Source: Halodesulfurarchaeum sp. (GTDB lineage: Archaea; Halobacteriota; Halobacteria; Halobacteriales; Halobacteriaceae). Taken from it: a DNA stretch of 64,000 nucleotides. Shown piece by piece: positions 1-64,000 of the stretch. Made by a program: the position numbers and the translations under genes. The DNA is taken from the NCBI GenBank assembly GCA_034520565.1, contig JAXHNL010000002.1:1184001-1248000 (forward strand), given 5' to 3'. Within the stretch, counting starts at the first letter, position 1. Each line of letters begins with the position of its first letter. The notes beneath the pieces are model-generated. The model did no database searches. It was not told the origin of the DNA and saw nothing but the letters and a program-made list of their open reading frames with translations.

Positions 1-118
1 CGACGTGGAACCGGCTCTCACAGGCCGTACACTCGTATTCGGTAGTCTTCTCGGCCGCGGTTTCGGCCCGTTGTTTGAAGGTTTCGACCTGCCGGCCGAT
101 CCGGTTGAAAATCCCCAT
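1..118 (-). CDS. Small CxxC (zinc-ribbon-like) protein, partial (runs off window)
   Basis: Manual translation from ATG at 118: MGIFNRIGRQVETFKQRAETAAEKTTEYECTACESRFHV..; not in the ORF track. Confidence 0.65.
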   Translation of the reverse strand, partial: MGIFNRIGRQVETFKQRAETAAEKTTEYECTACESRFHV

Positions 119-176
119 TCCTCGATCGGGTTACGGGAAGCGAAAGGATAAGCTATGGGGGACTCCGGACGATCGC

Positions 177-584
177 TCAGGCCGAGGCGAATCGGTCGTC
201 GACTGCGGCGAGCACCCGCTCAAGCCGCTCTTTTACGTCCGCTGCGATCGGTTCGAGGGCCGGATTGTCGGGCAGGGAAAGCAGTTGATCGGGATCGACC
301 GCACTCACGACGACCGCACCGGTTTCAGTCTCGTAAATCGCCACGTTACAGGGCAGGAGGGAGCCCAGATCCGTTTCGGCCGAAATCCCCTCGTGGGCCA
401 GCGGCGGGTTGCAGGCCCCGAGAATACGATACCTGTCCATTTCGACGTCCAACTTCTCCGAAAAGGTGGTCTGGACGTCGATATCCGAGAGGACGCCGAA
501 CCCCACGTTTCCGAGGGCGGTGGTGACTGCGTCGAGAACGTCCTCGAACGGTGCGTCGATCGTCGTCTGCAGTGTGTAGGTCAT
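177..584 (-). CDS. DUF302 domain protein
   Basis: GFGVLSDID..YRILGACNP..LLPCNV motifs; acidic composition. Confidence 0.9.
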   Translation of the reverse strand: MTYTLQTTIDAPFEDVLDAVTTALGNVGFGVLSDIDVQTTFSEKLDVEMDRYRILGACNPPLAHEGISAETDLGSLLPCNVAIYETETGAVVVSAVDPDQLLSLPDNPALEPIAADVKERLERVLAAVDDRFASA

Positions 585-827
585 GATGGTGGGACTTACG
601 TTGTGTCGTTTCGGGCCGATCCACGGACGGGTATTGTTCCACTACTGTTTGAACCCTTAATGGGGTAGTACTCCCGGCGTTCCTTGCCGAGGGAGTTCGT
701 GTCGGCTCCCGATCGATACTTCTCTCTGCACCGTCGTCCGGGAAATGGACGCCGGTAGTTGTCACCCGATCCTTCGGACCGCCGGGACGTGAGTACATTA
801 ATACTGAAGCATGCCATACGGTCACAT

Positions 828-1250
828 ATGGGTGAAATACTCGTCCCGGTCGATGGCTCGAGTCACGCAGAGGAGGCACTGCGATACGCGATCGACCACT
901 TCCCCGAGTCGGACATCACTGCGTTGCACGTCGTCGAAATCCCGACCGGATATTTCGCCGCCTCGGCGAGCGATCCCGAATCGCTGCCCCAGGTGGAGCA
1001 CCAGCGGGAGGAAGCGGAAGACCTTCTCGACGACGTCGAATCGAAGGCCTCGGAGATGGGTGGCATCATCGAAACCGCCCTCGAGACCGGCGATCCGGTC
1101 GACGAAATCCTGGCCTACGCTCAGCGAAACGACGTCGACGAGATCGTGATCGGGAGCCGGGGTATTTCAGGCGTGGGCCGGATCATGTTCGGGAGCGTCG
1201 CCGAGAAGGTCGTCCGTCGCTCGGAAATTCCGGTCATTGTGGTTCACTAA
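828..1250 (+). CDS. Universal stress protein (UspA family)
   Basis: ILVPVDGS N-terminus and IVIGSRG..FGSVAEKVVRRS..PVIVV C-terminus; ATG at 828. Confidence 0.93.
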   Translation: MGEILVPVDGSSHAEEALRYAIDHFPESDITALHVVEIPTGYFAASASDPESLPQVEHQREEAEDLLDDVESKASEMGGIIETALETGDPVDEILAYAQRNDVDEIVIGSRGISGVGRIMFGSVAEKVVRRSEIPVIVVH

Positions 1251-1398
1251 AGGCTGGATTCGAGACACGAGCTTTTTTCCGGTGAGGAAATCGTGGAGTG
1301 TGGGATCGATTCGCGAAAATCCTCGACGCCCCGGCGTTCAGTTTTCCGTTGCAAGGCGTCGCTCGAACTGTCTGTGATTCGGGTCCGGCCGGTTGAAC

Positions 1399-1410
1399 CG
1401 AATACGTTCG
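1399..1410. promoter_or_regulatory. CGAA-N4-TTCG palindrome (CGAATACGTTCG)
   Basis: Inverted repeat in the intergenic region upstream of the nar operon; the motif recurs repeatedly in this region. Confidence 0.55.
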
Positions 1411-1910
1411 GGACAACAACCAACGACCTTTCACCAGTGCCATGTTGCATGGCGGCCGTGACACTCGCGCTACGTGCCCCGCGCCAAGTCGAGTGGTTTC
1501 CCTGGGTCAGAAAGGCGTTCGTCCGCCACGGGTCCGGCGGGACACTGCCGCTGAGTATCGAACACGAGCCACGGCCGCGAGACTCTCAGCCGGACGCGGA
1601 AACCAGGTCCGTTGATCCAGACGGAGAATTAGTAACACCGCGCGGTTTGACCGAGTTCCTAATGGATATCTTACAGATCAGTGTGTCGACCGGGGGTCCC
1701 GAGCACCGGATGATACGTGACAACAGGGGTGACAACCTGGCCGAGCGGTAAATTCCACGCGATCGGGGTAGTTTTCGGCGCAAGCCGGGCGGACTGGAGT
1801 CAAAATGGAGGCGGAATTAACAGAAATTTTACTATACGGGGAATCAATGGAAACCTCATTATTCGGTATGCTCTTGACGGTATACTGCATTTCACTTCTC
1901 AAAATAACCC

Positions 1911-1920
1911 TTTATATTAA
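1911..1920 (+). promoter_or_regulatory. Candidate TATA box for the nar operon
   Basis: TTTATATTAA in an AT-rich patch about 160 bp upstream of the first nar ORF. Confidence 0.4.
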
Positions 1921-2077
1921 AGAATCAGTCATATTTGTATGGCCGCCGTACCCGGACGTATGGACAGCCCCGACCACTTACCGAGCCGGGACATTCGGTT
2001 CGGCCCGTCCGCAACCCGGCGGTATGAAACAGCCGACCCCAACAGAACCGCGACGGCAAGTCGGTGATTTTTGACAC

Positions 2078-2647
2078 ATGGACGCCCGCACCATCGCGAT
2101 CGGCCTCGTCGTGCTCGCCGTGTTGCTGCCGACGTGGTTCGCCGCGCTCCAGTCACCGGGTGAACACCCGGGGGAAGTAGAGATCGACACGAGCGAAACT
2201 GACATGCGGCCCTTGCAATCGATCCTCGAGACGCCCGCGGAATTCACTCCGGCCCAGGTGGGGGTCATCATTTGGATTGCACTTGGAGCGCTCTCGATAC
2301 TGCTCGCCGTTTTTCATCGATTCATGCATGGGCCCGGAACCACCGAGCCGGACACTGAGGCATCGGGGGAGGGCGTTCGTTCCTGGTTCCAGACGGACTC
2401 CCGCTGGATCGTCGACTTCGTGGCCGCCGAGGACAGCGCTGATGGGCTGTGGGTTATACTCGCGACGATCGCGGCGACAGTCGCCTTTGCCGTTCTGACG
2501 ATCATCGAGTTCTCGACGCTCGCACGAACCCAGTACGTCGGCCTCTACGTTGCCGGCATGTTCCTGACACTCGCCCTCGGTGTCGCCGCCTATTCGGCCT
2601 GGTTCATGCCACACGTCGTCGTGGCGGAGGAACGATACCATGGTTGA
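2078..2647 (+). CDS. Nar-operon membrane protein (first ORF)
   Basis: Four hydrophobic segments; overlaps the Rieske gene start. Confidence 0.8.
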   Translation: MDARTIAIGLVVLAVLLPTWFAALQSPGEHPGEVEIDTSETDMRPLQSILETPAEFTPAQVGVIIWIALGALSILLAVFHRFMHGPGTTEPDTEASGEGVRSWFQTDSRWIVDFVAAEDSADGLWVILATIAATVAFAVLTIIEFSTLARTQYVGLYVAGMFLTLALGVAAYSAWFMPHVVVAEERYHG

Positions 2648-3227
2648 GGATTCCGACACGGACGAAACGATCGGCAAGTGGCACCGACGCGACGTGGCAA
2701 AGGCCGCATTGGGCATCGGCGGCGCCTCGACCGCGCTCGCGCTGACCGTGCCCGCCTCGGGAATGACGAACGTCCTCTCCCGGGAGTTCGCGGGCGAGAT
2801 TTACACGGATGGCACCTACCTGGTCGACGACAACGGGGACCGTGTCGGGGCCGACGCCCTGGAGATGGGGACCCGGATGACGGTGTTCCCCGAAACCAAT
2901 CCCGGAGTCTCCGACGCGCCGACCTTACTCGTCAGGCACGAGGAATCGGCCTACGTGGCGCCGACGAACCTCGCGTTCACCGTCGCGGGCTACGCGGCGT
3001 ATTCGAAGGTGTGTACGCACGCGGGGTGTATGGTCGCGGAGGCCGAGGAAGACGGAACCCTCGTCTGCCCGTGTCACTTCGCGAAGTACGACCCGACGAG
3101 GGGCGCCGAGGTGACCGACGGACCGGCCCCCAGGGCGCTGTCACAACTGCCGATTACGCTGTCAAGCGACGGCTTTCTCATGGCAACGGGCAACTTCGAG
3201 GGTCGGATCGGCCCGGGGGGTGAGTGA
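2640..3227 (+). CDS. narB: Rieske [2Fe-2S] protein of haloarchaeal Nar complex
   Basis: CTHAGC and CPCH boxes; RRD twin-arginine-like signal plus TM helix. Confidence 0.9.
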
Positions 3228-4540
3228 CCGTGGGCGTTCGTTCCTGGCTGACGGAGCGGTTGCACCTCGAGGACGAGCGGGGCATGCTGGGGAAAGCGTT
3301 CCCGGCAGAAGATTCGTTCCTGCTCGGCGAGGTGGCCCTGTTTTCGTTCGTCGTCATCGTCCTCTCCGGCATTTACCTGGGAACGTTATACGAGCCGAGC
3401 ACCGCCGACGTCGTCTACCAGGGCGTCGTCGATCAGTTTCAGGGTGAGGAACTCCCGGCGGCGTTCGTGAGCGTCCTCCATATCACCTACGGGGTGCCCT
3501 TCGGGATGTTCATTCGGCGGCTGCACCACTGGGCGGCCCACCTCTTTATCGCGTCGCTCGCGCTTCACATGTTCCGGGTGTACTTCACCGCAGCCTACCG
3601 GAACCCGCGGGAGATCAACTGGGTCGTCGGCGTGCTTCTCGCGGTCCTTGCGATGGGAGCAAGTTACACGGGCTATGCGTTGCCGTTCGACGAGTTCGGT
3701 GCGACGGCGACCGGGATCGGATACAACCTCGCGACCTCGGTCCCGCTGCTCGGTGATTTCCTCGCCCAGCTGGTCTTCGCCGGCGAATTCCCAGCCACGG
3801 GAACGATCCCACGACTGTTCTTCCTCCATGTCTTGCTCATTCCGCTCGCGATCATGGGACTGCTCGCCGTGCACATGATCATTCTCGTCAGACAGAAACA
3901 CACCGAGGGGGAGCGCTCCGCGGCCGAAGCCTCGGCGGCCGACGTGGACGAAAACGACGATTCGGTCGTGCTCGGGCTGCCGGCCTATCCGAACCAGGCG
4001 GCGGTCGGCACCGTCGTTTTCCTCCTTACCGTCGGGGTGCTCTCCCTGCTCGCCGGGTTCCTGCCCGTGCACAATATCGTGGCCTACGGGCCAAACGATC
4101 CGGCCAGCACGCCCGCGGTCGTCATGCCGGACTGGTTCTTGATGTGGATCTACGGCATTCTCAAGGTCCTGCCGGGCTGGACGACGGTGCACCTCGCCGG
4201 CCTCGAACTCTCCGCGGAGTTCTGGGCCGGGCTCGCGATCCCGGCCGTCGTCATCGGGGGCGTCCTCGCGTGGCCCTTCATCGATCGGCGCTCGGAACCG
4301 GGACACTTCACCGAGAACCCGCTCGAGGCACCCCGCCGGACGGCAGTCGGCGTCGGGGCGATTTCGATGGTTCTGGTGGCTTCCCTGGCCGGGATGAACA
4401 ACCTGCTCGGGGGAGCACTCGGGGTTTCGACGACGGTGTTGAATCCCTTCCTGCTCTGGGGAATCATTCTCGTCCCGATCGCCGCAGGCCTCCTGACCTA
4501 CGTGGTTCTGGGTGGTCGGTCCGGAGGTGTCGACGGATGA
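3224..4540 (+). CDS. narC: Cytochrome b (bc-type) subunit of Nar complex
   Basis: [34 protein letters not shown] and PDWF (PEWY-like) motifs. Confidence 0.92.
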
Positions 4541-4725
4541 CTGGCAGGGACCTGTCGGTCGAGACAGACCGGTATCGATGGCTCGACGTCGGCACCAAAC
4601 TGGCTGGCGTTTCCGTGATCGCGATCGGTCTCGAAACCGGAATCGAATCGGCTCCCGGGCTGGCGATCGCACTCGCCGGCGTGCTGCTGGGAGTGAGCAC
4701 CGTTTTCATCACCAGACAATCATGA
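4537..4725 (+). CDS. Small 2-TM membrane protein in nar operon
   Basis: ATGA overlaps with both neighbours; [25 protein letters not shown].. Confidence 0.75.
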
Positions 4726-7573
4726 GCAACGAACCAACTGACGACGGCACGACCGGGCGTCGAGACTTCTTGAAAGGTATCGGGGCGGCTGGCCTCATCG
4801 GAGCAACGGGTGTCGGGGCCGCACAGAAACTCTCGGAGATGGACCGCTTGCAGGTCGCCGATGATCCGATCGGGAACTATCCCTATCGGGAGTGGGAGGA
4901 TCTCTATCGAGAAGACTGGGACTGGGACTCGATCAGTCGCAGCACCCACAGCGTGAACTGTACGGGAAGCTGCTCGTGGGACGTCTACGTGAAGAACGGC
5001 CAGGTGTGGCGCGAAGAACAGGCTGCGGACTACCCGCGATTCGACCTCGACGTGCCCGATCCGAACCCACGGGGGTGTAACAAGGGGGCGTGTTACAAGA
5101 ACTACGTCCACGGTGCCCAGCGGGTGACCCACCCGCTCAAGCGAACCGGCGAACGCGGCGAGGGCAAGTGGCAACAGCTCTCCTGGGACGAGGCCCTCGA
5201 CGACATCGCGGCGGAAGTCATCGACACGGTCGAAGCGGGAAACTACGACGCGATCAGCGGGTTTACCCCGATCCCAGCGATGTCCCCCGCTTCATTCGCC
5301 AGTGGGTCGCGGATGATCAACCTGCTGGGTGGGGTCAGTCACTCCTTCTATGACTGGTACTCGGATCTGCCGCCGGGCCAGCCGATCACCTGGGGCCACC
5401 AGACCGACAACGCCGAGAGTGCGGACTGGTATCACGCCGATTACATCATCGCCTGGGGGTCGAACATCAACGTCACCCGGATTCCCGACGCGAAGTACTT
5501 CCTCGAAGCCGGCTACGACGGCGCCAAGACGGTCGGGGTCTTCACCGACTACTCGCAGACGGCGATTCACACCGACGAGTGGATTTCGCCGGACCCGGGT
5601 ACCGACGCTGCCCTCGCACTCGGCATGGCCCGGACGATCGTCGAGGAGGGCCGGTACGACGAGGCCCACCTGAAAGAGCAATCCGACATGCCGATGCTGG
5701 TTCGGGAGGACACCGGCAAGTTCCTCCGTGCTTCGGCGGTCCCGGGCCTTGACGGGGACGAGAAGGTCCTCGTCATGGAAGATGCCGCCGGCGATCTCCG
5801 GATCGCGCCGGCCTCCCTCGGCGACCGATCCGGGAAGTACGATTCCGATGCCAGCATCGAACTCGACTTCGACCCGTCACTGGATGTCGACCGCTCCGTC
5901 GATCTGGTGGGTGGGGGGTCGGTCCAGGTTCGGTCCGTCTGGAACCGGCTCCGCGAGGAACTCTCCACCTACACGCCCTCGTGGGTGTACGACGAGACGG
6001 GCGTCGGCGAGGAAACAGTCCAGCGGATCGCGCGAGAGTTCGCCGCGGCGGACCGGGGAAAGATCATCCACGGCAAGGGCGTCAACGACTGGTACCACAA
6101 CGATCTGGGCAACCGGTCGATCCAGCTGCTTGTCACCCTGACCGGTCATATCGGTCGGCGGGGGACCGGTGTCGATCACTACGTCGGCCAGGAGAAGATC
6201 TGGACGTTCAACGGCTGGAAGAACCTCTCGTTCCCGACGGGCAGCGTTCGAGGGATGCCGACGACGCTCTGGACGTACTACCACGCGGGAGTGACCGACG
6301 ATCAACCCCGAACTCGCGCGACCGAATCGAGGAGTCCGTTTCGAACGGGACTGGATGCCGCTGTATCCCCAGAAACGCGAAGACGGAACCCGACCGGACC
6401 CGAGCATCTTGTTCGTCGTGGCGGGGCAACTACTTCAACCAGGCCAAAGGTGGCACCTCGGTCAAGGAGACCCTCTGGCCGAAACTCGACCTGATCGTCG
6501 ACGTGAACTACCGAATGGATTCGACCGCGAAGTGGGCCGATTACGTCCTTCCGGCGGCCTCGAACTACGAGAAGTACGACCTCTCGATGACGGACATGCA
6601 CACGTACGTGCATCCCTTTACCAAGGCGATCGAGCCTCTGGGCGAGTCCAAGTCCGACTGGGAGATCTTCCGGCTTCTCGCCGAACGAATCCAGGAGAAG
6701 GCACGGGAACGCGATCTCGATCCGATCCCCGACCGCTCCTTCGATCGGGAGATCGACCTCCAGTCCATCCACGACGACTACGTCAGGGACTGGATCACGG
6801 GCGAGGAGGGGTCGCTCGATTCGGGCCGGGCCGCCTCCGAGTTCATCCTCGAGCACTCGACGGAAACCAACGCTTCCGGGGACGACCCGATCACCTTCGA
6901 GGACACGATCGAGCAGCCACAGCGCTTCCAGGCCGCGGGCGATCACTGGACCTCGAACGTCGAGGACGGGGAAACCTACACGCCGTGGATGGACTTCGTT
7001 CAGGACAAGGAGCCCTGGCCGACCTTCACCGGCCGCCAGCAGTACTACATCGACCACGACTGGTTCCTCGAACTTGGAGAGGAACTGCCGACCCACAAGG
7101 GACCGATCGACGAACAGGATCCGGAGGAGTATCCCCTTCGGTACAATTCTCCCCACGGCCGGTACTCCATCCACTCGACCTGGCGGGACGACAAGTATAT
7201 GCTCCGGCTCAATCGGGGCCAACCGGTCATCTACCTCCATCCCAACGACGCGAGACGTCGGGACATCGAAGACGGCGAGGCGGTGCGGATCTACAACGAC
7301 GAGGGGTCGATTACGGCGATGGCGAAAATCTACCCCAGCAGCGAAGACCGGGACGTGCACGGATGCCCTTCGCGTGGGAGCAGCTACCAGTTCCCCGATC
7401 GGGACAACTTCAACGTCGCTCGTCTCCGATGTACGATGAAACCGACCCAACTGGTCCAGTACCCGGAGGACTCGGGCGAACACCTCTACTTCTTCCCCAA
7501 CTACTGGGGACCCACAGGCGTGAACAGCGACGTCCGCGTCGAGGTCGAGAAGAAGGGAGGTGATGGCACATGA
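4722..7573 (+). CDS. narG: Tat-exported respiratory nitrate reductase alpha subunit (frameshifted in this sequence)
   Basis: RRDFLK Tat motif; HSVNCTGSC..C FS0 motif; TPIPAMS; YDWYSDLP Asp ligand. The reading frame switches near 6300-6420 and 7350-7440 between ORFs 4512, 5981 and 6355. Confidence 0.92.
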
Positions 7574-8623
7574 GCGCTCCGAATCCCAGCGTCGAACTCG
7601 CGGATGGGATCGACCACCAGGTCGCGATGGTGATGGACCTCAGCAAGTGCATCGGCTGTCAGACCTGTACGGTCGGCTGTAAGACGACGTGGACGGAGGG
7701 CGACGGTGAGGAGTACATGTACTGGAACAACGTGGAAACCCGTCCCGGGGCTGGCTACCCGAAGGATTGGGAGTCGAAGGGCGGCGGCTGGGAATCCGCG
7801 ACCCGCGGCTCGGTCAAAGACGGGCAGTTGCCCGGCACGGACGAATACGGTGAAGCCTGGGAGTTCAATTACGAGGAGGTCTGTACGAGGGCGAGCGACC
7901 GAGCCATTGCGACCGGCGGGTGGAACCCCGGACTGGGGTCCCAACTGGGACGAGGACCAGGGAGCGGGCCAGCACCCAAACTCCTATTACTTCTACCTCC
8001 CCCGGATTTGCAACCATTGCACCCATCCGACGTGCGTGGAGGCCTGTCCACGACAGGCGATCTACAAGCGGGCCGAGGACGGGGTCGTTCTGGTTGACCA
8101 GGAGCGGTGCCGTGGCTACCGGTACTGCGTCGAGGGGTGTCCCTACAAGAAGGTCTACTACAACGCGGTCAAGAAGACCTCGGAGAAGTGCATCTTCTGC
8201 TATCCGCGACTCGAAGGCGAGGGCCCGGACGGCGAGGTCCACGGCCCCGTCTGTGCGGAGGAGTGCACGACACAACTCCGGATGGTCGGGTTCCTCGACG
8301 ATCGACAGGGCCCCATCTACAAGCTGGTGGAACAGTACGAGGTCGCGCTGCCGCTCCATCCGGAGTACCAGACCGCACCGAACGTCTTCTACATCCCGCC
8401 GTTTGCGCCCCCGCAGATCGACAGCGACGGGGAGACCACCGACGTCGATCGCATTCCTCGCTCGTACCTCGAGGACCTCTTCGGCGAGGCGGTCCACGAC
8501 GCCCTCGACACCCTCGAACGCGAGCGTGCGAAGGTGAATCGCGGTGCGGACAGCGAACTCATGGAGATCCTCACGAGCGAGAATCCCGCCCAACAGTACC
8601 GACTGGAGGTGTTCGAGGAATGA
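7570..8623 (+). CDS. narH: Nitrate reductase beta (Fe-S) subunit (one net frameshift near 7900)
   Basis: KCIGCQTCTVGC in ORF 7570; CNHCTHPTCVEACP, CRGYRYCVEGCPY and KCIFCYPR in ORF 7706. Confidence 0.93.
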
Positions 8624-9441
8624 AACTCCCACGAACGACCGGAGCAATCGCCGGAATCGCGTTGCTCGTCGTGATTTCGGCGGTGATGCTCCCGGCGATA
8701 GCCGTTGGTGTCCCGGCCAACCAGGTGCCGGTGAGCCACCAACCGGACGCAGCAGCGGAACTGTCGACCCCGAACGGGGCAGCCTGGAGTGAGGTCGAAA
8801 GCCGCGAAATACCGTTGACGAGTGCACCGTCCGGGCTCCCCGGTGCGAACGTCGTGTCGACGGAGGCGGTGAGCGTCAAGACGGCCCACACCGATTCGAC
8901 CCTCTACGTCCGAATGCAGTGGGACGACCGCACGGAGAACGTCTCCGAGTCCTCGCTGAAGGCCTTCACCGACGGTGCAGCCGTCCAGCTTCCGGCGAAC
9001 GTCTCGACGGAGCCGGCAGTCGAACTCGGGAGTCAGGACACCCCCGTCAATCTCTGGTACTGGACCGGAGCTTCGGGTGCCGAAGAGGCGCTCGCTGGCG
9101 GGTACAACCCCGGCAGCATCACCGCGATGGAGAACACCACGATCGAAACCACCGCGAGTCACGAGGACGGGACCTGGACTGTCGTCTTCGAGCGTTCGCT
9201 CGAAACTGGCGACGACGCCCGGGCCGACTTCGACCTCGAAACCGACGTGGACATCGCCTTTGCGGTCTGGGACGGGGCGAACGCCGAGCGGTCCGGGCAT
9301 CACGCCTACAGCGAGTGGTACACCATGCCACTCGGCCCCGAACCCACCGGCCCGACCGCGCAGTACATCTTCTGGGCCGTCGCGGGGATCGGGATCGTGA
9401 TCGCCCTGGTAATCGCCGCGCGAGCACGACGGGGGCAGTAG
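8620..9441 (+). CDS. DOMON/ethylbenzene-dehydrogenase-gamma-like heme b subunit
   Basis: Signal peptide; LYVRMQWDD, WTVVFERSL, IAFAVWDG motifs; C-terminal TM anchor. Confidence 0.85.
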   Translation: MKLPRTTGAIAGIALLVVISAVMLPAIAVGVPANQVPVSHQPDAAAELSTPNGAAWSEVESREIPLTSAPSGLPGANVVSTEAVSVKTAHTDSTLYVRMQWDDRTENVSESSLKAFTDGAAVQLPANVSTEPAVELGSQDTPVNLWYWTGASGAEEALAGGYNPGSITAMENTTIETTASHEDGTWTVVFERSLETGDDARADFDLETDVDIAFAVWDGANAERSGHHAYSEWYTMPLGPEPTGPTAQYIFWAVAGIGIVIALVIAARARRGQ

Positions 9442-9443
9442 AG

Positions 9444-10088
9444 ATGTCCACGATAAACGGTGACGACGGGGTCCGCATCGAGGACCGGGAGGCAGTCGCT
9501 CTCGGAACGGTCTACGGCGTCCTCGCCAACCTGTACGAGGAGCCGTCCCGGGAGGTGTATGACCGTCTCCGGGACGGCAGCCTCTTCGCGGAACTCGATG
9601 GGATTATCGACCGAGCGAACCTCGACGTATCGGTCCCCACGGTCGAAACCGAGGACGACTACGACCTGCTCTGTGCCCGGTTCAACGACCTTTTCGCCGT
9701 CGGGTACCCGGACCCGGTCGTCCCGCGCTACGAGTCCGAGCACGTCGATCGATCCTGGACCGACGTCAACCTCGATCTCGCCCGCGCGTACGAGTACTTC
9801 GACGTGGAGATCGACGAGACCGAACGGGAGCATCACGACTATCTCCCCCTGGAACTGGAGTTCGTCGGCTACCTCTCGCGGCTCGCGGCGACCGGCGAAA
9901 CCGACGCGAGACGGGCCCGGGCGGATTTCCTCGATCGCCATCTGGAACCCTTCCTCGCGTCCATGGAGGAGACCGTCGCGGACGAGCCGGAAACCGGCAT
10001 CTACGCCAACGTGATCGACTTCACGGAGCGGTTCGTCCGTGCTGACCGCGACCGACTTACGTCCCAGATGACGGTGAACGCCGAATGA
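9444..10088 (+). CDS. TorD/NarJ-type molybdoenzyme chaperone
   Basis: PRYESEH, HDYLPLELEF and FLDRHL motifs; follows the narH and heme-b genes. Confidence 0.88.
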   Translation: MSTINGDDGVRIEDREAVALGTVYGVLANLYEEPSREVYDRLRDGSLFAELDGIIDRANLDVSVPTVETEDDYDLLCARFNDLFAVGYPDPVVPRYESEHVDRSWTDVNLDLARAYEYFDVEIDETEREHHDYLPLELEFVGYLSRLAATGETDARRARADFLDRHLEPFLASMEETVADEPETGIYANVIDFTERFVRADRDRLTSQMTVNAE

Positions 10089-10960
10089 CCGGACTCACGC
10101 TCGGACTGCGGGACACCGTCGGGCGGACCGCAGTCGGGAGTGACCGGGCCACGATCTATCGGTGGGCCGGGTTGGTCGCGCTGGTCCCGACTGTGGTGCA
10201 GTTGGCGTTTACGATCGGGACGAACACGCCACTCGGTCTCCGGTTGCCGCTACAGGCGATCGGCGCACCGATCGAAGCCGCAGCGGTGGCTGGCCCGGCA
10301 GTGGCCGCACTCGTCCTGGGGTACACCGCGACGAACGACCTCGTTCGCGTCGCGATGCTCACGGCGGGGGTATTTGGCGGCCTGACACTCGTTTCCCGAA
10401 CGGCGACGGGACCGGCGATCGTTTCGCTGGGGACTGCGGGCGTCCTGTTGGCGGTCTCACAACGTCCACGGACGGCCGAAACAGGAGCACTGCTTCGATT
10501 TGGCGTGACAATCGCGTTCGTCGTCGGGATCGTCACATCGCTGAGCGCGAGTCTGGGATTCGAACCTGCGATCACCCGGCGGTTGGGTTCAGTCAGTATC
10601 GCCGTCGCGATTGCGGGGACGCCAGCCTACGCGGGCATCTCTCTCCGGAGCCTGGCCGTTGGAGCCATCGCGGGCGTGCTGGTCTTCGGCTTCGGACTGC
10701 TCTCACCGGTGCTCACGGCTGCGGTTTCCCTACTCGGGCTCGGCATCGTGGGGCTTCCGCTCGTCCTCTTCGCGCTCGGGGCGGTCGGTGGCATGACGGC
10801 CGTCGCATCAGGGGCAGAACGACGGGCTGTGCCCGTCGTGCTGGCCGGACTCCTCGTTCTCGCTGCCGGGGTCCCGACGACAGTCCCAGTGGCGGTGGCG
10901 GTACTGGTTGCGATCGTCCTCTTCGCCGCGAGCGAGTCCGGGCAGGGGGTGACCGAATGA
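10085..10960 (+). CDS. Multi-pass membrane protein (nar operon)
   Basis: About 9-10 hydrophobic helices; ATGA overlaps with both neighbours. Confidence 0.8.
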   Translation: MTGLTLGLRDTVGRTAVGSDRATIYRWAGLVALVPTVVQLAFTIGTNTPLGLRLPLQAIGAPIEAAAVAGPAVAALVLGYTATNDLVRVAMLTAGVFGGLTLVSRTATGPAIVSLGTAGVLLAVSQRPRTAETGALLRFGVTIAFVVGIVTSLSASLGFEPAITRRLGSVSIAVAIAGTPAYAGISLRSLAVGAIAGVLVFGFGLLSPVLTAAVSLLGLGIVGLPLVLFALGAVGGMTAVASGAERRAVPVVLAGLLVLAAGVPTTVPVAVAVLVAIVLFAASESGQGVTE

Positions 10961-11730
10961 CCGATGAAACCCCGACGCGGGACGCGGTCGGGAAAGATGG
11001 CGTGACCGAGGTCCGGGACATCACGCTCGGGAACGCCCAATTGGCGGACTACTCCGCCGCCGACATTGCTCCCGTCGAGGACACCCCGAAAAAGGCACTT
11101 GAAGCGATGCTCGGGGCAGCGGAAGCGCCAACGCGGCGCCGGGCAGCGCTCGCACTCGCGAGACGAGAAGGGAGCGATTCGATTCGGGAGACACTCGGCT
11201 CGCTCGCTCGAAGCGACCCGGACGAGCACGTTCGACAGTTCGCCATCGAGGCGCTGGGGAAACTCGATGGCGATCCGGCGGTCGCTCTCGAGGTGCTCGA
11301 AACCGACGAGAACCAGTGGGTTAGGGCCGAAGCCACCGTGGCCCTCGACCGGTTGGCCCGCGAGGAGTTCGAAGATCGATTCGAATCGCTTCTCGAGGAC
11401 GACGCGGAAGGGGTCCGGCGCAATGCGCTGATATCGCTGACGCGGATCCGCCGGGACGGTGCCCGCGAGGACCTTCTCGATGCGCTTTCCGATCCCAGCG
11501 ATCGGGTCAGGGAGTGGGCCGTCAAACTGCTCGGTCAGTACGACGACGATCCGGAGGTCGAAGCGGCATTGGAGGCGATTCTGGAGGACGAGCGCGAGGT
11601 CGAGGTCGTCCGCGAAACGGCTGCTCGGTCCCTCGGTGCCAGAGGAACCGACGTAGAGACGCTCCTCGAGGAAGGTACCGGCACGGCATCCGCCGACGAC
11701 CACATGCTCAACCGCGTTCCGGACGGGTAA
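10957..11730 (+). CDS. HEAT/PBS-lyase repeat protein
   Basis: Repeated D..VR..A..ALG units. Confidence 0.87.
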   Translation: MTDETPTRDAVGKDGVTEVRDITLGNAQLADYSAADIAPVEDTPKKALEAMLGAAEAPTRRRAALALARREGSDSIRETLGSLARSDPDEHVRQFAIEALGKLDGDPAVALEVLETDENQWVRAEATVALDRLAREEFEDRFESLLEDDAEGVRRNALISLTRIRRDGAREDLLDALSDPSDRVREWAVKLLGQYDDDPEVEAALEAILEDEREVEVVRETAARSLGARGTDVETLLEEGTGTASADDHMLNRVPDG

Positions 11731-11767
11731 CTCGATTCTCCTGCTGTCAGTTCGAGACGGTCGATCA

Positions 11768-11779
11768 CGAACCTGTTCG
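11768..11779. promoter_or_regulatory. CGAA-N4-TTCG palindrome (CGAACCTGTTCG)
   Basis: Lies in the intergenic region upstream of the NarO-like regulator. Confidence 0.5.
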
Positions 11780-12075
11780 GCGATACTTTCTTCTCGCCGC
11801 CGCCTCGGTATGTTACCAGTCGTCCCGAGCAATGTCCGAACTCCTCACCTGCCTCAAAAACCGTCTGCAGCCCTTCGAGAAGACCTTCTTATTGCATGTG
11901 GACGACCGGATCCAGATAGCCAGCGGCCAGTTTTCACAAGGTTATAGATGGCTGGAACGTATCGTATCGGGATCGTCGCCCGCAGTAGACGGTATGCGAT
12001 CTTCGAACCGGCCCTCGAACGTCACCGAAAGACCGGCCAAGCGAGTCCCGAATCGGTTTCAGTACTGAGTGAACC

Positions 12076-12738
12076 ATGGCAACCCACCAACAAACGTCGC
12101 TCGAAGCCACGGAGGCTGGGCACCTTGATTTGACGCCCGACGCGGACCAACTGTGGATCGAACTGGAAATCGATCGGATGGAGAATGATTCATGTCCCGT
12201 CCGCGAGTTCGGAGACGAATCGGTGAACGGCCACGTCCAACTTGTCGGCGATCGGTGCCACGCGTCGCTCACGGTCGGGGGAAGTCAGGGGAACAATCGA
12301 ACGGTGGTGTCCGGGTCTATTACTGATGCCTGTACCTGCCCACGCGTGTGCAAACCGGGTATTATCCCTGCAGAGATTCTCGTCGCTGACGGATCGCTCG
12401 AAATTACTGCCATTGTAGACTCCCGGGAGCGACTCTACGAGTTATCCGACCGGTTCCGAGAGAGCGGCGACGAGTGGCAATTACGCCGACTCACGACCGG
12501 TATTGAACGCGAACAGGGGGAACCCGACCGAGGCGGGCGTCTCTCGGAGGAAATCTCGCTAACGGACAAACAGCAAGAGGTGGTCGAGGAGGCGGTCGGC
12601 CGCGGGTACTACGCCAATCCGCGGGAGGCGTCACTCGCGGATCTCGCCGCGGAACTTGACGTCACTCGTTCGGCGCTTTCCCAGCGATTGAACGCCGTCG
12701 AGGCGAAGCTCATCAAAACGCTCGCAGCGGAGCTGTGA
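12076..12738 (+). CDS. Cys-rich HTH_10 transcription regulator (NarO/DmsR type)
   Basis: N-terminal Cys residues (CPV, CH, CTCPRVC) and C-terminal LTDKQ..GYY..PRE..LA.EL HTH. Confidence 0.85.
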   Translation: MATHQQTSLEATEAGHLDLTPDADQLWIELEIDRMENDSCPVREFGDESVNGHVQLVGDRCHASLTVGGSQGNNRTVVSGSITDACTCPRVCKPGIIPAEILVADGSLEITAIVDSRERLYELSDRFRESGDEWQLRRLTTGIEREQGEPDRGGRLSEEISLTDKQQEVVEEAVGRGYYANPREASLADLAAELDVTRSALSQRLNAVEAKLIKTLAAEL

Positions 12739-12827
12739 AACGGTCCCGATCGAACTAGCTTGGTTTCAGCGGGCACAAGATGAAGTACGCGGCCGGCGAA
12801 ACCGTGGCACAAACCGGGTTCGAATGC

Positions 12828-13421
12828 ATGGATTACAGCACACACGAAATCGAGCAGTTTCTCGATGCGGTCGCCTCCTCGCGTGTCGCCCCTGCCGGCG
12901 GCTCCGCGGCTGCACTGACGGGTGCATTTGGAGCGGCCCTGGCCGAAATGGCGGCCCATCACACCCTGGCAAACCACGGTGAAACGACCGCCGGGAACCT
13001 GAAAATCGCCAAGGAGCGGCTTTCCCAGCAGCGAACGGTGCTGCTCACGCTGGCGGGGGAAGATGCCCAGGCGATTGACGCGCTCTTTGCGGATGGAGCC
13101 GGAGAACCCGACCAGGCGACGGTGAGTCGAGCGACAGGGATCCCGCTCTCGATCGCCGAGGCCTGCGTGGAGATCCTCGAGAAATCACTCGACATCGCCG
13201 AACGGGTCGACGACAACGTTCGACAGGATTTGCACACGGCGCTGTATTTGACCGTCGGCGCCGCGTCGGCGGCGATTCGAACCGTCGAACCAAACCTCGA
13301 TCTCCTCCAGGACGACGACGTCCGCCTGGAACTCGAAAAACGGGCCGAAACGACGACTGAGCGGCTCTCGACCGCGATAGACCGGATGGCAGAACGGACG
13401 GATGTGGAATTTTTCGACTGA
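12828..13421 (+). CDS. Formiminotetrahydrofolate cyclodeaminase/cyclohydrolase family protein
   Basis: FLDAVASS..APAGGSAAAL motif. Confidence 0.85.
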   Translation: MDYSTHEIEQFLDAVASSRVAPAGGSAAALTGAFGAALAEMAAHHTLANHGETTAGNLKIAKERLSQQRTVLLTLAGEDAQAIDALFADGAGEPDQATVSRATGIPLSIAEACVEILEKSLDIAERVDDNVRQDLHTALYLTVGAASAAIRTVEPNLDLLQDDDVRLELEKRAETTTERLSTAIDRMAERTDVEFFD

Positions 13422-13458
13422 CGAGCCAGTTTTCCGCCGGTCGGATTCGATATCACGG

Positions 13459-13821
13459 GTGGATGACCACCGGTCAATCCGTCCCGACGTCGTAGTAGAC
13501 GACCGTGCGTCGATCGTCCGCGGTGAGATGGCGCTCAACCTCGTTGCCAAACGGGGACTCCCGAAGGGCGCCGTATATCGCGTCGATCGGATCGGCGAAG
13601 CAGTCGAAACGGCGAACGGTCCCAGCTTGACGGCACGTCAGACCGAGGTCTTCGAGGCGGCCCATCGGGCGGGCTACTTCGAAATCCCCCGTGAAGCGAC
13701 CATCCAGGCGGTCGCAGATCGAACGAGCGTCAGCAAGTCGACGGCCAGCGAAATCCTCAGACGGGCGGTTCGAAACCTCGTCGACTGGTACGATCCGTCC
13801 GGGGACGGCACGACGGCATAA
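13459..13821 (+). CDS. Short HTH_10 domain protein (possibly truncated)
   Basis: LTARQ.EV..AA..AGYFEIPREAT..VA..TASE.LRRA; start codon uncertain. Confidence 0.65.
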   Translation: MDDHRSIRPDVVVDDRASIVRGEMALNLVAKRGLPKGAVYRVDRIGEAVETANGPSLTARQTEVFEAAHRAGYFEIPREATIQAVADRTSVSKSTASEILRRAVRNLVDWYDPSGDGTTA

Positions 13822-13826
13822 ATCGG

Positions 13827-14606
13827 TCACGCCAGGAGGAACGGGCCAGCAAGCACGAAGGCGAGGGAGAGCATCGCTTCTGTCTGTCCGAGTCGTTTGA
13901 GCGACGGGGTTCCCGTTCGCTGTTGCAGCTGTCCCGATCTGAGCGCCGAGAGTCCGAAGACGACCGGGGAACTGATTCCGAGAAATCCGGATCCGTATCC
14001 GACAACGGCGATCCCAACGACGGTAAGTGGAACGAGCAGCGCAATCGCTGGTACCCGTTCCCCCGCTTCTACGGCGGCGCCGACCCGAAGTACCGCCAGC
14101 AGGTGATAGCCGAAAAACAGCCCATACCCGGCGAGAACGAGCGTTGGATCAGTGAATCCCAAAAGGAGCAGGCCGATGGGGACGAGGGCACCGATCGCGA
14201 GCACGCCGGTCCCGGCTTTCAGGAGCGGTTTGGAACGCCGGTCGCGAGCGAGCCGGGCCTCGATGGCGCCGCCGATGGGTAACAGGAGCAAGAGCCCCCA
14301 CCCCGTCCCTTCGAGGGCCATCAAGCCACCGGTTAACCCAAGGATACCCACTGCTTCGAGGGCTGCAATTAATCCGTATCGGCGCCGTTTGGTGGGATCC
14401 GACAGGAAAAACTGGCGTGTCGCCTCGCGAAACAGCATGGACCCGGCGGCGATCCCAACGAAGAGGAGATAGGCGGGGCCGAAACCCAATGGGACCGCCG
14501 TTTCCGCGCCGATTCCGATGCTCACCGGCGTCGCGAGTGCGACGAGGAGGAGCGTCTTGGCCCCGTGTTCGGGTGGGATGGGTGGAAGCCACCGGTGGGT
14601 TCCCAT
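13827..14606 (-). CDS. YwiC-like membrane protein
   Basis: N-terminal IPPEHGA motif, many TM helices, C-terminal KRLG.E. Confidence 0.75.
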   Translation of the reverse strand: MGTHRWLPPIPPEHGAKTLLLVALATPVSIGIGAETAVPLGFGPAYLLFVGIAAGSMLFREATRQFFLSDPTKRRRYGLIAALEAVGILGLTGGLMALEGTGWGLLLLLPIGGAIEARLARDRRSKPLLKAGTGVLAIGALVPIGLLLLGFTDPTLVLAGYGLFFGYHLLAVLRVGAAVEAGERVPAIALLVPLTVVGIAVVGYGSGFLGISSPVVFGLSALRSGQLQQRTGTPSLKRLGQTEAMLSLAFVLAGPFLLA

Positions 14607-14738
14607 GCGTATTCATAACCAACGACGCAATCCGGGAAAACGGCACGGACGAACATGTGGGGTCCCGCTGTGCTGTTGGCAGCGCATCGTTTCAGCATAT
14701 TTTAACCGCGCTTCAACCAAATTCCGGACAGCAACCGC

Positions 14739-16010
14739 ATGTCCGAATTCATCGACAACGTGGAACAGTCCCCTCGAGCCAGCGCCCTTCTCGAGTTCGT
14801 TCGTCGGGTTCACGACGGGGCGACCGCCTCGGAGATTGCGACAGCGTACGAAGATGCCATCGACTCGGTACGCCCCTCTGACGTGCTGGTCCTCGAGCAC
14901 GAATTACTGGAGGATGGGATCTCGGTTTCGGCGGTCAAGGCGGAGAGCGAACCGCTCCTGGCAACGTTTCGTCAGCCCCTCGAAACCAACGACTGGGAGC
15001 GACCTGAACGGGGGCACCCGATAGACAACATGTTGCGGGAGAACCGGGCGATCGAATCACACCTCGACGCACTGGAGGCGGCCGTGGAGGCGCTCTCGGT
15101 CGCTTCTTCCCCACCGCTCGAGGCGGTGAGCGACCTGCAGGATCATATCGTGGCACTCGAGGGGATCGATCGGCATTTCGTCAGGAAAGAGAACGAACTG
15201 TTCCCGCATCTCGAGGAACACTGGAAACACGACAGGCCGCTCGGTGTGATGTGGTCCATCCACGACGACCTCCGGTCGCTTCGAAGGACGATCGAGGACC
15301 TCAGCGAAGACCCCGAAACGAATCCGGAAACCCTCTCGAGACTCGTTGCCCGATTCACGGAAACGGCTCGAGGATTGCTGTTCAAGGAGGAGGCAATCGT
15401 TTTTCCGGTGGCGCTCAGGACCCTGACCGATCGGGAATGGGAACAGATCCAGCGGGAAAGCATGGACCTCGGGTATTTCGAGATCGACCCGGCCTTTGCA
15501 TTACTGGACGAAGGGGCGACTGACACCGCAGGCGAATCCGTCCGGCGTTCGAGTGCGGGAACGGAAACCCAGGCCAGCCTGTCGAGCGGTTCTGTCGCCC
15601 TCGGTCTCGACACGGGCACGCTCGAACTGGACCAGCTCCAACTCCTCCTCGAGACGATTCCGGTCGACGTCACCTACGTCGACGAAAACGACCGCGTCCG
15701 CTACTTCAACAACCCCGAGGAGCGGATCTTTCCCCGGTCCGGGTCGATCATCGGTCGGACCGTGCAGAACTGCCATCCGCCAGAAAGCGTGGACACGGTC
15801 GAGGAGATCCTCGAAGCGTTTCGATCCGGGGAACACGACAGTGCTCGATTCTGGATCCAAAACGACGACGCCTTCGTAGTCATCGAGTATCACGCCCTTC
15901 GCGACGGATCTGGAGCCTATCGCGGGACCCTCGAAGTCACCAGGGAGGTGAGCGACCTGCGAAGATTGGAGGGCGAGCAACGGCTGATCGAGTGGGGAAC
16001 TACTCAGTAG
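14739..16010 (+). CDS. DUF438/hemerythrin + PAS domain protein
   Basis: GHPI..M.REN, HFVRKENELFP, VMWSIHD, KEE.IVFP; PAS-type PVDVTYVDE..RIFPR..IGR.VQNCHPP. Confidence 0.9.
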   Translation: MSEFIDNVEQSPRASALLEFVRRVHDGATASEIATAYEDAIDSVRPSDVLVLEHELLEDGISVSAVKAESEPLLATFRQPLETNDWERPERGHPIDNMLRENRAIESHLDALEAAVEALSVASSPPLEAVSDLQDHIVALEGIDRHFVRKENELFPHLEEHWKHDRPLGVMWSIHDDLRSLRRTIEDLSEDPETNPETLSRLVARFTETARGLLFKEEAIVFPVALRTLTDREWEQIQRESMDLGYFEIDPAFALLDEGATDTAGESVRRSSAGTETQASLSSGSVALGLDTGTLELDQLQLLLETIPVDVTYVDENDRVRYFNNPEERIFPRSGSIIGRTVQNCHPPESVDTVEEILEAFRSGEHDSARFWIQNDDAFVVIEYHALRDGSGAYRGTLEVTREVSDLRRLEGEQRLIEWGTTQ

Positions 16011-16086
16011 CAGTACCGTTCGTTCCGCTCGTGAGCGTTCGCGACCGAAACGAGCCTCCCTCCAGCCGGTCTCACCGAGTCGGGAT

Positions 16087-16344
16087 TCAGGACTTCCAGA
16101 TGGCCGTGTAGGCCGGATCGCTCCCGGTGCTCTCGTATTCGTACCCCCGCTCTTCCAGCATCGGGAAGAGATGCTGGGGTTGCCGATCGTTGATCTGTAC
16201 GAGTAGTCCGTCCGTCTCGGTCTCTCCGAGGGTTCCCAGGGTCTCCTGTAGCGGTTCGGGTGGGGGAAGCTCCCGGACGTCGATTACTGTCTGCTCACGC
16301 TCTTCCGGGACACGTTCGACCGCTAGCAAACCGTCATACTCCAT
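16087..16344 (-). CDS. DUF2249 domain protein
   Basis: IDVRELPPPEPL..NDRQPQHLFPMLEERGY. Confidence 0.85.
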   Translation of the reverse strand: MEYDGLLAVERVPEEREQTVIDVRELPPPEPLQETLGTLGETETDGLLVQINDRQPQHLFPMLEERGYEYESTGSDPAYTAIWKS

Positions 16345-16382
16345 GCACCGGACTCGCACGTCCCCTCGGTCAACGATTGTGC

Positions 16383-16426
16383 CGAACATATTCGATCCCG
16401 CGTCGGGCGACGGGCGAATATATTCG
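16383..16426. promoter_or_regulatory. Two CGAA-N4-TTCG palindromes in a divergent promoter
   Basis: CGAACATATTCG at 16383-16394 and CGAATATATTCG at 16415-16426. Confidence 0.75.
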
Positions 16427-16523
16427 GGGCAGTACCTTCGTCCGTTTGCTTCCGAAAATCGATGGGAATGTTTGTAACTGCGGCCGACGACCGTTCGATC
16501 ATCGTCTGAATCATCCGTTTCCT

Positions 16524-17864
16524 ATGCAACCACCCACTTCCGATCTGGACGTCGACCACCAACCGCCGCTCTCGCTGCCGTTTGCGCACTTTCTCGTCAG
16601 CGCCTTCCTGTTGTTACTCGGAGGCGGGGTCGCCAGTCTCGGCCCACTGGTGCTTCCGATCCGGGCCAGCAGCGTGGGGACACTCCACCTCCTTCTGGCC
16701 GGGTGGCTCGGCCTCACGATCATGGGGGCCATGATCCAATTCGTTCCTGTCTGGTCAGGGACGAAACTACACTCCGAACGGCTCTCGCTCGTGAGTCTCT
16801 GGTTTGTTGTCGTCGGCGTCAGTGGCGTCGTCGGCGTGTTTTTCTCGAGTGCGTACGCGTGGTTTCCGCTACTGGCTGGCATTCTTCTCGTGGGATTCTG
16901 GGTCTTCGGCTACACGATCATTCGGTCCCTGCCACCGGTGAGCGAGATGGATATCACCGAAGCCCATTTCCTGTTGGCTGTCGGTTCGCTCCTCCTCGCG
17001 ACCGTCTTCGGCTGGCTTCTGGCGACGTCCTTCGCGTTTCGGGTTCTCGATTCGCTTCCAGTTTCGGCGACCGGCCTGTTGATGGCCCATTTGACACTCA
17101 CGGTGTTCGGGTTCGTCTCGCTCACAATCGTCGGGGCACTGTACCAACTCGCGCCGATGTTCACGCAGGCCCCAGCGAGTTCACTCGATACGCACCTCGC
17201 CCACGTGGAGATGGTCGCGCTCCCGGTTGGCGTGTTCGGCCTGTCATTTGGTCGGTTGTTCCAGCTCGAGAATCTCGCCCGCGCCAGTGGGATCCTCCTC
17301 TCGACCGGACTGTTGGCGTTCGCGTTGATTCTTCTCCGGCGACTTTGGCGGGCACAAGTCGAGCCGGGACCGATGCTTCGGCGGTACTGGCTCGTCGGGC
17401 TGTCCGTCCTGGGATGGGTCGCCGTGACGGTCCCCCGATGGCTTGGCGATCCGCTTTCCTACTTCCTCCGGTTCGGCAGTCCTCAGGGAACACACCTGCT
17501 CTTTGTGGGGTTTTTCACCCTCACGGTCGTCGGCACTTTCTACCACGTCGTGCCCTTCATCGTCTGGTTTCACGAGTACAGCGACAGACTCGGGTACGAA
17601 CCGGTACCCATGATCGACGACCTGTATCACGCGGGAATCGCCCGCGTCGAGTTCTGGCTCCTCGCTATCGGTTTGGGAACCCTCTGGGCGGGCGAATTGC
17701 TGGGGGCGCCGACCTGGGTGATCATGGTGGGTGGGAACGTCCTCGGCGGTGGTGTCATCCTTTTCGCGTTCAACATGGGACTGGTGGTCAGGAATCATCG
17801 TCCGGAAACGATCAGGGAGATCTTCGAACTGGTCACTTTCAGACGAGGCGAACAGGGGAAGTGA
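16524..17864 (+). CDS. 12-TM His-containing membrane protein (heme-copper-oxidase-subunit-I-like/NnrS-like fold)
   Basis: Three repeats of H-hydrophobic-G..G..Q/H..P.F/W; typical of DUF2249-associated membrane proteins. Confidence 0.75.
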   Translation: MQPPTSDLDVDHQPPLSLPFAHFLVSAFLLLLGGGVASLGPLVLPIRASSVGTLHLLLAGWLGLTIMGAMIQFVPVWSGTKLHSERLSLVSLWFVVVGVSGVVGVFFSSAYAWFPLLAGILLVGFWVFGYTIIRSLPPVSEMDITEAHFLLAVGSLLLATVFGWLLATSFAFRVLDSLPVSATGLLMAHLTLTVFGFVSLTIVGALYQLAPMFTQAPASSLDTHLAHVEMVALPVGVFGLSFGRLFQLENLARASGILLSTGLLAFALILLRRLWRAQVEPGPMLRRYWLVGLSVLGWVAVTVPRWLGDPLSYFLRFGSPQGTHLLFVGFFTLTVVGTFYHVVPFIVWFHEYSDRLGYEPVPMIDDLYHAGIARVEFWLLAIGLGTLWAGELLGAPTWVIMVGGNVLGGGVILFAFNMGLVVRNHRPETIREIFELVTFRRGEQGK

Positions 17865-17870
17865 GGGAAC

Positions 17871-18341
17871 TTAGGGAGGCGATTCGGCGCCCATCGTTCG
17901 CAACTTCTCGTTTACCGCATCGCTGTGCTGATGCATCGGATCGACGCGAATCTCGACCGACTCGAAATCGTGTCTCTCGTCTTCGCCGTTCCAGGCGCGA
18001 TAGGCGGCCGTCGTCAGGACCGAACTCTGGGGACAGAACCGGGTCGTCGGCGTGAACTCCGCGATCAAATCGTCGTCCTCGGTCACTCCATATCGAAACC
18101 CGGCGTCGGGATGGCGGTGATCGAGGTTCAGTTTCGCGAGATTGTAGCCGAACGTGCTGTCGTAGACGCCCCTGATTTCGAAGACGTCACGGGCGAGTTT
18201 GTGCACCCGAACATGGTCCTCGCCGGTCAGCACGTCGTGACCGGCTATGGCCGGTCCCGGTTCGGGAACGTGTGACGGGACGAACTCGTCGTACTCGTCG
18301 AATCCCTGATCCCGGTCCGGTTCGTTTTTGAAGAGTGCCAT
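17871..18341 (-). CDS. DUF59/SufT-like (FeS assembly P-like) protein
   Basis: VYDSTFGYNL..L and FTPTTRFCPQ resemble the DPE..TLT..CP motif. Confidence 0.6.
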   Translation of the reverse strand: MALFKNEPDRDQGFDEYDEFVPSHVPEPGPAIAGHDVLTGEDHVRVHKLARDVFEIRGVYDSTFGYNLAKLNLDHRHPDAGFRYGVTEDDDLIAEFTPTTRFCPQSSVLTTAAYRAWNGEDERHDFESVEIRVDPMHQHSDAVNEKLRTMGAESPP

Positions 18342-18378
18342 ACCGGGAAAACGGCTGGCTGATAGGTGACAAGCGCCC

Positions 18379-18390
18379 CGAACATGTCCG
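18379..18390. promoter_or_regulatory. Near-palindrome CGAACATGTCCG
   Basis: One mismatch to CGAA-N4-TTCG; about 40 bp upstream of the 18341 start. Confidence 0.6.
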
Positions 18391-18393
18391 GTC

Positions 18394-19041
18394 TCACTGG
18401 AACTCGCCGACAGAGTCCTCCTCTGTGAGGAACGCCCCGATGATTTTTCCCTCGGCACGCTGGAGTGTTTCGCTGCAGGTCGACTTCGCGATGCCGGCCG
18501 CTTCGGCCACTTCGGTCAACGTGGCGGTCCGGGGCGAGTCGTAATATCCGGCCTCGTGGGCCGTTTCGATCAAGGACTGCTGTTTCTCGGTTAGCAGGGT
18601 TTCAGTCTCCAGGTGGTGTCTGATCTCCTCGACGGTGTACTGAATCTGAAAGGCCTCGAGTTCGTCGCCGAGTTGTGAGAGTCGTTCCTGGGAGGTCGTG
18701 ATCTCCCAGATCGCCCTCCCGTTTCGCAACTCGAAGGGCATCTCCAGGGGGATCCCGGACCCGACGATCGGAAAGAGCAGCGTCGGTTCGGTGGTTTCGA
18801 ACTGCACCAGCCCGGTGTCGTCCTCCCGACCGAGAACGTTCAACTCCCTGGTTTCTGGGGCCGCCTCGAAGGCCTCGAGCACCGCGTCCAGTTCGGGAGC
18901 GGCAATCTCGACGAGGCCGACGCCAGTTTCGTCTCCGGAGACTGCCGACAGGATCCTGAATTCCGCGTCCGGATACTCGCGAGTTATCGAGCCGATCCAG
19001 AGCGTTTCCGGGATCGTGATCGTCAATGTCGCTTGAGGCAT
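18394..19041 (-). CDS. HTH_10 (bacterio-opsin-activator-type) transcription regulator
   Basis: LTEKQ..A..AGYYDSPR.ATLTEVAE..GIAKSTCSE.L.RAE. Confidence 0.9.
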   Translation of the reverse strand: MPQATLTITIPETLWIGSITREYPDAEFRILSAVSGDETGVGLVEIAAPELDAVLEAFEAAPETRELNVLGREDDTGLVQFETTEPTLLFPIVGSGIPLEMPFELRNGRAIWEITTSQERLSQLGDELEAFQIQYTVEEIRHHLETETLLTEKQQSLIETAHEAGYYDSPRTATLTEVAEAAGIAKSTCSETLQRAEGKIIGAFLTEEDSVGEFQ

Positions 19042-19074
19042 GGGTGGACCGGGACCCGAGATCGCTCGGATCGC

Positions 19075-19137
19075 CGAATATGTTCGGACCGTGTTCTTTC
19101 ATTGGTAAACCGGTATCGGTCCCACCGAACTGGTTCG
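19075..19137. promoter_or_regulatory. Two CGAA-N4-TTCG palindromes in a divergent promoter
   Basis: CGAATATGTTCG at 19075-19086 and CGAACTGGTTCG at 19126-19137. Confidence 0.75.
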
Positions 19138-19174
19138 CCGGAACCTATGGGGGCCTGGGGCGAACACTCCCCGT

Positions 19175-19600
19175 ATGGAAACCGTCACAGTGAAACGCTC
19201 GTATTCGGCCCCCGAATCGGCCGTCCGGGAGGTGATTCTGTCTGATGTCCCCGCGTTTGTTCGAGCCTCAGGCTTCGACAGGGTGCGAGTCGACGGCGAA
19301 TCATTCACGGTCGCCCGGGATATCGGACTCGCGACGTTCGAACTCACCCTGGAACGGGTCGAGGGTGACTCGCTTCTTGAGTTCGATCAGACCGACGGCA
19401 TGTTCGACCGGATGTGGACGGAGTACCGACTTGAGACGACGGCGGAGGGCTGTGAGATCATCGCCAGGACGGAATTCACCCTCGGGGGTGTCCTCGCGCC
19501 GGTGCTCGACGGGACGATGATCAAAACCCAGCGCACGCGGGAGTTCGAGTTGCAGTTCGACTACGTCGCCTCGGAGCTCGAGGCCCCGAACCCGGGTTGA
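19175..19600 (+). CDS. SRPBCC/polyketide-cyclase-like protein
   Basis: Size and beta-rich pattern with a C-terminal helix (..RTREFELQFDYV). Confidence 0.7.
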   Translation: METVTVKRSYSAPESAVREVILSDVPAFVRASGFDRVRVDGESFTVARDIGLATFELTLERVEGDSLLEFDQTDGMFDRMWTEYRLETTAEGCEIIARTEFTLGGVLAPVLDGTMIKTQRTREFELQFDYVASELEAPNPG

Positions 19601-19680
19601 TGGACTTACGGGACCCGTTTCCGTTCTTTTCGAGGGCACTCCAGGACACGCGGCGTCTTTCGATCGTGAACTCGGGCAGA

Positions 19681-19692
19681 TGAATATGTTCG
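19681..19692. promoter_or_regulatory. Near-palindrome TGAATATGTTCG
   Basis: About 30-40 bp upstream of the radical SAM start. Confidence 0.65.
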
Positions 19693-19720
19693 GCCTTGCA
19701 CCCATGGTCGGTCCTGACCT

Positions 19721-20854
19721 ATGGCGCGACAGATGGGCCCTCCGAGTGATGTCGACACCGAAAAACGCCCCTTCGTTCTCATCTGGGAGGTGACACAGGC
19801 GTGTGACCTCGAATGCGAGCACTGCCGGGCGGACGCACAGCCCGACCGACATCCACTCGAACTGGGTACAGAAGCGGGGAAAGCCCTTCTCGAGGAGGCT
19901 GCCCGGTTCGACGAGCACCAGTTAGTCGTGCTCTCCGGCGGTGACCCGCTCGCACGGGACGACATCCCCGAATTGATCGAGTACGGGTCCGATCTCGGGC
20001 TTCGGATGACGCTTACGCCGAGCGGAACGAACTCACTCGACCCCGCCGCAATCGACGAACTCGCCAACTCGGGATTGAAACGCCTCGCTGTGAGCATTGA
20101 CGGAGCCACTGCGATCAGTCACGACTCGTTCAGGGGGGAACCAGGGACCTTCGACCAGACCCTCGAAGCGGCCCGGTACGCTAGGGGCGAAGGGATCCCG
20201 ATACAGGTGAACACCACCGTGACGAAGGAGACCGTCGAGGACCTCCTCGCGATCGCGGACCTCGTCGAAGACCTCGGGGCCGTGCTCTGGTCCGTCTTCT
20301 TCCTGGTGCCGATCGGTCGCGGACGGATCCTGGATCCAATCGGCCCGGATCGGGCCGAATCGGTGATGGAGTGGCTTCTGGATCAGGCTGCCGACCGGAC
20401 CTTCGGTGTCAAAACGACGGAAGCACCGCAGTACCGTCGGGTCGCGATCGAATCGGGACGGTCCGCTCAGGATTCGTCGGGAAAGCGGGACGCGATCGGT
20501 CGTCGGGGCGGCGTGCGGGCCGGGGACGGATTCGCGTTCGTCAGCCACACGGGATCGGTCTTTCCGTCGGGATTCCTGCCGCGCTCGGCGGGGTCCGTGC
20601 GGGAGTCCTCGCTGGTGAAGATTTACCGCGAGAGCGAACTTTTCCGGGCACTTCGCGACGAGGACCGGTTCCGTGGAAAGTGTGGGGCATGTGAATACCG
20701 CAACGTCTGTGGTGGCAGTCGATCCCGAGCCTACGCGTACACGGGTGATTCCCTGGAGAGTGATCCACTTTGCCCGTACGTTCCGGCTGATTACGAGGGG
20801 CCCATGCCGACCCACGAACTCGAGTCTGCGGAGATCGAGGACGCCGTTCGCTGA
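19721..20854 (+). CDS. Radical SAM/SPASM protein (NirJ/Ahb-like)
   Basis: CDLECEHC motif, SGGDP, SPASM CGAC..VCGGSRSRAY..DPLC. Confidence 0.9.
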   Translation: MARQMGPPSDVDTEKRPFVLIWEVTQACDLECEHCRADAQPDRHPLELGTEAGKALLEEAARFDEHQLVVLSGGDPLARDDIPELIEYGSDLGLRMTLTPSGTNSLDPAAIDELANSGLKRLAVSIDGATAISHDSFRGEPGTFDQTLEAARYARGEGIPIQVNTTVTKETVEDLLAIADLVEDLGAVLWSVFFLVPIGRGRILDPIGPDRAESVMEWLLDQAADRTFGVKTTEAPQYRRVAIESGRSAQDSSGKRDAIGRRGGVRAGDGFAFVSHTGSVFPSGFLPRSAGSVRESSLVKIYRESELFRALRDEDRFRGKCGACEYRNVCGGSRSRAYAYTGDSLESDPLCPYVPADYEGPMPTHELESAEIEDAVR

Positions 20855-20900
20855 GCGTTCTTTCGGCCGCTGTGAGCGGACACGACCACTCGTGGCTCCC

Positions 20901-20918
20901 AGACGAACATGTTCGTCT
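20901..20918. promoter_or_regulatory. 18-bp perfect palindrome AGACGAACATGTTCGTCT containing CGAA-N4-TTCG
   Basis: About 36 bp upstream of the ATG at 20954. Confidence 0.75.
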
Positions 20919-20953
20919 CCCTGCATTTATTCGGTGAGCCCTTCGATTCGTCT

Positions 20954-21343
20954 ATGAAGACTGCCAGTGCTGAAAGCGATCTGCAGACGACGGTGACCGT
21001 TCGGTGTACGGGTCATATTTACGAGGCCGTCGGCGATTCGCGGTTCGAATACACCTTCGACGGCGAGACGCTCGCCGATTTCCTCGCGGCGTTTTTCGCG
21101 GACTTCGAGGTGGAGGATCTCGTCCTCGCCAGCGAGGAAAGCGAAGAGGTCACGAGCGGATGGGCGGAGCCACCCGAGGAGTTGCCCGGCACGTGGAACC
21201 GCAATCCCGAGGGCGAACGGGTGCGTCGATACGCCCGCGTGACCGTCAACGGTCGGTTCAACGAGCACCTTGACGGGTTTCGAACGCGGCTGACAGATGG
21301 CGATCGGATCGGACTGCTGTATCCCTTCGTCTACTGTTTCTAA
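20954..21343 (+). CDS. MoaD/ThiS-like beta-grasp protein lacking C-terminal Gly-Gly
   Basis: VTVNGRF.EHLDG..T.L.DGDRI.LLYP; ends PFVYCF. Confidence 0.75.
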   Translation: MKTASAESDLQTTVTVRCTGHIYEAVGDSRFEYTFDGETLADFLAAFFADFEVEDLVLASEESEEVTSGWAEPPEELPGTWNRNPEGERVRRYARVTVNGRFNEHLDGFRTRLTDGDRIGLLYPFVYCF

Positions 21344-21444
21344 CGCAAAACCACCGAAATCGCGGGAAAATCGGGTTAATTTTGCTGAATTCGCGCGGAC
21401 GATCTGCCCCCATTATCCCTTCGAACGTTCTACAAGCGATCGTC

Positions 21445-22281
21445 ATGAACCGACTCCTGACCGTGCTGGTGGCACTCGCCATGATCCTGTCCGTGACCGG
21501 ACCGGTGATGGCACTCGCCCCGGCAGATTCGACCGAACTCGCACAGACGACTGAGACGGAAGCAAACGACACCGCTGTCAACGAGACGCCGCCGGGCGTG
21601 ATGTTTGCCGGCTCGATCGCGGTGCAGCAGGAGGAGATGCGCGGTGAAATCGAACATCGCTCCTTCGGCCTGCAAATCGCCGCCGCGGCCACGAACCGAT
21701 CGAAGGCCCAGGTGCTCAATCGCACCCACGAACATCTCGAAGAGCGCTTGACGGAGATCGAAACCGAGATGGAACGCCTGAACCGGTCCCGGGCCAACGG
21801 TTCGATCTCCGAAGGCCAGTACCAGGTTCGACTGAGCGCCCTCACGACGAGGGTGGGGAATCTGGAGCAGATGGCCAACAGCACTAGTCGAACCGCCGCC
21901 ACGTTGCCCCGTGAGACCCTCGAGGCGAACGGTGTGAACGTCACCGCGCTCGAACAACTCCGCACCCACGCCCGCAACATGACGGGGCCGGAGACCGCGG
22001 CAATCGCCCGACAGATCGCGGGTGACCGCGCGGGTACCCCGATGGGACCGCCCGAAGGCATTCCTGGCGGCCCGCCTGAAGGGGTCCCGGCTGGTCCGGG
22101 CGGCGATACGGACAACGACACTCGAATGGGTCCCGGAAACGGAAGCGGTGATCGGCCCGGGACGGGAATGACCGAAACGACGACCGAGGGGACCTCGACG
22201 AACGAGACCGCTGACGGCGCCCCCGAGACCACTGAATCGGCACCGACGGGAGACGAAACGGCGGGGAACACAGGACAGTAA
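21445..22281 (+). CDS. Secreted coiled-coil protein with Gly/Pro/Thr-rich tail
   Basis: Signal peptide; several N-x-S/T sequons; GPPEG repeats. Confidence 0.8.
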   Translation: MNRLLTVLVALAMILSVTGPVMALAPADSTELAQTTETEANDTAVNETPPGVMFAGSIAVQQEEMRGEIEHRSFGLQIAAAATNRSKAQVLNRTHEHLEERLTEIETEMERLNRSRANGSISEGQYQVRLSALTTRVGNLEQMANSTSRTAATLPRETLEANGVNVTALEQLRTHARNMTGPETAAIARQIAGDRAGTPMGPPEGIPGGPPEGVPAGPGGDTDNDTRMGPGNGSGDRPGTGMTETTTEGTSTNETADGAPETTESAPTGDETAGNTGQ

Positions 22282-22284
22282 GCC

Positions 22285-22986
22285 ATGACCGATCGGAACG
22301 ACAAATTCTCGAAACGGACCGCGAGCATTGCTCTCGTGTTGCTCGTGGCGGTTTCCGGGCTTGGGATCGGCATTGGCCCGGCAATCGCGCAGGACACTCC
22401 CACTGAACCCACTGTCGACGTCGCGATCGACGACAGCGGAACGGTCGATCTCACGATCGTGATGACGTATGACCTCTCCGAGGCCTCCGAACAGGAGGCC
22501 TTCGAGGATCTCCGGACCGACGACGCCCTGCTCGAGGAGATGGAGACGCGGTTTTCCGAGCGGATGGATCGCGTGGCCATGGCGACTGCAGCGTTGACGA
22601 ATCGGTCTCCCGAGGTCACGGCGGTAGACGTCTCCCTGCAAACGAGTGATTCGACCGGGATCGTCGAACTCAGTGCCACCATTACCGGTCTGGTGGCGAT
22701 CGACGACGGAACGCTCACCCTCGCAGAACCGTTCGCGAGTGGCTTCCAGACCGATCGAACGCTGCGGATCACCGTTCCCGAGGGCTACGACGTCGACTCG
22801 GTGACGCCCGAGCCCGATGACCGGAGCGACGGCACCCTGGTCTGGGAGCCCGATCGCTCGCTCGACGGCTTCGAACTCGTGGCGAGCGAATCGGGTGAGG
22901 CGACGGCCACCTCCACTCCCGGTATGGGACTGCTGGCTGGGGGACTGGCGGTTCTCGGCGCGTCGCTGTACATTCGAAAGCGATAA
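22285..22986 (+). CDS. Cell-surface protein with PGF-CTERM-like anchor
   Basis: Signal peptide; C-terminal STPGMG + TM + RKR. Confidence 0.8.
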   Translation: MTDRNDKFSKRTASIALVLLVAVSGLGIGIGPAIAQDTPTEPTVDVAIDDSGTVDLTIVMTYDLSEASEQEAFEDLRTDDALLEEMETRFSERMDRVAMATAALTNRSPEVTAVDVSLQTSDSTGIVELSATITGLVAIDDGTLTLAEPFASGFQTDRTLRITVPEGYDVDSVTPEPDDRSDGTLVWEPDRSLDGFELVASESGEATATSTPGMGLLAGGLAVLGASLYIRKR

Positions 22987-23109
22987 TCCGGGGCGGTTTC
23001 TTCTCGAGAGGTCCGATAGTCTTCGAACGCCCTGGAACACGACTCCAGGTGGTGCCAGTGTTGAGGGAGCTCCGTAACGAACCGAAATGTCCGTCGAAGC
23101 TTCGTCTTG

Positions 23110-24129
23110 CTACTCGTACGTGTGGAAGTCCACGGCCTGCTCGAGGAGTTCGTCAGGAATGCCGGGAACTTCTTCCTCCCGGACCGGCCCTTGTTCGGAA
23201 ATAATATCTGGGTCCCGGGGGAAGTCCCTGAGCTGGAAGTGGATGTCGATGCCGGCTTTGGCGCCCTGTCCGAGGGCGATCGGAACCTGGTTGTGACCTG
23301 GCGTACAGTCCCCAACCGCGTAGACGCCATCGACTGACGTGCGACCGTGGCCGTCGACCTCGATTGATCCGTCTGCGTTAATCTCACAGCCGAGTTCCCG
23401 CGCGAGGCCGTTATTGTATTCGGCCCCGTACATCGCGAATCCGCCCCTGTACTCCCGGACGGCACCATCTTCGAATTCGAGGGACTTCAACCACCCATCT
23501 TCCCCATTCTGGACGCCTGTCACGTCTTCATGGATGACGTCGATGGGATGGCCCTGGAGCATTTCGTCGGTTTCGTCGCTCCAATCGATCGGATCTCCTC
23601 TTGTCAGGAGGTCTACCTCGTCGGTGAAGTTGAGCATGAGGGCGGCGACGTGGGCCGCACTTTCGGCATGTCCCATCACGTACACCGATTTGTCGACGAA
23701 CATGTGGGCATCACAGTGCAGGCAGTAGTGGAGTCCTCGCCCCGTTCGGGGCAAGGGTGGATCGGGTCGGATGTCGGAAAACCCGGTGGCGAGTACGACG
23801 GCGTCGGCCGTATAGGTCGCGTTCGTCCCCGCAAGCTGGATCGTGCCCGACGCCGATCGGGAACACGATTCGACTTTGTCACGATGAAACTCGGTCCCGT
23901 ACGCTTCGAGTTGTTCCCGTCCGATACCGAGGAATTCGGCGCCGCTCGTTTCCTCTTTGACGCCGAGGAGGTTATGGACCTCCTGCATCATCGCCGCCCG
24001 TCCGCCGCCGCGATCGACGATCGCCGTTTCGTGTCCGAGCCTCGTGGTGTACATCGCTGCCGTCATCCCGGCAGGACCGCCGCCGACCACGACTACTTCG
24101 TACTGTTGGTCCGCGATTTTCTCACTCAT
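23110..24129 (-). CDS. Thioredoxin-reductase-like FAD/NAD(P) oxidoreductase
   Basis: VVGGGPAG, LATG, YCLHCD, TSVDGVYAVGD. Confidence 0.9.
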   Translation of the reverse strand: MSEKIADQQYEVVVVGGGPAGMTAAMYTTRLGHETAIVDRGGGRAAMMQEVHNLLGVKEETSGAEFLGIGREQLEAYGTEFHRDKVESCSRSASGTIQLAGTNATYTADAVVLATGFSDIRPDPPLPRTGRGLHYCLHCDAHMFVDKSVYVMGHAESAAHVAALMLNFTDEVDLLTRGDPIDWSDETDEMLQGHPIDVIHEDVTGVQNGEDGWLKSLEFEDGAVREYRGGFAMYGAEYNNGLARELGCEINADGSIEVDGHGRTSVDGVYAVGDCTPGHNQVPIALGQGAKAGIDIHFQLRDFPRDPDIISEQGPVREEEVPGIPDELLEQAVDFHTYE

Positions 24130-24302
24130 GGATGTGAAAGACGGTGGCAGTTGACAAATAGTTCTCCGGTTTGACACACTTCTCGGATGGATGCATTCGA
24201 ATGTCCGTGCGGTGTGGACACCTACGGCCCTGTCGGGGGTGTGCAATCGGTCTCCACGACCGCGTTCTGGTTATGTGGCCCGGACTCTTCCTCTCGGATA
24301 CG

Positions 24303-24725
24303 ATGCCATCAGTGATTGCAGGACTCGTCGGCGGCCTTGTCGCTACGATCGTCATGAGTATCGGGATGAAACTTTTGGGTGGCGGGCCGCCGCCAACTGC
24401 TGCTCTCCTCGCAAAATTCATGGGTGGTGAGCCTGCGGCACACGCCAAACCGGGCATGCTCCTGCACATGATCTACGGGACCGGGGCGGGACTCGTGTTC
24501 GCCCTGGGCGTGCCAGTTCTGGGGTTCGATCTCGGATCGATCGGGACTGCTGTCGGACTCGGCCTGGGTTACGGACTCGTCCTGATGGTCGGCGGGATGG
24601 CCTTTTGGCTGAAGGGTATCATCGGGATGAAGCCAGACCGGGACATGCTCGTCACCTTCGGGATCGTGCACGTGGTCTACGGCCTCGTCTTGGGCGCCTT
24701 TCTCGGTACCGGGCTGCTCGCCTGA
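24303..24725 (+). CDS. 4-TM membrane protein with conserved His
   Basis: GLVGGLVATIVMS, LHMIYG, HVVYG. Confidence 0.75.
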   Translation: MPSVIAGLVGGLVATIVMSIGMKLLGGGPPPTAALLAKFMGGEPAAHAKPGMLLHMIYGTGAGLVFALGVPVLGFDLGSIGTAVGLGLGYGLVLMVGGMAFWLKGIIGMKPDRDMLVTFGIVHVVYGLVLGAFLGTGLLA

Positions 24726-24758
24726 GGGCCACTCGAAAGACGGCTCCTCGGGACTGAC

Positions 24759-25355
24759 TCACCTGTCGGGGAACGACTCCCAGAAGACCTCGGGCAACGC
24801 TCGATCCTCGTTTCCATCGAGGGTTTCCTGCTGGGCGAGATTCGATTCCTCGATGCGGGCTGCTGCCTCTCCGGCCCAGACGTAGAACCCGACCAGGGTC
24901 TCACGACGCAACCGTTCGAGGTCGACCGGATGATAGACGTTCACCACCCCGCCTTCCTCGCGGTTCAACTGTGATTTTTGCAGCAACCCGATCTCGGCGA
25001 GGGTGTTCAGATATCGGGTGATCGTGCTTCGCTCGTACCCGAGTGCGTCTGCGACGTCGTTCGCGGAGCGGGGACCTTCACTGATGACGAAAAGGGCAAT
25101 ATCCAATCCAGGTTTGGGCAGTCCGAAGGCCTGGAGAAGCACCTGTTTGACGTCCGGCGGTTTGACCGCCATCTCCACGTCGGTCACCCGCTCCATCGGC
25201 TTGTTGTGACAGGTCATCGGCGGGTCGCTCCGACCCAGGGCGAGCACGATGTTGTCACAGTCCGGACATTCGAACAGGTCATACCGGCTGGTTTCGGGAT
25301 CGTACGCCACTTTCTCCGTTCCAACCGTGGGGTTCTCAGCGTTGTCCACAGCCAT
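24759..25355 (-). CDS. TrmB-like HTH regulator with N-terminal desulforedoxin-like metal site
   Basis: CPDC..PMTCH..PME followed by wHTH (VADALGYERSTITRYLN.L.E.GL). Confidence 0.75.
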   Translation of the reverse strand: MAVDNAENPTVGTEKVAYDPETSRYDLFECPDCDNIVLALGRSDPPMTCHNKPMERVTDVEMAVKPPDVKQVLLQAFGLPKPGLDIALFVISEGPRSANDVADALGYERSTITRYLNTLAEIGLLQKSQLNREEGGVVNVYHPVDLERLRRETLVGFYVWAGEAAARIEESNLAQQETLDGNEDRALPEVFWESFPDR

Positions 25356-25532
25356 CAATCCTCCTCTCCATTCGCTCGAGACGAGGATCGCCTCGAGTAT
25401 AATAGTCCCTGTTGCATTTTCCTCTCGCGAGACCTTTTCCCTTGGTCCGGATCGATCACGTCGTCTCGATTTTTCAGTCGATACGGCGATCCTGGTTCGA
25501 ACTGATCCCTCGTGGTTTGTCGGACGGCCAAT

Positions 25533-25940
25533 TCAGGCGAGCCGCTCGTGTTCGATCTTCATGCACCTGTCCTGAACGACTCGTTTGCCCTGCGCTTCGG
25601 CGCGTGCCGCGGCCTCGTCGTCCCTGATTCCCAGCTGGGTCCAGATCACGTCCACGTCTTCGCGATCGATCGCTTCCTCGACGATCCCGCTCACCTCCTC
25701 GCTGGGACGGAACACGTCGACGACGTCCACTTCCACCGGAATATCCGAGAGTGAGTCGAAGGCCGCCTGCCCGAATATCTCCTCGGCGAAGGGGTTGACC
25801 GGAATGACCGCATAGCCCTGCTCGATGAGGTAGGCCGGGACCTCGTGTGCATCCTTCCCGGGGGTCGTCGAGCAGCCGACCACGGCGACGGTATCGAGTT
25901 CGAGGATCTCGCGGAGTTCGTCGTCGGTTTCGACGGGCAT
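25533..25940 (-). CDS. CoA-binding protein (YccU-like)
   Basis: VAVVGCS, IPVNP, VDVVDVFR, IWTQLG, VVQDRCM. Confidence 0.92.
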   Translation of the reverse strand: MPVETDDELREILELDTVAVVGCSTTPGKDAHEVPAYLIEQGYAVIPVNPFAEEIFGQAAFDSLSDIPVEVDVVDVFRPSEEVSGIVEEAIDREDVDVIWTQLGIRDDEAAARAEAQGKRVVQDRCMKIEHERLA

Positions 25941-26087
25941 GCCATGGAGAACGGCCGGTCGAGGAAAAAGTGTGCCGCCGAATTCGTGGGATTTCGGGCA
26001 CCGCTTCGTCATGCTCGGTGTCCAGGCCGGATCTGCGTGTGACAAAACCGTTCGACTTCTGGAGGGAAAGCCGGTACCCCTGGCCAA

Positions 26088-27107
26088 TTATGCCTCCGTG
26101 TCCTCCGAAATATTGAGTCCGGCGACGAGCCTGGCCGTGATTACCTGTTCGACGATATCGATCAACTGGTCATCATCGGCCGTGAACTCGGCGAAGATCC
26201 CGAGCGGGATTTCCCCGCCCGCCATGTCGTAGTGGCCACCGGCGCTCCCGACATCCCCAAAAGCGGCATCGAGTACGTCCCCGAGGTGCACTCGGGGATC
26301 CGGTGACCGGCCACTGAGATGGATGGACTCGCCGATGATGCCAAAGACGATGGCCGTATCGACCCCTTCCAGAGTTCCCAGGTAATCTGCAGCCTGCGGG
26401 AGCGCATCCCGTTCGGTGGTCCGGCCGACGTGTGAGATGAGGACCGACCCCTTGATCATTCGGTTCTCGATCGCCGTCCCAATCGCGTCGAGCGTTGCCC
26501 CAGTGACCGATGGTGACGACAATTGCTGGAGCAGCTTCACATCAACGTGTTCATGTAAGACCGCAGCCGCTTCGTATTCTTCGCTGGTCGTTCCACGGAG
26601 GAAGTCCAGGGTCTCGCGCCGAATCGCAAACAGGAGTGCCGTTGCAAGCACCGCGTCCATTTCGACGCCCAGTTCCCGGATGTATCCCGTCAGCATCGTC
26701 GCTGCAGCGCCGACTTCCTCCCGGTGATCCACGAATCGAGCTTCGATGTCTTCGGCGGGGTGGTGGTCGATTACGATGTCGATGGTCGTTCCCGGCGGAA
26801 CTCGGTTATTCACACCTGGAACCGAATGGTCGACGAACGCGACCAACGACCCGTCCGTTCGGTCCTGTAGTGTCGCGTTTTCGAACGGTTGAAGATCGAT
26901 ATCGACCAAATTGACGAACGCCCGGTTTTGCTGGTGGGAAATGTCCCCGCTATAGAAGATATTCCGTTCGTCGATGCCCGCAGCAGCCCCGATTCGTCCC
27001 AATGCGAGTGCACTTGCCAGGCAATCCGGATCCGGGTTGTTGTGACAAATGATGTTAAGCTCGTCCCCCTCGGCCAACAGTTCGTGAAGGCGGTTTGCTT
27101 TGCTCAT
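26088..27107 (-). CDS. DHH family phosphoesterase
   Basis: HNNPDPD, VDH, IDHH, SAGGH. Confidence 0.92.
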   Translation of the reverse strand: MSKANRLHELLAEGDELNIICHNNPDPDCLASALALGRIGAAAGIDERNIFYSGDISHQQNRAFVNLVDIDLQPFENATLQDRTDGSLVAFVDHSVPGVNNRVPPGTTIDIVIDHHPAEDIEARFVDHREEVGAAATMLTGYIRELGVEMDAVLATALLFAIRRETLDFLRGTTSEEYEAAAVLHEHVDVKLLQQLSSPSVTGATLDAIGTAIENRMIKGSVLISHVGRTTERDALPQAADYLGTLEGVDTAIVFGIIGESIHLSGRSPDPRVHLGDVLDAAFGDVGSAGGHYDMAGGEIPLGIFAEFTADDDQLIDIVEQVITARLVAGLNISEDTEA

Positions 27108-27208
27108 GTGTGGTCGTACGGCTGCAGCCGAGTTAGTAGTGACCGGTCATGTGACGGTTTCATCCGGAGCTCCGACCGACTCCCGCTGACACTCCGCTCT
27201 CGTCACGT

Positions 27209-28018
27209 TCACTTCGCGCCGCGAACGACGTGCCCATACTTCAATACAGCGACGAAGAACGCCCCGCCGACGGCGTTCCCAAGCGTTGCCAACACCTGGA
27301 AGGACAGGTAATCGGCGAGGGACACGGACGGGGACATGAAGAGTCCGAAGAGGACCTCCACGTTCCCGGCGATGGAGTGTGGCAGATGGAGAATGCCGAT
27401 CGTCGCCGCGACGATCCAGATGATGAAAATCCGGCTGATCGTCTCCTGTGCGGCGGTGATCAACCAGGCCATCAGTCCCATCAACCACCCGGCGAAAATG
27501 CCGGCCACGAACAGCCAGGAAAGGTCGTGGCTGACGAGTTTGTTCGCGATAGTTCCGAACGCTTCCGGCGAGACCACGCCGAGCCCCGGCATGAGCAACA
27601 CCGCCAAGAGCGTGAAGAAGGCGCCACCGACGATATTCCCCACGTAGACGAGTCCCCAGAGCCGACCCAACTGGCCGAGCGACGCCTGTCTGTCGAGGAC
27701 CGGAATCACGGCTAGAGTGGTGTGTTCCGTGAACAGTTCGGACCGACCGAGGATGACGAACATGAACCCCACCGCGTAGGCGCTGGCCAGGAGGATTTCC
27801 GTCGAGAGGTCCCCGAAACTCCCCTCGGACAGGGTCAAAAGCACCGCCATGAGGAGCGGTCCGAAGCCGATGTCGAGCCCGGCGGAAAAGCCGGAGAGCA
27901 ACAACCCCGACCGTTCCCGCTCCATCTCGTGTAACCCACTTTCGATCAGCGAATCGAGGACCGCCGCTGACGGCATCTGTTGCATGTGGGCCAACGTCTC
28001 GGTGTCTTCTCGGTCCAC
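27209..28018 (-). CDS. Formate/nitrite transporter family protein
   Basis: SELFTEHT, LPHSIAG, TLGNAVGG motifs; start (GTG 28018) uncertain. Confidence 0.88.
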   Translation of the reverse strand: MDREDTETLAHMQQMPSAAVLDSLIESGLHEMERERSGLLLSGFSAGLDIGFGPLLMAVLLTLSEGSFGDLSTEILLASAYAVGFMFVILGRSELFTEHTTLAVIPVLDRQASLGQLGRLWGLVYVGNIVGGAFFTLLAVLLMPGLGVVSPEAFGTIANKLVSHDLSWLFVAGIFAGWLMGLMAWLITAAQETISRIFIIWIVAATIGILHLPHSIAGNVEVLFGLFMSPSVSLADYLSFQVLATLGNAVGGAFFVAVLKYGHVVRGAK

Positions 28019-28710
28019 AGATCTCTCCCCATCCAGATATCCAAACGAAACGGCACAAAGCTTTCCCTTGGTGCACATCGAGATCGGAGCCGGTACCGCT
28101 TCGAAGCGAACAGTGCACCCAGCCAATGGAAACCGGGCACATGAGCCGGTGGCATCGGAACCGTCAGTTCGCTCGAGTGACTCAGTCGCGGCCACGAAGC
28201 TATTCGGTCGGCGGACAGTTTTCGCCCTCGAATTCGTCGTGTCGTTCTGTTGGTTCCAAATTCGCTTCGGCCGAGTCTCACTGCAAAATCGACGATAACG
28301 CCGCTCGCTCCGGGTAAGGATACTGCACTCACTCGATCAAACGGAAATTCGCCGCATCGACCGGCCGCTTACAAAGGTAACAGCCCGTTTCGAGCATGTC
28401 TTCGCGGACGGCTTCGTCGACGAGGGGGGCCATCCCACAGTGTGGACAGGCAAATCGGTAGTTCGAGCCACACGATTGTTCGATATGTCTTAGTTGTCAT
28501 AATCTGGAGGTGGACGCGAGTAAATCTCCCACCGCACATTGTGGCCTTCCACGAACGGTGACGTTTTTAATCGCGGGCTGACGCTTTTTGGTTCCTGCCC
28601 AATCGATTGAGGTTCTGATGGGTGACACGATACCACCGTTTACCAGTAGAAAAGGGAGGTTTCCCTAAATAACCGAGAGTGGACGAGACAACGGGTTTAT
28701 ACCGGGAAGC

Positions 28711-28895
28711 GGTCGAACGGGATTGAAACCCGATGGCGAATCCGAACGCAGTGAGGATTCGCGTGGCTCAAATTTCTTCCGTGTGCGCTTCGCTCGCTCA
28801 CATGAGTTCGCTCGTTGCAGTGCTTGTGGTTCTACCGCTCGCAAAATCGAGACACTCGCTTCGCTCGTGTCTCGCATGCTCGACGGGAATTCACC
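28711..28895. repeat. Distal copy of the tRNA-Glu-associated structured repeat
   Basis: Near-identical to segments of 30084-30406 (e.g. gcaaaatcgagacactcgc..gtgtctcgcatgctcgacggga). Confidence 0.9.
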
Positions 28896-28976
28896 ACGAG
28901 ATTCACGGCAAATCAACTGCACGGATCAATTCTCCCGGCGAAACACATTTGTAACACAGTATATTAATATGTATAC

Positions 28977-29279
28977 GTGCCATCGATCAGTGCCCGGATT
29001 CCAGACGACGAAGAGGCGGAAATCCTGGAGGTAATCGACATCCTCGGTGAAGACAAAAGTACGGTGATCCGAAAGGCTCTCAGCGAGGGTCTCGGCTCGC
29101 TCAGAGAGCGCATCGCCATCCAACGGTACCAGGCTGGTGAGATATCGGTCAATCAGGCTGCACGGCTGGCAGGCGTGAGCATCGCGGAGTGGCTCGAGAT
29201 TGCCCGCGAACACAACCTCACCACACAGCTCAAACCTGACGATCTCGATGCTGATGCTGATGCTGCTCGGGAGCTATGA
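28977..29279 (+). CDS. UPF0175-family antitoxin (RHH + HTH)
   Basis: ISARIPD..DKSTVIRKAL; YQ.GEIS..QAARLAGVS. Confidence 0.85.
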   Translation: MPSISARIPDDEEAEILEVIDILGEDKSTVIRKALSEGLGSLRERIAIQRYQAGEISVNQAARLAGVSIAEWLEIAREHNLTTQLKPDDLDADADAAREL

Positions 29280-29800
29280 CTCGGATATTTCTCGATGCCA
29301 CCACGTTGATCAGCCTTGGTTCGCTCGGCGAACTGGAGTTGCTCACGAATTTCTCCGGGGATCTGGTCGTCCTGCCAGCGGTGCAATCTGCGGTCGATAC
29401 GGAGCCAGCACGCACGAACCTCGAGAGCTTCCTCGAATCACACGATATCCAATCTGGAGGTCACGAGTATGCAGATCAAATTCCCCGGGCGCTGTCACTT
29501 CTCGAGGAATCAGAGAGCAATGGTGACGTGGAAATCATTGCAGCAATACTCACTCAACGAGCGGACGATAGACCTGCCGGAGTAGTCTCGGATGATCGGC
29601 GAATCAGGACCACCGCCGATGCCTTCGGAGCGACAGTGACGGGAACAATCGGTGTGCTGGTTCGAGCCGTCGAGGCTGGAGTCGAGGAAGAGGACGGACT
29701 CGATATCCTCGAGCGGATCGATTCGCGTGGACTTCATATGACCGGTGAATTGCGAGAAAAGGCCGAGTCGCTGATTCACGAAGCGGCCGAAGAAAGCTGA
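29276..29800 (+). CDS. PIN-domain toxin (DUF3368/VapC-like)
   Basis: FLDATTLI, GD..II, SDDRR.R, VTGTIGVL; ATGA overlap with the antitoxin. Confidence 0.85.
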   Translation: MTRIFLDATTLISLGSLGELELLTNFSGDLVVLPAVQSAVDTEPARTNLESFLESHDIQSGGHEYADQIPRALSLLEESESNGDVEIIAAILTQRADDRPAGVVSDDRRIRTTADAFGATVTGTIGVLVRAVEAGVEEEDGLDILERIDSRGLHMTGELREKAESLIHEAAEES

Positions 29801-30021
29801 GCCAGTTCTTGGACACACTCAATCTCGAAGTTCGACGACACCAAGCCCTCTTATGACGGACTCGTTCGATGGGTCGCTGCCGCTGACCGAGACGAGATCC
29901 GGGCAATCAATGACTCACTCGATAGCGAGTGATCGCCAAACTGGATGGTGCCACGTGAAAATCTATCTGGATTAGCGCCCACGTGAACCGGGAAACCGGA
30001 CGTTATTCACCGCGAAGCTGT

Positions 30022-30406
30022 TCGTGTGTTCAAATCCTTTCTATGTGCGCTTCGCTCGGGGCAAAACGGTGCCGCTCGCTGCAGTGCTCGCGGTTCCACC
30101 GCTTGCAAAATCAAGACACTCGCTCCGCTCGTGTCTCGCATGCTCGACGGGATTTGAACCCGATGGCAAATCCCCCCTATCGGTCGGATTTGCGTGGTTC
30201 AAATCCCATTCCGGCGCATTTTCTCACTTCGTTCGAAACGTGCTCGCGGTTCCACCGCTCGCAAAATCGAGACACTCGCCTCGCTCGTGTCTCGCATGCT
30301 CGACGGGATTCGAACCGCGATGGCGAATCCTCACTGCGTTCGGATTCGCGTGGCTCAAATCCCTTCCGTGCGCGCTTCGCTCGCTCAAAACGTTCGCTCG
30401 CTGCAG
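30022..30406. repeat. Tandem structured repeat array (about 2.4 units of about 156-167 bp) abutting the tRNA-Glu 3' end
   Basis: Units start at about 30084 and 30240 (gtgctcgcggttccaccgct..) and contain nested inverted repeats. Confidence 0.9.
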
Positions 30407-30481
<75 letters not shown>

Positions 30482-30598
30482 GCATCCGTTCCTATCCCGG
30501 GTTTGTGTATAAAACCGTCGAATCGGTGCCTCCCGGCTCCCAAATCTTTAGCCGGCTCGGAACGTTTCCTGGGGCCGATCCACACCGAGCCGACCGGA

Positions 30599-31945
30599 TT
30601 ACTCCTCGTCGATCTCCTCTTCTTCCTCGTCTTGGCCCGCCTCGTTCACCGTGCGCTTCACGTCGACCTGGTAGTGCTGAAGGATGTCCCGACCGAGGAT
30701 CATCGGGTAGTCCATGTGGGCTCGATCCTCAAGACTCGCTGGAACCGTGTGACGATCGCCGCCGATGCCGACCACGATGTCGACTACCGGTCGGGATTTT
30801 CCAGCTTTCGTGCTGCCCGACCTGACCTTCGTCATGCTCTTGATCGGCCCCGCGCCGATATCTGCAGCGAGTCGGGTGTCGATGCTGGTGCGTGAAGCGC
30901 CGGTGTCGGACTTCGCGACGATCCGCTCGGTTCCGGACGTCCCGCTCACGAGCACCTCCTCGGTGTAGCCGATGGTGCTCCGATCCCGGTCGGGTATCGG
31001 CTCGGTTCTCGTCACTCGTTCCGGCATCGAGTCGTCGAGTACCCCGGAGAGCTGTTCGAGTTTCGATTCGTCGACGGAGGCGCCCGCCGTCTCGATGGCG
31101 AGTTTGGCGATCGCCGCGGCGGGGTTGATTCCGGTCGCATCGAAGAAGCCCCGAAATCCAGCGGTGGGATTGACCTCCAGGAGGTACCACCCATCGACCC
31201 CCTCGACGAGATCGACCCCGGCGTAATCGAGACCAGTCAACTCGGTCGCCTCGATGGCCATCTCCACTGCTTCCGCCGGCGGGTTCTCCACGACCTCGAA
31301 CTCCCCGCCCAGGGCCACGTTCGTCCGCCAGTCGTTGTCTGGCGCGTATCGGCGCATGGTCCCGATGATTTCGCCGTCGACGACGTAGATCCGCAGGTCG
31401 GAGTGGCGCTGGTGTTCGTTCTGCTCGATGAGTTCCTGGAGGAAGGCGTAGCGATCGCCGACCCGCGGATTGACCGACTCGTTTCGGCCGATCTTCCAGG
31501 TCCCGCCTCCGTGTGTGCCGATCGCGGTTTTGTACACCACCTCGTCGCCAAATTTCGTCCGAAGATCGTTCAACCGGTCGACGTCGAGGGCGAGCACCGA
31601 GTCGGGAATGCGGACCTTCGACTCGGCCATCGAAGTGGCAGTGGCGAACTTGTGAAACGCGGTGAGGACGTTCTCGGGCCTGTTGAGCATCGGTCGGAGT
31701 CGCGACAGGCTCTTGCCGAGGCCCAGCAACTCCGCTGGCTGTTCGGTACTCGAGAGCAGAAGTCGGTTGACGATGATATCCACGTCCGGTTCGATCCTGA
31801 CCGATCCGTCTTCGATTTCGACGACCAGGTTGTCACCTCGCAGCCAATGCCCTTCGTGTCCCAGGTCGTTGATGATGTTGAGAATTGCCTTGGATTCCTT
31901 GCTGTTGTGCAAACTGAGGACGCCGACGGAGACCGTCTCGCTCAT
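30599..31945 (-). CDS. RimK-family ATP-grasp ligase fused to C-terminal retropepsin-like (RimB-like) protease
   Basis: DLRIYVV, WRTNVALGG, GVDL, LEVN; C-terminal AKSDTGA..SID and ILGRD. Confidence 0.9.
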   Translation of the reverse strand: MSETVSVGVLSLHNSKESKAILNIINDLGHEGHWLRGDNLVVEIEDGSVRIEPDVDIIVNRLLLSSTEQPAELLGLGKSLSRLRPMLNRPENVLTAFHKFATATSMAESKVRIPDSVLALDVDRLNDLRTKFGDEVVYKTAIGTHGGGTWKIGRNESVNPRVGDRYAFLQELIEQNEHQRHSDLRIYVVDGEIIGTMRRYAPDNDWRTNVALGGEFEVVENPPAEAVEMAIEATELTGLDYAGVDLVEGVDGWYLLEVNPTAGFRGFFDATGINPAAAIAKLAIETAGASVDESKLEQLSGVLDDSMPERVTRTEPIPDRDRSTIGYTEEVLVSGTSGTERIVAKSDTGASRTSIDTRLAADIGAGPIKSMTKVRSGSTKAGKSRPVVDIVVGIGGDRHTVPASLEDRAHMDYPMILGRDILQHYQVDVKRTVNEAGQDEEEEEIDEE

Positions 31946-32048
31946 ACCGGAACCAGGGGTGCAAAGGGGATAAACGGCCCCCTCCCGCGGTCCGATTTGG
32001 GACCGCTACGGGACAACGACTTAAGCCCGGCGAGACGATAGGGAATGC

Positions 32049-33086
32049 ATGACAGCCGGTCCGTTTACGTACAGCGGGGGGAAAGTCGATCCCGGCGAAT
32101 CGGTCACCCTCCGATACCGGATCAGCGAAACCTACCTCGGCGACCCGATCCGGATCCCGGTTTCGATCGTCAACGGCAGCGAGCCCGGGCCGACCGTCTT
32201 CATGACGGCGGCGACCCACGGGGACGAACTCAACGGGATCGAAGTGGTTCGGGAAGTCGCTCTCGACTGGGACCATTCGAACCTTCACGGGACGCTTATC
32301 CTCCTGCCGGTCCTCAACGTGCCGGCATTTCTGGCCCAGCAGCGGTATTTGCCGATCTACGATCGAGACCTCAACCGCTCGTTTCCGGGCGACAGCGAGG
32401 GAACGAGCGCGAAACGGATGGCGGAGACGATCTTCACGAACTTCATCGCGCCGGCCGATCTCGGCCTGGACTTTCACACCTCGACCCGTGGCCGGACGAA
32501 CATGCTCCACGTTCGGGGCGACATGGCCGACGAGGAGGTGGCCAGGCTCGCGTACGCCTTTGGGTCACACGTCGTCATCGATTCTGCAGGGTCCGAGGGG
32601 ACGCTCCGCCGCGAAGCGACCGAAATCGGCGCACCCACCATCACGATCGAGATGGGCGAAGCACACCGGTTCCAGCGGGGGCTCATCGACAGGGCCCTCG
32701 ATGGCGTCGCGAGCGTCTTTGCGGAGTACGAGATCCATCCGAACGAGCCCGTCCAGTGGCCGGGGTGGCGGACTGTCATCGACACGGACGCAAAGACCTG
32801 GATCCGAGCCGAGAGCGGGGGGCTGGTCGAGATGCACGCCGACCAAGGCGACATCGTCGGCGAAAGCGAACCGATCGCGACGATCTCGAACCCGTTCAAG
32901 ACCGAACGGACGGTCGTCGAATCGCCCTGGACTGGCCTGCTCGTCGGGGTGCTCGAGAATCCGGTCGTGTACCCGGGTAACCCACTCTGTCATCTCGTCG
33001 AACTCGAAGAGAAAACGCTCGCCGTGGCCAGAGACGACGAGGTCGACCGGAATCCGACACGACCAGATCCAACGAGTTCCAGGTAA
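32049..33086 (+). CDS. Succinylglutamate desuccinylase/aspartoacylase family (M14-like) peptidase
   Basis: HGDELNG, DLNRSFPG, LDFHT, TIEMG. Confidence 0.92.
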   Translation: MTAGPFTYSGGKVDPGESVTLRYRISETYLGDPIRIPVSIVNGSEPGPTVFMTAATHGDELNGIEVVREVALDWDHSNLHGTLILLPVLNVPAFLAQQRYLPIYDRDLNRSFPGDSEGTSAKRMAETIFTNFIAPADLGLDFHTSTRGRTNMLHVRGDMADEEVARLAYAFGSHVVIDSAGSEGTLRREATEIGAPTITIEMGEAHRFQRGLIDRALDGVASVFAEYEIHPNEPVQWPGWRTVIDTDAKTWIRAESGGLVEMHADQGDIVGESEPIATISNPFKTERTVVESPWTGLLVGVLENPVVYPGNPLCHLVELEEKTLAVARDDEVDRNPTRPDPTSSR

Positions 33087-33143
33087 TGGCCGTACTCTGG
33101 GAGTTGTAGTAAGTTCTATGTGCGCTGGCCCGCCATACGGCGT

Positions 33144-33577
33144 ATGACCGAACCAACCAGCCGGGGTCTGGTCGAAGACTTCGGGCGGTGGCGAACGTTT
33201 TCGGCCGGGATGTGGGCCTGGGTCCTCCACAAGGTGACCGGTTGGGTGCTGGCCGGCTATCTCTTTGCCCATATCGCGGTCCTCAGCACGGCCATTCCGG
33301 CCTCGACGAATCCGGAAGCGGTCGCTGCGGGGGTCGATCTCGTACACGCGAACCATCCAGGGCCTCGAGAGCATCTTCCTCGTCCGGGTCCTCGAGGTCG
33401 GGCTGCTCGCGGCGGCGGTCTTTCACATGGCAAACGGGATCCGACTGCTTCCTGATCGACCTCGGAATCGGCCTGGAACGCCAGGCCGAGGGATTTTACG
33501 CATCGGTTATCGTGACCGCGATCGTTACGGTGTTGAGCATTTCCGTCTTTCTCCCGCCGGAGGTGTTCCCGTGGTGA
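33144..33577 (+). CDS. sdhC: Succinate dehydrogenase cytochrome b556 subunit (frameshifted in this sequence)
   Basis: WVLHKVTG in frame 33120, FHMANGIR in frame 33265, DLGIG..end in frame 33188. Confidence 0.85.
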
Positions 33578-33945
33578 CCACCGCGAAGCGCAGCCGGTTC
33601 GAGTCGGGCTCGATCGCCTGGTTCTTGCAGCGGTTGACGGCGGTCGTCCTCCTCTTCACGCTTGCCTTCCACTTCATCTGGCTGCACTACGTGAACCACG
33701 CCGCAGACGTGACCCTGTGGGGCTCGGCACTCCGGATGAATCAGCTCGTCTACTTCCTCGTGATGGTCGTTTTCCTGGTGACGGCCACCTTCCACGCCAT
33801 CAACGGCATCTATAACGCATTGCTCAACCGCGGGCTTTCGGGACGGGCTCGACAGATCGCCTTCTGGCTGTTTGCGATCTTCGGTCTCGTGGTGATCGTC
33901 CAGGGGATGCGCATCTCGTTCGCGCTGGCGGGGGTGGTCGCCTGA
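33574..33945 (+). CDS. sdhD: Succinate dehydrogenase membrane anchor
   Basis: [15 protein letters not shown]. Confidence 0.88.
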
Positions 33946-34769
33946 TGAGCGACTCCAGTGACGACCGCCGACACCCCCCTGACACGACGGGTCTCCGATC
34001 GAACGATCGCGGGGACGGCTCCAGTGGTGCAGCTACCGGGGCGGAGACTGTCACCCTGAAGATCTACAGGTACGACCCGGACGTCGAGGCGAAACAGGAA
34101 GCGAGTTTCGAGACGTTCGAGGTGCCGATTCACGAGGGAATGACCATCCTCGACGCGCTCATCGAGGCCCGGGACGAACACGACCCGTCGCTTACCTTCC
34201 GACACTCCTGTCGACAGGGGGTCTGTGGTTCCGACGCCCTGTTCGTCAACGGCAAACAGCGGCTCGGCTGCAAAACGCAATTGACGGATCTCAAACAGCC
34301 GATCCGGATCGAACCGCTCCCCCACCAACCGGTCGTCAAGGATCTGGTCGTCGACATGGACGCGTTCTACGAGCGGATGCACGCCGTCGAACCCTACTTC
34401 GACCCGGACGACCCGCCACCCGGGGACCTCGAGGAGCGGAAACAGAGCCCGAAGAACCGCGAGGAGATCAAGTTGAGCACCCGATGTATCTGGTGTGGGG
34501 CCTGCACCTCCTCGTGCACCATCGCGAGTGACGAGGAGGTGTACCTCGGACCGGCGGCGATCAACAAGGGCTATCGGTTCTACGCCGACGAGCGTGAAGG
34601 GGAAACTCGGAAGGCAGAACGGCTGGAAATCTTGAAGGAACACGACGGCGTCTGGCGATGTCAGACCCAGTTCTCCTGCACGACGGTCTGTCCCCAGGAG
34701 ATCCCGATCACCGAACACATTCAACAGCTCAAACGCGACGCGACCAAGGCGGACCTGAAATTCTGGTAA
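33945..34769 (+). CDS. sdhB: Succinate dehydrogenase Fe-S subunit
   Basis: FRHSCRQGVCGSD, CIWCGACTSSC, C..QFSCTTVCP. Confidence 0.95.
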   Translation: MSDSSDDRRHPPDTTGLRSNDRGDGSSGAATGAETVTLKIYRYDPDVEAKQEASFETFEVPIHEGMTILDALIEARDEHDPSLTFRHSCRQGVCGSDALFVNGKQRLGCKTQLTDLKQPIRIEPLPHQPVVKDLVVDMDAFYERMHAVEPYFDPDDPPPGDLEERKQSPKNREEIKLSTRCIWCGACTSSCTIASDEEVYLGPAAINKGYRFYADEREGETRKAERLEILKEHDGVWRCQTQFSCTTVCPQEIPITEHIQQLKRDATKADLKFW

Positions 34770-34771
34770 CC

Positions 34772-36604
34772 ATGTACGAACACGACGTACTCGTCATCGG
34801 TGGGGGCGGCGCGGGACTTAGAGCGGCGATCGCAGCCCACGAGGCCGGCGCGGACGTGGCAATCGTCTCGAAACTGCACCCGGTGCGGAGTCACACCGGT
34901 GCAGCCGAAGGGGGCGTCAACGCGGCCTTGCACGAGGACGACTCCTGGGCGGACCACGCCTACGACACCATGAAGGGGTCGGACTTCCTGGCAGACGCTC
35001 CGGCCGTCGACGCCTTCGCCCGGGAGATCAGGCAGGAAGTCATCCAGCTCGAACACTGGGGGATGCCCTTTTCCCGGAACGAGGATGGAACGGTTTCACA
35101 GCGGCCATTTGGTGGCCTGTCTTTCCCGCGAACCGCCTTCGCGGGCGCCGAGACTGGCCATCACATGTTGCACTCGATGTACGAACAGGTCGTCAAGCGG
35201 GGCATCGAGGTGTACGACGAATGGTACGTGACCCGGCTCGCGGTTACCGGACACGAAGCGGTGGCCGACCGGCGGTGTCACGGGTTCGTGGCATTCGACG
35301 TTGCGACAGGGGAGGTGACCGGATTCCGGGCCCGTGACGGGGTGGTTCTGGCCACCGGGGGCGCCGGGCAAGTGTTCGAACATACGACCAACGCGGTCGC
35401 GAACACCGGTGACGGCGTGGCGATGGCTTACCGTGCTGGCGTGCCGATCGAGGACATGGAGATGGTCCAGTTTCACCCGACGACGCTTCCGTCCACGGGC
35501 GTCCTCATCACGGAAGGGGTTCGCGGTGAGGGTGGACGACTGTTCAATGCGGCCGGAGAGCGATTCATGTTCGAGCGCGGCTACGCCGTCGAGGAGGGCG
35601 AACTCGCCTCCCGCGACGTGGTCTCTCGGGCAGAACTTACCGAGATCGCCGAGGGCCGCGGGGTTGACGACGACCACGTCCTTCTCGACATGCGCCATCT
35701 CGGGGAGGAGCGGATCATGGACCGCCTCGAGAACATCGTTCACCTCGCTCGGGACTTCGAGGGCGTCGACCCGCTGGAGAAGCCGATGCCGGTGAAACCT
35801 GGTGCTCACTATACGATGGGTGGCATCGAGACCAACGAATGGGGTGAGACGACCATCGACGGGCTCTATGCTGCCGGCGAGTGTGCCTGTGTGAGCATGC
35901 ACGGGGCCAACCGCCTGGGCGGGAATTCGCTGGCCGAAACTCTGGTCTTCGGTGCCCGTGCCGGTCGGGCCGCGTCGGGTGACGACATCGACAATCCGGA
36001 GATACCGGTTGGGCCGGATCCGTCGGCGGAGCGCGAAGATCGCGAGTGGCCCGTCGAACCGGGCGAACGTGGCACAGGCAGGGAGAACGATGTGGCAACC
36101 GATGGCCCCCTCGACGATCCCGTGGCGGTCATCGAGTCGACCGTGGAGGTCGAGAGGGGGCGCATCGATTCGTGGCTGGCAACCGAGGAGGGCGAGGGTC
36201 AGGCCGGGATCCGGTCTCGAGTCCAGCAGGCGATGGGCGAGCACGTCAACGTCTTTCGCGAACGATCGGGCATCGAAACCGCTTTGCAAGCGATCGAAGC
36301 GGCCAGGGAGGCGTTCCGGAACCTCCATGTCACGGACACCTCCCGGACGTTCAACACGGAACTCCAGCACGCCTTCGAAACGCGGAACGTGATCGACCTG
36401 GCCGAAGCTGTCGCGATGGGGGCCCTGGCCCGCGAGGAATCCAGGGGAGCCCACTGGCGCAAGGCCCATCAGGAACGCCGGGACGAGGAGTGGCGCAAGC
36501 ACACGATGCTTTCCTGGAACGACGGCGACCCGGAGCTGTGGTATCGACCGAACATCCTCGAAAGCGAAGTCCAGGATTACGATCCGACCGAACGCACCTA
36601 CTGA
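34772..36604 (+). CDS. sdhA: Succinate dehydrogenase flavoprotein
   Basis: GGGGAG, RSHTGAAEGG, QFHPT, HYTMGG, HGANRLGGNSL, REESRGAH. Confidence 0.96.
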   Translation: MYEHDVLVIGGGGAGLRAAIAAHEAGADVAIVSKLHPVRSHTGAAEGGVNAALHEDDSWADHAYDTMKGSDFLADAPAVDAFAREIRQEVIQLEHWGMPFSRNEDGTVSQRPFGGLSFPRTAFAGAETGHHMLHSMYEQVVKRGIEVYDEWYVTRLAVTGHEAVADRRCHGFVAFDVATGEVTGFRARDGVVLATGGAGQVFEHTTNAVANTGDGVAMAYRAGVPIEDMEMVQFHPTTLPSTGVLITEGVRGEGGRLFNAAGERFMFERGYAVEEGELASRDVVSRAELTEIAEGRGVDDDHVLLDMRHLGEERIMDRLENIVHLARDFEGVDPLEKPMPVKPGAHYTMGGIETNEWGETTIDGLYAAGECACVSMHGANRLGGNSLAETLVFGARAGRAASGDDIDNPEIPVGPDPSAEREDREWPVEPGERGTGRENDVATDGPLDDPVAVIESTVEVERGRIDSWLATEEGEGQAGIRSRVQQAMGEHVNVFRERSGIETALQAIEAAREAFRNLHVTDTSRTFNTELQHAFETRNVIDLAEAVAMGALAREESRGAHWRKAHQERRDEEWRKHTMLSWNDGDPELWYRPNILESEVQDYDPTERTY

Positions 36605-36634
36605 CCGCGGGCGACGAACACGCCTCCCGCAGCC

Positions 36635-36832
36635 CTATCGCAAGCCGAAAACCGAAAGGAGGTCCACGGTGAAATCGCTTCCCTCCACGATCACGTATCC
36701 GAGATAGATCCCCGCGATCCCCAGGACGCCGGCCATGTTTGGGGGAGCGGGAATCGGCGCTTCCACGGCAGCGAAGATGCTTCCAGTGAACAAGCCGGTG
36801 AGCAGCGCGAATACCGGGATGGCGAGGTTCAT
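36635..36832 (-). CDS. XapX/DUF1427 small membrane protein
   Basis: PIPAPP..GVLGI.GIYLGY. Confidence 0.85.
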   Translation of the reverse strand: MNLAIPVFALLTGLFTGSIFAAVEAPIPAPPNMAGVLGIAGIYLGYVIVEGSDFTVDLLSVFGLR

Positions 36833-36903
36833 GTCACGAACCTGGCCGGCCCGGAAAAAAAGCCGTTCGGCTTCGGTCTCGGCGCGGTTTCGCCTCGGCG
36901 ATT

Positions 36904-38186
36904 TTACTCTCCGCGGACTGCCTGCATGTGCTTGATCCGTGCGTTCACCAACTCCGCCGTCCCGATATCGTGGCGGACGTGGAACCCCTCCCCCACGTCC
37001 GAGAGGGCCGCTTCGGCCCGCGATTCGGCGGCTTCGATCGACTCGCCGAGCCCGAGCACGGCGAACGAGCGGGAGGTCGTCGTGTACAGTCCGTCCGCTC
37101 GTTCGTCGACCGATGCGTAGAACAGCTCGGTATCCGGGGCCGCGTCGACGTCGACGGAGACTTTGGCACCCGCTTCCGGATTCACCGGGTACCCGGTCGG
37201 CACGGCGTACTTGCACACCGTCGCCTGCCCCGAAAACTCGAGGTCGGGAAGCGACTCGCCCTCGCGTGCGGCGATCAGGACGTCGCGGAAGTCGGTTTCG
37301 AGAACCGGGAGGGTGTTCATGGCCTCCGGGTCGCCGAACCGGACGTTGTACTCCACGACCTTCGGCCCGTCCGCAGTGAGCATGAACTGACCGTACAAAA
37401 TCCCACGGTAGTCCCCGAGGGCCGCGACGGTCTCCTCGAGGACGTCTACTGCCGCCTCGTACTCGGTTTCGGTCATAAATGGCAGTACGGGCCCCGTGTC
37501 GCTGTACGACCCCATCCCGCCGGTGTTGGGGCCCTCGTCGCCCTCGTAGGCCCGCTTGTGGTCCTGGACGGCGAGGGTGGGACGAACCTCGCCATTCGCG
37601 ACGAACGCTTGCACGGTAAACTCCTCGCCGAGCAACCGTTCCTCGATGACCCACTCCTCGTAGTCGCTCTCTCGGAGATACTCGACGGCCTCGCCTTTCG
37701 AGAGCTGGTCGCCGGTCACTCTGACGCCTTTTCCACCGGTAAGCCCCCGCGGTTTGACGGCGACGTCTCCGTCGACGGATTCGAGATACTCGATTGCGGG
37801 TTCGACCGTCTCGAAGGTCGCAAAGTCCGGCCGTGCGTCGATGTCGTGCTCGGCCATGAACTCCCGCTGGTAAGCTTTGTCCGTCTCGAGCCGGGCCTGT
37901 TCGGCTTTCGGGCCGAAGGCGAAGATGCCCGCCGCCTCGAGGGCGTTGACGACGCCGGCAGCGAGCGCGGCCTCGGGACCGATGACGGCGAGCGTGGCGT
38001 CGACCTCGGTCGCGAAATCGACGATCGCGTCGGTATCGGTTTCCGTCCCGGTTCGAAACTCGGTGGCGATCTCCGCGATCCCGGATTTCGGTTGCTGCTG
38101 AACGCGTACAGTTCGACGTCGGCAAGCGCCCGGGCGATCGCGTGTTCCCGGCCACCACCCCCCACGAGTACCACTCGCTCTTGCAT
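36904..38186 (-). CDS. purD: Phosphoribosylamine-glycine ligase (one frameshift near 38090)
   Basis: GGGGREHAI in ORF 37716-38186; IGPEA, GGKGV, QDHKR, GPNTGGMG, EYNVRFGDPE in ORF ending 36904. Confidence 0.93.
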
Positions 38187-38285
38187 GTTCGGGAGTGGAA
38201 CCCACGCTCGTGTAAGTTTTACCGTGTGTCGAAACCCGAATATGCACGTTCGTGGGGATGTATTCCGGCCGATGTCCGCTGTCGT

Positions 38286-38741
38286 CTACCCGGCACCGAA
38301 TTCGGACTGTGTCACCCGGACGACGACGGTGTTCGAGACGTCCGCGAGGTCGTACTCGGGAATCGAGCCCTTTCGACGGGTCACGTACATCGGTTCGAGC
38401 AAGGTTCCGTCGTCCTCGCCGTAGACTTTGAGGTACTCCCCCGTCTCCTCGGGTTCCACGTTCCCGTTCCGGACGGCCGTCGCGAGGTCCCGGGAGAGCC
38501 ATTCGGTCGGACTGATCGATGGGTCCCTGAGGAAGACCTCCTCGGTGGTGCGGGCGAGATACCATGAGAGGTCGTTGAGAAAGGAGATGGCCGCCCCGAG
38601 GCTCACCGTTTCGATCGCGATGGTGTTCTCGAAGGGTTCACGCCGGTCGTACGGTGCCAGGGCGGATCTGGCGGTTTCGTAGGCCAGGAGTGCCTCCCGG
38701 ACGTCGCGGTCGGGTTTGCCCCGGAGACAGACCGCTGTCAT
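38286..38741 (-). CDS. Conserved archaeal hypothetical protein (DUF5804-like)
   Basis: LLAYETAR, TVSLGAA..LNDL.WY; overlaps the thiI stop. Confidence 0.75.
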   Translation of the reverse strand: MTAVCLRGKPDRDVREALLAYETARSALAPYDRREPFENTIAIETVSLGAAISFLNDLSWYLARTTEEVFLRDPSISPTEWLSRDLATAVRNGNVEPEETGEYLKVYGEDDGTLLEPMYVTRRKGSIPEYDLADVSNTVVVRVTQSEFGAG

Positions 38742-39934
38742 TGGCCCTTCGAGTCCAGTATCGGCCCGACGGGTATTAATTCCACCTCGGCTGCGGCCTC
38801 GATTGCCCAGTCTTCGAGGGAATCCGGCTCCGCAGCTTCGACACGCTCGAGGGGCGCAGCGGTTTCCGGGTTGTCGGGGGCGATCCGATTGCAGCCCGCA
38901 TCGATGGTTGCAGTGTCGTAGGTCCCGATTTCCCTGGCACGAGCGATGATCTCCTGTTTGTCGAAGGAGAGGAGGGGCCGATGGACCGGTAACGCTGTCA
39001 CCCGGTCGGTCACGGCGAGGTTCGTCGCCGTCTGGCTCGACTTCTGCCCCATCGATTCGCCGGTGACGATTCCCTGGGCCCCGGCGTTTTCGGCGACACT
39101 TTCGGCGACCTGGAGCATGAGTCGCCGGACCGAGAGCATCCGAGTCCCCTCGACTCGCGAATCGAGCGCCTCGAGCGCCGACCCGATCGAGGCCACCCGA
39201 ACCGTCCACTCTTGATCGGGCGCGTATGCCGCGAGCTGTCGGACCGTCTCGATCGCCCGGGAGCGATGGTCGGCTCCACCGTACTCGCCCAGATCGAGGT
39301 AGAGCGGGACGATCGGTGCACCCCGTTTCATCGCGAGCCAGGCGGCGACGGGCGAGTCGATGCCGCCACTGATCAGGGCGAGAAGGGGCTCTTGCGTTCC
39401 TACCGGCAGGCCCCCGGGCCCCTCGAGCCGTTCGCGGGACACGAAGGCCTCCTTTTCACGGACTTCGACCTCGAAGCGGTGATCCGGGTCGTCCAGATCT
39501 ACTTCCGGCTCGAATTCGTCCTCGACTGCCGTCCAGATCGCCGCTCCCCCCTCCCTTCCGACGTCTTGACTGGTGAATTCGTGGTCGCCGGCGCGTCTCG
39601 CGTCGACGGCGAAACTGCCGCCGTCGTAGGTCTGTCGGGCCACGGCTGCCAGCCCCTCCGAGATGGACTCCATGGACGGGTCGACGGACCGTGTTGGACT
39701 CGCGGAGACGACACCGAACACGTCGGCGGCTGCCAGTGCTGCCTTCTCTGGGGCTCGCGTCCGGACGAACAGCCGACCTCGCTCCTGTTCGACGCGGCCG
39801 TCGATTTCCCGTGCCGAGAGCATCGCCTCGAGATTCGCCGCGAGGGTTCCCTCCATCCATGACTGGACCCGACTGGATTTGACCCCGATGTCCCCGTGGC
39901 GAACCACGACGACGTCCGCTCCCGGCACGTTCAT
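38738..39934 (-). CDS. thiI: tRNA sulfurtransferase ThiI (THUMP + PP-loop)
   Basis: GPGGLPVG, ISGGIDSPVA, TGESMGQKSSQT, HRPL. Confidence 0.92.
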   Translation of the reverse strand: MNVPGADVVVVRHGDIGVKSSRVQSWMEGTLAANLEAMLSAREIDGRVEQERGRLFVRTRAPEKAALAAADVFGVVSASPTRSVDPSMESISEGLAAVARQTYDGGSFAVDARRAGDHEFTSQDVGREGGAAIWTAVEDEFEPEVDLDDPDHRFEVEVREKEAFVSRERLEGPGGLPVGTQEPLLALISGGIDSPVAAWLAMKRGAPIVPLYLDLGEYGGADHRSRAIETVRQLAAYAPDQEWTVRVASIGSALEALDSRVEGTRMLSVRRLMLQVAESVAENAGAQGIVTGESMGQKSSQTATNLAVTDRVTALPVHRPLLSFDKQEIIARAREIGTYDTATIDAGCNRIAPDNPETAAPLERVEAAEPDSLEDWAIEAAAEVELIPVGPILDSKGQ

Positions 39935-39996
39935 ACGGAAAGAAGGATTCGGTCGCCTAAGCGCTCTTCGGGACACGACCGGAGTCCGAGTCGCCC

Positions 39997-41202
39997 TCAG
40001 AAGGTGGTGAGTTCGCCCCGGATGACCGCCTGGGTCAGGTCCTCGACGCTTGCCAGTTGCTCGTCGACGATGGCACGGATTTCGGGCTCGACGTCGCTCA
40101 GGTCGACGTCCGATTCGGTCACGACGTGCAGGTCGGCCACGTGGGGATCGTCGATCGGGCTCCCGATCTGACTCAGCAATCGGACTCTGAGATCCCGGAT
40201 CCCCGACACTTCACTGACGACCTCGGCGGCGATCTCGGTCGAGAGGAGGTTGTAGATCTTCCCGATGTGGTTGACGGGGTTCTTGCCGCTCGTTGCCTCC
40301 ATCGACATCGAGCGGTTGGGCGTGATCAGGCCGTTCGCCCGGTTCCCCCGACCGACTGACCCGTCGTCGCCCTGCTCGGCACTGGTCCCCGTCGTCGTGA
40401 GGTAGATCGCGCCCCGGCTCGGTTCGTCGGCCGTGTTGACGTGGACCCGGACGTCCCGGTTCGTGTAGTCCGTTGCCAGATCGCTCACGAAGGTTCGGAT
40501 CGCTTCGATTTCTGCCTCGTAGGTCTCCATATTCGGGACGTACTGGTCCACCATCGCTGCGGCCACCGTGAGATCGATCGTCGACCCCTCGCGTTTGCCC
40601 ATCACCTTGATGTCCTGGCCGAGTGCCGGGTGGTCCTCGTGGAACTCCTCGAGCAATCGACGCTCGGTGTTGTAGACCAGCTGCTCGGTCTCGGAGAGCG
40701 GGGCGTGCCCGACGCCGAAGCTCGTGTCGTTGGCCATCGGCACGGTGCTTCCGTTCTCGGCGAAGACTTCTTGAAGGTCCCCGGAGCCCTCGCCGAGGCG
40801 GACGTCGACGATCGCGTCGGATTCGAGATCGAGGTTGGGAATGTTCTCGTTTAGATAGTCGCGGGCGGCCCGGAGGGCGATGGAGTCGACCGGAATCGCC
40901 TGTCCCTGGTAGTACTTGGTCGCCCGGCCCACGATGAGAATGTAGATGGGTTCGACGACCTCCCCGCCGCCGAATGCCGGGGCGGCGTCGCCGGCGACCA
41001 GTTGGGTCTCGTCGGTATTGTAGTGGAGGACTTTCCCGAAGCGGTCGACGTATTCCTGGGCCAGGGCCCGCGAGACGGCCTCGGCGATCCCGTCACAGAT
41101 CGAGTCGGGATGGCCGATCCCCTTTCGCTCGACGATCTCGATCTCCTGGTCCTCGACCGCCCCCCGGTCGAGTGACTGGACGCGAATGTTCCGATCGGTC
41201 AT
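39997..41202 (-). CDS. mat: Archaeal methionine adenosyltransferase
   Basis: [43 protein letters not shown]. Confidence 0.96.
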
Positions 41203-41284
41203 TGCCGAACGTACCCCACGGTCGCTTCTATAACTTGCGAAAAGTTATTCCCCCGGTCTCATGCCTGTCACGCATCACGACGGT

Positions 41285-41834
41285 TCACCGCTCGGTCGAC
41301 TGGGAAGCGAGCAGTTCGAGGTACGACGTCGAAATTTGGGTCTCGGGATCGAGGCCGAGCCCCTCCAGCACGTTCGCTACCGTTTTTTGGGCCTGTTCGA
41401 CGGTCTCATCGGTTGCCGTCGTCTCGACCTCGACGAACTCGCCGAGTCCCTCGACCCGGTCCAGCACGACCGTGACTCCGTCGAGATCGTATCGGGTTCG
41501 GGTTTTCTCGACGGTTGCGGCCGGTTCGAACCCGAGGACAGCGAGAACCCGTTCCAGCTCCGCCGGTGTGTCGACCGCGGTCTCGGTGTTCTCTGCGGGT
41601 CTTCGATTCCCGGTTCAGGCGGGGACCCTTGTACGTGAGGACCGCCGTCGTCCCCTCGTCGTCGGTTTCTTCTCGCAGCCGCAGGGCCTCGTCTCGGGCG
41701 GCGAAGTCCCGGTGTGGCGCGTCGAAATAGACGTCGCGCTGGTCAACGGTTCCGAGCGGGGTCGCTCCTGTGGCTTCGAGTTCCGGTTGGACCTCCTCGT
41801 GGGTTGCCCGGACCTTCAACTCGACTTCGTACAT
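41285..41834 (-). CDS. cyaB: CYTH/class IV adenylate cyclase-like protein (frameshifted near 41550-41600)
   Basis: EVELK, DVYF, LRLR, LTYKGP, then LDRVEGLGEFVEVE..SYLEL in another frame. Confidence 0.85.
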
Positions 41835-41947
41835 ACCACCTGGGTGTGGGCCTACAGGGAAAAGTGTCGGTTTCGCTCGCGGGTGAAAATCGGGGCCTCG
41901 TCCCGTGACCGATTCGGCTGCAAAGAAGCTGGCAGCCGACGAGACCC

Positions 41948-43309
41948 TCAGCCGACCAGCCCGAGCCGGCTCAGGCCGCCCATGAGACCGAAACCGGCCA
42001 CGAGCAGCATGGTGACCGCGTAGTAGACCGTGTGTGCACGATCCGGCTGGAAGGCCTCGGGGAGGTGCTCGCGAACGATGTAGTAGTTCGCGAAGTAGAA
42101 GAACACCTGGAGAATCGCCATCAGGGCCGCGGAGAACACCATCAGCGTCACCGGCAGCTGGCCGATCACGAGTATCGGGATGATGCTCGCAGTGCCCATG
42201 ACCAGGATGAAGCCGAGTCGGAGACGGTCTGTGTCCATGTCCTGTTCGAGGACGAGCGGGAGCGTATCGGCGTTGACCCTCGCGGCACCGTCCATGACCG
42301 TGACGACCGTCGAGAAGAGCGCGGCGAAGGCGCCGGCGACAACGACGTAGAAGGTCCAGTCACCGAAGCCCTCCTGCAAAATGTTCCCGATGGCGATGGC
42401 CATGTTCGCGTCCTGTGGTGGGTTCGGGTAGAGGACGGCCGTGGCGAGCAGGATCATGCTCACGATGAGCACGAAACTGAAGCCAAAGGCCACACGGAAG
42501 TCCCGGATCCCGGTCCGGGTCCAGCTCGCGATGTATTCGTGGAACCGCTCCTCGGTCGGGTCGTAGTCTTGACTGCGAAGCGCTTGTGCGCCCTCCTTCT
42601 TTGCCATGCTCCAGCTGCCGATCGTGACGGTGGTGCTGAGTCCCGTCGGCGCGTAGCCGGCGAGGGCCGCGAACAACCCCAGAAAGATCGGCGAGGAGAG
42701 ATCGGGAAGCGTGAAAGCAGTCTCCGTCACCACGGCGGGCGAGGGTGGCGAGACGAACACGCCCAGAATGATGAATCCGCCGAGGACGAACACGAAGAGT
42801 TTCATCAGCATCTCGATCCAGGAGTATCGGGAGACCATTGTCAGCGCGACGGAGAACGCGATCAACCCGATGTACAGCTGAATGGGGGTGACCGAGGGAA
42901 TCAACGCCGCCAGGAACGTGGCCGCACTGAAGCCGACCGATGCGAGGATGACGGTCCACCCCACCAGATACACGAGCATCGTAAAGACCTGACCCCAGTG
43001 GTCGGGTCCCGGGAGGTCTCCATACCCTTCGACGGGGTTCCGGCCGATTCCGTAATTGTATCGAATACCGAGTTCCCACCCGCCGTATTTCGCGAGGAAG
43101 ATGATCGCGACGACCCAGACACCGAAGAATCCGTAGAAGCCACCGATGGTCGGGGCGAGCACGATGTGACTGCCCCCGATTCCGAGCAGGGCCCACATGA
43201 TCGAGGGCCCGAGGTGGTTGCGGATGAAGCCGCCCCAGTCCTCAGCCGGGTAGTTGAGGTCGGGCGTGTCCTCGGCCGTCGCGCTTCCCCGATTGTCGAC
43301 TGTTCCCAT
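41948..43309 (-). CDS. NRAMP-family (MntH-like) transporter
   Basis: LGPSIMWA..IGGSH..P..G; about 11 TM helices. Confidence 0.8.
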   Translation of the reverse strand: MGTVDNRGSATAEDTPDLNYPAEDWGGFIRNHLGPSIMWALLGIGGSHIVLAPTIGGFYGFFGVWVVAIIFLAKYGGWELGIRYNYGIGRNPVEGYGDLPGPDHWGQVFTMLVYLVGWTVILASVGFSAATFLAALIPSVTPIQLYIGLIAFSVALTMVSRYSWIEMLMKLFVFVLGGFIILGVFVSPPSPAVVTETAFTLPDLSSPIFLGLFAALAGYAPTGLSTTVTIGSWSMAKKEGAQALRSQDYDPTEERFHEYIASWTRTGIRDFRVAFGFSFVLIVSMILLATAVLYPNPPQDANMAIAIGNILQEGFGDWTFYVVVAGAFAALFSTVVTVMDGAARVNADTLPLVLEQDMDTDRLRLGFILVMGTASIIPILVIGQLPVTLMVFSAALMAILQVFFYFANYYIVREHLPEAFQPDRAHTVYYAVTMLLVAGFGLMGGLSRLGLVG

Positions 43310-43426
43310 TGGTGTCTGCTTTTGTCGGGGCAGGGGAACTAAACGTTCCGATGCGGTCGAAAACCGCCCGCTCGGTGGCGTGGGCGGACCGTGATTCTTA
43401 AGGGTCGAACGGGACTCCCTTGGAGT

Positions 43427-44365
43427 ATGAGTGACGAACAGACGGCCGATTCGGCCGACGATACCGCAGCCGACGAGGAGACGGCGGGGCTGCAAAACGG
43501 GGATTTCGTGAAGGTCGCCTACACCGCTCGAACTGTCGAGAGCGGTGACCTGGTCGACACCACGGACGAATCGGTCGCGGAGGAGGAAGGCGTTGACACC
43601 GAAGGGCAGGAGTTCGCCCCGCGAACGATCGTCCTGGGCGAGGGACATCTCTTCCCCGGCGTCGAGGAGGACATGATCGGCCGGGAGGTCGGCGAGGAGG
43701 GAACCGTCGAAATTGCCGCCGCCGAAGCTTTCGGCGAGTACGACGAGGAGGCCGTCCGCACGGTCAGCGCCGAGAAGATCCCGGAAGACGACCGCTACCC
43801 CGGTGCCCACGTCGACATCGACGGCCAGCACGGCCACGTCGAAACCATCATCGGGGGTCGCGCACGCGTCGACTTCAATCACCCACTCGCCGGGCAGGAC
43901 GTCGAGTACGAGTACGAGGTCCTGGACACGATCGAGGATCGCGTCGAGAAGGCCCAGGGCCTGTTGAACACCTACTTCGACGTCGACCTCGACATGCACC
44001 TCGAGACCGACGAGGTCGAGGAGGAAGTCGAAGTCGAGCGCGAGACGGAGGAAGACGAGGACGACGCGGAACCGGAGACGGAGGTCCAGACCGTCGAGAA
44101 GGAGACCCTCTACATCGAGAGTGCGCCGGAACTCCAGTTCAACCAGCAGTGGATGATGTCGAAACAGCAGATCCTCGGTGACGTCATCGACCAGATCGAC
44201 ATCGACCGGGTCATCGTCCAGGAGATCATCGACGGCGCTCCCGCGATGCCTGGCATGGGCGGGATGGGTGGCCTCGGCGACGTCGAAGCCCAGCTCGAGG
44301 ACGCCGACATCGACGCGGACGAGATCATGGACGAACTCGACGTCGACGAACTGGACGAGGAGTAA
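43427..44365 (+). CDS. Long-type FKBP peptidyl-prolyl isomerase (SlyD-like)
   Basis: GDFV..YT, VDTT, AFGEY, VDFNHPLAG. Confidence 0.93.
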   Translation: MSDEQTADSADDTAADEETAGLQNGDFVKVAYTARTVESGDLVDTTDESVAEEEGVDTEGQEFAPRTIVLGEGHLFPGVEEDMIGREVGEEGTVEIAAAEAFGEYDEEAVRTVSAEKIPEDDRYPGAHVDIDGQHGHVETIIGGRARVDFNHPLAGQDVEYEYEVLDTIEDRVEKAQGLLNTYFDVDLDMHLETDEVEEEVEVERETEEDEDDAEPETEVQTVEKETLYIESAPELQFNQQWMMSKQQILGDVIDQIDIDRVIVQEIIDGAPAMPGMGGMGGLGDVEAQLEDADIDADEIMDELDVDELDEE

Positions 44366-44444
44366 CTCACACGACCGCTTTTCAGCTGTTAGTGCTCTCC
44401 GAGGGCAGCGAAACGGCTTTCAGAAAGACGGTGCCGGTTTCGCC

Positions 44445-45071
44445 TCAGGCGATGTCCCGACTGGTGTCGACCCGGACGCGCTCGCTCAGATCGAGTTTGA
44501 TCGTCTCGTTCGGGATCCGGCCGCTTCGGTACTTGCGGACCGTGAGCCGACTGTCGATCTCGCTGCCCTTGATCCGCACGTCGAGGTCGAGCACGACGTC
44601 GGCCATGTGCTGGGTCGTCGATCGGAGCGCGGGCGTGTGATCGCCTTCGAGGGCGTGCAAAAAGGCAATTCCACCCGTGTTGAGCATGTGATTCCGGATC
44701 TCGTTCAGCAACTGCTCGTATCGAGCGCGTTCGGCTCGCTCAAGGGGATCGATCGGGTCGATGATGACCGTCATCTCGTCGAAGGCCTCCCTGACGGCCC
44801 GGCGAGTGGTGTCGATCGGGTCCTCCCCCGCAACCAGCCTGATTTCCGGATCGCCCGTTGGGGCCGTCGTCGCGTCGATCGCGTCCGCGACGGCGTCTTC
44901 CCGCCGATCGCTCGTGAGGTACAGCGTGGAGCGGGGCCGGGTCAATTCGTAAAGCAGCAACTCTCCCTGGCTCGCCGCCGGGGCCTGGAACGCGACGACA
45001 CTCCCGGCTGGGAGTCCCCCGGCGAGTTCGCGGTCGAGTACTTCGACCCCGGTGGAGAGTTTATCCGCCAT
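44445..45071 (-). CDS. RAD55/KaiC-like RecA-superfamily protein with degenerate Walker A
   Basis: LSTG..VLD..L.GGLPAGS; APAASQGE in place of GxxGxGKT; RKYRSG. Confidence 0.82.
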   Translation of the reverse strand: MADKLSTGVEVLDRELAGGLPAGSVVAFQAPAASQGELLLYELTRPRSTLYLTSDRREDAVADAIDATTAPTGDPEIRLVAGEDPIDTTRRAVREAFDEMTVIIDPIDPLERAERARYEQLLNEIRNHMLNTGGIAFLHALEGDHTPALRSTTQHMADVVLDLDVRIKGSEIDSRLTVRKYRSGRIPNETIKLDLSERVRVDTSRDIA

Positions 45072-45097
45072 CGACAGATCTGAGGGCACGGTTCCCA

Positions 45098-45709
45098 TTA
45101 AGCGTTCGCCCACGCGTCGGCGATTTCGTCGTACGCGTGTCTTGCACGCTCGTCCGTGACTGGCTGTCCGACCGTCGGCACTGCGTGGGCGGGCCCGGCC
45201 CCGAGTGTCTCCAGAACCTCCTCCGAGACGGAATCGACTCGGCTTAGCAGGACGCCGGCGACCGGGGTATCGACGCCTCGGCTCATCCGAATCGACTTGA
45301 CAGCGTCGGTGACGGACGCGGGTGTCGCTCTCGACACGACGACCGCCCGCTCGGCGTGTCTGAGCGGTGTCACCGCTCGTTCCGAGGCACCGGCGGCGCC
45401 ATCGAGGATAACCGGTCGGTCCGTCACGACGTTTCGCAGCGCCGCCTCCAGGTCCGTTCCCGGCGTCGCCCCCACGATCGAGACTCCGGGGTAGCGGTCG
45501 GATTCGGTCGCCGCCTCGCCGATGTTTCCACCGCACGCGAGCGTTTCGAGTCCCGAGTCCTCGACCCCGGCCCGGATGTGCAGGTTCGGCATGTCCACGT
45601 CGGCGTCGATCACGATCGGTTCCCGGCGTCGGTCCGAGAGCGTGACGGCGATTCCCAGTGCAGTCGTCGTTTTTCCCGATCCACCCTTTCCGCCAGTCAC
45701 CGCGAGCAT
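45098..45709 (-). CDS. MinD/ParA family ATPase
   Basis: [28 protein letters not shown]. Confidence 0.87.
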
Positions 45710-45807
45710 GGTGGGTCGTGGTCCGATCCTGTGACTTAAACCTCCGGGCGGGGGATCGGCAGCCACATGCGAGGGATTCAATACGCTGCCACGAGGGCAT
45801 CTACGTA

Positions 45808-46710
45808 ATGCGTCACGAGCACGTCATCTCCGCCAAACAGTTCTCCCGCGCGGACATCGAGGCGGTGTTGGACCGGGCCGCCGACTTCGCTGCCAACCAG
45901 CGGGACGCGGTGGACGCCCACGAGGGCGCGCTGCTCGCCACCGCCTTTTTCGAACCCAGTACGCGGACGAAGATGAGTTTCGAAGCGGCGATCAAGCGAC
46001 TCGGCGGGGACGTCATCGACATGGGGCCCGTCGAGTTTTCGAGCGTGAAGAAAGGCGAGACCCTCGCGGACACGCTCCGGGTGATCGAGGGGTACGCCGA
46101 CGCAATCGTCCTCCGCCATCCGATGGAGGGTGCAGCGACGATGGCCACGGAGTATGTCGACGTCCCGCTTCTCAACGCCGGCGACGGCGCGGGGCAGCAC
46201 CCGACCCAGACGCTTCTGGATCTGTTCACCATCCGGGAGGAGGTCGGCCTCGACGACCTCACTATCGGGATCATGGGAGATCTCAAGTACGGCCGAACGG
46301 TCCACTCCCTCGCCCAGGCGCTGACGAACTTCCAGACCTCCCAGCACTTCATCAGCCCCGAGAGCCTCCGACTCCCGCGGAGCGTCCGCTACGACCTGCA
46401 CGAACAGGGGGCCCAGGTCCGGGAACACGAGGGCTTCGAGGAGATCTTGCCCGAACTCGACGTACTCTACGTGACCCGCATCCAACGGGAGCGCTTCCCG
46501 GACGAGGACGAGTACAAGGCCGTGGCCGGCCAGTACCGGCTAGACACGGAGACCGTCCTCGAACTGAACGAGAATCTCACGGTCCTCCACCCGCTTCCGC
46601 GTGTCGACGAGATCGCCCCGGGGATCGACGATCTTCCGGGGGCGAAGTACTTCGAACAAGCCCACAACGGAGTGCCGGTGCGAATGGCCCTCCTCGATAT
46701 GCTCCTATGA
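45808..46710 (+). CDS. pyrB: Aspartate carbamoyltransferase catalytic subunit
   Basis: [25 protein letters not shown]. Confidence 0.97.
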
Positions 46711-47171
46711 CCGAGACAGAAACCGAACTCCGCGTCAGCAAGATCGAGAACGGAACCGTCATCGACCACGTGACCGCCGGCGAGGCCCTTCGCGTGCTGG
46801 GGATCCTCGGGATCGACGGCACGGCGGGCGAAACGGTGAGTCTGGGCATCAACGTTCCGAGCGACCGACTCGGCCGCAAGGACGTGGTGAAAGTCGAGGG
46901 CATGGAACTGAGCCAGGAGGAAGTGGATGTCCTCTCCCTGCTCGCCCCCGACGCGACGATTAACATCATCCGGGACTACGAGGTCGTCGACAAATCCCGC
47001 GTCGAGCGTCCGGAGTCGGTTATCGGCGTACTCACCTGTCCGAACACGAACTGCATCACGAACGCGGGAGAGCCGGTCGATACCCACTTTGCGGTGCTCG
47101 ATGCCGGCGTCCAGTGTCGCTATTGTGAGACGATCGTTCGCGAGAACATCACCGATCACATCGAAACTTGA
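46707..47171 (+). CDS. pyrI: Aspartate carbamoyltransferase regulatory subunit
   Basis: [22 protein letters not shown]. Confidence 0.96.
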
Positions 47172-47252
47172 GCCTGGACGGGAAACATCCGACCAGGCGT
47201 GGAACCCAGGGCTGCCCGAAAGCGTATATCCATCGCTGCCGTATTTTCCGAT

Positions 47253-47360
47253 ATGGGACGGACAATCCTCAAAGTCGGCGTGGCCCTGATCCTCGTAGCC
47301 CTGATCTGGAAGCTCGTTCTGGACAAGGACGAGGCCGAGAAAATCGACCGCATCGACTGA
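47253..47360 (+). CDS. 35-aa single-pass membrane microprotein
   Basis: MGRTILKVGVALILVALIWKLVLDKDEAEKIDRID; TATAT about 28 bp upstream; below the ORF-track cut-off. Confidence 0.6.
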   Translation: MGRTILKVGVALILVALIWKLVLDKDEAEKIDRID

Positions 47361-47443
47361 CGAACCCCGAGCGAATTTTCCGAGCCGGGTCTGGCGTGTG
47401 CGAGACCGGTTGACTTTAATGAGCCGGGGAAATAGCCCGTGAC

Positions 47444-47653
47444 ATGGCATTCGAAGAGGACGACGAGGTACGGCTCATCGACGAGCACAGCGAGTACGAT
47501 GGCGAAATCGGGACGATCACGCAGGTCGTCGAGACGATGTTCGGGGACGCGAACTACACAGTCTCCTTCGAAGACGGGCAGGAAGCCGGCGTCCCGGAGG
47601 ACCACCTCGAGACCGTTGACGGCGACGGCGACGAGGCGGAAGCCGACGACTGA
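47444..47653 (+). CDS. Small acidic SH3-like hypothetical protein
   Basis: 69 aa, typical haloarchaeal composition; heads the RNase P/proteasome operon. Confidence 0.8.
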   Translation: MAFEEDDEVRLIDEHSEYDGEIGTITQVVETMFGDANYTVSFEDGQEAGVPEDHLETVDGDGDEAEADD

Positions 47654-47658
47654 CTGGG

Positions 47659-48075
47659 ATGGGCCTTCCCTTCCACTACGTCGACCTCCGGGCGTTCTGC
47701 TATGCGACGGAGGACGAAACCCGCGTGCGTGACGCCCTGCGCACAGTCCTCCCACCGGAGGCGACGATCGAATCTGCGGTCGGGGAGGGACATCACGGCG
47801 ATCGGATCGTGATTCTCACGGCCCGCGTCGAGCGAGCCGCCGAGATCGAATCGATTTTCGACCGACTCGAAACGGGGGTCGGCCTCGAACGGATCCGCAC
47901 CGAACTCGAGGACCGGCTCGACGAGAACAACGCCCTCTACGTCGGCCTCGACAAACAGGCAGCCGCGCGCGGGGACGTCGAACTGGGCGACGGAATCACC
48001 CTTCGGGCGAAAGTCGAGGCCTACCCGGCAAAGCGGGATCAGGCCCTCGAAAACGCCCGTGACGCACTGACCTGA
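47659..48075 (+). CDS. Archaeal RNA-binding protein (DUF54-like)
   Basis: ATEDE.RV..AL, GHHG..I, LDKQAA, KVEAYP. Confidence 0.88.
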   Translation: MGLPFHYVDLRAFCYATEDETRVRDALRTVLPPEATIESAVGEGHHGDRIVILTARVERAAEIESIFDRLETGVGLERIRTELEDRLDENNALYVGLDKQAAARGDVELGDGITLRAKVEAYPAKRDQALENARDALT

Positions 48076-48076
48076 G

Positions 48077-48805
48077 ATGTACGACGCCGTTCACGTCGAA
48101 TCGGAAGCGACGACGACTCCGGGACGGTTCGCGCTGACGGTCTCCCGGGCTGGCTTCGACGGGATGGTCGTCCGAAATTGCCAGTCCGCGATGGTCGATG
48201 TGGACGCCAGTGTGCTTGCCGATCGGTACCAGATCGACGTCGTTCGCGGCATCGAAATCACCGCGAGGGACAAAGCGACAGCCAGTGGCGCGATCGGCAA
48301 CCGGCGACCGGAGGCGGAAATCCTGCTCGTCCGGGGCCGGGACCCGGAACTGAATCGCTTTGCCGTGGAATCGCCGCGGGTCGACGTCCTCGCCGATCCG
48401 ATGGGCGGTGACGGTGATGTCAATCACGTGATCGCCGAGGCGGCCGCAAGAAACGGCGTCGCATTCGAGGTGAACCTCGGTCCAGTCCTCCGCGAGTCCG
48501 GTGGCACCCGCGTCCGGGCGATTCGACGCCTCCGGAAACTCCGGGAGCTGATCGAAGACGCGAACGCTCCGTTCGTTGTGTCCGGCGCTCCCCGAACTCA
48601 CCTCGAAGTGCGCGGACCGCGGGAACTGCTCGCAGTCGGTGAGCAAATCGGGTTCGACCGAGAGCAGATCCGCGCTGGACTGGAGACGTGGGGCCAGATC
48701 GCCGAACGGACCCGCAAGCGCCGTGATCCGTCCCAGGTCGCTCCGGGCGTCCGGATCGAGGACGAACCCGAATCAGCCCGGGAAACCGGGTCGGACTCGA
48801 ATTGA
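48077..48805 (+). CDS. rnp3: RNase P subunit Rpp30
   Basis: PHP-like; NRFAVE..VDVL, NHVIA..A..GVAFE, FVVSG. Confidence 0.88.
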   Translation: MYDAVHVESEATTTPGRFALTVSRAGFDGMVVRNCQSAMVDVDASVLADRYQIDVVRGIEITARDKATASGAIGNRRPEAEILLVRGRDPELNRFAVESPRVDVLADPMGGDGDVNHVIAEAAARNGVAFEVNLGPVLRESGGTRVRAIRRLRKLRELIEDANAPFVVSGAPRTHLEVRGPRELLAVGEQIGFDREQIRAGLETWGQIAERTRKRRDPSQVAPGVRIEDEPESARETGSDSN

Positions 48806-48869
48806 CCGGCGCGGTCGGGGCGTGAACCGGATCCGTGGAGTTACAATCGTCCGCGTGTAAGACCGCCCC

Positions 48870-49346
48870 GTGCGACATCTCCCGAAACACCTCCGGCCCC
48901 GATATCGTTATCTCGCCGTGGAGATCGAGACCTGGCCCGAGGCCGAAATCGAGACTCGGGCTTTCACGGAGGCTCTCTGGTCGGCGGAACGGTCGCTTCT
49001 CGGAGATGCCGGCGCTGCCGCCGTCGATCTCCAGGTCCTTCAGGCGGACTTTCGGTCGGGTGGGGGATCGGCCATCGTTCGGGTCCGTCGGGACGCGGTC
49101 GAACGGGCTCGCAGCACGCTCGCCTGCCTCTCCGCCGTCGACGGGCAACCGGTTCGAATCGGCGTGCGGGGGGTCGGTGGAACGGTCCGGTCGGTGAGGG
49201 AACACTATCTGGGCGGCCCACCGGAACCGACCGGGACGGAATCGGTCGTGTACCGGGGCGAATCGGCAGTCGCCGTCCGTCGGGAGGATCGCGTTGACGT
49301 CGATTTCGGCGACACGTTCGTGGGCACGACGCCCCAGGAGCTCTGA
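48870..49346 (+). CDS. rnp2: RNase P subunit Pop5
   Basis: HLPKHLRPRYRYL, GVGGTV. Confidence 0.9.
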   Translation: MRHLPKHLRPRYRYLAVEIETWPEAEIETRAFTEALWSAERSLLGDAGAAAVDLQVLQADFRSGGGSAIVRVRRDAVERARSTLACLSAVDGQPVRIGVRGVGGTVRSVREHYLGGPPEPTGTESVVYRGESAVAVRREDRVDVDFGDTFVGTTPQEL

Positions 49347-49347
49347 C

Positions 49348-50079
49348 ATGCAGGGACAACAACAGCAAGCGTACGATCGTGGCATCACCATCTTCTCGCC
49401 GGACGGCCGACTTTACCAGGTCGAATACGCCCGGGAGGCAGTCAAACGCGGCACGGCCAGTATCGGGGTCCGGGCCAGCGACGGGGTCGCCCTCGTCGTC
49501 GACAAGCCCGTCCGGTCGCCGCTGGTCGAGCAGTCCTCGGTGGAGAAACTCCACAAGGCCGACAACCACATCGGGATCGCGAGCGCCGGCCACGTCGCCG
49601 ACGCCCGGCGACTCGTCGACTTCGCCCGCCGGGACGCCCAGGTGAACCGCCTCCGCTACGAGGAACCGATCGGCGTGGAGACGCTGACAAAGGACGTGAC
49701 CGATCACATCCAGCAGTTCACTCAGATCGGTGGCGCGCGACCGTTCGGGGTGGCACTGTTGATCGCTGGGCTGGATGACGGGACCCCACGACTCTTCGAG
49801 ACGGACCCGAGTGGCACGCCCTACGAGTGGCAGGCGATCGCCATTGGGTCCGACCGGGGCGAACTCCAGTCGTTCCTCGAGGCGGAGTACGACCCGGAAA
49901 TCGAACTTGCCGACGCGGTCGGGTTGGCGCTTCGGGCCCTCGGTTCCGTGGCGGAGGACGGGATTTCCCCCGACGGCGTCGGTGCAGCGACGGTCGACGC
50001 CGAAACCGGCCAGTATCTCGAACTCACCGAAGCCGAGATCAAGGCGTCCCTCGAGGACGCGGATCTCCTCGCAGAATAG
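49348..50079 (+). CDS. psmA: Proteasome alpha subunit
   Basis: YDRGITIFSPDGRLYQVEYA, RPFGVAL, TDPSG. Confidence 0.97.
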   Translation: MQGQQQQAYDRGITIFSPDGRLYQVEYAREAVKRGTASIGVRASDGVALVVDKPVRSPLVEQSSVEKLHKADNHIGIASAGHVADARRLVDFARRDAQVNRLRYEEPIGVETLTKDVTDHIQQFTQIGGARPFGVALLIAGLDDGTPRLFETDPSGTPYEWQAIAIGSDRGELQSFLEAEYDPEIELADAVGLALRALGSVAEDGISPDGVGAATVDAETGQYLELTEAEIKASLEDADLLAE

Positions 50080-50149
50080 CTCCGGCGGTGCCCCTGCCAC
50101 CGGGCCGGGACGTGCTACATTTTTCACCCCGCCCGCCGTAGCCATGTCC

Positions 50150-50875
50150 ATGATATCACTTGACGATGCCGTGACGGCGCGGTTGGAATCCCACGGCGCC
50201 CGCTTCGAGGTACTCGTGGATCCGGATGCGGCCCTGTCGATCAAACGCGGAGAGTTCGACGGGGATATCGAGGACGTCATCGCGGCCAGGGACGTCTTCG
50301 AGAACGCCTCGCGGGGGGACAGGCCCGCCGAATCCGACGTGGAGGCGGTCTTCGAGACGACGGACCCACTCGAGATCATTCCCGAGGTCATCAAACGCGG
50401 CGAGATCCAGATCACTGCCGAACAGCGCCGGGAAATGCTCGAACGAAAGGAGCGCGAACTCATCGAGCGCATCGCCCGCAACGCGGTCAACCCCCAGATG
50501 GACGACGCCCCGCACCCGCCGGATCGAATCGAGAACGCCCTCGAGGAAGCCGGATTCGACGTCGACCCGATGGAGCCGGTCGAGGCACAGGTCGAGGACG
50601 CGCTCGAGGCCCTTCGACCGGTCATTCCGATCCGCTTTGACGAGGTGACGATGGCCGTCCAGATCCCCCCGGACTACGCCGGTAGCGCACAGGCTCAGAT
50701 CCGCCAGTTCGGCGAACTCGAGCGCGAGGAGTGGCAGGCAGATGGCTCGTGGATCGGCGTCCTCACGTTCCCGGCCGGCCTCCAGAACGACTTCTACGAC
50801 CTGGTGAACGAACACACGAGCGGCGAGGCAGAAGTCCGGATCATCCGGGACGAGGACGAAATCTCCCGTCGGTAG
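50150..50875 (+). CDS. Ribosome maturation factor SBDS/Sdo1
   Basis: FEVLVDP, GEIQITAEQRR, PHPP.RIE.A. Confidence 0.95.
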   Translation: MISLDDAVTARLESHGARFEVLVDPDAALSIKRGEFDGDIEDVIAARDVFENASRGDRPAESDVEAVFETTDPLEIIPEVIKRGEIQITAEQRREMLERKERELIERIARNAVNPQMDDAPHPPDRIENALEEAGFDVDPMEPVEAQVEDALEALRPVIPIRFDEVTMAVQIPPDYAGSAQAQIRQFGELEREEWQADGSWIGVLTFPAGLQNDFYDLVNEHTSGEAEVRIIRDEDEISRR

Positions 50876-50918
50876 GACGGGTTCGACTGGAAGCGGCAGG
50901 CCGACGAGCAGAACGCGA

Positions 50919-51239
50919 CTATCCCTTCTTGAAACCGACGAGGAAGCCACCGGTGAACCCGGCCCCCACGGAGAGCGTCGAGAGGATCGTGTTCACCCAG
51001 GACGGCGGCGTCTGTGATGCGGCAGATTCGGTCACGTCAACGATTCCACCGGAGAGTCTGTTCCAGTCCACACTGAGGATGCCCCGGGACTCGAGAAACT
51101 TGAACAGGGCGAGTTCGATGCCCACGAGGACGGCGATCACCTTCGCGATCTTCTTGAAGGCAAAACCGATGATCGCCCCGATGACGGCCCCGCTGCCGAA
51201 TTCGAGGCCGAGTTGGGTCGGGTCCAGTTCGAGCGCCAT
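50919..51239 (-). CDS. FUN14 family membrane protein
   Basis: G..IGFAFKK.AK, G.LSVDW, GFTGGF..GF. Confidence 0.88.
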   Translation of the reverse strand: MALELDPTQLGLEFGSGAVIGAIIGFAFKKIAKVIAVLVGIELALFKFLESRGILSVDWNRLSGGIVDVTESAASQTPPSWVNTILSTLSVGAGFTGGFLVGFKKG

Positions 51240-51355
51240 GCTCACTGTTCGTCGACTCGTGACTAAGTCTCTTGTGTCCGTCGCCCCTCGGCGACGGGAA
51301 ATTGATCGCGAGCCCGCCGTGTCCTTAAGTAACCACACACCCTACGAACTGCCAA

Positions 51356-52660
51356 GTGACGGGATCGAACGACCGGGCCATCATTGCAAAACGGGTGGAC
51401 CGAGGCGACGCCGACACGACCGAGATCGAGCAACTCGCGGCCGCGGCCGGATACGACGTGGTCGGGACGTGTACCCAGCGACGGAAACCGGATCCCGCCC
51501 TCCAGCTCGGTGCGGGGAAGGTCGAGGAGCTGTCAGCCCAGCTCGAAGACACCGGCGCCGAAACTGTCGTCTTCGACAACCGCCTCGGTCCTTATCAGGT
51601 TTACAACCTGGGCAACGAACTCCCCGAAGGTGTCCGGGTAATCGATAAGTTCCGCCTCATACTCGACATCTTCGGCCAGCGGGCCCGGACGAAAAAGGCC
51701 CAACTCCAGGTCGAGTTGGCCGAACTTCGCTACGAACTCCCCCGGGCCGAAGCCAAAGCCAGCCTGGCAAAGCGGGAGGAACGCCCGGGATTCATGGGCC
51801 TGGGGGAGTACGACGAGAGCCGCGAACAGGACATCAAGGCCCGGATCAGTAACATCAGGGACGAACTCGAACGGATCGAGGAGACCGAGCGAAACCGCCG
51901 GGCCCAGCGACGCGAATCGGGCTTTGACCTCGTCGCGCTGGCCGGCTACACGAACGCCGGGAAGTCGACGCTCATGCAGGCACTCGCGGAAGACCTGGAG
52001 GTCGGCGAGAACCGGGATACCCATCCGGATCTCGATCCAACGGCCGAGCGCGAGGATCGGTTGTTCACGACGCTTGGCACCACCACGCGTCGACTCGATT
52101 TGGACCGGCGCGAGGCACTGCTCACCGACACGGTCGGGTTCATCAGCGATCTTCCTCACTGGCTCGTCGAGTCGTTCAAGTCCACGCTGGAATCGGTCTA
52201 CCGGGCGGATCTGGTCCTCCTGGTGGTGGACGTGAGCGAACCCGTGGAGGACATCCGGGAGAAACTCATGACGAGCCACGACACCCTCTACGAGCGAAAC
52301 GAGGCCCCAATTGTCACGGTCCTCAACAAGACCGACCGAATCGAGCACGAGGAGTTGGCCGACAAACGGGAGGCACTTTCGGCCCTGGCCCCGGAGCCGG
52401 TGGCCGTCAGTGCCACGGCGGGGACGAATCTCGACCGGATCAAAGCACGAATCCAGCGAGAACTCCCGGATCGCCAGCGTGAGCGACTCGTCCTCCCGAT
52501 GACCGATCGAACGATGAGCGTGGTCTCCTGGGTCTACGACAACGCGTTCGTGGAGGCGGTCGAGTACCGCGACGAGGAGGTCATCCTCGACTTCGAGGCC
52601 AGACCGGCGGTCGTCGAACAGACCCGGGCGAAGGCGAGTGACCTGGCGGCGGACGCCTGA
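51356..52660 (+). CDS. hflX: GTPase HflX
   Basis: LILDIFGQRA, GYTNAGKS, LFTTL, DTVGF, NKTD. Confidence 0.96.
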   Translation: MTGSNDRAIIAKRVDRGDADTTEIEQLAAAAGYDVVGTCTQRRKPDPALQLGAGKVEELSAQLEDTGAETVVFDNRLGPYQVYNLGNELPEGVRVIDKFRLILDIFGQRARTKKAQLQVELAELRYELPRAEAKASLAKREERPGFMGLGEYDESREQDIKARISNIRDELERIEETERNRRAQRRESGFDLVALAGYTNAGKSTLMQALAEDLEVGENRDTHPDLDPTAEREDRLFTTLGTTTRRLDLDRREALLTDTVGFISDLPHWLVESFKSTLESVYRADLVLLVVDVSEPVEDIREKLMTSHDTLYERNEAPIVTVLNKTDRIEHEELADKREALSALAPEPVAVSATAGTNLDRIKARIQRELPDRQRERLVLPMTDRTMSVVSWVYDNAFVEAVEYRDEEVILDFEARPAVVEQTRAKASDLAADA

Positions 52661-52688
52661 GTTCGGCTCTCCGCCGGGAACAATCCGT

Positions 52689-53171
52689 TCAATCGAGTTC
52701 GCGCTTTTCCTTCGAGAGGACTCGCACGTTCTCGATGGCGGTGTCCGGGTACTGACCCTCGTCGTTTTTCTCCGCGGCCTTCACCATGTCCCAGATGACA
52801 TCGAGACCGGTCGTCGTGCCCTGAAGGGCCTCCATCTCGCAACCGGTTTTTCCGGTCGTTTCGACGGCCACCTCGAGGACGATCTGCGACGCTTCGACGT
52901 CGAACTCGGTCTCGACGTTCGTGATCGGGATCTGGTGACACATCGGGATCGTCTCCCAGGTGTGTTTGACCGCCTGAATGGCCCCGACCCGGGCGGTGGC
53001 GAGCACGTTTCCCTTGCCCACCTCGTTCTCCCGGATCGCGTCGATCGTGGCGGGTAGGAGGTGGATTTCTCCCCGGGCCACGGCTCGCCGAGCGGTGTCC
53101 GGTTTGTCGCCCACGTCGACCATCTGAGCGTTGCCGTCCGCCGTGGTATGTGTCAGTTCGTCGTCGCTCAT
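52689..53171 (-). CDS. moaC: Cyclic pyranopterin monophosphate synthase
   Basis: MVDVG.K, IPMCH, TGCEMEAL, WDMVKA. Confidence 0.96.
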   Translation of the reverse strand: MSDDELTHTTADGNAQMVDVGDKPDTARRAVARGEIHLLPATIDAIRENEVGKGNVLATARVGAIQAVKHTWETIPMCHQIPITNVETEFDVEASQIVLEVAVETTGKTGCEMEALQGTTTGLDVIWDMVKAAEKNDEGQYPDTAIENVRVLSKEKRELD

Positions 53172-54601
53172 CGCTGTTCACCCCGGAGTGCTGCCGGCAG
53201 GGTCTCGAGGAGGTCCGTCGCGAGAAGCCCGCCGTCGCGATCTTCGGCTGCCAGATCACCCGCGGTTCCGGTGAGATAGGCTCCGAGCGACGCGGCCTGA
53301 ACTGGATCGAGTGCCGCGTACATCGCTCCCGTCACGCCGGCGAGGACGTCTCCGGTGCCACCGACGGTCATGCCCGGGTTTCCGGTCCGGTTGATTCGGG
53401 TCCTCGGTCCGTCGGTAATCACGTCGTGAGTGCCCTTGAGGAGTATCGTGACGCCCAACTCGTCGGCGAGGCCGGCGGCTGCGGCTTCCCATTCTCCCCG
53501 TGTCGTTCCCCGACCTCCTCCCAGGTCGGTGAACTCTCCGCGATGGGGCGTACAGATGACCGACGCTGCAATTTCGGTGTTTCGAACGGCGGCGATCGCG
53601 TCCGCGTCGAGGACGGCCCGGCCCGAATACGATCCTACCACTTCAGCCACGGCCCGCCGTGTGTCTGCTGTTTCGCCAAGTCCGGGACCGAGAACGAGCA
53701 CGTCCCGTTCCCGTGCGGCGTCGACTATCGTCTCGACGTGTTCCGGGCCGATTTTTTGGCCGGGAACGGGCATGACGATCAGGTCCTCGCTGTATCCCTG
53801 GATCTCGTCGGCGACGGTCTCGGGAGCAAGGACGGTCGCGAGATCCGCCCCGGCCCGAAGGGCTGCCTGGGCTGTCAGCGCCGGCGCTCCAGTGTAGGGT
53901 CCACCCCCGACCACGAGCACACGGCCGAAGTCACCTTTATGGGCGTCCGACGGGCGGTCGAGTCGCCGCAGGTCTCCCGGGCCGACGAAACGCGAGGCGG
54001 CCCCCGGAATCCCGATGCTCGCGACGGTCACGTCCTCGCGATCGGCAAGTCCCGGTTTTAGATCGTGAAACGTCACAACCCGGTCGGCCTCGACGGCTGT
54101 TCCTGGCGTATTGCCGGTGTCGACGTCCATCCCGGACGGAACGTCGACCGAGACGACGCGTGCTCCCCGGTCGTTGATCGCTTCGATGGCGGTCCGTTCC
54201 GGCTCGCGAGGGGCCCCACTCACCCCCGTCCCGAGGATGGCGTCGACGATCACGTCCGGCTTGCCGAGTTCGATTCCGGTCGAATCCCGGACGACGACCG
54301 TCTCGACTTCGGTCTGTTGGAGGGCGTCCCATTTCTCCCGGGTCACCTCGCTTCGGATCCGATCGGGATGGCCGAGCAGGTGGACGACCGGATCGAGATC
54401 CGCCAGAAAGCGGGCGGCCACCAGTGCGTCGCCCCCGTTGTTTCCGCGTCCAGCGACGATCGTCACCGCTCCATCCCCATCCAACTGCGCCCGGACTTCG
54501 CGGGCGACCGCGTTGCCCGCGGATTCCATGAGATTCGTCTCGGCAACGCCGAGGGCCACGGCGTTTCGGTCGACGACCGCCATCTCGGTGCTGTCGATCA
54601 T
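53168..54601 (-). CDS. nnr: Bifunctional NAD(P)H-hydrate epimerase/dehydratase
   Basis: LMESAG, GNNGGD, DVPSG, HKG..G, TPH.GEF, GGTGDVLAG. Confidence 0.95.
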   Translation of the reverse strand: MIDSTEMAVVDRNAVALGVAETNLMESAGNAVAREVRAQLDGDGAVTIVAGRGNNGGDALVAARFLADLDPVVHLLGHPDRIRSEVTREKWDALQQTEVETVVVRDSTGIELGKPDVIVDAILGTGVSGAPREPERTAIEAINDRGARVVSVDVPSGMDVDTGNTPGTAVEADRVVTFHDLKPGLADREDVTVASIGIPGAASRFVGPGDLRRLDRPSDAHKGDFGRVLVVGGGPYTGAPALTAQAALRAGADLATVLAPETVADEIQGYSEDLIVMPVPGQKIGPEHVETIVDAARERDVLVLGPGLGETADTRRAVAEVVGSYSGRAVLDADAIAAVRNTEIAASVICTPHRGEFTDLGGGRGTTRGEWEAAAAGLADELGVTILLKGTHDVITDGPRTRINRTGNPGMTVGGTGDVLAGVTGAMYAALDPVQAASLGAYLTGTAGDLAAEDRDGGLLATDLLETLPAALRGEQR

Positions 54602-54662
54602 GCCTTCGCGTAGGCGTGGGATCCCCTAAAGGGAGTGGTCCATCGTGCGGTGGGGATTCCCG

Positions 54663-55550
54663 CTATTCCACCGAGCCGCCAGTTCTGCGGTGCGTGAACA
54701 CGTAGGTCTGGGCGTATCCCGGTCGCGGGCCGAGTCGATCCCGGATCGCCCGCGAGGTCTCGGCGTAGGTACCCCGCGACGTCCCGGGAAAGTACTCCTC
54801 GATTGCCGTTCGGATCCAGGTATCGAGCGGAACCGGTTCGTCAAAGCCCATCCCGAAAAGGAGGACACAGTCAGCGACTTTCGGTCCGACCCCGACGAAC
54901 TCGGTCAACGCCTCCCGGGCGTCTTCGTATGGGCTGTTCGCCACCGAATCGAGCGGGACGACCCCGTCCCGGAGTAGCTCGGCGGTGGCTTTCACGTAGG
55001 GCGCGCGGTAGCCAAGCCCGAGATCACGCAATTCGGTCTCGGTCGCCCGGGCCAATTTTTCGGGGCTCGGAAAGTCATACACGACCGTGTCGCGCCACTC
55101 GATCGGTTCGCCGTAGGTCTCCCGCAGTGCGCCAACCATCTCGTGGATCCTGCCGATTCGCATCTGCGCGGAGAGGATGAAGGAGAACAGTGTCGGCACG
55201 ACGGGCTCGGTAACCAGTCGGAGCCCTTCGAACCGGTTTGTGGCCGCCTGCACGACGGGTTCGTCGGGAAACTCGGATCGAATCCGCGGCAATTCCGCAT
55301 CGAGGCCGAGCCGAGCCCTGAGTGCTGGTGTCGGGTCGGTATTCGACCGCCAATCGAGGCCTCCATTCTGCTCTCTGACTTCGATTACCTCACCGTCGCC
55401 GACTGTCCGGAACCACTCCCCCTTCGATCCCGATTCCAGCCCGTGGGCCCCATTCACCGGTTGCCACAGGAACGTCTGTCCGCTTTCGAGCGTCGTCCGG
55501 AGGTCGATTGCCCCCGGGATCGATTTTGCGGGGACGTGACCGGTTTCCAT
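54663..55550 (-). CDS. OGG1/AlkA-type HhH-GPD DNA glycosylase
   Basis: TLESGQTF.W, LGYRA.Y, GVGPKVADC, PLDTW. Confidence 0.92.
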   Translation of the reverse strand: METGHVPAKSIPGAIDLRTTLESGQTFLWQPVNGAHGLESGSKGEWFRTVGDGEVIEVREQNGGLDWRSNTDPTPALRARLGLDAELPRIRSEFPDEPVVQAATNRFEGLRLVTEPVVPTLFSFILSAQMRIGRIHEMVGALRETYGEPIEWRDTVVYDFPSPEKLARATETELRDLGLGYRAPYVKATAELLRDGVVPLDSVANSPYEDAREALTEFVGVGPKVADCVLLFGMGFDEPVPLDTWIRTAIEEYFPGTSRGTYAETSRAIRDRLGPRPGYAQTYVFTHRRTGGSVE

Positions 55551-55635
55551 CGACTGGTGTTCGTGTTTGCCGGGGAAAACCTGTCGGATCGGGGCCAATC
55601 TATTTTTATGTCGGGCGTGAACGAGCACCATACCC

Positions 55636-56151
55636 ATGGATTGTCGAGTTGTCGTCGAAGCGGCGGTTCCGGTATACGACGTGGAAACAGCGGACGAGGC
55701 CATTCGGATCGGGATTTCCAAGACGGGCGAGATGCTGAATCCCGACCTCAACTACGTGGAGATCGACATGGGCACCCGCGAGTGTCCCCACTGTGGCGAG
55801 GAACTCGAGCCAGCCTTCGTCGCAGCCGACGAAAGCCTTGTCGCCCTCGAACTGGAGATGACGGTGTTCAACGTCGAACGGGAGGAGCACGCCTCCCGGA
55901 TCGCGCGGAAGGAGATCGGGCAGCGGCTGGAAAACATTCCCCTCGAGGTTCTCGAAGTGACAGTCCTCGAGGATGACGATGAATCTCCGTCGGAGGAAGA
56001 AGATGCCGGAAGTACCGAGGTTGCCGCCGAGTCGGACGATGACGCCGAACCAGTGGCGGACTCGGACGGCCAAGCGGAGACCCAACCCGCCGAATCGGAC
56101 GACGAGTCCGATGACGTGCTGCCGGAGTTCGAGGACCTGATCGAGGACTGA
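55636..56151 (+). CDS. DUF555 (UPF0212) protein
   Basis: CPHCG, LVAL.LEM.VFN, HASRIA; acidic tail. Confidence 0.88.
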   Translation: MDCRVVVEAAVPVYDVETADEAIRIGISKTGEMLNPDLNYVEIDMGTRECPHCGEELEPAFVAADESLVALELEMTVFNVEREEHASRIARKEIGQRLENIPLEVLEVTVLEDDDESPSEEEDAGSTEVAAESDDDAEPVADSDGQAETQPAESDDESDDVLPEFEDLIED

Positions 56152-56316
56152 CTGGCCACCGTTCGCGGTCCGTACCGTTCGGTCGAATCCGATAGTGATT
56201 GCTCTCCGTTTCTGGTGTCAGTGACCGTCGTTTCACGAGGTCGGGGGGTCTCCCATGCAGCGCACAGCCTGCGCTACTCGAGATCGACGGACGTACCGCT
56301 CGTCTTCGTCAGGAAT

Positions 56317-56556
56317 TCAGTCGGCCTGGGCCGTGACGGGCTCCGAGCTCTCCGCGGCGTCCATCGTGCCCGTGATTCCCTTCGCCAGCGCAAAAACAGC
56401 GGCCTTGTGGTCAGTTTTCGATTTGTGGATCGATGTCGGTCGTACACCCGTGGATTCGTACTCGTCGAGCTGGAGTTCTCTCGTGGAAACGCGCTCGTAG
56501 AAGTTCCCGACCTCGGCGAGGAGTCCATGCAGGTGAATGAGCTCCTGTTTTTTCAT
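56317..56556 (-). CDS. UPF0058 family protein
   Basis: MKKQELIHLH..IHKSK.DHK.AVF.L. Confidence 0.9.
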   Translation of the reverse strand: MKKQELIHLHGLLAEVGNFYERVSTRELQLDEYESTGVRPTSIHKSKTDHKAAVFALAKGITGTMDAAESSEPVTAQAD

Positions 56557-56684
56557 GTGCAACCACTTGTAGCGACTACACCGTTATAGTATTACTCTGA
56601 GGAGAGTTACCAAGGGTTGTACCGCCCAAATTCGGGTCCGACGCTTGCTGAAAGGCTTTTAGGGTGGCACCGTCTGGTACCGAT

Positions 56685-57083
56685 ATGGACTACGAGGAGC
56701 AACTCGAACGCGCCCTCGAGGAGAAACCGGACATCAGCGAGAAGGAGAGCCGCTTCGAGGTTCCGGATCCGACGCTTCGGACCGAGGGAAACGTGACCGT
56801 TTTCGAGAACTTCCAGGAGATCCTGGACTCCGTGGGCCGGGACGAAAATCACGTGCTCAAGTTCCTGCAGGACGAGTTCGGGACCAGCGCACACATCGAC
56901 GACCGGGATCGGGCCAGACTGACAGGGCAGTTCAACGAATCACGCGTCGCGGGCGTGATCGACGAGTACGTCGAGGCCTACGTTCTCTGTCCGGAATGTG
57001 GCCTCCCGGACACCCATCTCACACGGGAACAGGGCGCGGAACTGCTCGAATGTGACGCCTGTGGGGCTCGTTCGTCGGTCTGA
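56685..57083 (+). CDS. eif2b: Translation initiation factor aIF-2 beta
   Basis: RFEVP, T..ENF, CPECGLPDT..CDACGA. Confidence 0.94.
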   Translation: MDYEEQLERALEEKPDISEKESRFEVPDPTLRTEGNVTVFENFQEILDSVGRDENHVLKFLQDEFGTSAHIDDRDRARLTGQFNESRVAGVIDEYVEAYVLCPECGLPDTHLTREQGAELLECDACGARSSV

Positions 57084-57116
57084 GAAAATCGAAGAAAGAC
57101 GGGATACGCCAGCGGA

Positions 57117-57299
57117 TCAGGAGAGTTGCTTGAGGTTTTCGAGGTCACGATCCGTCCGCATGAACTCGCTTGTCCGACGGGTCGCATGGCAGTTCGGACA
57201 ACTGAAATTCTGCTCTGCGTCTGGAAGTTCGCTCGGCGTGGCCTCCCAGGCCTTCCGGCACTCCGAACAGACCAACTGGACGTAAGCCTCGTGTGGCAT
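57117..57299 (-). CDS. Small CPxCG-related zinc-finger protein
   Basis: CSEC..W..CPNC. Confidence 0.8.
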   Translation of the reverse strand: MPHEAYVQLVCSECRKAWEATPSELPDAEQNFSCPNCHATRRTSEFMRTDRDLENLKQLS

Positions 57300-57340
57300 G
57301 CATTCGCACAGTGGTGTGCCGAGGGGAAAAACTTGCTGGG

Positions 57341-57607
57341 CTAGATGCGACCGACTTCCTCGACGGCGACGGACTCGACGCCTTCCACGGATCGAAACGC
57401 CTCCTCGACGGCTTCGGTGCCGCCGGCGTCGTCCGGAACGATCACGGTCGGATAGAGGGCGACGAGTCCGAACGCGACCTCCTCGCGGTCGACGTCGTTG
57501 ATCTTGGCACCTTCCGGCAGTGAGTCGCTCAGTCGGTCCTCGAGTGTGTCGAGATCGAGGTCCGGGCTCTGGGGCATCACCTTGATGACGGCGGCGACTT
57601 TCCCCAT
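57341..57607 (-). CDS. ef1b: Elongation factor 1-beta
   Basis: KVMPQSP, EEVAFGL.AL, VEGVES. Confidence 0.94.
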
Positions 57608-57608
57608 G

Positions 57609-57782
57609 CTATGGCCCCCGGAACCCGCACTCGGGACACTCGTAGAGCGTACTCTGCTTTCGACAGGTTGCACACCGGTAGATCTGGTGCCCACACTCCG
57701 GACACGTGAAGGCCGCCGCGTTTGTCCCCGAGATGTTGATCCCACAGGAGACACAGCGACGGGCCCGGTCGGTCTGACTCAT
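57609..57782 (-). CDS. HVO_2753-like (DUF1610) double zinc-finger microprotein
   Basis: [40 protein letters not shown]; directly upstream of ef1b; missed by the ORF track. Confidence 0.9.
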
Positions 57783-57880
57783 ATGCTACGTACTCCTACC
57801 TGGCCCGTTCCGTTTAACGGTTGTCTTTCGGCCCGAAAGCGACCGTCCCACTTAACCCGGCCGGCGCGGAAACCCCAACC

Positions 57881-58717
57881 ATGACCGACCGGGGCTGGTT
57901 TCACGATCTCGACGAGCCCGACGTCGAGCGAGGCGCGGCTGCCATTCGGGCGGGCCAGGCCGAAACGCCCGGTCCGTGGCCGGAACTGGCCGTCGAGGCC
58001 GGGTTCGTTGACAGTCGGGAGGAGTATTACGAGGCGCTTCGCGAAGCAACCGTCGAAGCTGCAACCGCCGCCACAGCCGAAAAGGAGCAGGCAACGGGCA
58101 ACCAACTGGTTCACGCCGTCCGCGCGATGGACCACCTCACGGAGACCGAAAACGAACTCGCCGAACGGGCCGCGGAGTGGGCGGGGAGCCAGTACGGCGA
58201 ATCGAGGGAGGGACTCGAGTACGTGCTCGAAGTCAGCGATCGAATGCCGAAAACACCCGTCGAGGCCGAAATCGTCGACTTCGCGGAAACGGTTCGGGAC
58301 GTGCACCGGCGGCGAGAGCACCTCCGCTCGTTCGTCGCCGAACAGACGCCGCTTTTGGCGCCGAACCTCTCGATGCTCGCCGGGCCGGAGCTTGCAGCTC
58401 GCCTTATCGCTCTCGCCGGCGGACTCGAAACGCTCGCGAAGAAACCGAGCGGAACCGTCCAGGTACTTGGGGCCGAAGACGCGCTTTTCGCTCACCTCGA
58501 GGGCCACGCGCCGTCGCCGAAACACGGGATCATCTTCACTCACGAGTACGTGCGCGGAACCCGCCCGGAAAAACGGGGCTCGGCAGCGCGGGCCCTCGCC
58601 GGGAAGTTGTCCATCGCGGCCCGGATCGATCACTACCGCGGCGAACGACATCCGCCTCTCCAGACCGAGCTCGACGACCGGATCGAGCGAATCCGATCCG
58701 GGGGTGAGGGTCAATGA
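57881..58717 (+). CDS. nop5: Nop5/Nop56 C/D-box RNP protein
   Basis: APNL, LAKKPSGTVQVLGAE.ALF, PKHGII, AARID. Confidence 0.93.
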   Translation: MTDRGWFHDLDEPDVERGAAAIRAGQAETPGPWPELAVEAGFVDSREEYYEALREATVEAATAATAEKEQATGNQLVHAVRAMDHLTETENELAERAAEWAGSQYGESREGLEYVLEVSDRMPKTPVEAEIVDFAETVRDVHRRREHLRSFVAEQTPLLAPNLSMLAGPELAARLIALAGGLETLAKKPSGTVQVLGAEDALFAHLEGHAPSPKHGIIFTHEYVRGTRPEKRGSAARALAGKLSIAARIDHYRGERHPPLQTELDDRIERIRSGGEGQ

Positions 58718-59343
58718 CGCTTCCCGACAGGGTCGAACGTCGACGGATCGGCGACGGCGACGTGCTCGCCACCCGTGGTGAGCCGGTGTACGGCGAACCG
58801 ACGAAAGACGATTGGCGCCGATGGGATCCCAATCGGTCGAAACTCGGTGCCATGTTGGAACTGAAAATCGAGACGGGACTCGAACACGGAGACGGAGTAC
58901 TTTACCTGGGGGCGGCGACTGGAACGACTGTCAGTCACGTCGCAGATTTCGCCGGGCCGATCTACGCAGTCGAATTCGCCCCCCGGCCGATGCGGGACCT
59001 CGTGTCTGTCGCGGAAACCCGCTCGAACCTCTTCCCACTTCTCGCAGACGCCCGCAAGCCGACCACCTATGGGCACGTGGTGGAAGCCGACCTCGACGTC
59101 CTGATTCAGGACGTTGCAACGACGGAACAGGCCCGGGTCGCGAACCGGAACGCGCGGTTTCTGGCCCGGGATGGCACACTCCTACTCGCCATCAAGGCCC
59201 GAAGCGAAGACGTGACGCGGGATCCCGCGGCCGTGTTCGAGGAATCCCTTTCAACGCTCGAATCGAGGTACGAAGTTCTCGAGACCAGGGAACTCGATCC
59301 CTATCACGCGGATCATCTCGCCGTCGTGGCGACCCCCCGGTAA
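58714..59343 (+). CDS. flpA: Fibrillarin-like 2'-O-methyltransferase
   Basis: WDP.RSKL, VLYLGAATGTTVSHVAD, DARKP, QDVA. Confidence 0.95.
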   Translation: MTLPDRVERRRIGDGDVLATRGEPVYGEPTKDDWRRWDPNRSKLGAMLELKIETGLEHGDGVLYLGAATGTTVSHVADFAGPIYAVEFAPRPMRDLVSVAETRSNLFPLLADARKPTTYGHVVEADLDVLIQDVATTEQARVANRNARFLARDGTLLLAIKARSEDVTRDPAAVFEESLSTLESRYEVLETRELDPYHADHLAVVATPR

Positions 59344-59409
59344 GAAGAACGGGCAAGGAAGAGCCGACTTCAGGAAGTATTTACGTCGACCGCCCCTCGG
59401 ATTCGACCG

Positions 59410-60492
59410 ATGTCGAACGGGTCTCGAACTGTCTTCGACGAGTTGGGAACGGTGGGGGTCGAAGAGGAATATTTCGTCGTCGACGAGGTCGGAGTCCCGA
59501 CGGCTGGGTCCGACCAACTCGTGTACGAGAACGAGGCCCCGGAACCGATCACGGGCGACGTGGACCACGAACTGTTCAAATTCGTCCTCGAGACCCGGAC
59601 CAGAAAACTCGATGGCCCTGACCAAGCGCCCGATGCGGTCCGAGAGATCCGGAATACACTCAAGGAGTACGCCGCCGAACACGGGTTTCGGATCGCCGCC
59701 GCGGGGATCCACCCTGCAGCCGACTGGCGGCTCCACGAACACGCCGAAAAACCCCGTTATCGATCGCAACTCGACAGGATCCAGTATCCACAACACCGGA
59801 ACACGACGGCGGGATTACACGTTCACGTGGGTATCGACGACGCGGAGAAGGCCGTCTGGATCGCCGACGAGATCCGCCGCTATCTCCCCCTGATGCTGGC
59901 GCTCTCGGCGAACTCACCGTTCTGGAACGGCTTCGACACCGGGCTTTGCTCTTCCCGCGCGAAGATCTTCGAGAACCTGCCGAACACCGGCATGCCGACA
60001 GCCTTCGAGCACTTCGAGGCCTACGAACGGTTCGAAACGCGGATGCTCGAGACGGATTCGATCAAGGACTCCGGCGAACTCTGGTACGACGTCCGGCCCC
60101 ACACCGACCTCGGGACCGTCGAGGTCAGAATTTTCGACGCTCAGGACCGTGTCGGACACGTCGACGCGTTCGTGGAATACACCCACGCGCTCGTGATGGA
60201 CCTCGTAGCCCGGTACGAGGACGGCGAATCCGGACTCGATATGCGCCGGGAACTCCTCGATGAGAACAAGTGGCGTGCGATGCGTCATGGTCACGAGGCC
60301 GAGTTGATTCAGCCCGATGGAACGCCGCTTTCCATCGGGGCGATCGTCGACCGGGAGGTTGATCGCCTCGGGGTTTCCGGAATCAGAGAGATCTTCGAAG
60401 CCGAAAGCGGAGCGACACGACAGCGCCGCATTCTCGAGGAATCAGGCGCCCGTGCGCTCAACGAGGCGCTCATTATCGAACCGCGTCTGTAG
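59410..60492 (+). CDS. gshA: Glutamate-cysteine ligase (GCS2 family)
   Basis: [34 protein letters not shown]. Confidence 0.9.
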
Positions 60493-60561
60493 GGGGAAAT
60501 CGGGTGGGTGTCTGGCCGAGGGTTTAAACCCGCCCGCCACTTTTGTCCTATTAGAGACAAC

Positions 60562-61179
60562 ATGACCGAGGACGAGCCACGGGACGGTCGGTCGGAACTG
60601 GGCGACGAGCATGCGGACACGGAACGGGAAACCCGCAGTGGTGAACCCGATGAAACGGCAGGTGACGAGACGGAACCGCCGGCCGAGTCCCGGGGGAGTG
60701 AGGACACCGAGGCGGAGACGCCCGAGGAGGAGACGGGCGCCCGCGATCGAATCGAAGCCGGTGCCGACCGGGCCGTGAACGAACTCGACACTCGTGTCAT
60801 CGACATCCTCTCCTGGTTGCTCGATACCGAGACCCGGGGCCGAATTTACGTCTATCTTCGCCAGGATCCATGGAGTACCAGCGAGGAGGTCGCCGAAGGT
60901 ACCGGTCTTTATCCGAGCACGGTTCGCGAGGCGCTCGCAGAGTTGGCCGATGAAGAGATCGTCGAGCGTCGAAAACGCGAGAGCGAGGGGGCCGGGAACA
61001 ACCCGTTCGAGTACAAGTCCATCGCCCCGAGTGACCTGGTCGGAAGCGTCGTCGGGCGCGTCCAGGAGGAGCTCAACACAGTCTTCACCATGGACCTTCG
61101 GGGGGCAGCAGAGGAAGAGGAGACACCGGAGCCCGTCCAGATCGAAGTCCGTGAGGACACGGAGGAGTCGGCGGAGTAA
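60562..61179 (+). CDS. wHTH (TrmB/ArsR-like) transcription regulator
   Basis: TSEEVAEGTGLYPSTVREAL..GAGNNP. Confidence 0.85.
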   Translation: MTEDEPRDGRSELGDEHADTERETRSGEPDETAGDETEPPAESRGSEDTEAETPEEETGARDRIEAGADRAVNELDTRVIDILSWLLDTETRGRIYVYLRQDPWSTSEEVAEGTGLYPSTVREALAELADEEIVERRKRESEGAGNNPFEYKSIAPSDLVGSVVGRVQEELNTVFTMDLRGAAEEEETPEPVQIEVREDTEESAE

Positions 61180-61237
61180 CGCTGGGTGGGAAGTGCCAAA
61201 CCCAACCTCTAAACGCACGGGAACCATCCCGCGGGAT

Positions 61238-61738
61238 ATGGACGTGGCGCTCGGGGGGACGTTCGACCCCATTCACGACGGACACCGCAAACTTTTTCGT
61301 CGTGGGTTCGAACTCGGCGATCTTACTGTTGGATTGACCAGCGACGAACTGGCCCCCAAGACCCGTCACGAGCCGCGGTACGTCCGACCGTTCGAGGAGC
61401 GCAAGGCCGACCTGGAGGCCGAATTGGCTGCCCTTGCCCCGGAATATGATCGCGAGTTCGAGGTCCGACGCCTCGAGAAGCCGACCGGTATCGCGGTCGA
61501 ACCCCAGTACGAGGCCCTCGTGGTGACGCCGGAAACCAGGGAGGGCGGGCACCGGATCAACGAGATTCGCCAGGACCGGGATCTCGAACCGCTGCAGATC
61601 GTCGTGGTCGAGCGGCTTCTGGCCGAGGACGGGGACATCATCTCAAGCACCCGGATCGTCCGCGGCGAGATCGACGAACACGGTACGCTCACACCGGATC
61701 GGACGGGCCGGGAAAACGACGCCTCTGCGGTCAGGTAA
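61238..61738 (+). CDS. coaD: Phosphopantetheine adenylyltransferase
   Basis: GGTFDPIHDGH, GLTSD, VVTPET, ISSTRI. Confidence 0.92.
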   Translation: MDVALGGTFDPIHDGHRKLFRRGFELGDLTVGLTSDELAPKTRHEPRYVRPFEERKADLEAELAALAPEYDREFEVRRLEKPTGIAVEPQYEALVVTPETREGGHRINEIRQDRDLEPLQIVVVERLLAEDGDIISSTRIVRGEIDEHGTLTPDRTGRENDASAVR

Positions 61739-61771
61739 GTCGGCGGGTTTCGGATTCGGCCGCTTTCAGGA

Positions 61772-62080
61772 CTACCAGGACGGCGTTTCGAATCCGGCTT
61801 TTTCGAGCAGCGGCCGCCAGCGGGACTGGATGGTGAGTCGGGAGACGTCGGCCGCATCGGCGACTGCCGTTTGGGATCGTTGGTCGCCGGCGATCAGTGC
61901 GCCGGCGTAGATGCTCGTCGCGAGGAGCGCGTCTTTCGACCGTTCCTCGACGGGGAGTTGGGAGAGAAACAGTTCCCGGGCGGCCGAACGAGCAGTGGTG
62001 TCCAAGTCGAGTCGTTCCGAGACCCGGTCGAGAGCGGCGAGGGTCGATTGTTCGGCCCGCTCGGTCCCGGCACGATACAT
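61772..62080 (-). CDS. Single-cyclin-domain TFB-related protein
   Basis: A..IYA..LIAG..RSQ..VA.AA.VSRLTIQ.RW. Confidence 0.8.
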   Translation of the reverse strand: MYRAGTERAEQSTLAALDRVSERLDLDTTARSAARELFLSQLPVEERSKDALLATSIYAGALIAGDQRSQTAVADAADVSRLTIQSRWRPLLEKAGFETPSW

Positions 62081-62167
62081 GGGCCAGAAAAGTATCGGAA
62101 TGGGGTTAATGCTTTCCCGGTGGTTTCTCGTGAGCCTTATTGGGGTGCCCGGGGTAGTAGTCGATGC

Positions 62168-62250
62168 GCGCGGGTAGCCAAGTGGTCAACGGCGCAGCGC
62201 TTAGGACGCTGTGGGGTAGCCCTCCGCAGGTTCGAATCCTGTCCCGCGCA
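62168..62250 (+). tRNA. tRNA-Leu (TAG)
   Basis: GCGCGGGTAGCCAAGTGGTCAACGGCGCAGCGCTTAGGACGCTGTGGGGTAGCCCTCCGCAGGTTCGAATCCTGTCCCGCGCA; long variable arm. Confidence 0.96.
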
Positions 62251-62699
62251 GTGCGAGACCCGACCAAAGGGAGGGTCTCGGTAAAGGCGAACGGCGAGGA
62301 ACGAGCCGTGAGCCATGAGCGAGAAAACGAGTGAACGAGCAGGCACGGATTCGAGCCCTGGAAACCGAGCGAAGCGAGGTTTCCTCCGGTTCGAATCCTG
62401 TCCCGCGCACTTTTCAGCGACACTCACCGGCGAGGGACCCCCCGGTGTCCCGAGCCGTGAGATCGCGGTTGTAAATGCGTTCACCGGATTCGAATCAGGG
62501 AAGAGCTTTGCTCTGACCGTGGTTCGAATCCTGTCCCGCGCAGTGCGAGACCCGACCAAAGGGAGGGTCTCGGTAAAGGCGAACGGCGAGGAACGAGCCG
62601 TGAGCCATGAGCGAGAAAACGAGTGAACGAGCAGGCACGGATTCGAGCCCTGGAAATCGACCGAAGGGAGATTTCCTCCGGTTCGAATCCTGTCCCGCG
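62251..62699 (+). repeat. Array of three structured units, each ending in a copy of the tRNA-Leu 3' end
   Basis: GGTTCGAATCCTGTCCCGCG(CA) at 62229, 62388, 62521 and 62680; units 1 and 3 nearly identical (292 bp apart). Confidence 0.95.
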
Positions 62700-62709
62700 G
62701 TATCAGTCG

Positions 62710-63276
62710 TTATTTCCACTTGATCGAACAGCCGCGTGACGGAATCTCCTCGACGTCGACCGGTTCGCCCGCGAGCACCGCGTCAATGGCCTGCCGCATC
62801 TCGAAGCCGGGTTCTCCGCTCGGTTCAGCGTCCGGGCTCTGGGCGTCGTCCAGCCGCCCGTGGTACACGAGCGTGAACTCGCCGTCGGTGCCATCGAAGA
62901 GGAACGGATCGGGCGTGCACGCTGCTCCGTAGGCCTCGGCCACTGCCTGTGACCCGTCCCGAAGGTAGGCGTCGTAGGCAACCGTCCCGTCCGCGACCAG
63001 TTCCCGCATTCGCTCGAACGAATCGTCGGGGTACTCCTCGGCGTCGTTGGGATTGATCCCGACGACTGCGACGTCGTCGTAGTCCGTGGCGATGTCGTTC
63101 AGCGTCTCGAACTTCGACTTCGCGTACGGACAGTGGTTGCAGGTGAACACGACGAGGAGGGCGTCGTACTCACCGAAATCCGACAGCGAGTACGTTTTGT
63201 CGTCGGTCCCCGGGAGTTCGAAGTCCGGTGCCGGCGTGTCGTGTTCGAGTTCGTCGGTCGAAGATTCGACAACCAT
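62710..63276 (-). CDS. Thioredoxin-family / AhpC-TSA-like protein
   Basis: APDFELP, FTCNHCPY, CTPD, YHGRLDD, GCSIKW. Confidence 0.92.
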   Translation of the reverse strand: MVVESSTDELEHDTPAPDFELPGTDDKTYSLSDFGEYDALLVVFTCNHCPYAKSKFETLNDIATDYDDVAVVGINPNDAEEYPDDSFERMRELVADGTVAYDAYLRDGSQAVAEAYGAACTPDPFLFDGTDGEFTLVYHGRLDDAQSPDAEPSGEPGFEMRQAIDAVLAGEPVDVEEIPSRGCSIKWK

Positions 63277-63380
63277 GCCCGACCGTAGCAGCCCCCGGCT
63301 CAAACGGATTTGGGTGGCGGACCGACCGTCCGGGACCGTCGTCTCGGGCATTTATGCGGCGGCGGCCTGTACGTTCGTCT

Positions 63381-63659
63381 ATGCCCGACCGCAAGCGAGC
63401 TCACGTCTACGTCTCCGGACGGGTGCAAGGGGTCTACTTTCGGGCGAACACGCGCGATCAGGCCCGGAAACGTGACGTCGATGGCTGGGTCAAAAATCTC
63501 GCGGACGGCCGCGTCGAAGCGGTCTTCGAAGGCGAGCCGGCCGCCGTCGAGTCGATGATCGAGTGGTGTCACGAGGGGAGCCCGGCTGCCGAAGTTAGTG
63601 ACGTCACCGTTTCCACGGAGGAACCGATTGCGCTGGAGGGGTTCGAGATCAGGCGCTAA
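63381..63659 (+). CDS. acyP: Acylphosphatase
   Basis: VSGRVQGVYFR, GWVKN..DGRVE. Confidence 0.95.
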   Translation: MPDRKRAHVYVSGRVQGVYFRANTRDQARKRDVDGWVKNLADGRVEAVFEGEPAAVESMIEWCHEGSPAAEVSDVTVSTEEPIALEGFEIRR

Positions 63660-63672
63660 CCCGTCTCGCGTT

Positions 63673-64000
63673 TCACTCCTCGTCGGCCACGCTCGGGTGC
63701 TGGGTCGGTTCATCCGGGTGCGGTTCGGCAAAGAACGATTGCATGACCTCGAGCGATTCGGCCTCTCGATCCCGGCGTTCCGACTCGGAGATTTCCTCAC
63801 AGCCCGGAGGGACGTCTCGACTGCGGCCGGTGAAGTAGCCCTCTGGAGCGATCCAGTCGTGGTAGAAATTCACGTCCGAATCCTCGACGACGGCGACGCC
63901 CACTGATGCTCCGTGTCCGGCGACGATGACCGTCTGATACGGTTGCATCGCCAGCCGTCCAGCGGCGTAGAGCCCGTCGACGCCGGTCCGGCCCCGGTCG
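63673..64000 (-). CDS. C-terminal part of an FAD-dependent (TrxB-like) oxidoreductase, partial
   Basis: The frame extends to the window edge: GRTGVDGLYAAG..QTVIVAGHG..YHDW. Confidence 0.75.
   Translation of the reverse strand, partial: DRGRTGVDGLYAAGRLAMQPYQTVIVAGHGASVGVAVVEDSDVNFYHDWIAPEGYFTGRSRDVPPGCEEISESERRDREAESLEVMQSFFAEPHPDEPTQHPSVADEE

Follow-up and report, generated by a model that had tools for sequence, protein, structure and literature searches.

Integration at the ends of tRNA genes is textbook knowledge. Toxin-antitoxin cassettes occur in chromosomal integron arrays, and in streptococci cis-mobilisable elements left by integrative elements are similarly integrase-less and carry att copies. 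The pairing of UPF0175 with a PIN/DUF3368 partner is known from comparative-genomic surveys. Regarding haloarchaea, one report establishes experimentally that widespread integrases integrate at a 14-bp tRNA 3' core (PMC5861418), and two others document partial tRNA duplications and deletions between repeats (PMC3119063, PMC7002104). Here we describe a locus of Halodesulfurarchaeum sp. in which a UPF0175/PIN pair (28977-29800) interrupts an array of modules lying downstream of tRNA-Glu(UUC) (28708-30405; Table 1). All coordinates are those of the window, the whole stretch of 64,000 nucleotides that was analysed.

The locus shares features with several described systems. As in SNJ2-type and other haloarchaeal tyrosine-integrase elements (PMC5861418, PMC3119063, PMC7002104), the insert has tRNA 3'-end repeats in direct orientation on both sides, here in the cassette of two relatives (G002 and G006), the tRNA is intact and the core measures 12-22 nt. 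Unlike SNJ2-type elements, the toxin-antitoxin cassette is only about 1.1 kb long and has neither an integrase nor a replication gene, and unlike the integrase elements seen in the same genome, its putative att end has a hairpin of an inverted T-loop copy. In the tycheposon islands of Prochlorococcus, according to a preprint (bioRxiv 10.1101/2020.12.28.424599), newcomers displace older elements outward, partial tRNAs and remnants are scattered, and integrase-less cargo modules are flanked by att copies, all of which resembles the present arrangement. In contrast to those islands, the modules here are mostly gene-free, 100-160 nt long and each provided with a structured hairpin, and they stand behind about 40% of the genome's tRNA genes. 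As in integrons, small gene cassettes lie between imperfect hairpin sites, the cargo includes toxin-antitoxin pairs and many arrays have no integrase nearby; unlike integrons, the locus has no IntI and no attI, its anchor is a tRNA 3' end and its site has a tRNA-specific tail. The terms Halobacteria and tRNA each have zero occurrences in the main text of a preprint on archaeal integrons (bioRxiv 10.1101/2022.02.06.479319). Finally, the small mobile repeats (SMRs) and PATEs of Haloquadratum (PMC3119063) are likewise transposase-free: they measure 80-110 bp and combine inverted ends and a strong target preference with no duplication of the target. The targets of SMRs are, by contrast, IS605-type palindromes and not tRNA ends.

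Array anatomy behind tRNA-Glu(UUC)

An array module consists of three parts: a spacer, a long hairpin built of inverted and direct copies of the T-loop region of the tRNA, and a tRNA 3'-end copy. These spacer-hairpin-3'-end units alternate with hairpin modules of 56 nt, and ..GAGCA terminates every module of the array. Imperfect hairpins, nested and with AAC..GTT in the outer arms, make up the units. Their inner stems differ by changes on both sides, as between the H2 and H1 stems, and the loop of H4 is that of H1 in exactly inverted form. Tandem Repeats Finder identified a period of 156 nt at 30084-30393 (2.0 copies, 84% matches), nhmmer detected array repeat matches down to E 7e-57, and the family D4 repeat (30030-30058) has 83-86% identity with its two other copies. 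The proposal of the first-pass annotation that the toxin-antitoxin pair lies inside a tRNA-Glu repeat array is upheld, the repeats and the interruption both being real. The three core copies in the window (..CCCGTCGAGCA) are identical, yet unlike the genuine tRNA-Glu end (..CCCTGACGGAGCA); they therefore spread by duplication within the array and not by three integrations. A module of the M1 type also lies directly 3' of tRNA-Glu in two relatives (G008 and G004). An Rfam scan of 28000-31000 at E <= 1 returned tRNA only, plus two sub-threshold chance matches. A reading of the unit as a tRNA-like cloverleaf was rejected by eye; it is without a 5' acceptor partner.

Table 1. Features of the tRNA-Glu(UUC) array and its cassette (window coordinates)
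Feature	Position	Strand	Remarks
tRNA-Glu(UUC), array anchor	30407-30481	-	ARAGORN (prediction takes in one extra 3' base, 30406); Rfam tRNA 53.4 bits
Unit 1	30297-30406	-	Spacer 30363-30406, hairpin H1 30306-30362, diverged tRNA 3'-end copy 30297-30305
M1, 56-nt module	30241-30296	-	7-bp hairpin, end ..GCGAGCA; repeat family D1
Unit 2	30141-30240	-	Spacer, hairpin H2 30150-30206, 3'-end copy
M2 module	30085-30140	-	
Unit 3 (subtype B)	29986-30084	-	3'-end copy truncated; cargo starts here
Unit 3, spacer	30038-30084	-	
Unit 3, inverted T-loop arm	30028-30037	-	
Unit 3, inner segment	30002-30027	-	
Unit 3, degenerate T-arm copy	29986-30001	-	
11-mer ATTCACC(A/G)CGA, tRNA-proximal copy	30005-30015		Within unit 3 inner segment
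Cassette, tRNA-proximal part	29801-29985	+	29801-29932 conserved with G002 and G006; 29933-29985 unshared
PIN-like toxin candidate, 174 aa	29276-29800	+	DUF3368 E 0.0052, below Pfam cut-off
UPF0175 antitoxin candidate, 100 aa	28977-29279	+	Pfam PF03683, 38.7 bits against a cut-off of 27.9, E 8.2e-10
Cassette, distal end	28889-28976	-	AT-rich promoter-like stretch and degenerate hairpin half (..GATTTGCC..TCGTGGTGAAT)
11-mer ATTCACC(A/G)CGA, distal copy	28889-28899		Within cassette distal end
3'-end copy (TCCCGTCGAGCA), closes cassette	28877-28888	-	12 nt
M3 module	28821-28876	-	
Unit 4, array end	28708-28820	-	Spacer, hairpin H4 28720-28776, degenerate 3'-end copy; D2, I1

Similar units occur at other tRNAs, so the platform is not peculiar to tRNA-Glu. 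In the window's genome a downstream copy of the 3' end was found at 17 of the 44 tRNAs, and 19 distinct hairpin units have inverted ends of 10-12 nt; the hairpin pattern is present in 167 of 301 genomes sampled from the class. The inner parts of the hairpins are near-identical between the tRNA-Arg(CCG) and tRNA-Ser(UGA) loci. A Fic/DOC protein is a further, third cargo of this genome and has a tRNA-Gly end copy on one side and the next hairpin unit on the other. The units show two traits of MITEs and other small mobile repeats, inverted repeats at their termini and many scattered copies; the repeated sequence at the units is the 20-22-nt tRNA end, on one side only. A transposon reading was rejected after three loci were compared by eye, with no short duplication seen beside the shared hairpin core. 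In IMG/VR the hairpin pattern was found at 44 loci, mostly from an unrelated high-GC group in which a perfect hairpin of 58 nt adjoins an integrase gene; the haloarchaeal-type hairpin was not found among these 44 loci, five of which were read in detail. A search of open-access literature found no description of hairpin/tRNA-end units in haloarchaea.

No integrase was found within the 64-kb window or in the cassette, and none of the three small reading frames of the cassette is a recombinase. The first-pass annotation likened the array to a cassette platform; a platform of the integron type is not supported, as the window contains neither an integron-type integrase nor any other. Matches to PF00589 define four integrase loci in the genome (C2:58k, 525k, 710k and 1456k), all outside the window. 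The genome does contain integrase elements with tRNA-end cores of 12-13 nt: downstream of the tRNA at C2:516.9k come 8.9 kb, an integrase (Pfam) and a 13-nt core, and downstream of tRNA-Pro(CGG) come 20 kb and a 12-nt core. Both are followed in turn by a resident spacer-hairpin-core unit, and the integrase elements seen in this genome have an arm of their own without a hairpin. Among the units listed in five other, hairpin-rich genomes, none has an integrase at less than 2 kb, and several have one at 14-20 kb.

The cassette, its junctions and its counterparts in relatives

The pair resembles VapBC-like type II toxin-antitoxin pairs in that the small antitoxin gene comes first and its stop overlaps the toxin start by 4 nt. 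The predicted toxin is also similar to those of VapBC-like pairs: it is PIN-like, with four acidic residues (D7, E43, D84 and D106) invariant in six homologues, and its AF2 model (pLDDT 68) has a possible structural likeness to VapC, Foldseek matching VapC PIN toxins with a probability of 0.97-1.00 and a TM of 0.44-0.60, with no match at E <= 0.001. Unlike VapBC-like pairs, it falls below the Pfam cut-off and matches no NCBIfam model. NCBIfam has no family for the toxin-antitoxin or the HicA/DUF7387 proteins described below, and a PDB sequence search with the toxin gave a single irrelevant match (E 0.28). The pair may be active and stabilising. Beyond the toxin gene, 29801-29932 contains the end of a putative small reading frame (..AAADRDEIRAINDSLDSE*), which has no Pfam match.

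The motifs and genes reported by the first-pass annotation all lie where it had placed them, with the + strand at 28875-28890 one base off the quoted string: the tRNA-end copy was found at 28877-28888, the inverted T-loop arm and spacer at 30028-30084, and ATTCACC(A/G)CGA at 28889-28899 and 30005-30015. The interpretation built on them, that the two flanks are halves of one unit whose inner hairpin was replaced by cargo, was overturned by alignment with the intact unit of G008. The tRNA-proximal flank is a nearly complete unit, homologous to the G008 unit down to about 29986 (30161-29997: 77% identity over 168 nt, BLAST E 6e-27), and it retains the inverted arm, the entire inner segment and the degenerate T-arm copy. 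Cargo does not occupy the hairpin position; it begins at or just after the T-arm/3'-end copy of the unit and has a degenerate hairpin and 3'-end copy of its own. On the distal side, array sequence amounts to only 12 nt (28877-28888). In G002 and G006 the adjoining 28889-28960 accompanies the toxin-antitoxin genes, and its alignment partner is the 3' half of a unit of another subtype; the whole distal end (28889-28976) is conserved in the cassettes of these two genomes, and a similar end is found in the HicA cassette of G007. As the proximal flank is unit 3 and 28889-28960 is cassette-borne, the 11-mer at 30005-30015 is part of the resident unit and that at 28889-28899 part of the cassette. A direct repeat of 11 nt with <=1 mismatch between two 70-nt junction windows, chosen post hoc, was obtained in 33 of 2000 shuffles. 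CGGGAA (29989-29994) comes after the proximal 11-mer copy. The tRNA-end core is present at the distal junction (28877-28888), and the proximal one has only the degenerate T-arm/CGGGAA stretch (29986-30001); lacking a full core copy there, the cassette copy of the window may no longer be mobile.

Six genomes of the genus, the window's included, have a readable stretch downstream of tRNA-Glu(UUC). Three of them (G008, G004 and G010) have units only, without cargo. At the equivalent unit G007 has a HicA/DUF7387 pair (HicA PF07927, E 4e-9; DUF7387, E 3e-19), which lies behind the same unit subtype as the cargo of the window and is closed by a tRNA-end copy. G001 has a HicA/DUF7387 pair and then UPF0175/PIN, in series, with decayed cassette flanks that lack core copies. 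Empty sites and different cargo in close relatives had been anticipated and are present, the former in G008, G004 and G010 and the latter in G007. The view of the array as a cargo platform or toxin-antitoxin hotspot stands in part: the locus takes cargo and toxin-type modules are favoured, but the position proposed for the cargo was wrong.

The same cassette is found at three tRNAs, bounded by tRNA-end copies: in addition to the window, it follows tRNA-Glu(CUC) in G002 and G006 and tRNA-Gly(GCC) in G005, with 71-82% DNA identity and adjoining the same kind of unit. In G002 and G006, copies of the tRNA-Glu 3' end bound it on both sides, the left copy coming after a complete hairpin unit and the right copy being preceded by the conserved end of the cassette, ..TCGTGGTGAA. 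What recurs in these two genomes at another tRNA is 28885-29932, a block of about 1.05 kb that shares its distal end with the cassette of the window. At their right ends the toxin-antitoxin and HicA cassettes align mutually and with the 3' half of ordinary units, although their cargo differs (alignment A3). The identity of the neighbouring RimK gene is 88% in G007, 81% in G005, 78% in G006, 78% in G001 and 75% in G002, and that of PIN is 83% in G002 and in G006, 74% in G001 and 54% in G005; the identity of the cassette genes does not track that of RimK. The expectation that homologous pairs elsewhere are flanked by such repeats holds for G002, G006 and G005 but not outside the genus: of the 46 loci analysed for the toxin-antitoxin family, 3 have the hairpin pattern, all three being the relatives already known. 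Searches for the cassette end joined to the tRNA-Glu core (any match in 8 of 56 family genomes) and for an integrase-bearing element having the distal end of the cassette returned known loci only.

Possible origins of the arrangement

The UPF0175/PIN pair is probably an integrase-less cassette that was placed by site-specific recombination of the att type and retained through addiction. The stretch 28708-30405 would then be a stack of small modules deposited behind tRNA-Glu(UUC), in which the tRNA 3'-end copy terminating each module would serve as the attachment (att) core, preceded by the hairpin of inverted and direct T-loop copies. Among these modules the pair would be one that holds genuine cargo, an integrase-less cassette some 1.1 kb long (about 28877-29985), whose distal end would bring its own degenerate hairpin and 3'-end copy. 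It would have come to lie directly behind unit 3, whose own 3'-end copy is truncated, through placement at a tRNA-end copy by site-specific recombination in which an integrase of the tyrosine type acted in trans. Tandem duplication of the 156-nt block would also have enlarged the array. Most modules would have shrunk to spacers of 40-80 nt, and the cassette would persist because a toxin-antitoxin pair penalises its own loss. That an integrase moved the cassette is something we infer from the sequence, and the same would apply to the choice of any particular integrase. In favour of this reading count the modular anatomy, the paired tRNA-end copies around the cassette in G002 and G006, the differing content of one position among relatives, the alignable right ends of unlike cassettes, the discordance with RimK, the integrase elements at tRNA ends of this genome, the published haloarchaeal integrations and the Fic/DOC cargo. 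Against it count the absence of an integrase from cassette and window, the missing full core at the proximal junction, the spread of the core copies by duplication, the hairpin-less arms of the integrase elements, the finding of no integrase at less than 2 kb from the hairpin units listed for five other genomes, and the return of known loci only by the search for the cassette end joined to a tRNA-Glu core; the evidence is throughout comparative DNA.

Addiction modules are expected to outlast the decay of an element, in keeping with a second explanation. Here a larger provirus or plasmid would have inserted itself at the end of tRNA-Glu and decayed through deletions between repeats until only the pair was left, which would never have been a mobile 1.1-kb cassette. 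Larger integrase elements do occur at tRNA ends in this genome, the cassette flanks in G001 are decayed and without core copies, and deletions between partial tRNA copies in haloarchaea are documented in PMC3119063. We nevertheless regard it as rather unlikely, given that the block of about 1.05 kb has the same distal end and two bounding cores at another tRNA in G002 and G006, and that an unrelated HicA cassette has a similar end. With borders shared in this way, independent decay to the same points is less likely than movement as a small unit.

The hairpin units could also belong to a separate cassette system as its dedicated recombination sites, served by an enzyme other than the classical tRNA-end integrases. 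They stand behind tRNAs in sense orientation throughout the class, with inner stems changed on both sides and an inverted arm that mirrors the local tRNA: at tRNA-Gly(GCC) it takes in all 22 nt of the end, and at tRNA-Pro(CGG) it reproduces an unusual T loop. In 25 of 44 rows the apex of the tRNA-sense strand is predicted to be a C-GNA-G triloop, versus 2 with TNC, a count obtained with RNA energy parameters; mini-hairpins of the d(GNA) and GCGNAGC kinds are reported to have exceptional stability as DNA (PMC3201870, PMC13037366), as this explanation would want. Cargo always lies 5' of the hairpin and core, the layout that a hairpin attP would leave, but an ordinary double-stranded attP with a hairpin in its arm gives the same layout. 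About 40 unrelated viral contigs have a similar hairpin adjacent to an integrase gene, but no viral contig with the exact pattern has the haloarchaeal-type hairpin. Considering also that Rfam matched tRNA only and that our searches gave no candidate enzyme, we find this explanation quite doubtful.

It is highly improbable that the toxin-antitoxin pair was there first and the repeat units spread around it later by tandem duplication or insertion. Duplication of units in place is evident from the three identical diverged cores and the 156-nt period, and the pair also occupies this RimK/tRNA-Glu(UUC) locus in G001, which is more distantly related. However, G007, the closest relative with the locus resolved (RimK 88%), has other cargo and not the pair, G008, G004 and G010 have no cargo, and the PIN of the window is nearer to those of G002 and G006 at tRNA-Glu(CUC) (83%) than to the same-locus PIN of G001 (74%). 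An assembly artefact, a mis-joined repeat-rich region of a metagenome-assembled genome, can scarcely be credited: the contigs of relatives often break at arrays (G005, G011, G009 and G003), but Logan contigs of run X1 cross both junctions with 100% identity and the pair lies beside a unit in four other assemblies. Run X1 is probably the source sample, so its bridging contigs are not independent support. Among the contigs of runs X1, X2, X9 and X8 across 27000-32000, which drop rare variants, none skips the cassette and none has a circular junction. Small skips inside the array were also seen in run contigs; they are of low likeness and may come from other organisms.

Implications for haloarchaeal genomes

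Three aspects of the locus go beyond textbook integration at tRNA ends: gene-sized cassettes that would comprise an addiction module and an att end alone, stacks of empty 100-160-nt modules at about 40% of a genome's tRNA genes, and a conserved hairpin architecture at tRNA-end copies in more than half of the 301 class genomes sampled. There are practical consequences as well. The arrays break short-read assemblies, with the contigs of several relatives stopping inside them, and the tRNA-end copies could mislead predictions of provirus borders.

A broader proposal, which we put forward as speculation and consider unlikely as it stands, is that Halobacteria have a tRNA-anchored cassette system, in which a recombinase acting in trans would stack integrase-less cassettes at hairpin landing pads. 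The pads would lie behind about 40% of tRNA genes, mimic the duplex from T loop to 3' end of the host tRNA gene and fold on the tRNA-sense strand; the cargo would be toxin-antitoxin pairs and a Fic protein, and the substrate possibly folded single-stranded DNA. If true, such a system would be functionally analogous to integrons or to hairpin integration of the CTX type, and it would spare the tRNA gene. More generally, if the hairpin units are recombination sites, they would provide a simple and testable substrate for archaeal site-specific recombination, and would explain how small accessory genes gather beside haloarchaeal tRNAs while the tRNA stays undamaged.

Organization of the array and borders of the cassette

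The window is a stretch of haloarchaeal chromosome with 62% G+C, from a genome of 1.86 Mb in two contigs (G000, completeness 81%), in which it occupies G000:C2:1184001-1248000. Read in the sense of tRNA-Glu(UUC), the DNA behind this tRNA is modular: each unit is composed of a spacer, a hairpin and a copy of the tRNA 3' end (O), and separate hairpin modules (M) also occur.

Components of the array and genes of the cassette (window positions)
Feature	Position	Length or strand	Remarks
tRNA-Glu(UUC)	30407-30481	minus strand	anchor of the array
Spacer		34-47 nt	
Hairpin H		57 nt	inverted T-loop-region copy, inner 8-bp stem with 11-12-nt loop, direct T-arm copy
O			copy of the last nucleotides of the tRNA
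Module M		56 nt	own 7-bp hairpin; 3' terminus ..GCGAGCA
Units 1 and 2	30141-30406		source of the 156-nt period, 84% matches (Tandem Repeats Finder)
Unit 3	begins at 30084		
Unit 4	28708-28820		follows M3
UPF0175 gene	28977-29279		Pfam 38.7 bits, cut-off 27.9
PIN-like toxin candidate	29276-29800	174 aa	overlaps the UPF0175 gene

The inner hairpins of units 4 (28736-28762) and 1 (30323-30349) have identical 8-bp stems, and the 11-nt loop of one is the exact reverse complement of the other's (pair I1). In unit 2 (30160-30195) the stem is preserved through changes on both sides.

The UPF0175/PIN toxin-antitoxin (TA) pair is flanked by unit 3 and by an O copy at 28877-28888. The first-pass annotation placed it between two halves of one unit, in the position of the inner hairpin. 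All the strings it quoted were found in place; the division into halves was not upheld. Unit 3 is homologous to the intact unit behind tRNA-Glu(UUC) of a relative, G008 (L030:7629-7723), over the spacer, the inverted arm, the entire inner segment and a T-arm copy that is degenerate; the homology reaches about 29986 (BLAST and alignment A2). The flank towards the tRNA is therefore an almost entire unit with an intact inner segment, and its inner hairpin has not been replaced by the cargo. At the distal flank, the window shares a block from 29932 to 28885 with the TA regions of G002 (82% identity) and G006 (81%), over about 1050 nt (BLAST). Positions 28889-28960, including the second copy of the 11-mer ATTCACC(A/G)CGA, therefore belong to the cassette; as the other copy lies in unit 3, the pair reads as one resident and one cassette-borne sequence. 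CGGGAA flanks the 11-mer at both sites (28884-28889 and 29989-29994), and a comparable 11-mer pair arose in 33 of 2000 shuffles. The 11-mer may mark the crossover region, or it may be a resemblance between unit subtypes. In alignment A3, the end of the TA cassette and that of an unrelated HicA cassette from G007 both match the 3' half of ordinary units, sharing the pattern ..GATTTGCC..ATCG.G.T..AATCCC followed by O, with a 7-nt insertion. Because the proximal core in the window is incomplete, this copy of the cassette may be fixed in place.

The only Pfam match of the toxin candidate is DUF3368 (E 0.0052, below the cut-off); no NCBIfam model matched, and a sequence search of the PDB returned nothing useful. 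Residues D7, E43, D84 and D106 are invariant among six homologues. The AlphaFold model, built on the same shallow alignment of six, has a pLDDT of 68; Foldseek gave no match at E <= 0.001, and its listing is filled by VapC PIN toxins (probability 0.97-1.00, TM 0.44-0.60). A PIN-like identity of the second cassette protein is thus moderately supported. A short reading frame 3' of the toxin gene (29801-29932) has no Pfam match, and its end, ..AAADRDE.R.I.D.LDSE, is conserved in the window, G002 and G006 (L027, L028). A second cassette of G002 begins with a similar AT-rich leader.

The locus and the cassette in related genomes

Parts of the region are matched by all 30 relatives, and the tRNA-Glu(UUC) locus was compared in six genomes of the genus with a readable downstream stretch. 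G008, G004 and G010 (the last read across contig ends, assuming a circle) have units and M modules and no cargo. G007 has about 1 kb encoding HicA (E 4e-9) and DUF7387 (E 3e-19), preceded by a unit of the unit 3 subtype and closed by a tRNA-Glu end copy. G001 carries a HicA/DUF7387 pair and then UPF0175/PIN, with decayed borders, and the window carries UPF0175/PIN. Empty sites and a different cargo, the comparison proposed in the first-pass annotation, were both found. The contigs of G005, G011, G009 and G003 stop at or near the array.

The TA cassette is also present behind tRNA-Glu(CUC) in G002 and G006, with a complete hairpin unit and O upstream and with its conserved end and a second O closing it; in G005 it follows a hairpin unit of tRNA-Gly(GCC). 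Toxin identity to the window (G002 83%, G006 83%, G001 74%, G005 54%) departs in order from that of the neighbouring RimK (G007 88%, G005 81%, G006 78%, G001 78%, G002 75%), a discordance that, as a comparison with one gene and not a tree, hints at mobility. The tRNA-Glu(CUC) of G002 (L027 7928-8150), uncalled by ARAGORN, has an intron-like insertion, about 45 nt long, within its anticodon region.

A formate/nitrite transporter and a DHH phosphoesterase are encoded in the window between the array and a conserved CoA-binding gene at 25533-26087 (interval 26088-28195). The corresponding DNA of G007 is AT-rich and contains a GNAT gene alone, and that of G001 contains a heavy-metal ATPase pair (L029/L026 comparison), so the variable island is larger than the TA cassette.

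A scan for toxin relatives, with one genome per species, gave 48 loci, of which 46 were analysed after dropping two partial matches (L160, L161). The hairpin pattern is present at 3 of the 46, which are the relatives' loci already described, and absent from the rest; a tRNA lies within 1.5 kb at 3/46. The TA family is thus ordinary and widespread, and its association with arrays is specific to this lineage. In G020, from another family, a formate/nitrite transporter gene (58% identity) directly precedes a homologous UPF0175/PIN pair (L036, 652-2468), with no tRNA or repeat. The two are also neighbours in the window, but divergent; the adjacency may be coincidence or old linkage.

Hairpin units and integrase elements

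Among 44 ARAGORN calls in G000, a few of them dubious, 17 have a downstream copy of their own last 20 nt (up to 4 mismatches, within 3 kb), mostly at 77-150 nt, and none has an upstream copy. A relaxed hairpin pattern identified 19 distinct units, 17 of them within 400 nt downstream of a tRNA and on its strand; two are in an integrase island. Behind tRNA-Leu(UAG) of the window (62168-62250), three spacer-hairpin units (within 62168-62700) each terminate in its 3'-end copy, with 0, 0 and 2 mismatches in 20 nt. In G001 and G010, 19 loci were returned and 16 examined, three overlapping others being left out; hairpin units follow the tRNA in 15 and are themselves almost always followed by a 3'-end copy, and up to five units lie behind tRNA-Ser(UGA). 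Across the class, the exact pattern occurs in 167 of 301 sampled genomes, and the reversed-pattern control gave 0 in each.

The inverted arm tracks the local tRNA: at tRNA-Gly(GCC) it copies the whole 22-nt end, and at tRNA-Pro(CGG) it reproduces that tRNA's unusual T loop. Different tRNA loci have nearly identical inner parts and unrelated spacers, and no target duplication was found at three loci sharing an inner hairpin. The predicted apex on the tRNA-sense strand is a C-GNA-G triloop in 25 of 44 rows versus TNC in 2 (two rows are duplicates), using RNA energy parameters; loops of the C-GNA-G type are unusually stable in DNA. We found no description of such hairpin/tRNA-end units in the open-access literature searched on haloarchaea; the small mobile repeats of Haloquadratum, themselves enigmatic, are the nearest published category.

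No integrase was found in the 64-kb window; the four integrase loci of G000 are all elsewhere, and two present the classical tRNA-end picture. In the first (G000:C2:516900-530700, L163), a tRNA with its 3' end at C2:516976, possibly intron-bearing and missed by ARAGORN, has 8.9 kb behind it, at whose far end stand an integrase gene (Pfam), an arm and a 13-nt core. Next come a resident spacer-hairpin-core unit, 4.4 kb of AT-rich DNA, a 3' fragment of an integrase gene, a core and a second hairpin unit. In the second, at tRNA-Pro(CGG) (G000:C2:706770-727012), a 20-kb element and a 12-nt core precede a resident unit whose arms copy the unusual T loop of that tRNA; the integrase gene here has one in-frame TAG at 709.7k. 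A resident unit beyond each element indicates that the hairpin units predate their arrival, and the layouts show that these predicted integrases carry no hairpin in their own arm. Both elements agree with the established picture of SNJ2-type integrases, which are widely distributed in haloarchaea and act at the tRNA 3' end on a core of 14 bp (PMC5861418), and with curated haloarchaeal genomes, in which partial tRNA copies of 22-57 nt occur and repeats have recombined to delete the DNA between them (PMC3119063, PMC7002104).

About 40 unrelated viral contigs from IMG/VR (L070-L113, G+C about 0.6; five read in detail) have a perfect hairpin of about 58 nt formed by two partial tRNA copies in inverted orientation; it lies close to contig ends, with an integrase gene starting about 100 nt away. 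Such an architecture may thus characterize some tRNA-targeting recombination systems more widely.

Probable accretion of modules behind the tRNA

The array has probably grown as small att-bounded modules accumulated behind the tRNA. Newcomers would enter at a tRNA-end copy and push older modules outward, a displacement similar to that reported for the tycheposon islands (bioRxiv 10.1101/2020.12.28.424599). Blocks also undergo duplication within the array: the window holds three core copies, identical to each other but diverged, that can only have spread in this way. The TA pair would be one module with its cargo kept. Other cargoes are HicA/DUF7387 and a Fic/DOC protein (385 aa, Fic_N and HTH domains; G000:C2:902290-904134, L162), the latter located behind tRNA-Gly(GCC) between the first hairpin unit, with its tRNA-Gly end copy, and the second. 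The loop of this second unit encloses an M-like module. All cargoes seen are toxin-type modules, which fits a presumed retention by addiction.

Cargo is always upstream of hairpin and core, the order to be expected if these two served the arriving piece as its attP. An identical arrangement would result from a folded single-stranded site, of which CTX phage and integron attC are examples.

The TA pair does interrupt the repeat array. The proposal of a cargo-taking hotspot is supported, with insertion at the tRNA-end copy and not in the hairpin loop. Integration of att type at tRNA ends and toxin-antitoxin retention are already known; the variation here lies in miniature cassettes that lack an integrase and in hairpin units that are ubiquitous.

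Follow-up and report, generated by a model that had tools for sequence, protein, structure and literature searches.

Small folded, non-coding units ending in tRNA 3'-end copies form arrays behind tRNA genes across the Halobacteria

The tRNA-Leu(TAG) gene in the stretch of haloarchaeal DNA analyzed here (64,000 nt, hereafter the window) is followed by three small units, each of which contains a folded module and has a tRNA 3'-end copy as its last part. The three are members of a family of gene-less cassettes, approximately 100–170 nt long, that is found throughout the class in arrays behind haloarchaeal tRNA genes, and we give roughly even odds (probability of about 0.5) to the explanation that these non-coding cassettes undergo recombination at the tRNA T-loop in the form of a folded single strand, with catalysis supplied in trans by a putative recombinase.

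The tRNA-Leu(TAG) gene lies at positions 62168–62250 on the forward strand (ARAGORN; Rfam tRNA, 57.7 bits), and the ORFs adjoining it encode a protein with TFIIB repeats and one of the peroxiredoxin type. The last 22 nt of the tRNA gene, from T-loop to discriminator (62229–62250, +; GGTTCGAATCCTGTCCCGCGCA), make up the repeated word, which begins at the two G preceding the T-loop and stops at the discriminator. On the same strand this word recurs as copy 2 (62388–62409, 22/22 nt), copy 3 (62521–62542, 22/22 nt), and a decayed copy 4 (62680–62699, 20/22 nt, terminal CGCGGT), and the recurrences that a preliminary description of the window had placed at 62388, 62521, and 62680 are hence exact for two copies and reach 20 of 22 nt in the last. 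The bodies between the copies, all read on the forward strand, are unit A (62251–62387, 137 nt), in which small GA-rich hairpins lead to an inverted T-loop word (from 62347) and an inner hairpin; unit B (62410–62520, 111 nt), with an initial T run (CTTTTC), a long hairpin, an inverted T-loop word (from 62486), and a short inner hairpin; and unit A' (62543–62679, 137 nt), which is 97% identical to A. The same description had given these spacers as a 137-bp A, a 111-bp B, and a second A', and its coordinates were found to be exact. The differences between A and A' are clustered in the inner hairpin and are compensatory (GGAAACC/GGTTTCC to GGAAATC/GATTTCC), and a 179-nt repeat (D1) within the array shows 98% identity between its copies. 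With 111–137 nt, the units are too small to house a gene, and an Rfam scan of positions 61000–64000 (E up to 10) matched the tRNA alone, with no match in the units.

Each unit carries the segment GGATTCGA (at 62347, 62486, and 62639), which pairs with TCGAATCC of the next tRNA-end copy, as the preliminary description had proposed. In unit A, the folded module (62347–62398, +; MFE −30.7 kcal/mol) consists of an 11-bp outer stem formed by the inverted T-loop word and the T-loop copy, a 2×3 internal loop, a 7-bp inner stem, a tandem GA, 2 bp, and a GAA triloop, and scores 83.0 bits on the sense vs. 29.6 bits on the antisense strand with the covariance model described below. The module of unit A' (62639–62690, +) reaches −29.6 kcal/mol and 80.1 bits, and that of unit B (62486–62531, +), a near-palindrome, −28.2 kcal/mol with 27.7 (+) and 28.8 (−) bits. 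When the 471-nt array was folded against 100 shuffles, z was −7.76 for the forward and −5.44 for the reverse strand, and none of the 100 shuffles equalled it. The inverted pieces of A, B, and A' pair only with the conserved T-loop word and fit tRNA-Leu(TAG) no better than other tRNAs, as local alignment to the tRNA-Leu(TAG) tail gave 17, 19, and 17 vs. null means of 18.0, 19.8, and 18.0 for other tRNAs; in the same test some other units rank first among approximately 25–42 tRNA tails, which A, B, and A' do not.

The anatomy of the units follows one plan. After the tRNA discriminator, the body comprises 40–100 nt of small hairpins, often with the apex GA-NN-GNA-NN-GA (38 cases in the genome when the stem spans 5 bp or more, vs. 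0 after reversal of the genome). The module then runs from an 11-nt inverted T-loop word through a 2×3 internal loop, an inner stem of ~7 bp, and the apex to an 11-nt T-loop word, with the inverted word located ~30–60 nt upstream of the end copy and the two words together forming the 11-bp outer stem. The 3' T-stem and the acceptor strand complete the unit, whose end is a copy of the T-loop, 3' T-stem, and 3' acceptor strand of the resident tRNA. A covariance model built on six modules recovered 60 sense-strand modules (E < 7e−6) in the DNA examined, and covariation was counted on 50 distinct sequences in an alignment that was fitted to the model and is consequently biased towards structure (a MAFFT alignment of 13 modules was out of structural register and was excluded from the counts). 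In the model-fitted alignment, 95.8% of 975 cells were paired, 10 of the 20 pairs were changed on both sides (7/7 in the inner helix), and 107 compensatory cells were counted vs. 29.4 in shuffles, with 0 of 500 shuffles reaching the observed values; in controls with slid partners the signal was lost. Independently of the covariance model, the sense strand folded better in 46 of 54 modules (mean −28.5 vs. −23.2 kcal/mol, Wilcoxon 2e−9), and 56 G-U pairs were counted on the sense vs. 29 on the antisense strand across these 54 modules. Two outer-stem pairs are G-U in 19/50 and 13/50 sequences, respectively, while unpaired cells there are almost nil. Given this folding bias and the G-U pairs, the fold is selected on one strand, either as RNA or as single-stranded DNA. 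Selection on one strand only, which leaves room for an RNA function, is an observation that the preliminary description did not contain.

The genome to which the window belongs (G000; 2 contigs, 1.86 Mb, 81% complete) contains many such arrays. Among its 39 tRNA genes with a canonical T-loop, 20 have their own 3' 12-mer (≤ 2 mismatches) again 40–300 nt downstream and 19 are without a downstream end copy; the 12-mer of another tRNA was found downstream in 34 of 1210 pairs, a difference that excludes chance. Related units at other loci, which the preliminary description had suggested searching for, are thus present behind many other tRNA genes. One of these arrays lies within the window itself on the reverse strand (30141–30481, −), where tRNA-Glu(TTC) (30406–30481) is followed by unit 1 (30297–30405) and unit 2 (30141–30296), the covariance model matches at 30306–30362 (44.8 bits) and 30150–30206 (42.8 bits), and the end copies read CCCGTCGAGCA, unlike the tRNA's own CCCTGACGGAGCA. 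All matches in G000 to a signature pattern of the module (GGATTYGA-N22-52-GGTTCRAATC, i.e., the inverted T-loop word, 22–52 nt, and the T-loop word) that were placed fell within tRNA-linked arrays, including two seemingly solitary ones that actually lie behind an intron-bearing tRNA-Arg(TCT). The orientation of the units is always that of the tRNA.

Of 41 related genomes, 34 contained the signature pattern, as did 385 of 401 Halobacteria genomes (each at least 90% complete), and the reversed pattern, used as a control, had 0 matches in every genome listed. In a phylum-wide sample it occurred in 46/50 genomes of the same order vs. 6/250 others, and the three matches listed from those others resembled, by eye, the stretch from anticodon to T-loop of a class-II tRNA itself. 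Outside the Halobacteria, the pattern is almost absent. A census with a looser regular expression returned 241 candidates, mostly noise, and was too permissive. That the feature is genome-wide and class-wide goes beyond what had been described for the window.

The arrays differ between relatives. At the orthologous tRNA-Leu(TAG) locus, nine genomes (including that of the window) hold 3, 3, 1, 1, 3, 1, 1, 1, and 1 units of differing type, which answers the comparison of unit number that had been called for, and the unit counts listed for two complete congeneric genomes (G001 and G010) are different at 9 of 12 shared tRNA loci, with a unit finder that allows ≤ 3 mismatches in 12 nt and therefore counts other unit classes too. 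The array is accordingly variable and has copies elsewhere, contrary to the invariant, solitary array that had been named as grounds for refutation. Bodies, compared after removal of the last 22 nt, are shared between tRNAs: second Val-GAC and first Val-CAC units are 98% identical in G000, while in G001 the first Arg-CCG and third Lys-TTT units are 93% identical, the first Arg-TCT unit is 90–91% identical to both of these, and the second Leu-TAG and first Leu-GAG units are 90% identical. The best relative of unit A is a tRNA-Leu(TAG) unit in another genus (79%), and unit B has its closest counterparts, at 81% and 77%, behind tRNA-Val in other genomes; both vertical persistence and lateral spread thus occur. 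Mosaic units are also present, in which the same A-type body is joined to one hairpin module in G001 and to another in G010.

When the tRNA-Leu(TAA) loci of G001 and G010 are aligned, a single 89-nt gap stands out, and the flanks, at 184 aligned columns, show only 3 mismatches and 1 indel. On either side of the gap lies a copy of the 11-nt T-loop word GGTTCGAATCC, with the break inside the word. Although located within a Leu(TAA) array, the 89-nt block begins with a Leu(TAG)-type 3' T-stem and acceptor strand, and the rest of it is a body typical of tRNA-Leu(TAG) units plus an inverted word matching the foreign tail. Since foreign tail and matching body occur together in this block, the tail would travel with the body behind it, with the joint in the T-loop. 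This joint is, as judged from the alignment, what integration by a crossover in the T-loop would predict; the difference could alternatively reflect a deletion between the 11-nt repeats. As an indel bounded by the T-loop word, the block shows that units are gained or lost as blocks. The reading of the array as integrative mini-elements in the preliminary description thus stands insofar as the units are non-coding, are bracketed by tRNA 3'-end copies, and are gained or lost as blocks; their mobilization is the part to which the even odds given above apply. The linkage of the inverted word was followed using a G/A difference in the loop, for which 56 of 61 units were uninformative. The inverted word forms Watson-Crick pairs with the upstream copy only in 3 of the 61 units (by script), and further cases were recognized by eye in L031 (unit 1) and in the L030 insert. 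One genuine case runs the other way: in unit 2 of tRNA-Glu(TTC) in G000, it is the downstream copy that the inverted word pairs with better; one more script match was spurious. Support for a linkage of the inverted word to the upstream copy is accordingly real but thin.

The variability of the arrays, the bodies shared between tRNAs, the foreign tail, and the clean block difference bounded by the T-loop word together suggest that the cassettes are gained, lost, and copied at the T-loop. In the mechanism that we propose, the mobile piece would comprise the rest of the T-loop, the 3' T-stem, the acceptor strand, the body, the inverted T-loop word, and the hairpin, and its partner in recombination would be a T-loop, either that of a tRNA gene or one in an end copy already present. 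A new tail would thereby be supplied to the upstream side and the old tail pushed downstream, as happens when integrative elements insert at a tRNA gene. From the strand specificity of the fold, the working form and active substrate would seem to be single-stranded and folded, like the attC sites of integrons and the attachment site of the CTX phage. The catalyst would be a candidate recombinase encoded elsewhere in the genome. A functional tRNA would be destroyed by a unit bringing a tail that does not match, so that mismatched units are expected to persist only in dead downstream copies, and the two foreign tails that were seen are both in such copies. A bolder version, which we regard as unlikely, would have the Halobacteria possess an integron-like system without an integron, where the tRNA T-loop is the primary site and sense-strand-folded, gene-less cassettes are captured and released by a housekeeping or unrecognised recombinase.

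In agreement with the statement that the window holds no integrase or transposase, neither PF00589 (integrase) nor PF01797 (Y1 transposase) had a match inside it. Tyrosine recombinases were present in all six genomes checked, and G000 has four PF00589 loci, all outside the window. Y1 transposase is present in four genomes (G001, G010, G019, and G025), with 0 matches in G000 (81% complete) and in G063 (99% complete, 35 pattern matches), and its absence from G000 and from the pattern-rich G063 leaves it unsupported as the engine. A reverse transcriptase, or a retroelement using the tRNA-like 3' end, is not supported either, as PF00078 had 0 matches in 5/5 genomes (G000, G001, G010, G025, and G063). 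The absence of terminal inverted repeats speaks against casposon-type insertion, and a bulge-helix-bulge intron was dismissed after the fold, inspected by eye, showed no motif with a 3-nt bulge, a 4-bp helix, and a 3-nt bulge.

Among the elements of other organisms, several show partial likeness to the units. CIMEs are bacterial att-flanked, integrase-less relatives of integrative elements, which occur in tandem with autonomous ones and are thought to be moved in trans or by accretion; they are gene-carrying deletion derivatives with a recognisable parent. The units share with them the flanking att repeats, the lack of a recombinase of their own, and the tandem placement with autonomous elements, but have a conserved strand-specific fold and no recognisable parent among the phage and plasmid records (no phage similarity, one weak plasmid match). 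In integrons (attC) and in the CTX phage (attP(+) with XerCD), an array stands behind one primary site, one strand is favored, and structure matters over sequence. As in those systems, an imperfect palindrome closes each unit; the inverse core opens this palindrome and a repeat of the primary-site core forms its last arm, and the 11-bp stem of inverted and direct T-loop words, with its favored sense strand, is an analogue of the attC feature only. Unlike in integrons, an IntI-type integrase near the tRNA and cassette genes are lacking, and the system, in archaeal hosts, has a tRNA T-loop as its primary site. MITEs and the IS200/IS605-derived palindromic elements (PATEs) of haloarchaea are likewise small, non-coding, hairpin-rich, and multi-copy. 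Here, however, the unit ends are not terminal inverted repeats (the inverted repeats are internal, between the inverted word and the T-loop copy), the flanking repeat is a 22-nt direct repeat of one specific target rather than a short target duplication, and the Y1 transposase is absent from G000 and G063. SNJ2-type elements insert at tRNA genes and, like the units, have a direct repeat of the tRNA 3' end, according to PMC5861418. They measure kilobases, encode their own integrase, and have a 13–14-nt 3'-distal core without the T-loop, whereas the units of the window are gene-less (111–137 nt), repeat 22 nt from the T-loop onwards, and contain the inverted T-loop word and a conserved hairpin; the direct repeat is present in them, an internal integrase gene and a core of ~14 bp at fixed spacing are not. 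The units consequently fail the defining tests of each of these families, though resembling att-flanked, integrase-less elements and following the array logic of integrons; by analogy, they may work like the former and, in array logic and folded site, like integron cassettes.

The likeness to SNJ2-type elements raises the question of whether the units are dead scars, i.e., att remnants of large integrase-bearing elements that were almost wholly deleted and retain no mobility or function of their own. Large elements with an SNJ2-like layout do share arrays with small units elsewhere in G000: at tRNA-Arg(TCT), an 8.9-kb element encodes a tyrosine recombinase of 349 aa (Pfam Phage_integrase plus an N-terminal SAM-like domain) with a 13-nt core repeat 48 bp past the integrase stop codon; at tRNA-Pro(CGG), a 20-kb element has 13-nt repeats ~20 kb downstream of the tRNA; and at tRNA-Arg(TCG), there is an element of 8 kb. 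The 13-nt core at 48 bp past the stop codon agrees with SNJ2-type integrases, for which PMC5861418 reports that the core comprises 14 bp at the tRNA 3' end and that one subgroup has a spacing of 48 bp. A second class of short units, with a GGGACT or GGGAGT end followed by the 3' T-stem and acceptor strand, also looks like the joined ends of such large elements. The units of the window are nevertheless a separate class, in which the T-loop is repeated too (22 nt, vs. the 13-nt repeat without T-loop of the large elements) and the conserved module is present, and bodies of the A/B type were not found at the ends of the large elements examined in G000. Scars would not keep a class-wide fold with compensatory changes, near-identical units stand behind different tRNAs, and the units had no similarity to phage records and a single weak match among plasmid records (25% of the query, 78% identity), which leaves this origin quite improbable. 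Very improbable is a local by-product of template switching at hairpins (an inverted triplication), in which the forward-inverted-forward tail would not be an element at all. Template switching at short inverted repeats gives such patterns, and the order here is indeed forward copy, palindromic spacer, inverted copy, palindromic spacer, and forward copy; against this, the spacers are conserved families common to tRNAs and genera rather than derived from the local tRNA, and in the units examined they do not match the sequence upstream of the T-loop of each tRNA. Hardly credible is, finally, that faulty assembly produced the triple repeat. In the contigs of the probable source sample there is a break at each copy and no cover over the private hairpin of unit A (62270–62380), and one of them, a 163-nt metagenome contig whose first and last 30 nt are the same, reads B-end, copy, B, copy, a junction absent from the window that would fit B units in tandem, a circle of 133 nt, or a difference between strains; for the cassette reading, this junction is a hint of variation in the population. 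Unit B, unit A', and both outer junctions are, on the other hand, covered by the probable source contigs without differences, and arrays of the same build are found at many loci of G000 and in single-contig complete genomes of relatives. The order A-B-A' is given here as assembled in the window, i.e., in a single assembly.

A different objection to mobility is that the units could be functional parts of the tRNA transcript, such as fail-safe terminators or processing hairpins (duplicated tail plus T run), whose copy number would grow through unequal crossing-over and which gene conversion would carry from one tRNA gene to another. The sense-strand G-U pairs and compensatory changes are equally expected of a functional RNA, all units have the orientation of the tRNA, the T-rich context after end copies (36/80) resembles that after tRNAs (43/88), and unit A follows the tRNA directly with no T run, the first being the one at the start of B. 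One metatranscriptome contig spans tRNA-Leu(TAG) and 102 nt of an A-type unit of a relative, a weak hint of read-through for which DNA carry-over is possible, and the RNA run X16 contributed two short contigs, one of them on the locus of a relative. For Haloferax volcanii, PMC7237163 reports that two RNA 3' ends map downstream of a tRNA-Pro gene and that 503 termination sites are preceded by hairpins, which suits the same reading. On the other side, unit number and type vary between congeners and 19/39 tRNAs are without an end copy, a poor fit to an essential role; foreign tRNA tails occur within arrays; bodies of ~90% identity stand behind tRNAs with unrelated acceptor stems; and no Rfam family matches the units. 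We therefore hold a purely transcript-based role to be possible, yet on balance doubtful. The mosaic units add a further argument against mobility, since much of the shuffling could have arisen from ordinary homologous recombination between the conserved 11-mers.

Searches of the full-text literature found no description of small folded units of this kind, which supplementary tables might list, and partial tRNA duplications turned up there only as prophage borders. If recombination of trans-mobilized cassettes at the T-loop is the correct explanation, nearly every haloarchaeal genome would hold dozens of structured cassettes landing at tRNA T-loops, a miniature, gene-less tier would be added to the elements that integrate at tRNA genes, and many stray partial-tRNA matches in annotations would be explained. 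It would also offer a tractable system for studying how archaea recognize att sites in folded-strand form, given that genetic work is feasible in Haloferax and Halobacterium. Should the units instead act as RNA, they would represent a large unannotated family of conserved tRNA-trailer structures. Under either reading, arrays of decoy tRNA tails probably shape the integration sites of viruses and plasmids. A scan of IMG/VR with the signature pattern, covering 80 of at least 119 loci, yielded no viral attP and mostly tRNA-Ser genes or chance matches; one case (L055) looked haloarchaeal, with a tRNA-Glu and a module at the end of the contig.

The window holds a second array of the same family, in which tRNA-Glu(TTC) is followed by two gene-less folded units (30141-30481, minus strand). 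Both units terminate in a copy of the tRNA 3' tail (end copy) with the same variant sequence, CCCGTCGAGCA, distinct from the tail of tRNA-Glu(TTC) itself, and in unit 2 the inverted T-loop word fits the downstream end copy and not the upstream one. About 1.3 kb past this array, on the plus strand, lies a decayed copy of the conserved hairpin module (28720-28775, 21.5 bits in the covariance model), adjoined within 28720-28875 by reverse-oriented Glu-type body sequence and two of the GA-apex hairpins described below; this region may be what remains of an array that was inverted or lost.

For unit B of the tRNA-Leu array (window positions 62388-62542), the assembled contigs of metagenome run X1 included one of 163 nt whose first 30 nt are identical to its last 30 nt, which implies a unit-B-to-unit-B junction. 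Such a junction, which does not occur in the window, would fit a tandem B-B arrangement or a 133-nt circle. The ORFs flanking the tRNA-Leu array are ordinary neighbours, namely an ORF of 102 aa whose product carries a single TFIIB repeat, directly upstream of the tRNA gene on the opposite strand (61772-62080, minus strand), and a peroxiredoxin-type and an acylphosphatase ORF downstream of the array.

Elsewhere in the same genome (G000), elements with integrase genes were found behind the intron-containing tRNA-Arg(TCT) (C2:516873-516977), where the stretch C2:520001-534000 (L045) was read. An 8.9-kb element encodes a 349-aa tyrosine recombinase (L045:4794-5843), with its 13-nt core 48 bp past the recombinase stop codon, and is followed by a folded unit, a 4.5-kb element in which a second integrase gene is represented by its tail alone, and a further folded unit.

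Small hairpins with a GA-NN-GNA-NN-GA apex (tandem G-A, 2 bp, GNA triloop) numbered 38 in G000 vs. none in the reversed control, window examples being 62360-62384 and 62652-62676. They occur on both strands, inside tRNA arrays as well as elsewhere in the genome, a distribution resembling that of a REP-type repeat family. Arrays are also frequently closed by a third repeat, composed of CCACTTTTTCCGAG, a palindrome, and then CTCGCAAAAA..GGGGAAAAAG, which was located at loci L002, L018, L034, and L041 and, in G000, downstream of tRNA-Cys, tRNA-Phe, and tRNA-Pro(TGG). At tRNA-Gly(GCC) of a relative's complete genome (G010), the third repeat too ends in a tRNA-tail copy.

Near-perfect palindromes of two inverted tRNA 3' halves (GGATTTGAACCGTGGACCTCTGG ... 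CCAGAGGTCCACGGTTCAAATCC) recurred in IMG/VR viral contigs (L058, L061, L079, L084, L093, L102, L115, and L123), which have a G+C content of ~60% and do not appear haloarchaeal.

What the first reader, a model, noticed from the sequence alone, without database searches (positions are those of the whole stretch)
62229..62699. tRNA-Leu followed by an array of 3'-end copies separated by small structured units
Seen: the last 20-22 nt of tRNA-Leu (GGTTCGAATCCTGTCCCGCGCA) recur at 62388, 62521 and 62680. They are separated by a 137-bp unit A, a different 111-bp unit B and a second unit A'. Each unit carries GGATTCGA, which can pair with the TCGAATCC of the following tRNA-end copy. Known: integrative elements regenerate tRNA 3' ends as att sites. 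Inference: these look like tandemly integrated, non-autonomous, non-coding mini-elements (att-flanked cassettes) mobilised in trans. No integrase or transposase is present in the window.
Basis: partly seen in the sequence, partly recalled or inferred. Interest (0 to 1): 0.85.

Follow-up and report, generated by a model that had tools for sequence, protein, structure and literature searches.

The report
Hairpin mini-elements behind haloarchaeal tRNA genes
The repeated tRNA-Leu tails belong to a family of small non-coding hairpin elements that sit behind about half of this archaeon's tRNA genes and occur in most salt-loving archaea searched; they vary between close relatives like mobile DNA, but what moves them is unknown.

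Summary
tRNA-Leu(UAG) lies at 62168-62250. Its last 20-22 nt recur at 62388, 62521 and 62680, separated by units of 137, 111 and 137 nt.

It is one case of a genome-wide family. My covariance model gives 31 hits in this genome. Of these, 27 lie within 500 nt downstream of 19 tRNA genes on the tRNA strand. Each unit ends in the same core:
- an inverted copy of the T-loop, running imperfectly into the T-stem and acceptor;
- a conserved capped hairpin;
- a direct copy of that tRNA's own tail.

The hairpin shows covariation, and 22 of 26 units resemble units behind other tRNAs. Unit number and content differ between species of the genus, including a precise empty site. The core occurs in 128 of 150 high-quality Halobacteria genomes. 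A second array in the window, behind tRNA-Glu, carries a 1.1-kb toxin-antitoxin cassette split into a tail copy at the T-loop.

Best reading (about 0.45): non-autonomous cassettes inserted at the tRNA T-loop/3' end and recognised as a folded hairpin. No enzyme is identified.

Rivals: a structured trailer RNA with a host function, scars of ordinary integrases, or a replication by-product.

I found no description of this family in print.

The parts
62168..62250 (+). tRNA-Leu(UAG) gene. Its last 22 nt (62229-62250, called R here) are the repeated tail.
   Evidence: ARAGORN; Rfam RF00005, 57.7 bits.
62251..62387 (+). Unit A (137 nt). It holds two 5' hairpins with GAA-type caps. The core follows at 62336-62387: an imperfect inverted copy of R, then the capped hairpin H.
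   Evidence: fold z -6.4; R1 hit 62336-62409, 92.5 bits.
62388..62409 (+). Tail copy 1, 22 of 22 nt identical to the tRNA's end.
62410..62520 (+). Unit B (111 nt), a different family. Its 5' hairpin type also lies behind tRNA-Leu(GAG), tRNA-Val(GAC) and tRNA-Val(CAC). Its core is at 62475-62520, and its inverted T-stem fits tRNA-Leu(GAG).
   Evidence: R1 hit 62475-62542, 31.1 bits.
62521..62542 (+). Tail copy 2, 22 of 22 nt.
62543..62679 (+). Unit A' (137 nt). It equals unit A except for 4 bases, which form two compensatory pairs in hairpin H. This H variant is 97.6% identical to the one behind tRNA-Leu(GAG).
   Evidence: R1 hit 62628-62701, 87.1 bits.
62680..62699 (+). Tail copy 3. It matches 20 nt, and the last two bases have diverged. 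It abuts the 3' end of the convergent downstream ORF.
30406..30481 (-). tRNA-Glu(UUC) gene, head of a second array of the same family in this window.
30139..30373 (-). Two units of the family behind tRNA-Glu, with cores at 30295-30373 and 30139-30217 and decayed tail copies.
   Evidence: R1 hits of 46.5 and 44.2 bits; sequence.
28892..29983 (-). A cassette of about 1.1 kb inserted into a tail copy of the tRNA-Glu array. It sits exactly between the T-loop's left half (29984-29989) and the rest of the tail (28877-28891). It carries a UPF0175 antitoxin-like gene (28977-29279, +) and a PIN-like DUF3368 gene (29276-29800, +).
   Evidence: Homologues lie behind tRNA-Glu or tRNA-Gly in other genomes.
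28709..28891 (-). The rest of the split tail copy, then trailer hairpins, then a further decayed unit that ends the tRNA-Glu array.
   Evidence: The only R1 hit here is weak and on the + strand: 28709-28787, 24 bits, E 4.5e-4.

Best explanation
The array is a local stack of small, non-coding, non-autonomous DNA cassettes of a family found in most Halobacteria searched. They are inserted at the 3' end of tRNA genes.

**Anatomy of a unit**
- Optional 5' hairpins of a generic intergenic type.
- A conserved core made of three parts:
  - an inverted copy of the tRNA's T-loop, running imperfectly into the T-stem and acceptor strand;
  - a GC-rich hairpin with a GAA-type cap;
  - a direct copy of the tRNA's own last 16-23 nt.

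As a single strand, the inverted arm and the tail copy pair up. Together they rebuild a duplex image of the tRNA gene's T-loop/3' end.

**Proposed mechanism**
- This folded site is what a trans-acting enzyme recognises, most likely a tyrosine recombinase. The enzyme is unidentified.
- The join lies in the T-loop, around positions 57/58.
- New units enter next to the tRNA itself and push older ones outward, where they decay.
- Hairpin modules are reshuffled between arrays by recombination at the shared T-loop sequences.

**Shown**
- The anatomy.
- The exclusive link to tRNA genes.
- The covariation.
- The mosaicism.
- The differences between species, including an empty site.
- The polarity of decay.
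- One cargo-bearing cassette.

**Inferred**
- That the structure acts as single-stranded DNA.
- The position of the join.
- The kind of enzyme.
- Whether the tail is duplicated from the target (about 0.2 of the total) or carried in by conservative recombination as in integrons or CTX phage (about 0.25).
For: **Exclusive link to tRNA genes**
- 15 of 44 ARAGORN tRNAs have a copy of their own last 18 nt within 1.5 kb downstream.
- A looser alignment finds 31 units at 19 of 43 tRNAs with a recognisable T-loop.
- Of 31 R1 hits with E < 0.03, 27 lie within 500 nt downstream of 19 tRNAs on the tRNA strand. Two are antisense re-hits of the same loci. Two follow displaced tail fragments in an island at tRNA-Arg(UCU).
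- The hairpin H core never occurs without its T-loop arms.

**Structure is kept**
- On 29 modules, 13 of them from 12 genomes outside the window's genus, 91.5% of cells are paired against 84.2% in shuffles (0 of 500 reach it).
- The covariation score is 0.253 against 0.128 in shuffles (0 of 500), and at most 0.12 when the partners are slid.
- The first tRNA-specific pair is C-G in 9 modules, G-C in 7, G-U in 3 and U-A in 1.
- tRNA-His's unusual T-loop is mirrored exactly over 14 nt in its third unit. tRNA-Gly(GCC)'s tail is mirrored at 21 of 22 positions.

**Mobility and turnover**
- 22 of 26 units match a unit behind a different tRNA.
- At tRNA-Leu(UAG), seven genomes of the genus have 3, 3, 1, 1, 1, 1 and 0 units, with different content.
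- At tRNA-Val(CAC), one genome has the tRNA joined directly to the flank that follows the unit plus tail in the others.
- A contig from a relative that is about 92% identical in the flanking gene shows another unit set.

**Polarity**
- In all 9 multi-unit arrays the tail-copy score never rises with distance from the tRNA. It falls in 8.

**Join in the T-loop**
- In 7 of 31 units the copy is exact only from about position 58, and the T-loop's left part is altered.
- The toxin-antitoxin cassette splits a tail copy at that same point. In two other genomes it is flanked by a full tail and a 17-18 nt tail starting at position 57/58.

**Burst-like copy numbers**
- Counts run from 0 to 24 per genome.
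Against: **No enzyme is linked**
- No recombinase gene lies in or beside the arrays of this genome.
- SNJ2-type integrases leave a different mark, a 13-14 nt tail fragment next to the int gene.
- Y1 transposase genes were not found in G000 or in a 98%-complete, module-bearing relative. IS200/IS605 copies show no R1-like ends.
- Cas1 was not found in two module-rich relatives. Reverse transcriptase was not found in any of five.

**No excised or autonomous form**
- No excised form or circle was seen; only contigs were available.
- No full-length element ending in the core was found in this genome.
- The core was not found in the viral-contig, plasmid or phage collections with the queries I used.

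**Conservation fits a host function as well**
- The tRNA-Leu(UAG) module, with the same imperfect inverted arm, is kept in five other genera.
- The core sequence is highly conserved across families.

**Neither insertion sub-model fits everything**
- Unit B has local tails but a foreign inverted arm, which argues against carried-in tails.
- The cargo cassette in this window has no left tail copy, which argues against simple target duplication.
Confidence: 0.45

Rival explanations
1. **Host-function RNA.** The units are parts of the tRNA primary transcript's trailer, or small RNAs of their own. The core folds either as a long hairpin or as a tRNA-like four-way junction, made of a pseudo-acceptor stem, an anti-T hairpin, hairpin H and a true T-arm. 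It would serve as a processing, termination or stability signal, or as a regulator of its own tRNA's maturation. Arrays would then arise by local duplication and recombination.
For: - The tRNA strand folds better than its complement in 41 of 53 modules, by 4 kcal/mol on average.
- The cap motif GA-N-CGAAG-N'-GAG occurs 34 times in the genome against about 4 expected. 19 copies lie in sense within 700 nt downstream of tRNAs, and 1 lies in antisense.
- A G-U pair is kept in 20 of 29 modules.
- The core is typically 74 nt long and ends exactly at the discriminator base.
- The same tRNA-Leu module is kept in five other genera.
- The core occurs in 128 of 150 genomes.
- T-runs follow the last tail copy rather than the tRNA itself in several loci.
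- tRNA-like 't-elements' processed by tRNase Z are known in Haloferax, from passages read in PMC4326828.
Against: - Units are present or absent at the same tRNA between close relatives, including an empty site and a species with none.
- Distal copies decay.
- About half of the tRNAs lack a unit.
- Copy numbers run from 0 to 24 per genome.
- The Rfam tRNA model does not see the modules even at E up to 10.
- The strand bias is partly forced by the fixed orientation of the tail copy.
Confidence: 0.25
2. **Scars of ordinary integrative elements.** Viruses, plasmids or islands integrated into the tRNA genes through their own tyrosine integrases, duplicating the tRNA tail. Later internal deletions left only end fragments between the repeats. 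These would be cis-mobilisable-element-like remnants that no longer move.
For: - Integrase-bearing islands with tail repeats exist in this genome at tRNA-Arg(UCU). They also exist in relatives.
- The toxin-antitoxin cassette without an integrase looks like such a remnant.
- Tandem accretion at tRNA genes is well known for such elements (recalled).
Against: - The core is one conserved family at 19 or more different tRNAs and across families of Halobacteria. No copy sits at the end of a gene-bearing element in this genome.
- The SNJ2-type scar is a 13-14 nt fragment beside the int gene, with no hairpin.
- The sequence between the int gene and its core site shows no likeness to the module.
- The inverted copy of the tail is not explained.
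Confidence: 0.12
3. **By-product of replication or repair at tRNA genes.** Template switching or fold-back synthesis at the T-arm palindrome of highly transcribed tRNA genes creates inverted and direct copies of the tail. Quasi-palindrome correction then keeps the arms complementary. No element-specific enzyme is involved.
For: - The inverted arm is templated from the local tRNA: 14 nt for tRNA-His and 21 of 22 for tRNA-Gly(GCC).
- The duplicated segment varies in length, either the tail alone or the tail plus 30-60 nt of trailer.
- No enzyme was found.
Against: - Hairpin H is a conserved sequence shared by different tRNAs and by different families, which chance events would not recreate.
- H never occurs alone.
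- The orientation and architecture are uniform.
Confidence: 0.08

Closest known systems
tRNA-targeting integrative elements of haloarchaea (SNJ2-type tyrosine integrases) and their integrase-less, att-flanked derivatives (cis-mobilisable elements; recalled)
   Same: - The insert lies behind an intact tRNA gene.
- It is bounded by a direct repeat of the tRNA's 3' end, which stops at the end of the gene.
- Tandem stacking occurs.
- Relatives differ in content.
   Different: - The units are 55-160 bp and have no gene.
- The repeat is 16-23 nt and starts in the T-loop. For SNJ2 it is a 14-bp core at a fixed distance from int (passages of PMC5861418).
- Every unit carries an inverted copy of the tail and a conserved hairpin.
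- About half of all the tRNAs are occupied.
Integron gene cassettes (attC) and Xer-dependent elements such as CTX phage (recalled)
   Same: - An imperfect palindrome whose structure, more than its sequence, is kept.
- When folded as a single strand it mimics the duplex target.
- Arrays grow at one anchor site, with older members distal.
- There is at least one toxin-antitoxin cargo cassette.
   Different: - The anchor is a tRNA T-loop, and many different tRNAs are used.
- There is no integron integrase, promoter or GTTRRRY core.
- Almost all units are non-coding.
- The arms are specific for each tRNA.
- Recombination has not been shown.
Casposons and CRISPR spacer integration by Cas1 (recalled)
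   Same: - Insertion at the 3' end of tRNA genes with a long target duplication (14-15 bp for casposons).
- Growth of an array at the proximal repeat.
   Different: - There are no terminal inverted repeats.
- Cas1 was not found in two module-rich, 98-99% complete relatives.
- The inserts belong to one sequence family and are not captured DNA.
MITEs, palindrome-associated elements and small mobile repeats of haloarchaea (Haloquadratum paper PMC3119063, passages read)
   Same: - Small, non-coding, structured and multi-copy.
- Depend on a function supplied in trans.
- Show strong target preference.
   Different: - The target is the tRNA tail.
- The duplication is much longer than usual target duplications.
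- The inverted repeat is internal and copies the target.
- No partner transposon was found; IS200/IS605 ends are unlike the core.
tRNA-like 't-elements' of Haloferax volcanii (passages of PMC4326828; the 2012 Biochimie survey is recalled only and could not be read)
   Same: - A tRNA-sized structure with a true T-arm and acceptor 3' strand.
- It could be seen by tRNA-processing enzymes.
   Different: - The known t-element lies upstream of 5S rRNA.
- The units here lie behind tRNAs and repeat that tRNA's own tail.
- The Rfam tRNA model does not recognise them.
- Processing was not tested.

Membership tests
Integrase-mobilised tRNA-integrating element | Direct repeat of the tRNA 3' end on both sides of the insert | tested here: met
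Integrase-mobilised tRNA-integrating element | Integrase gene within or beside the element | tested here: not met
   The units are at most 160 bp. The four loci matching PF00589 in the genome lie outside the window and not beside arrays, except in the separate tRNA-Arg(UCU) islands.
Integrase-mobilised tRNA-integrating element | Excision to a circle with a rejoined attachment site, leaving an empty site | tested here: inconclusive
   An empty site is seen in a related species. No circle or junction could be looked for, because only contigs were served.
Integron cassette / attC | Imperfect palindrome with conserved fold and variable sequence | tested here: met
Integron cassette / attC | Integron integrase next to the anchor site, and GTTRRRY core sites | tested here: not met
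   No PF00589 match lies in the window or next to the arrays. The conserved arms are T-loop sequences.
Integron cassette / attC | Cassettes carry promoterless genes | tested here: not met
   All units in the tRNA-Leu array are non-coding. Only one cassette, with two genes, was seen, in the tRNA-Glu array.
MITE | Terminal inverted repeats shared with an autonomous transposon, and a short fixed target duplication | tested here: not met
   The inverted repeat is internal and copies the target. The duplication is 16-23 nt or longer. No partner was found.
IS200/IS605-derived palindrome-associated element | Y1 transposase in the genome; subterminal hairpins like those of the parent; no target duplication | tested here: not met
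   PF01797 was not found in G000 (80% complete) or G008 (98% complete). No R1-like ends at six IS copies. A duplication is present.
Casposon-like / Cas1-mediated insertion | Cas1-family integrase present | tested here: not met
   PF01867 was not found in G010 (99% complete) or G008 (98% complete), which have 19 and 13 modules.
Retroelement primed on or copying a tRNA | Reverse transcriptase present; CCA or its complement in the copy | tested here: not met
   PF00078 was not found in 5 of 5 module-rich genomes. No CCA follows the tail copies.
tRNA gene or pseudogene (Rfam RF00005) | Match to the tRNA covariance model | tested here: not met
   Only the real tRNA is found in 61500-64000 at E up to 10. 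ARAGORN called one module in one relative a 92-nt tRNA.
t-element (tRNA-like processing signal) | Cleavage by RNase P and/or tRNase Z | not testable with these tools
   No RNA run holds the stretch.

The most novel reading that the evidence does not exclude
Haloarchaea run an integron-like cassette system anchored on tRNA genes. The T-loop of any tRNA gene would serve as the anchor site. The inverted arm, hairpin and tail core would be an attC-like site that folds as single-stranded DNA into an image of that tRNA's T-loop/3' end. A widespread host or mobile-element recombinase would stack, shuffle and occasionally load these cassettes with cargo such as toxin-antitoxin pairs, without ever breaking the tRNA.
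Probability: 0.2. Interest if true: 0.9.

Novelty: new variant of a known kind. Interest (0 to 1): 0.78.

Why it matters
tRNA genes are the classic landing sites for mobile DNA, and the repeated tails are normally read as footprints of large elements. Here a tiny, gene-less, structured unit occupies about half of the tRNA genes of one genome. Its core is found in 128 of 150 good Halobacteria genomes.

If the units are mobile, they define a new way to target tRNA genes. The element would mirror its target in a hairpin. This would imply an unrecognised enzyme activity that acts on the T-loop of tRNA genes.

If the units are functional RNAs, they are a large, unannotated class tied to tRNA expression in a well-studied group of archaea.

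There are also practical consequences either way:
- The units produce spurious partial-tRNA calls.
- They break short-read assemblies at tRNA loci.
- They provide extra copies of the attachment sequences that integrating viruses and plasmids use.
- They mark hot spots of rearrangement.

Tried and rejected
**Rfam**
- An Rfam scan of 61500-64000 at E up to 10 found nothing beyond the tRNA, apart from two weak chance-level hits.

**Public collections**
- The 16-letter core motif scanned over genome contigs gave mostly chance hits, because the pattern is too short for 596 Gb. Its only use was to hint, from three MAG titles, that the genus is Halodesulfurarchaeum.
- The same motif in viral contigs gave 6 loci. 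None matched R1 and none held a tRNA.
- BLAST of the core against the plasmid and phage collections gave no match.

**Sequencing runs**
- No RNA holder is listed for the stretch. Only Logan contigs could be laid, so starts, ends, circles and rare variants could not be seen.
- One low-depth X1 contig reads end-of-B, tail, then B again. It is too weak to use.

**Ideas rejected**
- Box C/D or H/ACA guide RNA: there is no conserved C, D or ACA box. The D'-like letters vary between units (reading).
- Split or permuted tRNA: the full tRNA gene is intact, and the copy starts in the T-loop, not at position 37/38.
- CRISPR-like array: the 'spacers' belong to one homologous family.
- A link to the integrase in the tRNA-Arg(UCU) island: of 22 integrase loci of the family examined, 3 (L173, L175, L181) show a module after their displaced tail fragment. 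A fourth, L199, shows one on the other side of its int gene. That does not exceed the share of tRNAs that carry a module, so there is no specific link.
- IS200/IS605 as the parent element.

**G-U against A-C pair counts**
- Counts on the two strands are about equal, 71 against 64, so this test is not informative.

**Calls and scripts that failed**
- Two papers on Haloferax t-elements are not held.
- One script flooded its output through a parsing bug and was redone.
Full report
**1. The observation**

ARAGORN and the Rfam tRNA model place tRNA-Leu(UAG) at 62168-62250 on the + strand. The 20 bases from the end of the T-stem onward recur exactly at 62388, 62521 and 62680. That is four matches in the window, against none in 100 shuffles.

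The first two copies reach the discriminator base (22 nt). The third loses the last two bases. Between the copies lie units of 137, 111 and 137 nt.

The first and third units, with their flanking tails, form a 179-nt repeat at 98% identity. Every unit holds GGATTCGA. In the predicted folds this pairs with the T-loop of the following tail copy, with z-scores from -3.4 to -6.4.

Contigs from an independent short-read data set cover three junctions without a difference: tRNA into A, tail-B-tail, and tail-A'-tail-flank. They cannot count the two A copies.

**2. It is not a local oddity**

The window is C2:1184001-1248000 of a 1.86-Mb, two-contig, 80%-complete genome with 62% G+C.

- Of 44 ARAGORN tRNAs, 15 have a copy of their own last 18 nt (at most 2 mismatches) 80-450 nt downstream. 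Several have two or three.
- A looser alignment finds 31 units at 19 of 43 tRNAs with a recognisable T-loop. A few of these are marginal.
- I built a covariance model, R1, from 15 cores. It finds 31 hits with E < 0.03 in the genome.
- Of those, 27 lie within 500 nt downstream of 19 tRNAs on the tRNA's strand. Two are weaker antisense re-hits of the same places. Two follow displaced tail fragments inside an island at the intron-bearing tRNA-Arg(UCU).
- Adding tRNA-Tyr, tRNA-Trp and tRNA-Lys(CUU), which only the tail search sees, some 22 of 47 tRNA genes carry at least one unit.
- The window holds a second array, behind tRNA-Glu(UUC) on the minus strand.

**3. Anatomy**

Each unit starts right after the discriminator base.

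Its 5' part is variable. It is built from hairpins with a GA-N-CGAAG-N'-GAG cap. That motif occurs 34 times in the genome against about 4 expected. 19 copies lie in sense behind tRNAs and one in antisense. The other 14 lie elsewhere, some of them in hairpin-rich spacers.

Its 3' part is the conserved core, with three pieces:
- an inverted copy of the T-loop, continuing imperfectly into the T-stem and acceptor strand;
- a hairpin H, often a 7-bp stem of the GGAAGAC type with the cap above;
- the direct tail copy.

H is never found without its two T-loop arms.

The inverted arm follows the local tRNA:
- 21 of 22 positions for tRNA-Gly(GCC);
- an exact 14-nt mirror of tRNA-His's unusual T-loop;
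- C-G where the T-loop reads TTCGAAT, and U-A where it reads TTCAAAT.

On 29 cores, 13 of them from 12 genomes outside the window's genus, the pairing statistics are as follows:

| Measure | Observed | Shuffled controls | Shuffles reaching it |
|---|---|---|---|
| Cells paired | 91.5% | 84.2% | 0 of 500 |
| Cells changed on both sides | 58 | 24 | 0 of 500 |
| Covariation score | 0.253 | 0.128 | 0 of 500 |

Slid controls give a covariation score of at most 0.12. These sequences are related, so the shuffles overstate the case; the slid controls are the fairer comparison.

The four differences between A and A' form two compensatory pairs in H. The A' version of H is also found behind tRNA-Leu(GAG) (97.6% over 42 nt) and in the nearest relative's tRNA-Leu unit. 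So this is an exchanged hairpin variant rather than four separate mutations.

**4. Signs of movement and turnover**

After removing the tails, 22 of 26 units match a unit behind a different tRNA at E up to 1e-4, often as mosaics. For example, the second unit behind tRNA-Leu(GAG) has the 5' half of the tRNA-Val units (91-92% identity) and the H of A'.

I passed 11 loci for the tRNA-Leu(UAG) comparison. Six relatives held the tRNA. In the other five the locus held no tRNA-Leu(UAG), mostly because the contig ended before it. With the window's genome, the counts are:

| Genome | Units at tRNA-Leu(UAG) |
|---|---|
| G000 (this window) | 3 |
| G001 | 3 |
| G010 | 1 |
| G008 | 1 |
| G007 | 1 |
| G011 | 1 |
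| G004 (different T-arm) | 0 |

Content and order differ between them.

At tRNA-Val(CAC):
- One genome joins the tRNA directly to the flank that follows the unit plus tail in the others. This is a precise empty site.
- Other genomes have one or two units, with swapped halves.

A contig of a relative, about 92% identical in the flanking gene, has a short first unit and an extra 137-nt unit at the end of this very array.

In all nine multi-unit arrays the tail copy never gets better with distance from the tRNA, and it gets worse in eight. That fits entry next to the tRNA.

**5. Where the join lies**

In 7 of 31 units the copy is exact only from about position 58 of the tRNA. The left part of the T-loop carries an extra or changed base. 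This is seen at tRNA-Lys(UUU) twice, tRNA-Pro(UGG), tRNA-His three times, and tRNA-Trp.

In the tRNA-Glu array of this window, a 1.1-kb piece splits a tail copy exactly between the T-loop's left half and the rest. The piece carries a UPF0175 antitoxin-like gene and a PIN-like gene.

Homologues of the PIN-like protein at 74% identity or more lie behind tRNA-Glu in three of the four genomes that hold one; in the fourth, ARAGORN found no tRNA in the locus. One of the three belongs to another genus. A 54%-identical homologue lies behind tRNA-Gly(GCC). In two of those genomes the cassette is bounded by a full tail on one side and a 17-18 nt tail starting at position 57/58 on the other.

Elsewhere the duplicated piece is longer. 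It is the tail plus 30-60 nt of trailer in G010 at tRNA-Leu and in G001 next to an island.

Unit B argues against the tails being carried in by the unit. Its inverted T-stem is the tRNA-Leu(GAG) type, while both flanking tails are the tRNA-Leu(UAG) type. Homogenisation of the tails within an array could also explain this.

**6. Spread**

- The core motif occurs in all 11 other genomes of the genus.
- R1 at E up to 1e-6 hits 128 of 150 Halobacteria genomes of at least 90% completeness, and 45 of 57 genera. Counts run from 0 to 24 per genome.
- No hit was found in 22 genomes, among them both members of one small-genome family.
- Twelve of those loci from other genera were examined. In ten ARAGORN finds a tRNA gene followed by one or two units and copies of its tail; for the other two it reports no tRNA.
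- tRNA-Leu(UAG) carries an A-type unit with the same imperfect inverted arm in five other genera.

**7. Enzymes**

| Candidate | Result |
|---|---|
| Tyrosine recombinase (PF00589) | Four loci in this genome, none in the window. One heads an island at tRNA-Arg(UCU), with a 13-14 nt tail fragment about 55 nt past its stop codon. |
| Reverse transcriptase (PF00078) | Not found in five module-rich genomes. |
| Cas1 (PF01867) | Not found in two of the five. |
| Y1 transposase (PF01797) | Not found in two of the five. Six IS200/IS605 copies show no R1-like ends. |

The tail fragment beside the island integrase is the signature described for SNJ2-type integrases (passages of PMC5861418). A module follows that fragment here, and at two of the other 21 integrase loci of the family that I examined. 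That is no more than expected from the share of tRNAs that carry modules.

The motif and BLAST queries found no module in the viral-contig, plasmid or phage collections.

**8. Reading**

Several features together are best explained by small non-autonomous cassettes inserted at the tRNA T-loop/3' end and recognised through the hairpin that mirrors the target:
- the exclusive link to tRNA ends;
- one conserved core shared across tRNAs and across families;
- mosaicism;
- filled and empty sites;
- polarity of decay;
- burst-like copy numbers;
- a cargo-bearing relative.

I put this at about 0.45. Within it I lean only slightly towards conservative, integron- or CTX-like exchange over target duplication.

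The main rival, at 0.25, is a host-function trailer RNA. Its support:
- the tRNA strand folds better in 41 of 53 cores;
- the cap motif is strand-specific;
- a G-U pair is kept in 20 of 29 cores;
- the core is tRNA-sized;
- one tRNA-Leu module is kept across genera.

Scars of ordinary integrases (0.12) and replication by-products (0.08) explain parts of the picture. They do not explain the conserved H or the inverted arm.

**9. Known or new**

Five full-text searches found no description of this family. The passages I read also hold none:
- the Haloquadratum comparison (PMC3119063);
- the Halobacterium comparison (PMC7002104);
- the tRNA-fragment paper (PMC9897764);
- the SNJ2 paper (PMC5861418).

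Rfam 15 has no family for it.

A 2012 survey of tRNA-like elements in Haloferax, which I only recall and could not read, may have listed some of these loci as structures without noting the tail repeats. Supplements were not consulted.

I therefore file it as a new variant of a known kind, namely tRNA-targeted mobile DNA. The enzyme and the mode of insertion remain open.

Noticed in passing
window 28877-29989 (minus strand reading): A UPF0175 / PIN-like (DUF3368) toxin-antitoxin pair sits as a 1.1-kb cassette inside the tRNA-Glu(UUC) array, splitting a tail copy at the T-loop. Close homologues lie behind tRNA-Glu in G001, G006 and G019, and a 54%-identical one lies behind tRNA-Gly(GCC) in G005.
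   Followed up: partly
G000:C2:516872-531000 (locus L172): The intron-bearing tRNA-Arg(UCU) is followed by two tandem islands carrying defence-like genes: a Csa3-like regulator, an N6 DNA methylase, a PLD nuclease and an HD phosphohydrolase. There is one full SNJ2-type integrase and a second 3' fragment of an integrase gene. Each is followed by a 13-14 nt tail fragment and then a hairpin module.
   Followed up: partly
G000:C2:1076917-1076991 (locus L012): tRNA-Val(CAC) of this genome has a T at position 66, giving a G-U pair in the acceptor stem. All 7 relatives examined have C there, and so does the downstream tail copy. The tail copy therefore keeps the older state of the tRNA.
   Followed up: yes
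G000:C2:1365900-1368100, 1395000-1395100, 762580-762740: Clusters of hairpins with the same GAA-type cap lie in spacers far from any tRNA. The 5' halves of the units seem to be built from a general intergenic hairpin repeat of this genome.
   Followed up: no
window 62700-63277 (minus strand) and 63382-63660 (plus strand): The array ends directly against the stop codon of a convergent ORF. In G001 the gene found downstream here lies elsewhere in the chromosome, so synteny breaks at the array.
   Followed up: no
G000:C2:481594-482419: A Cas1 gene is present in this genome, matched in two pieces that may reflect a frameshift. Two 98-99% complete relatives with many modules gave no Cas1 match.
   Followed up: no
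window 62994-63074: A weak match to the Rfam rpfG RNA (23.6 bits against a gathering score of 75.9) lies inside a coding region. I take it as chance.
   Followed up: no
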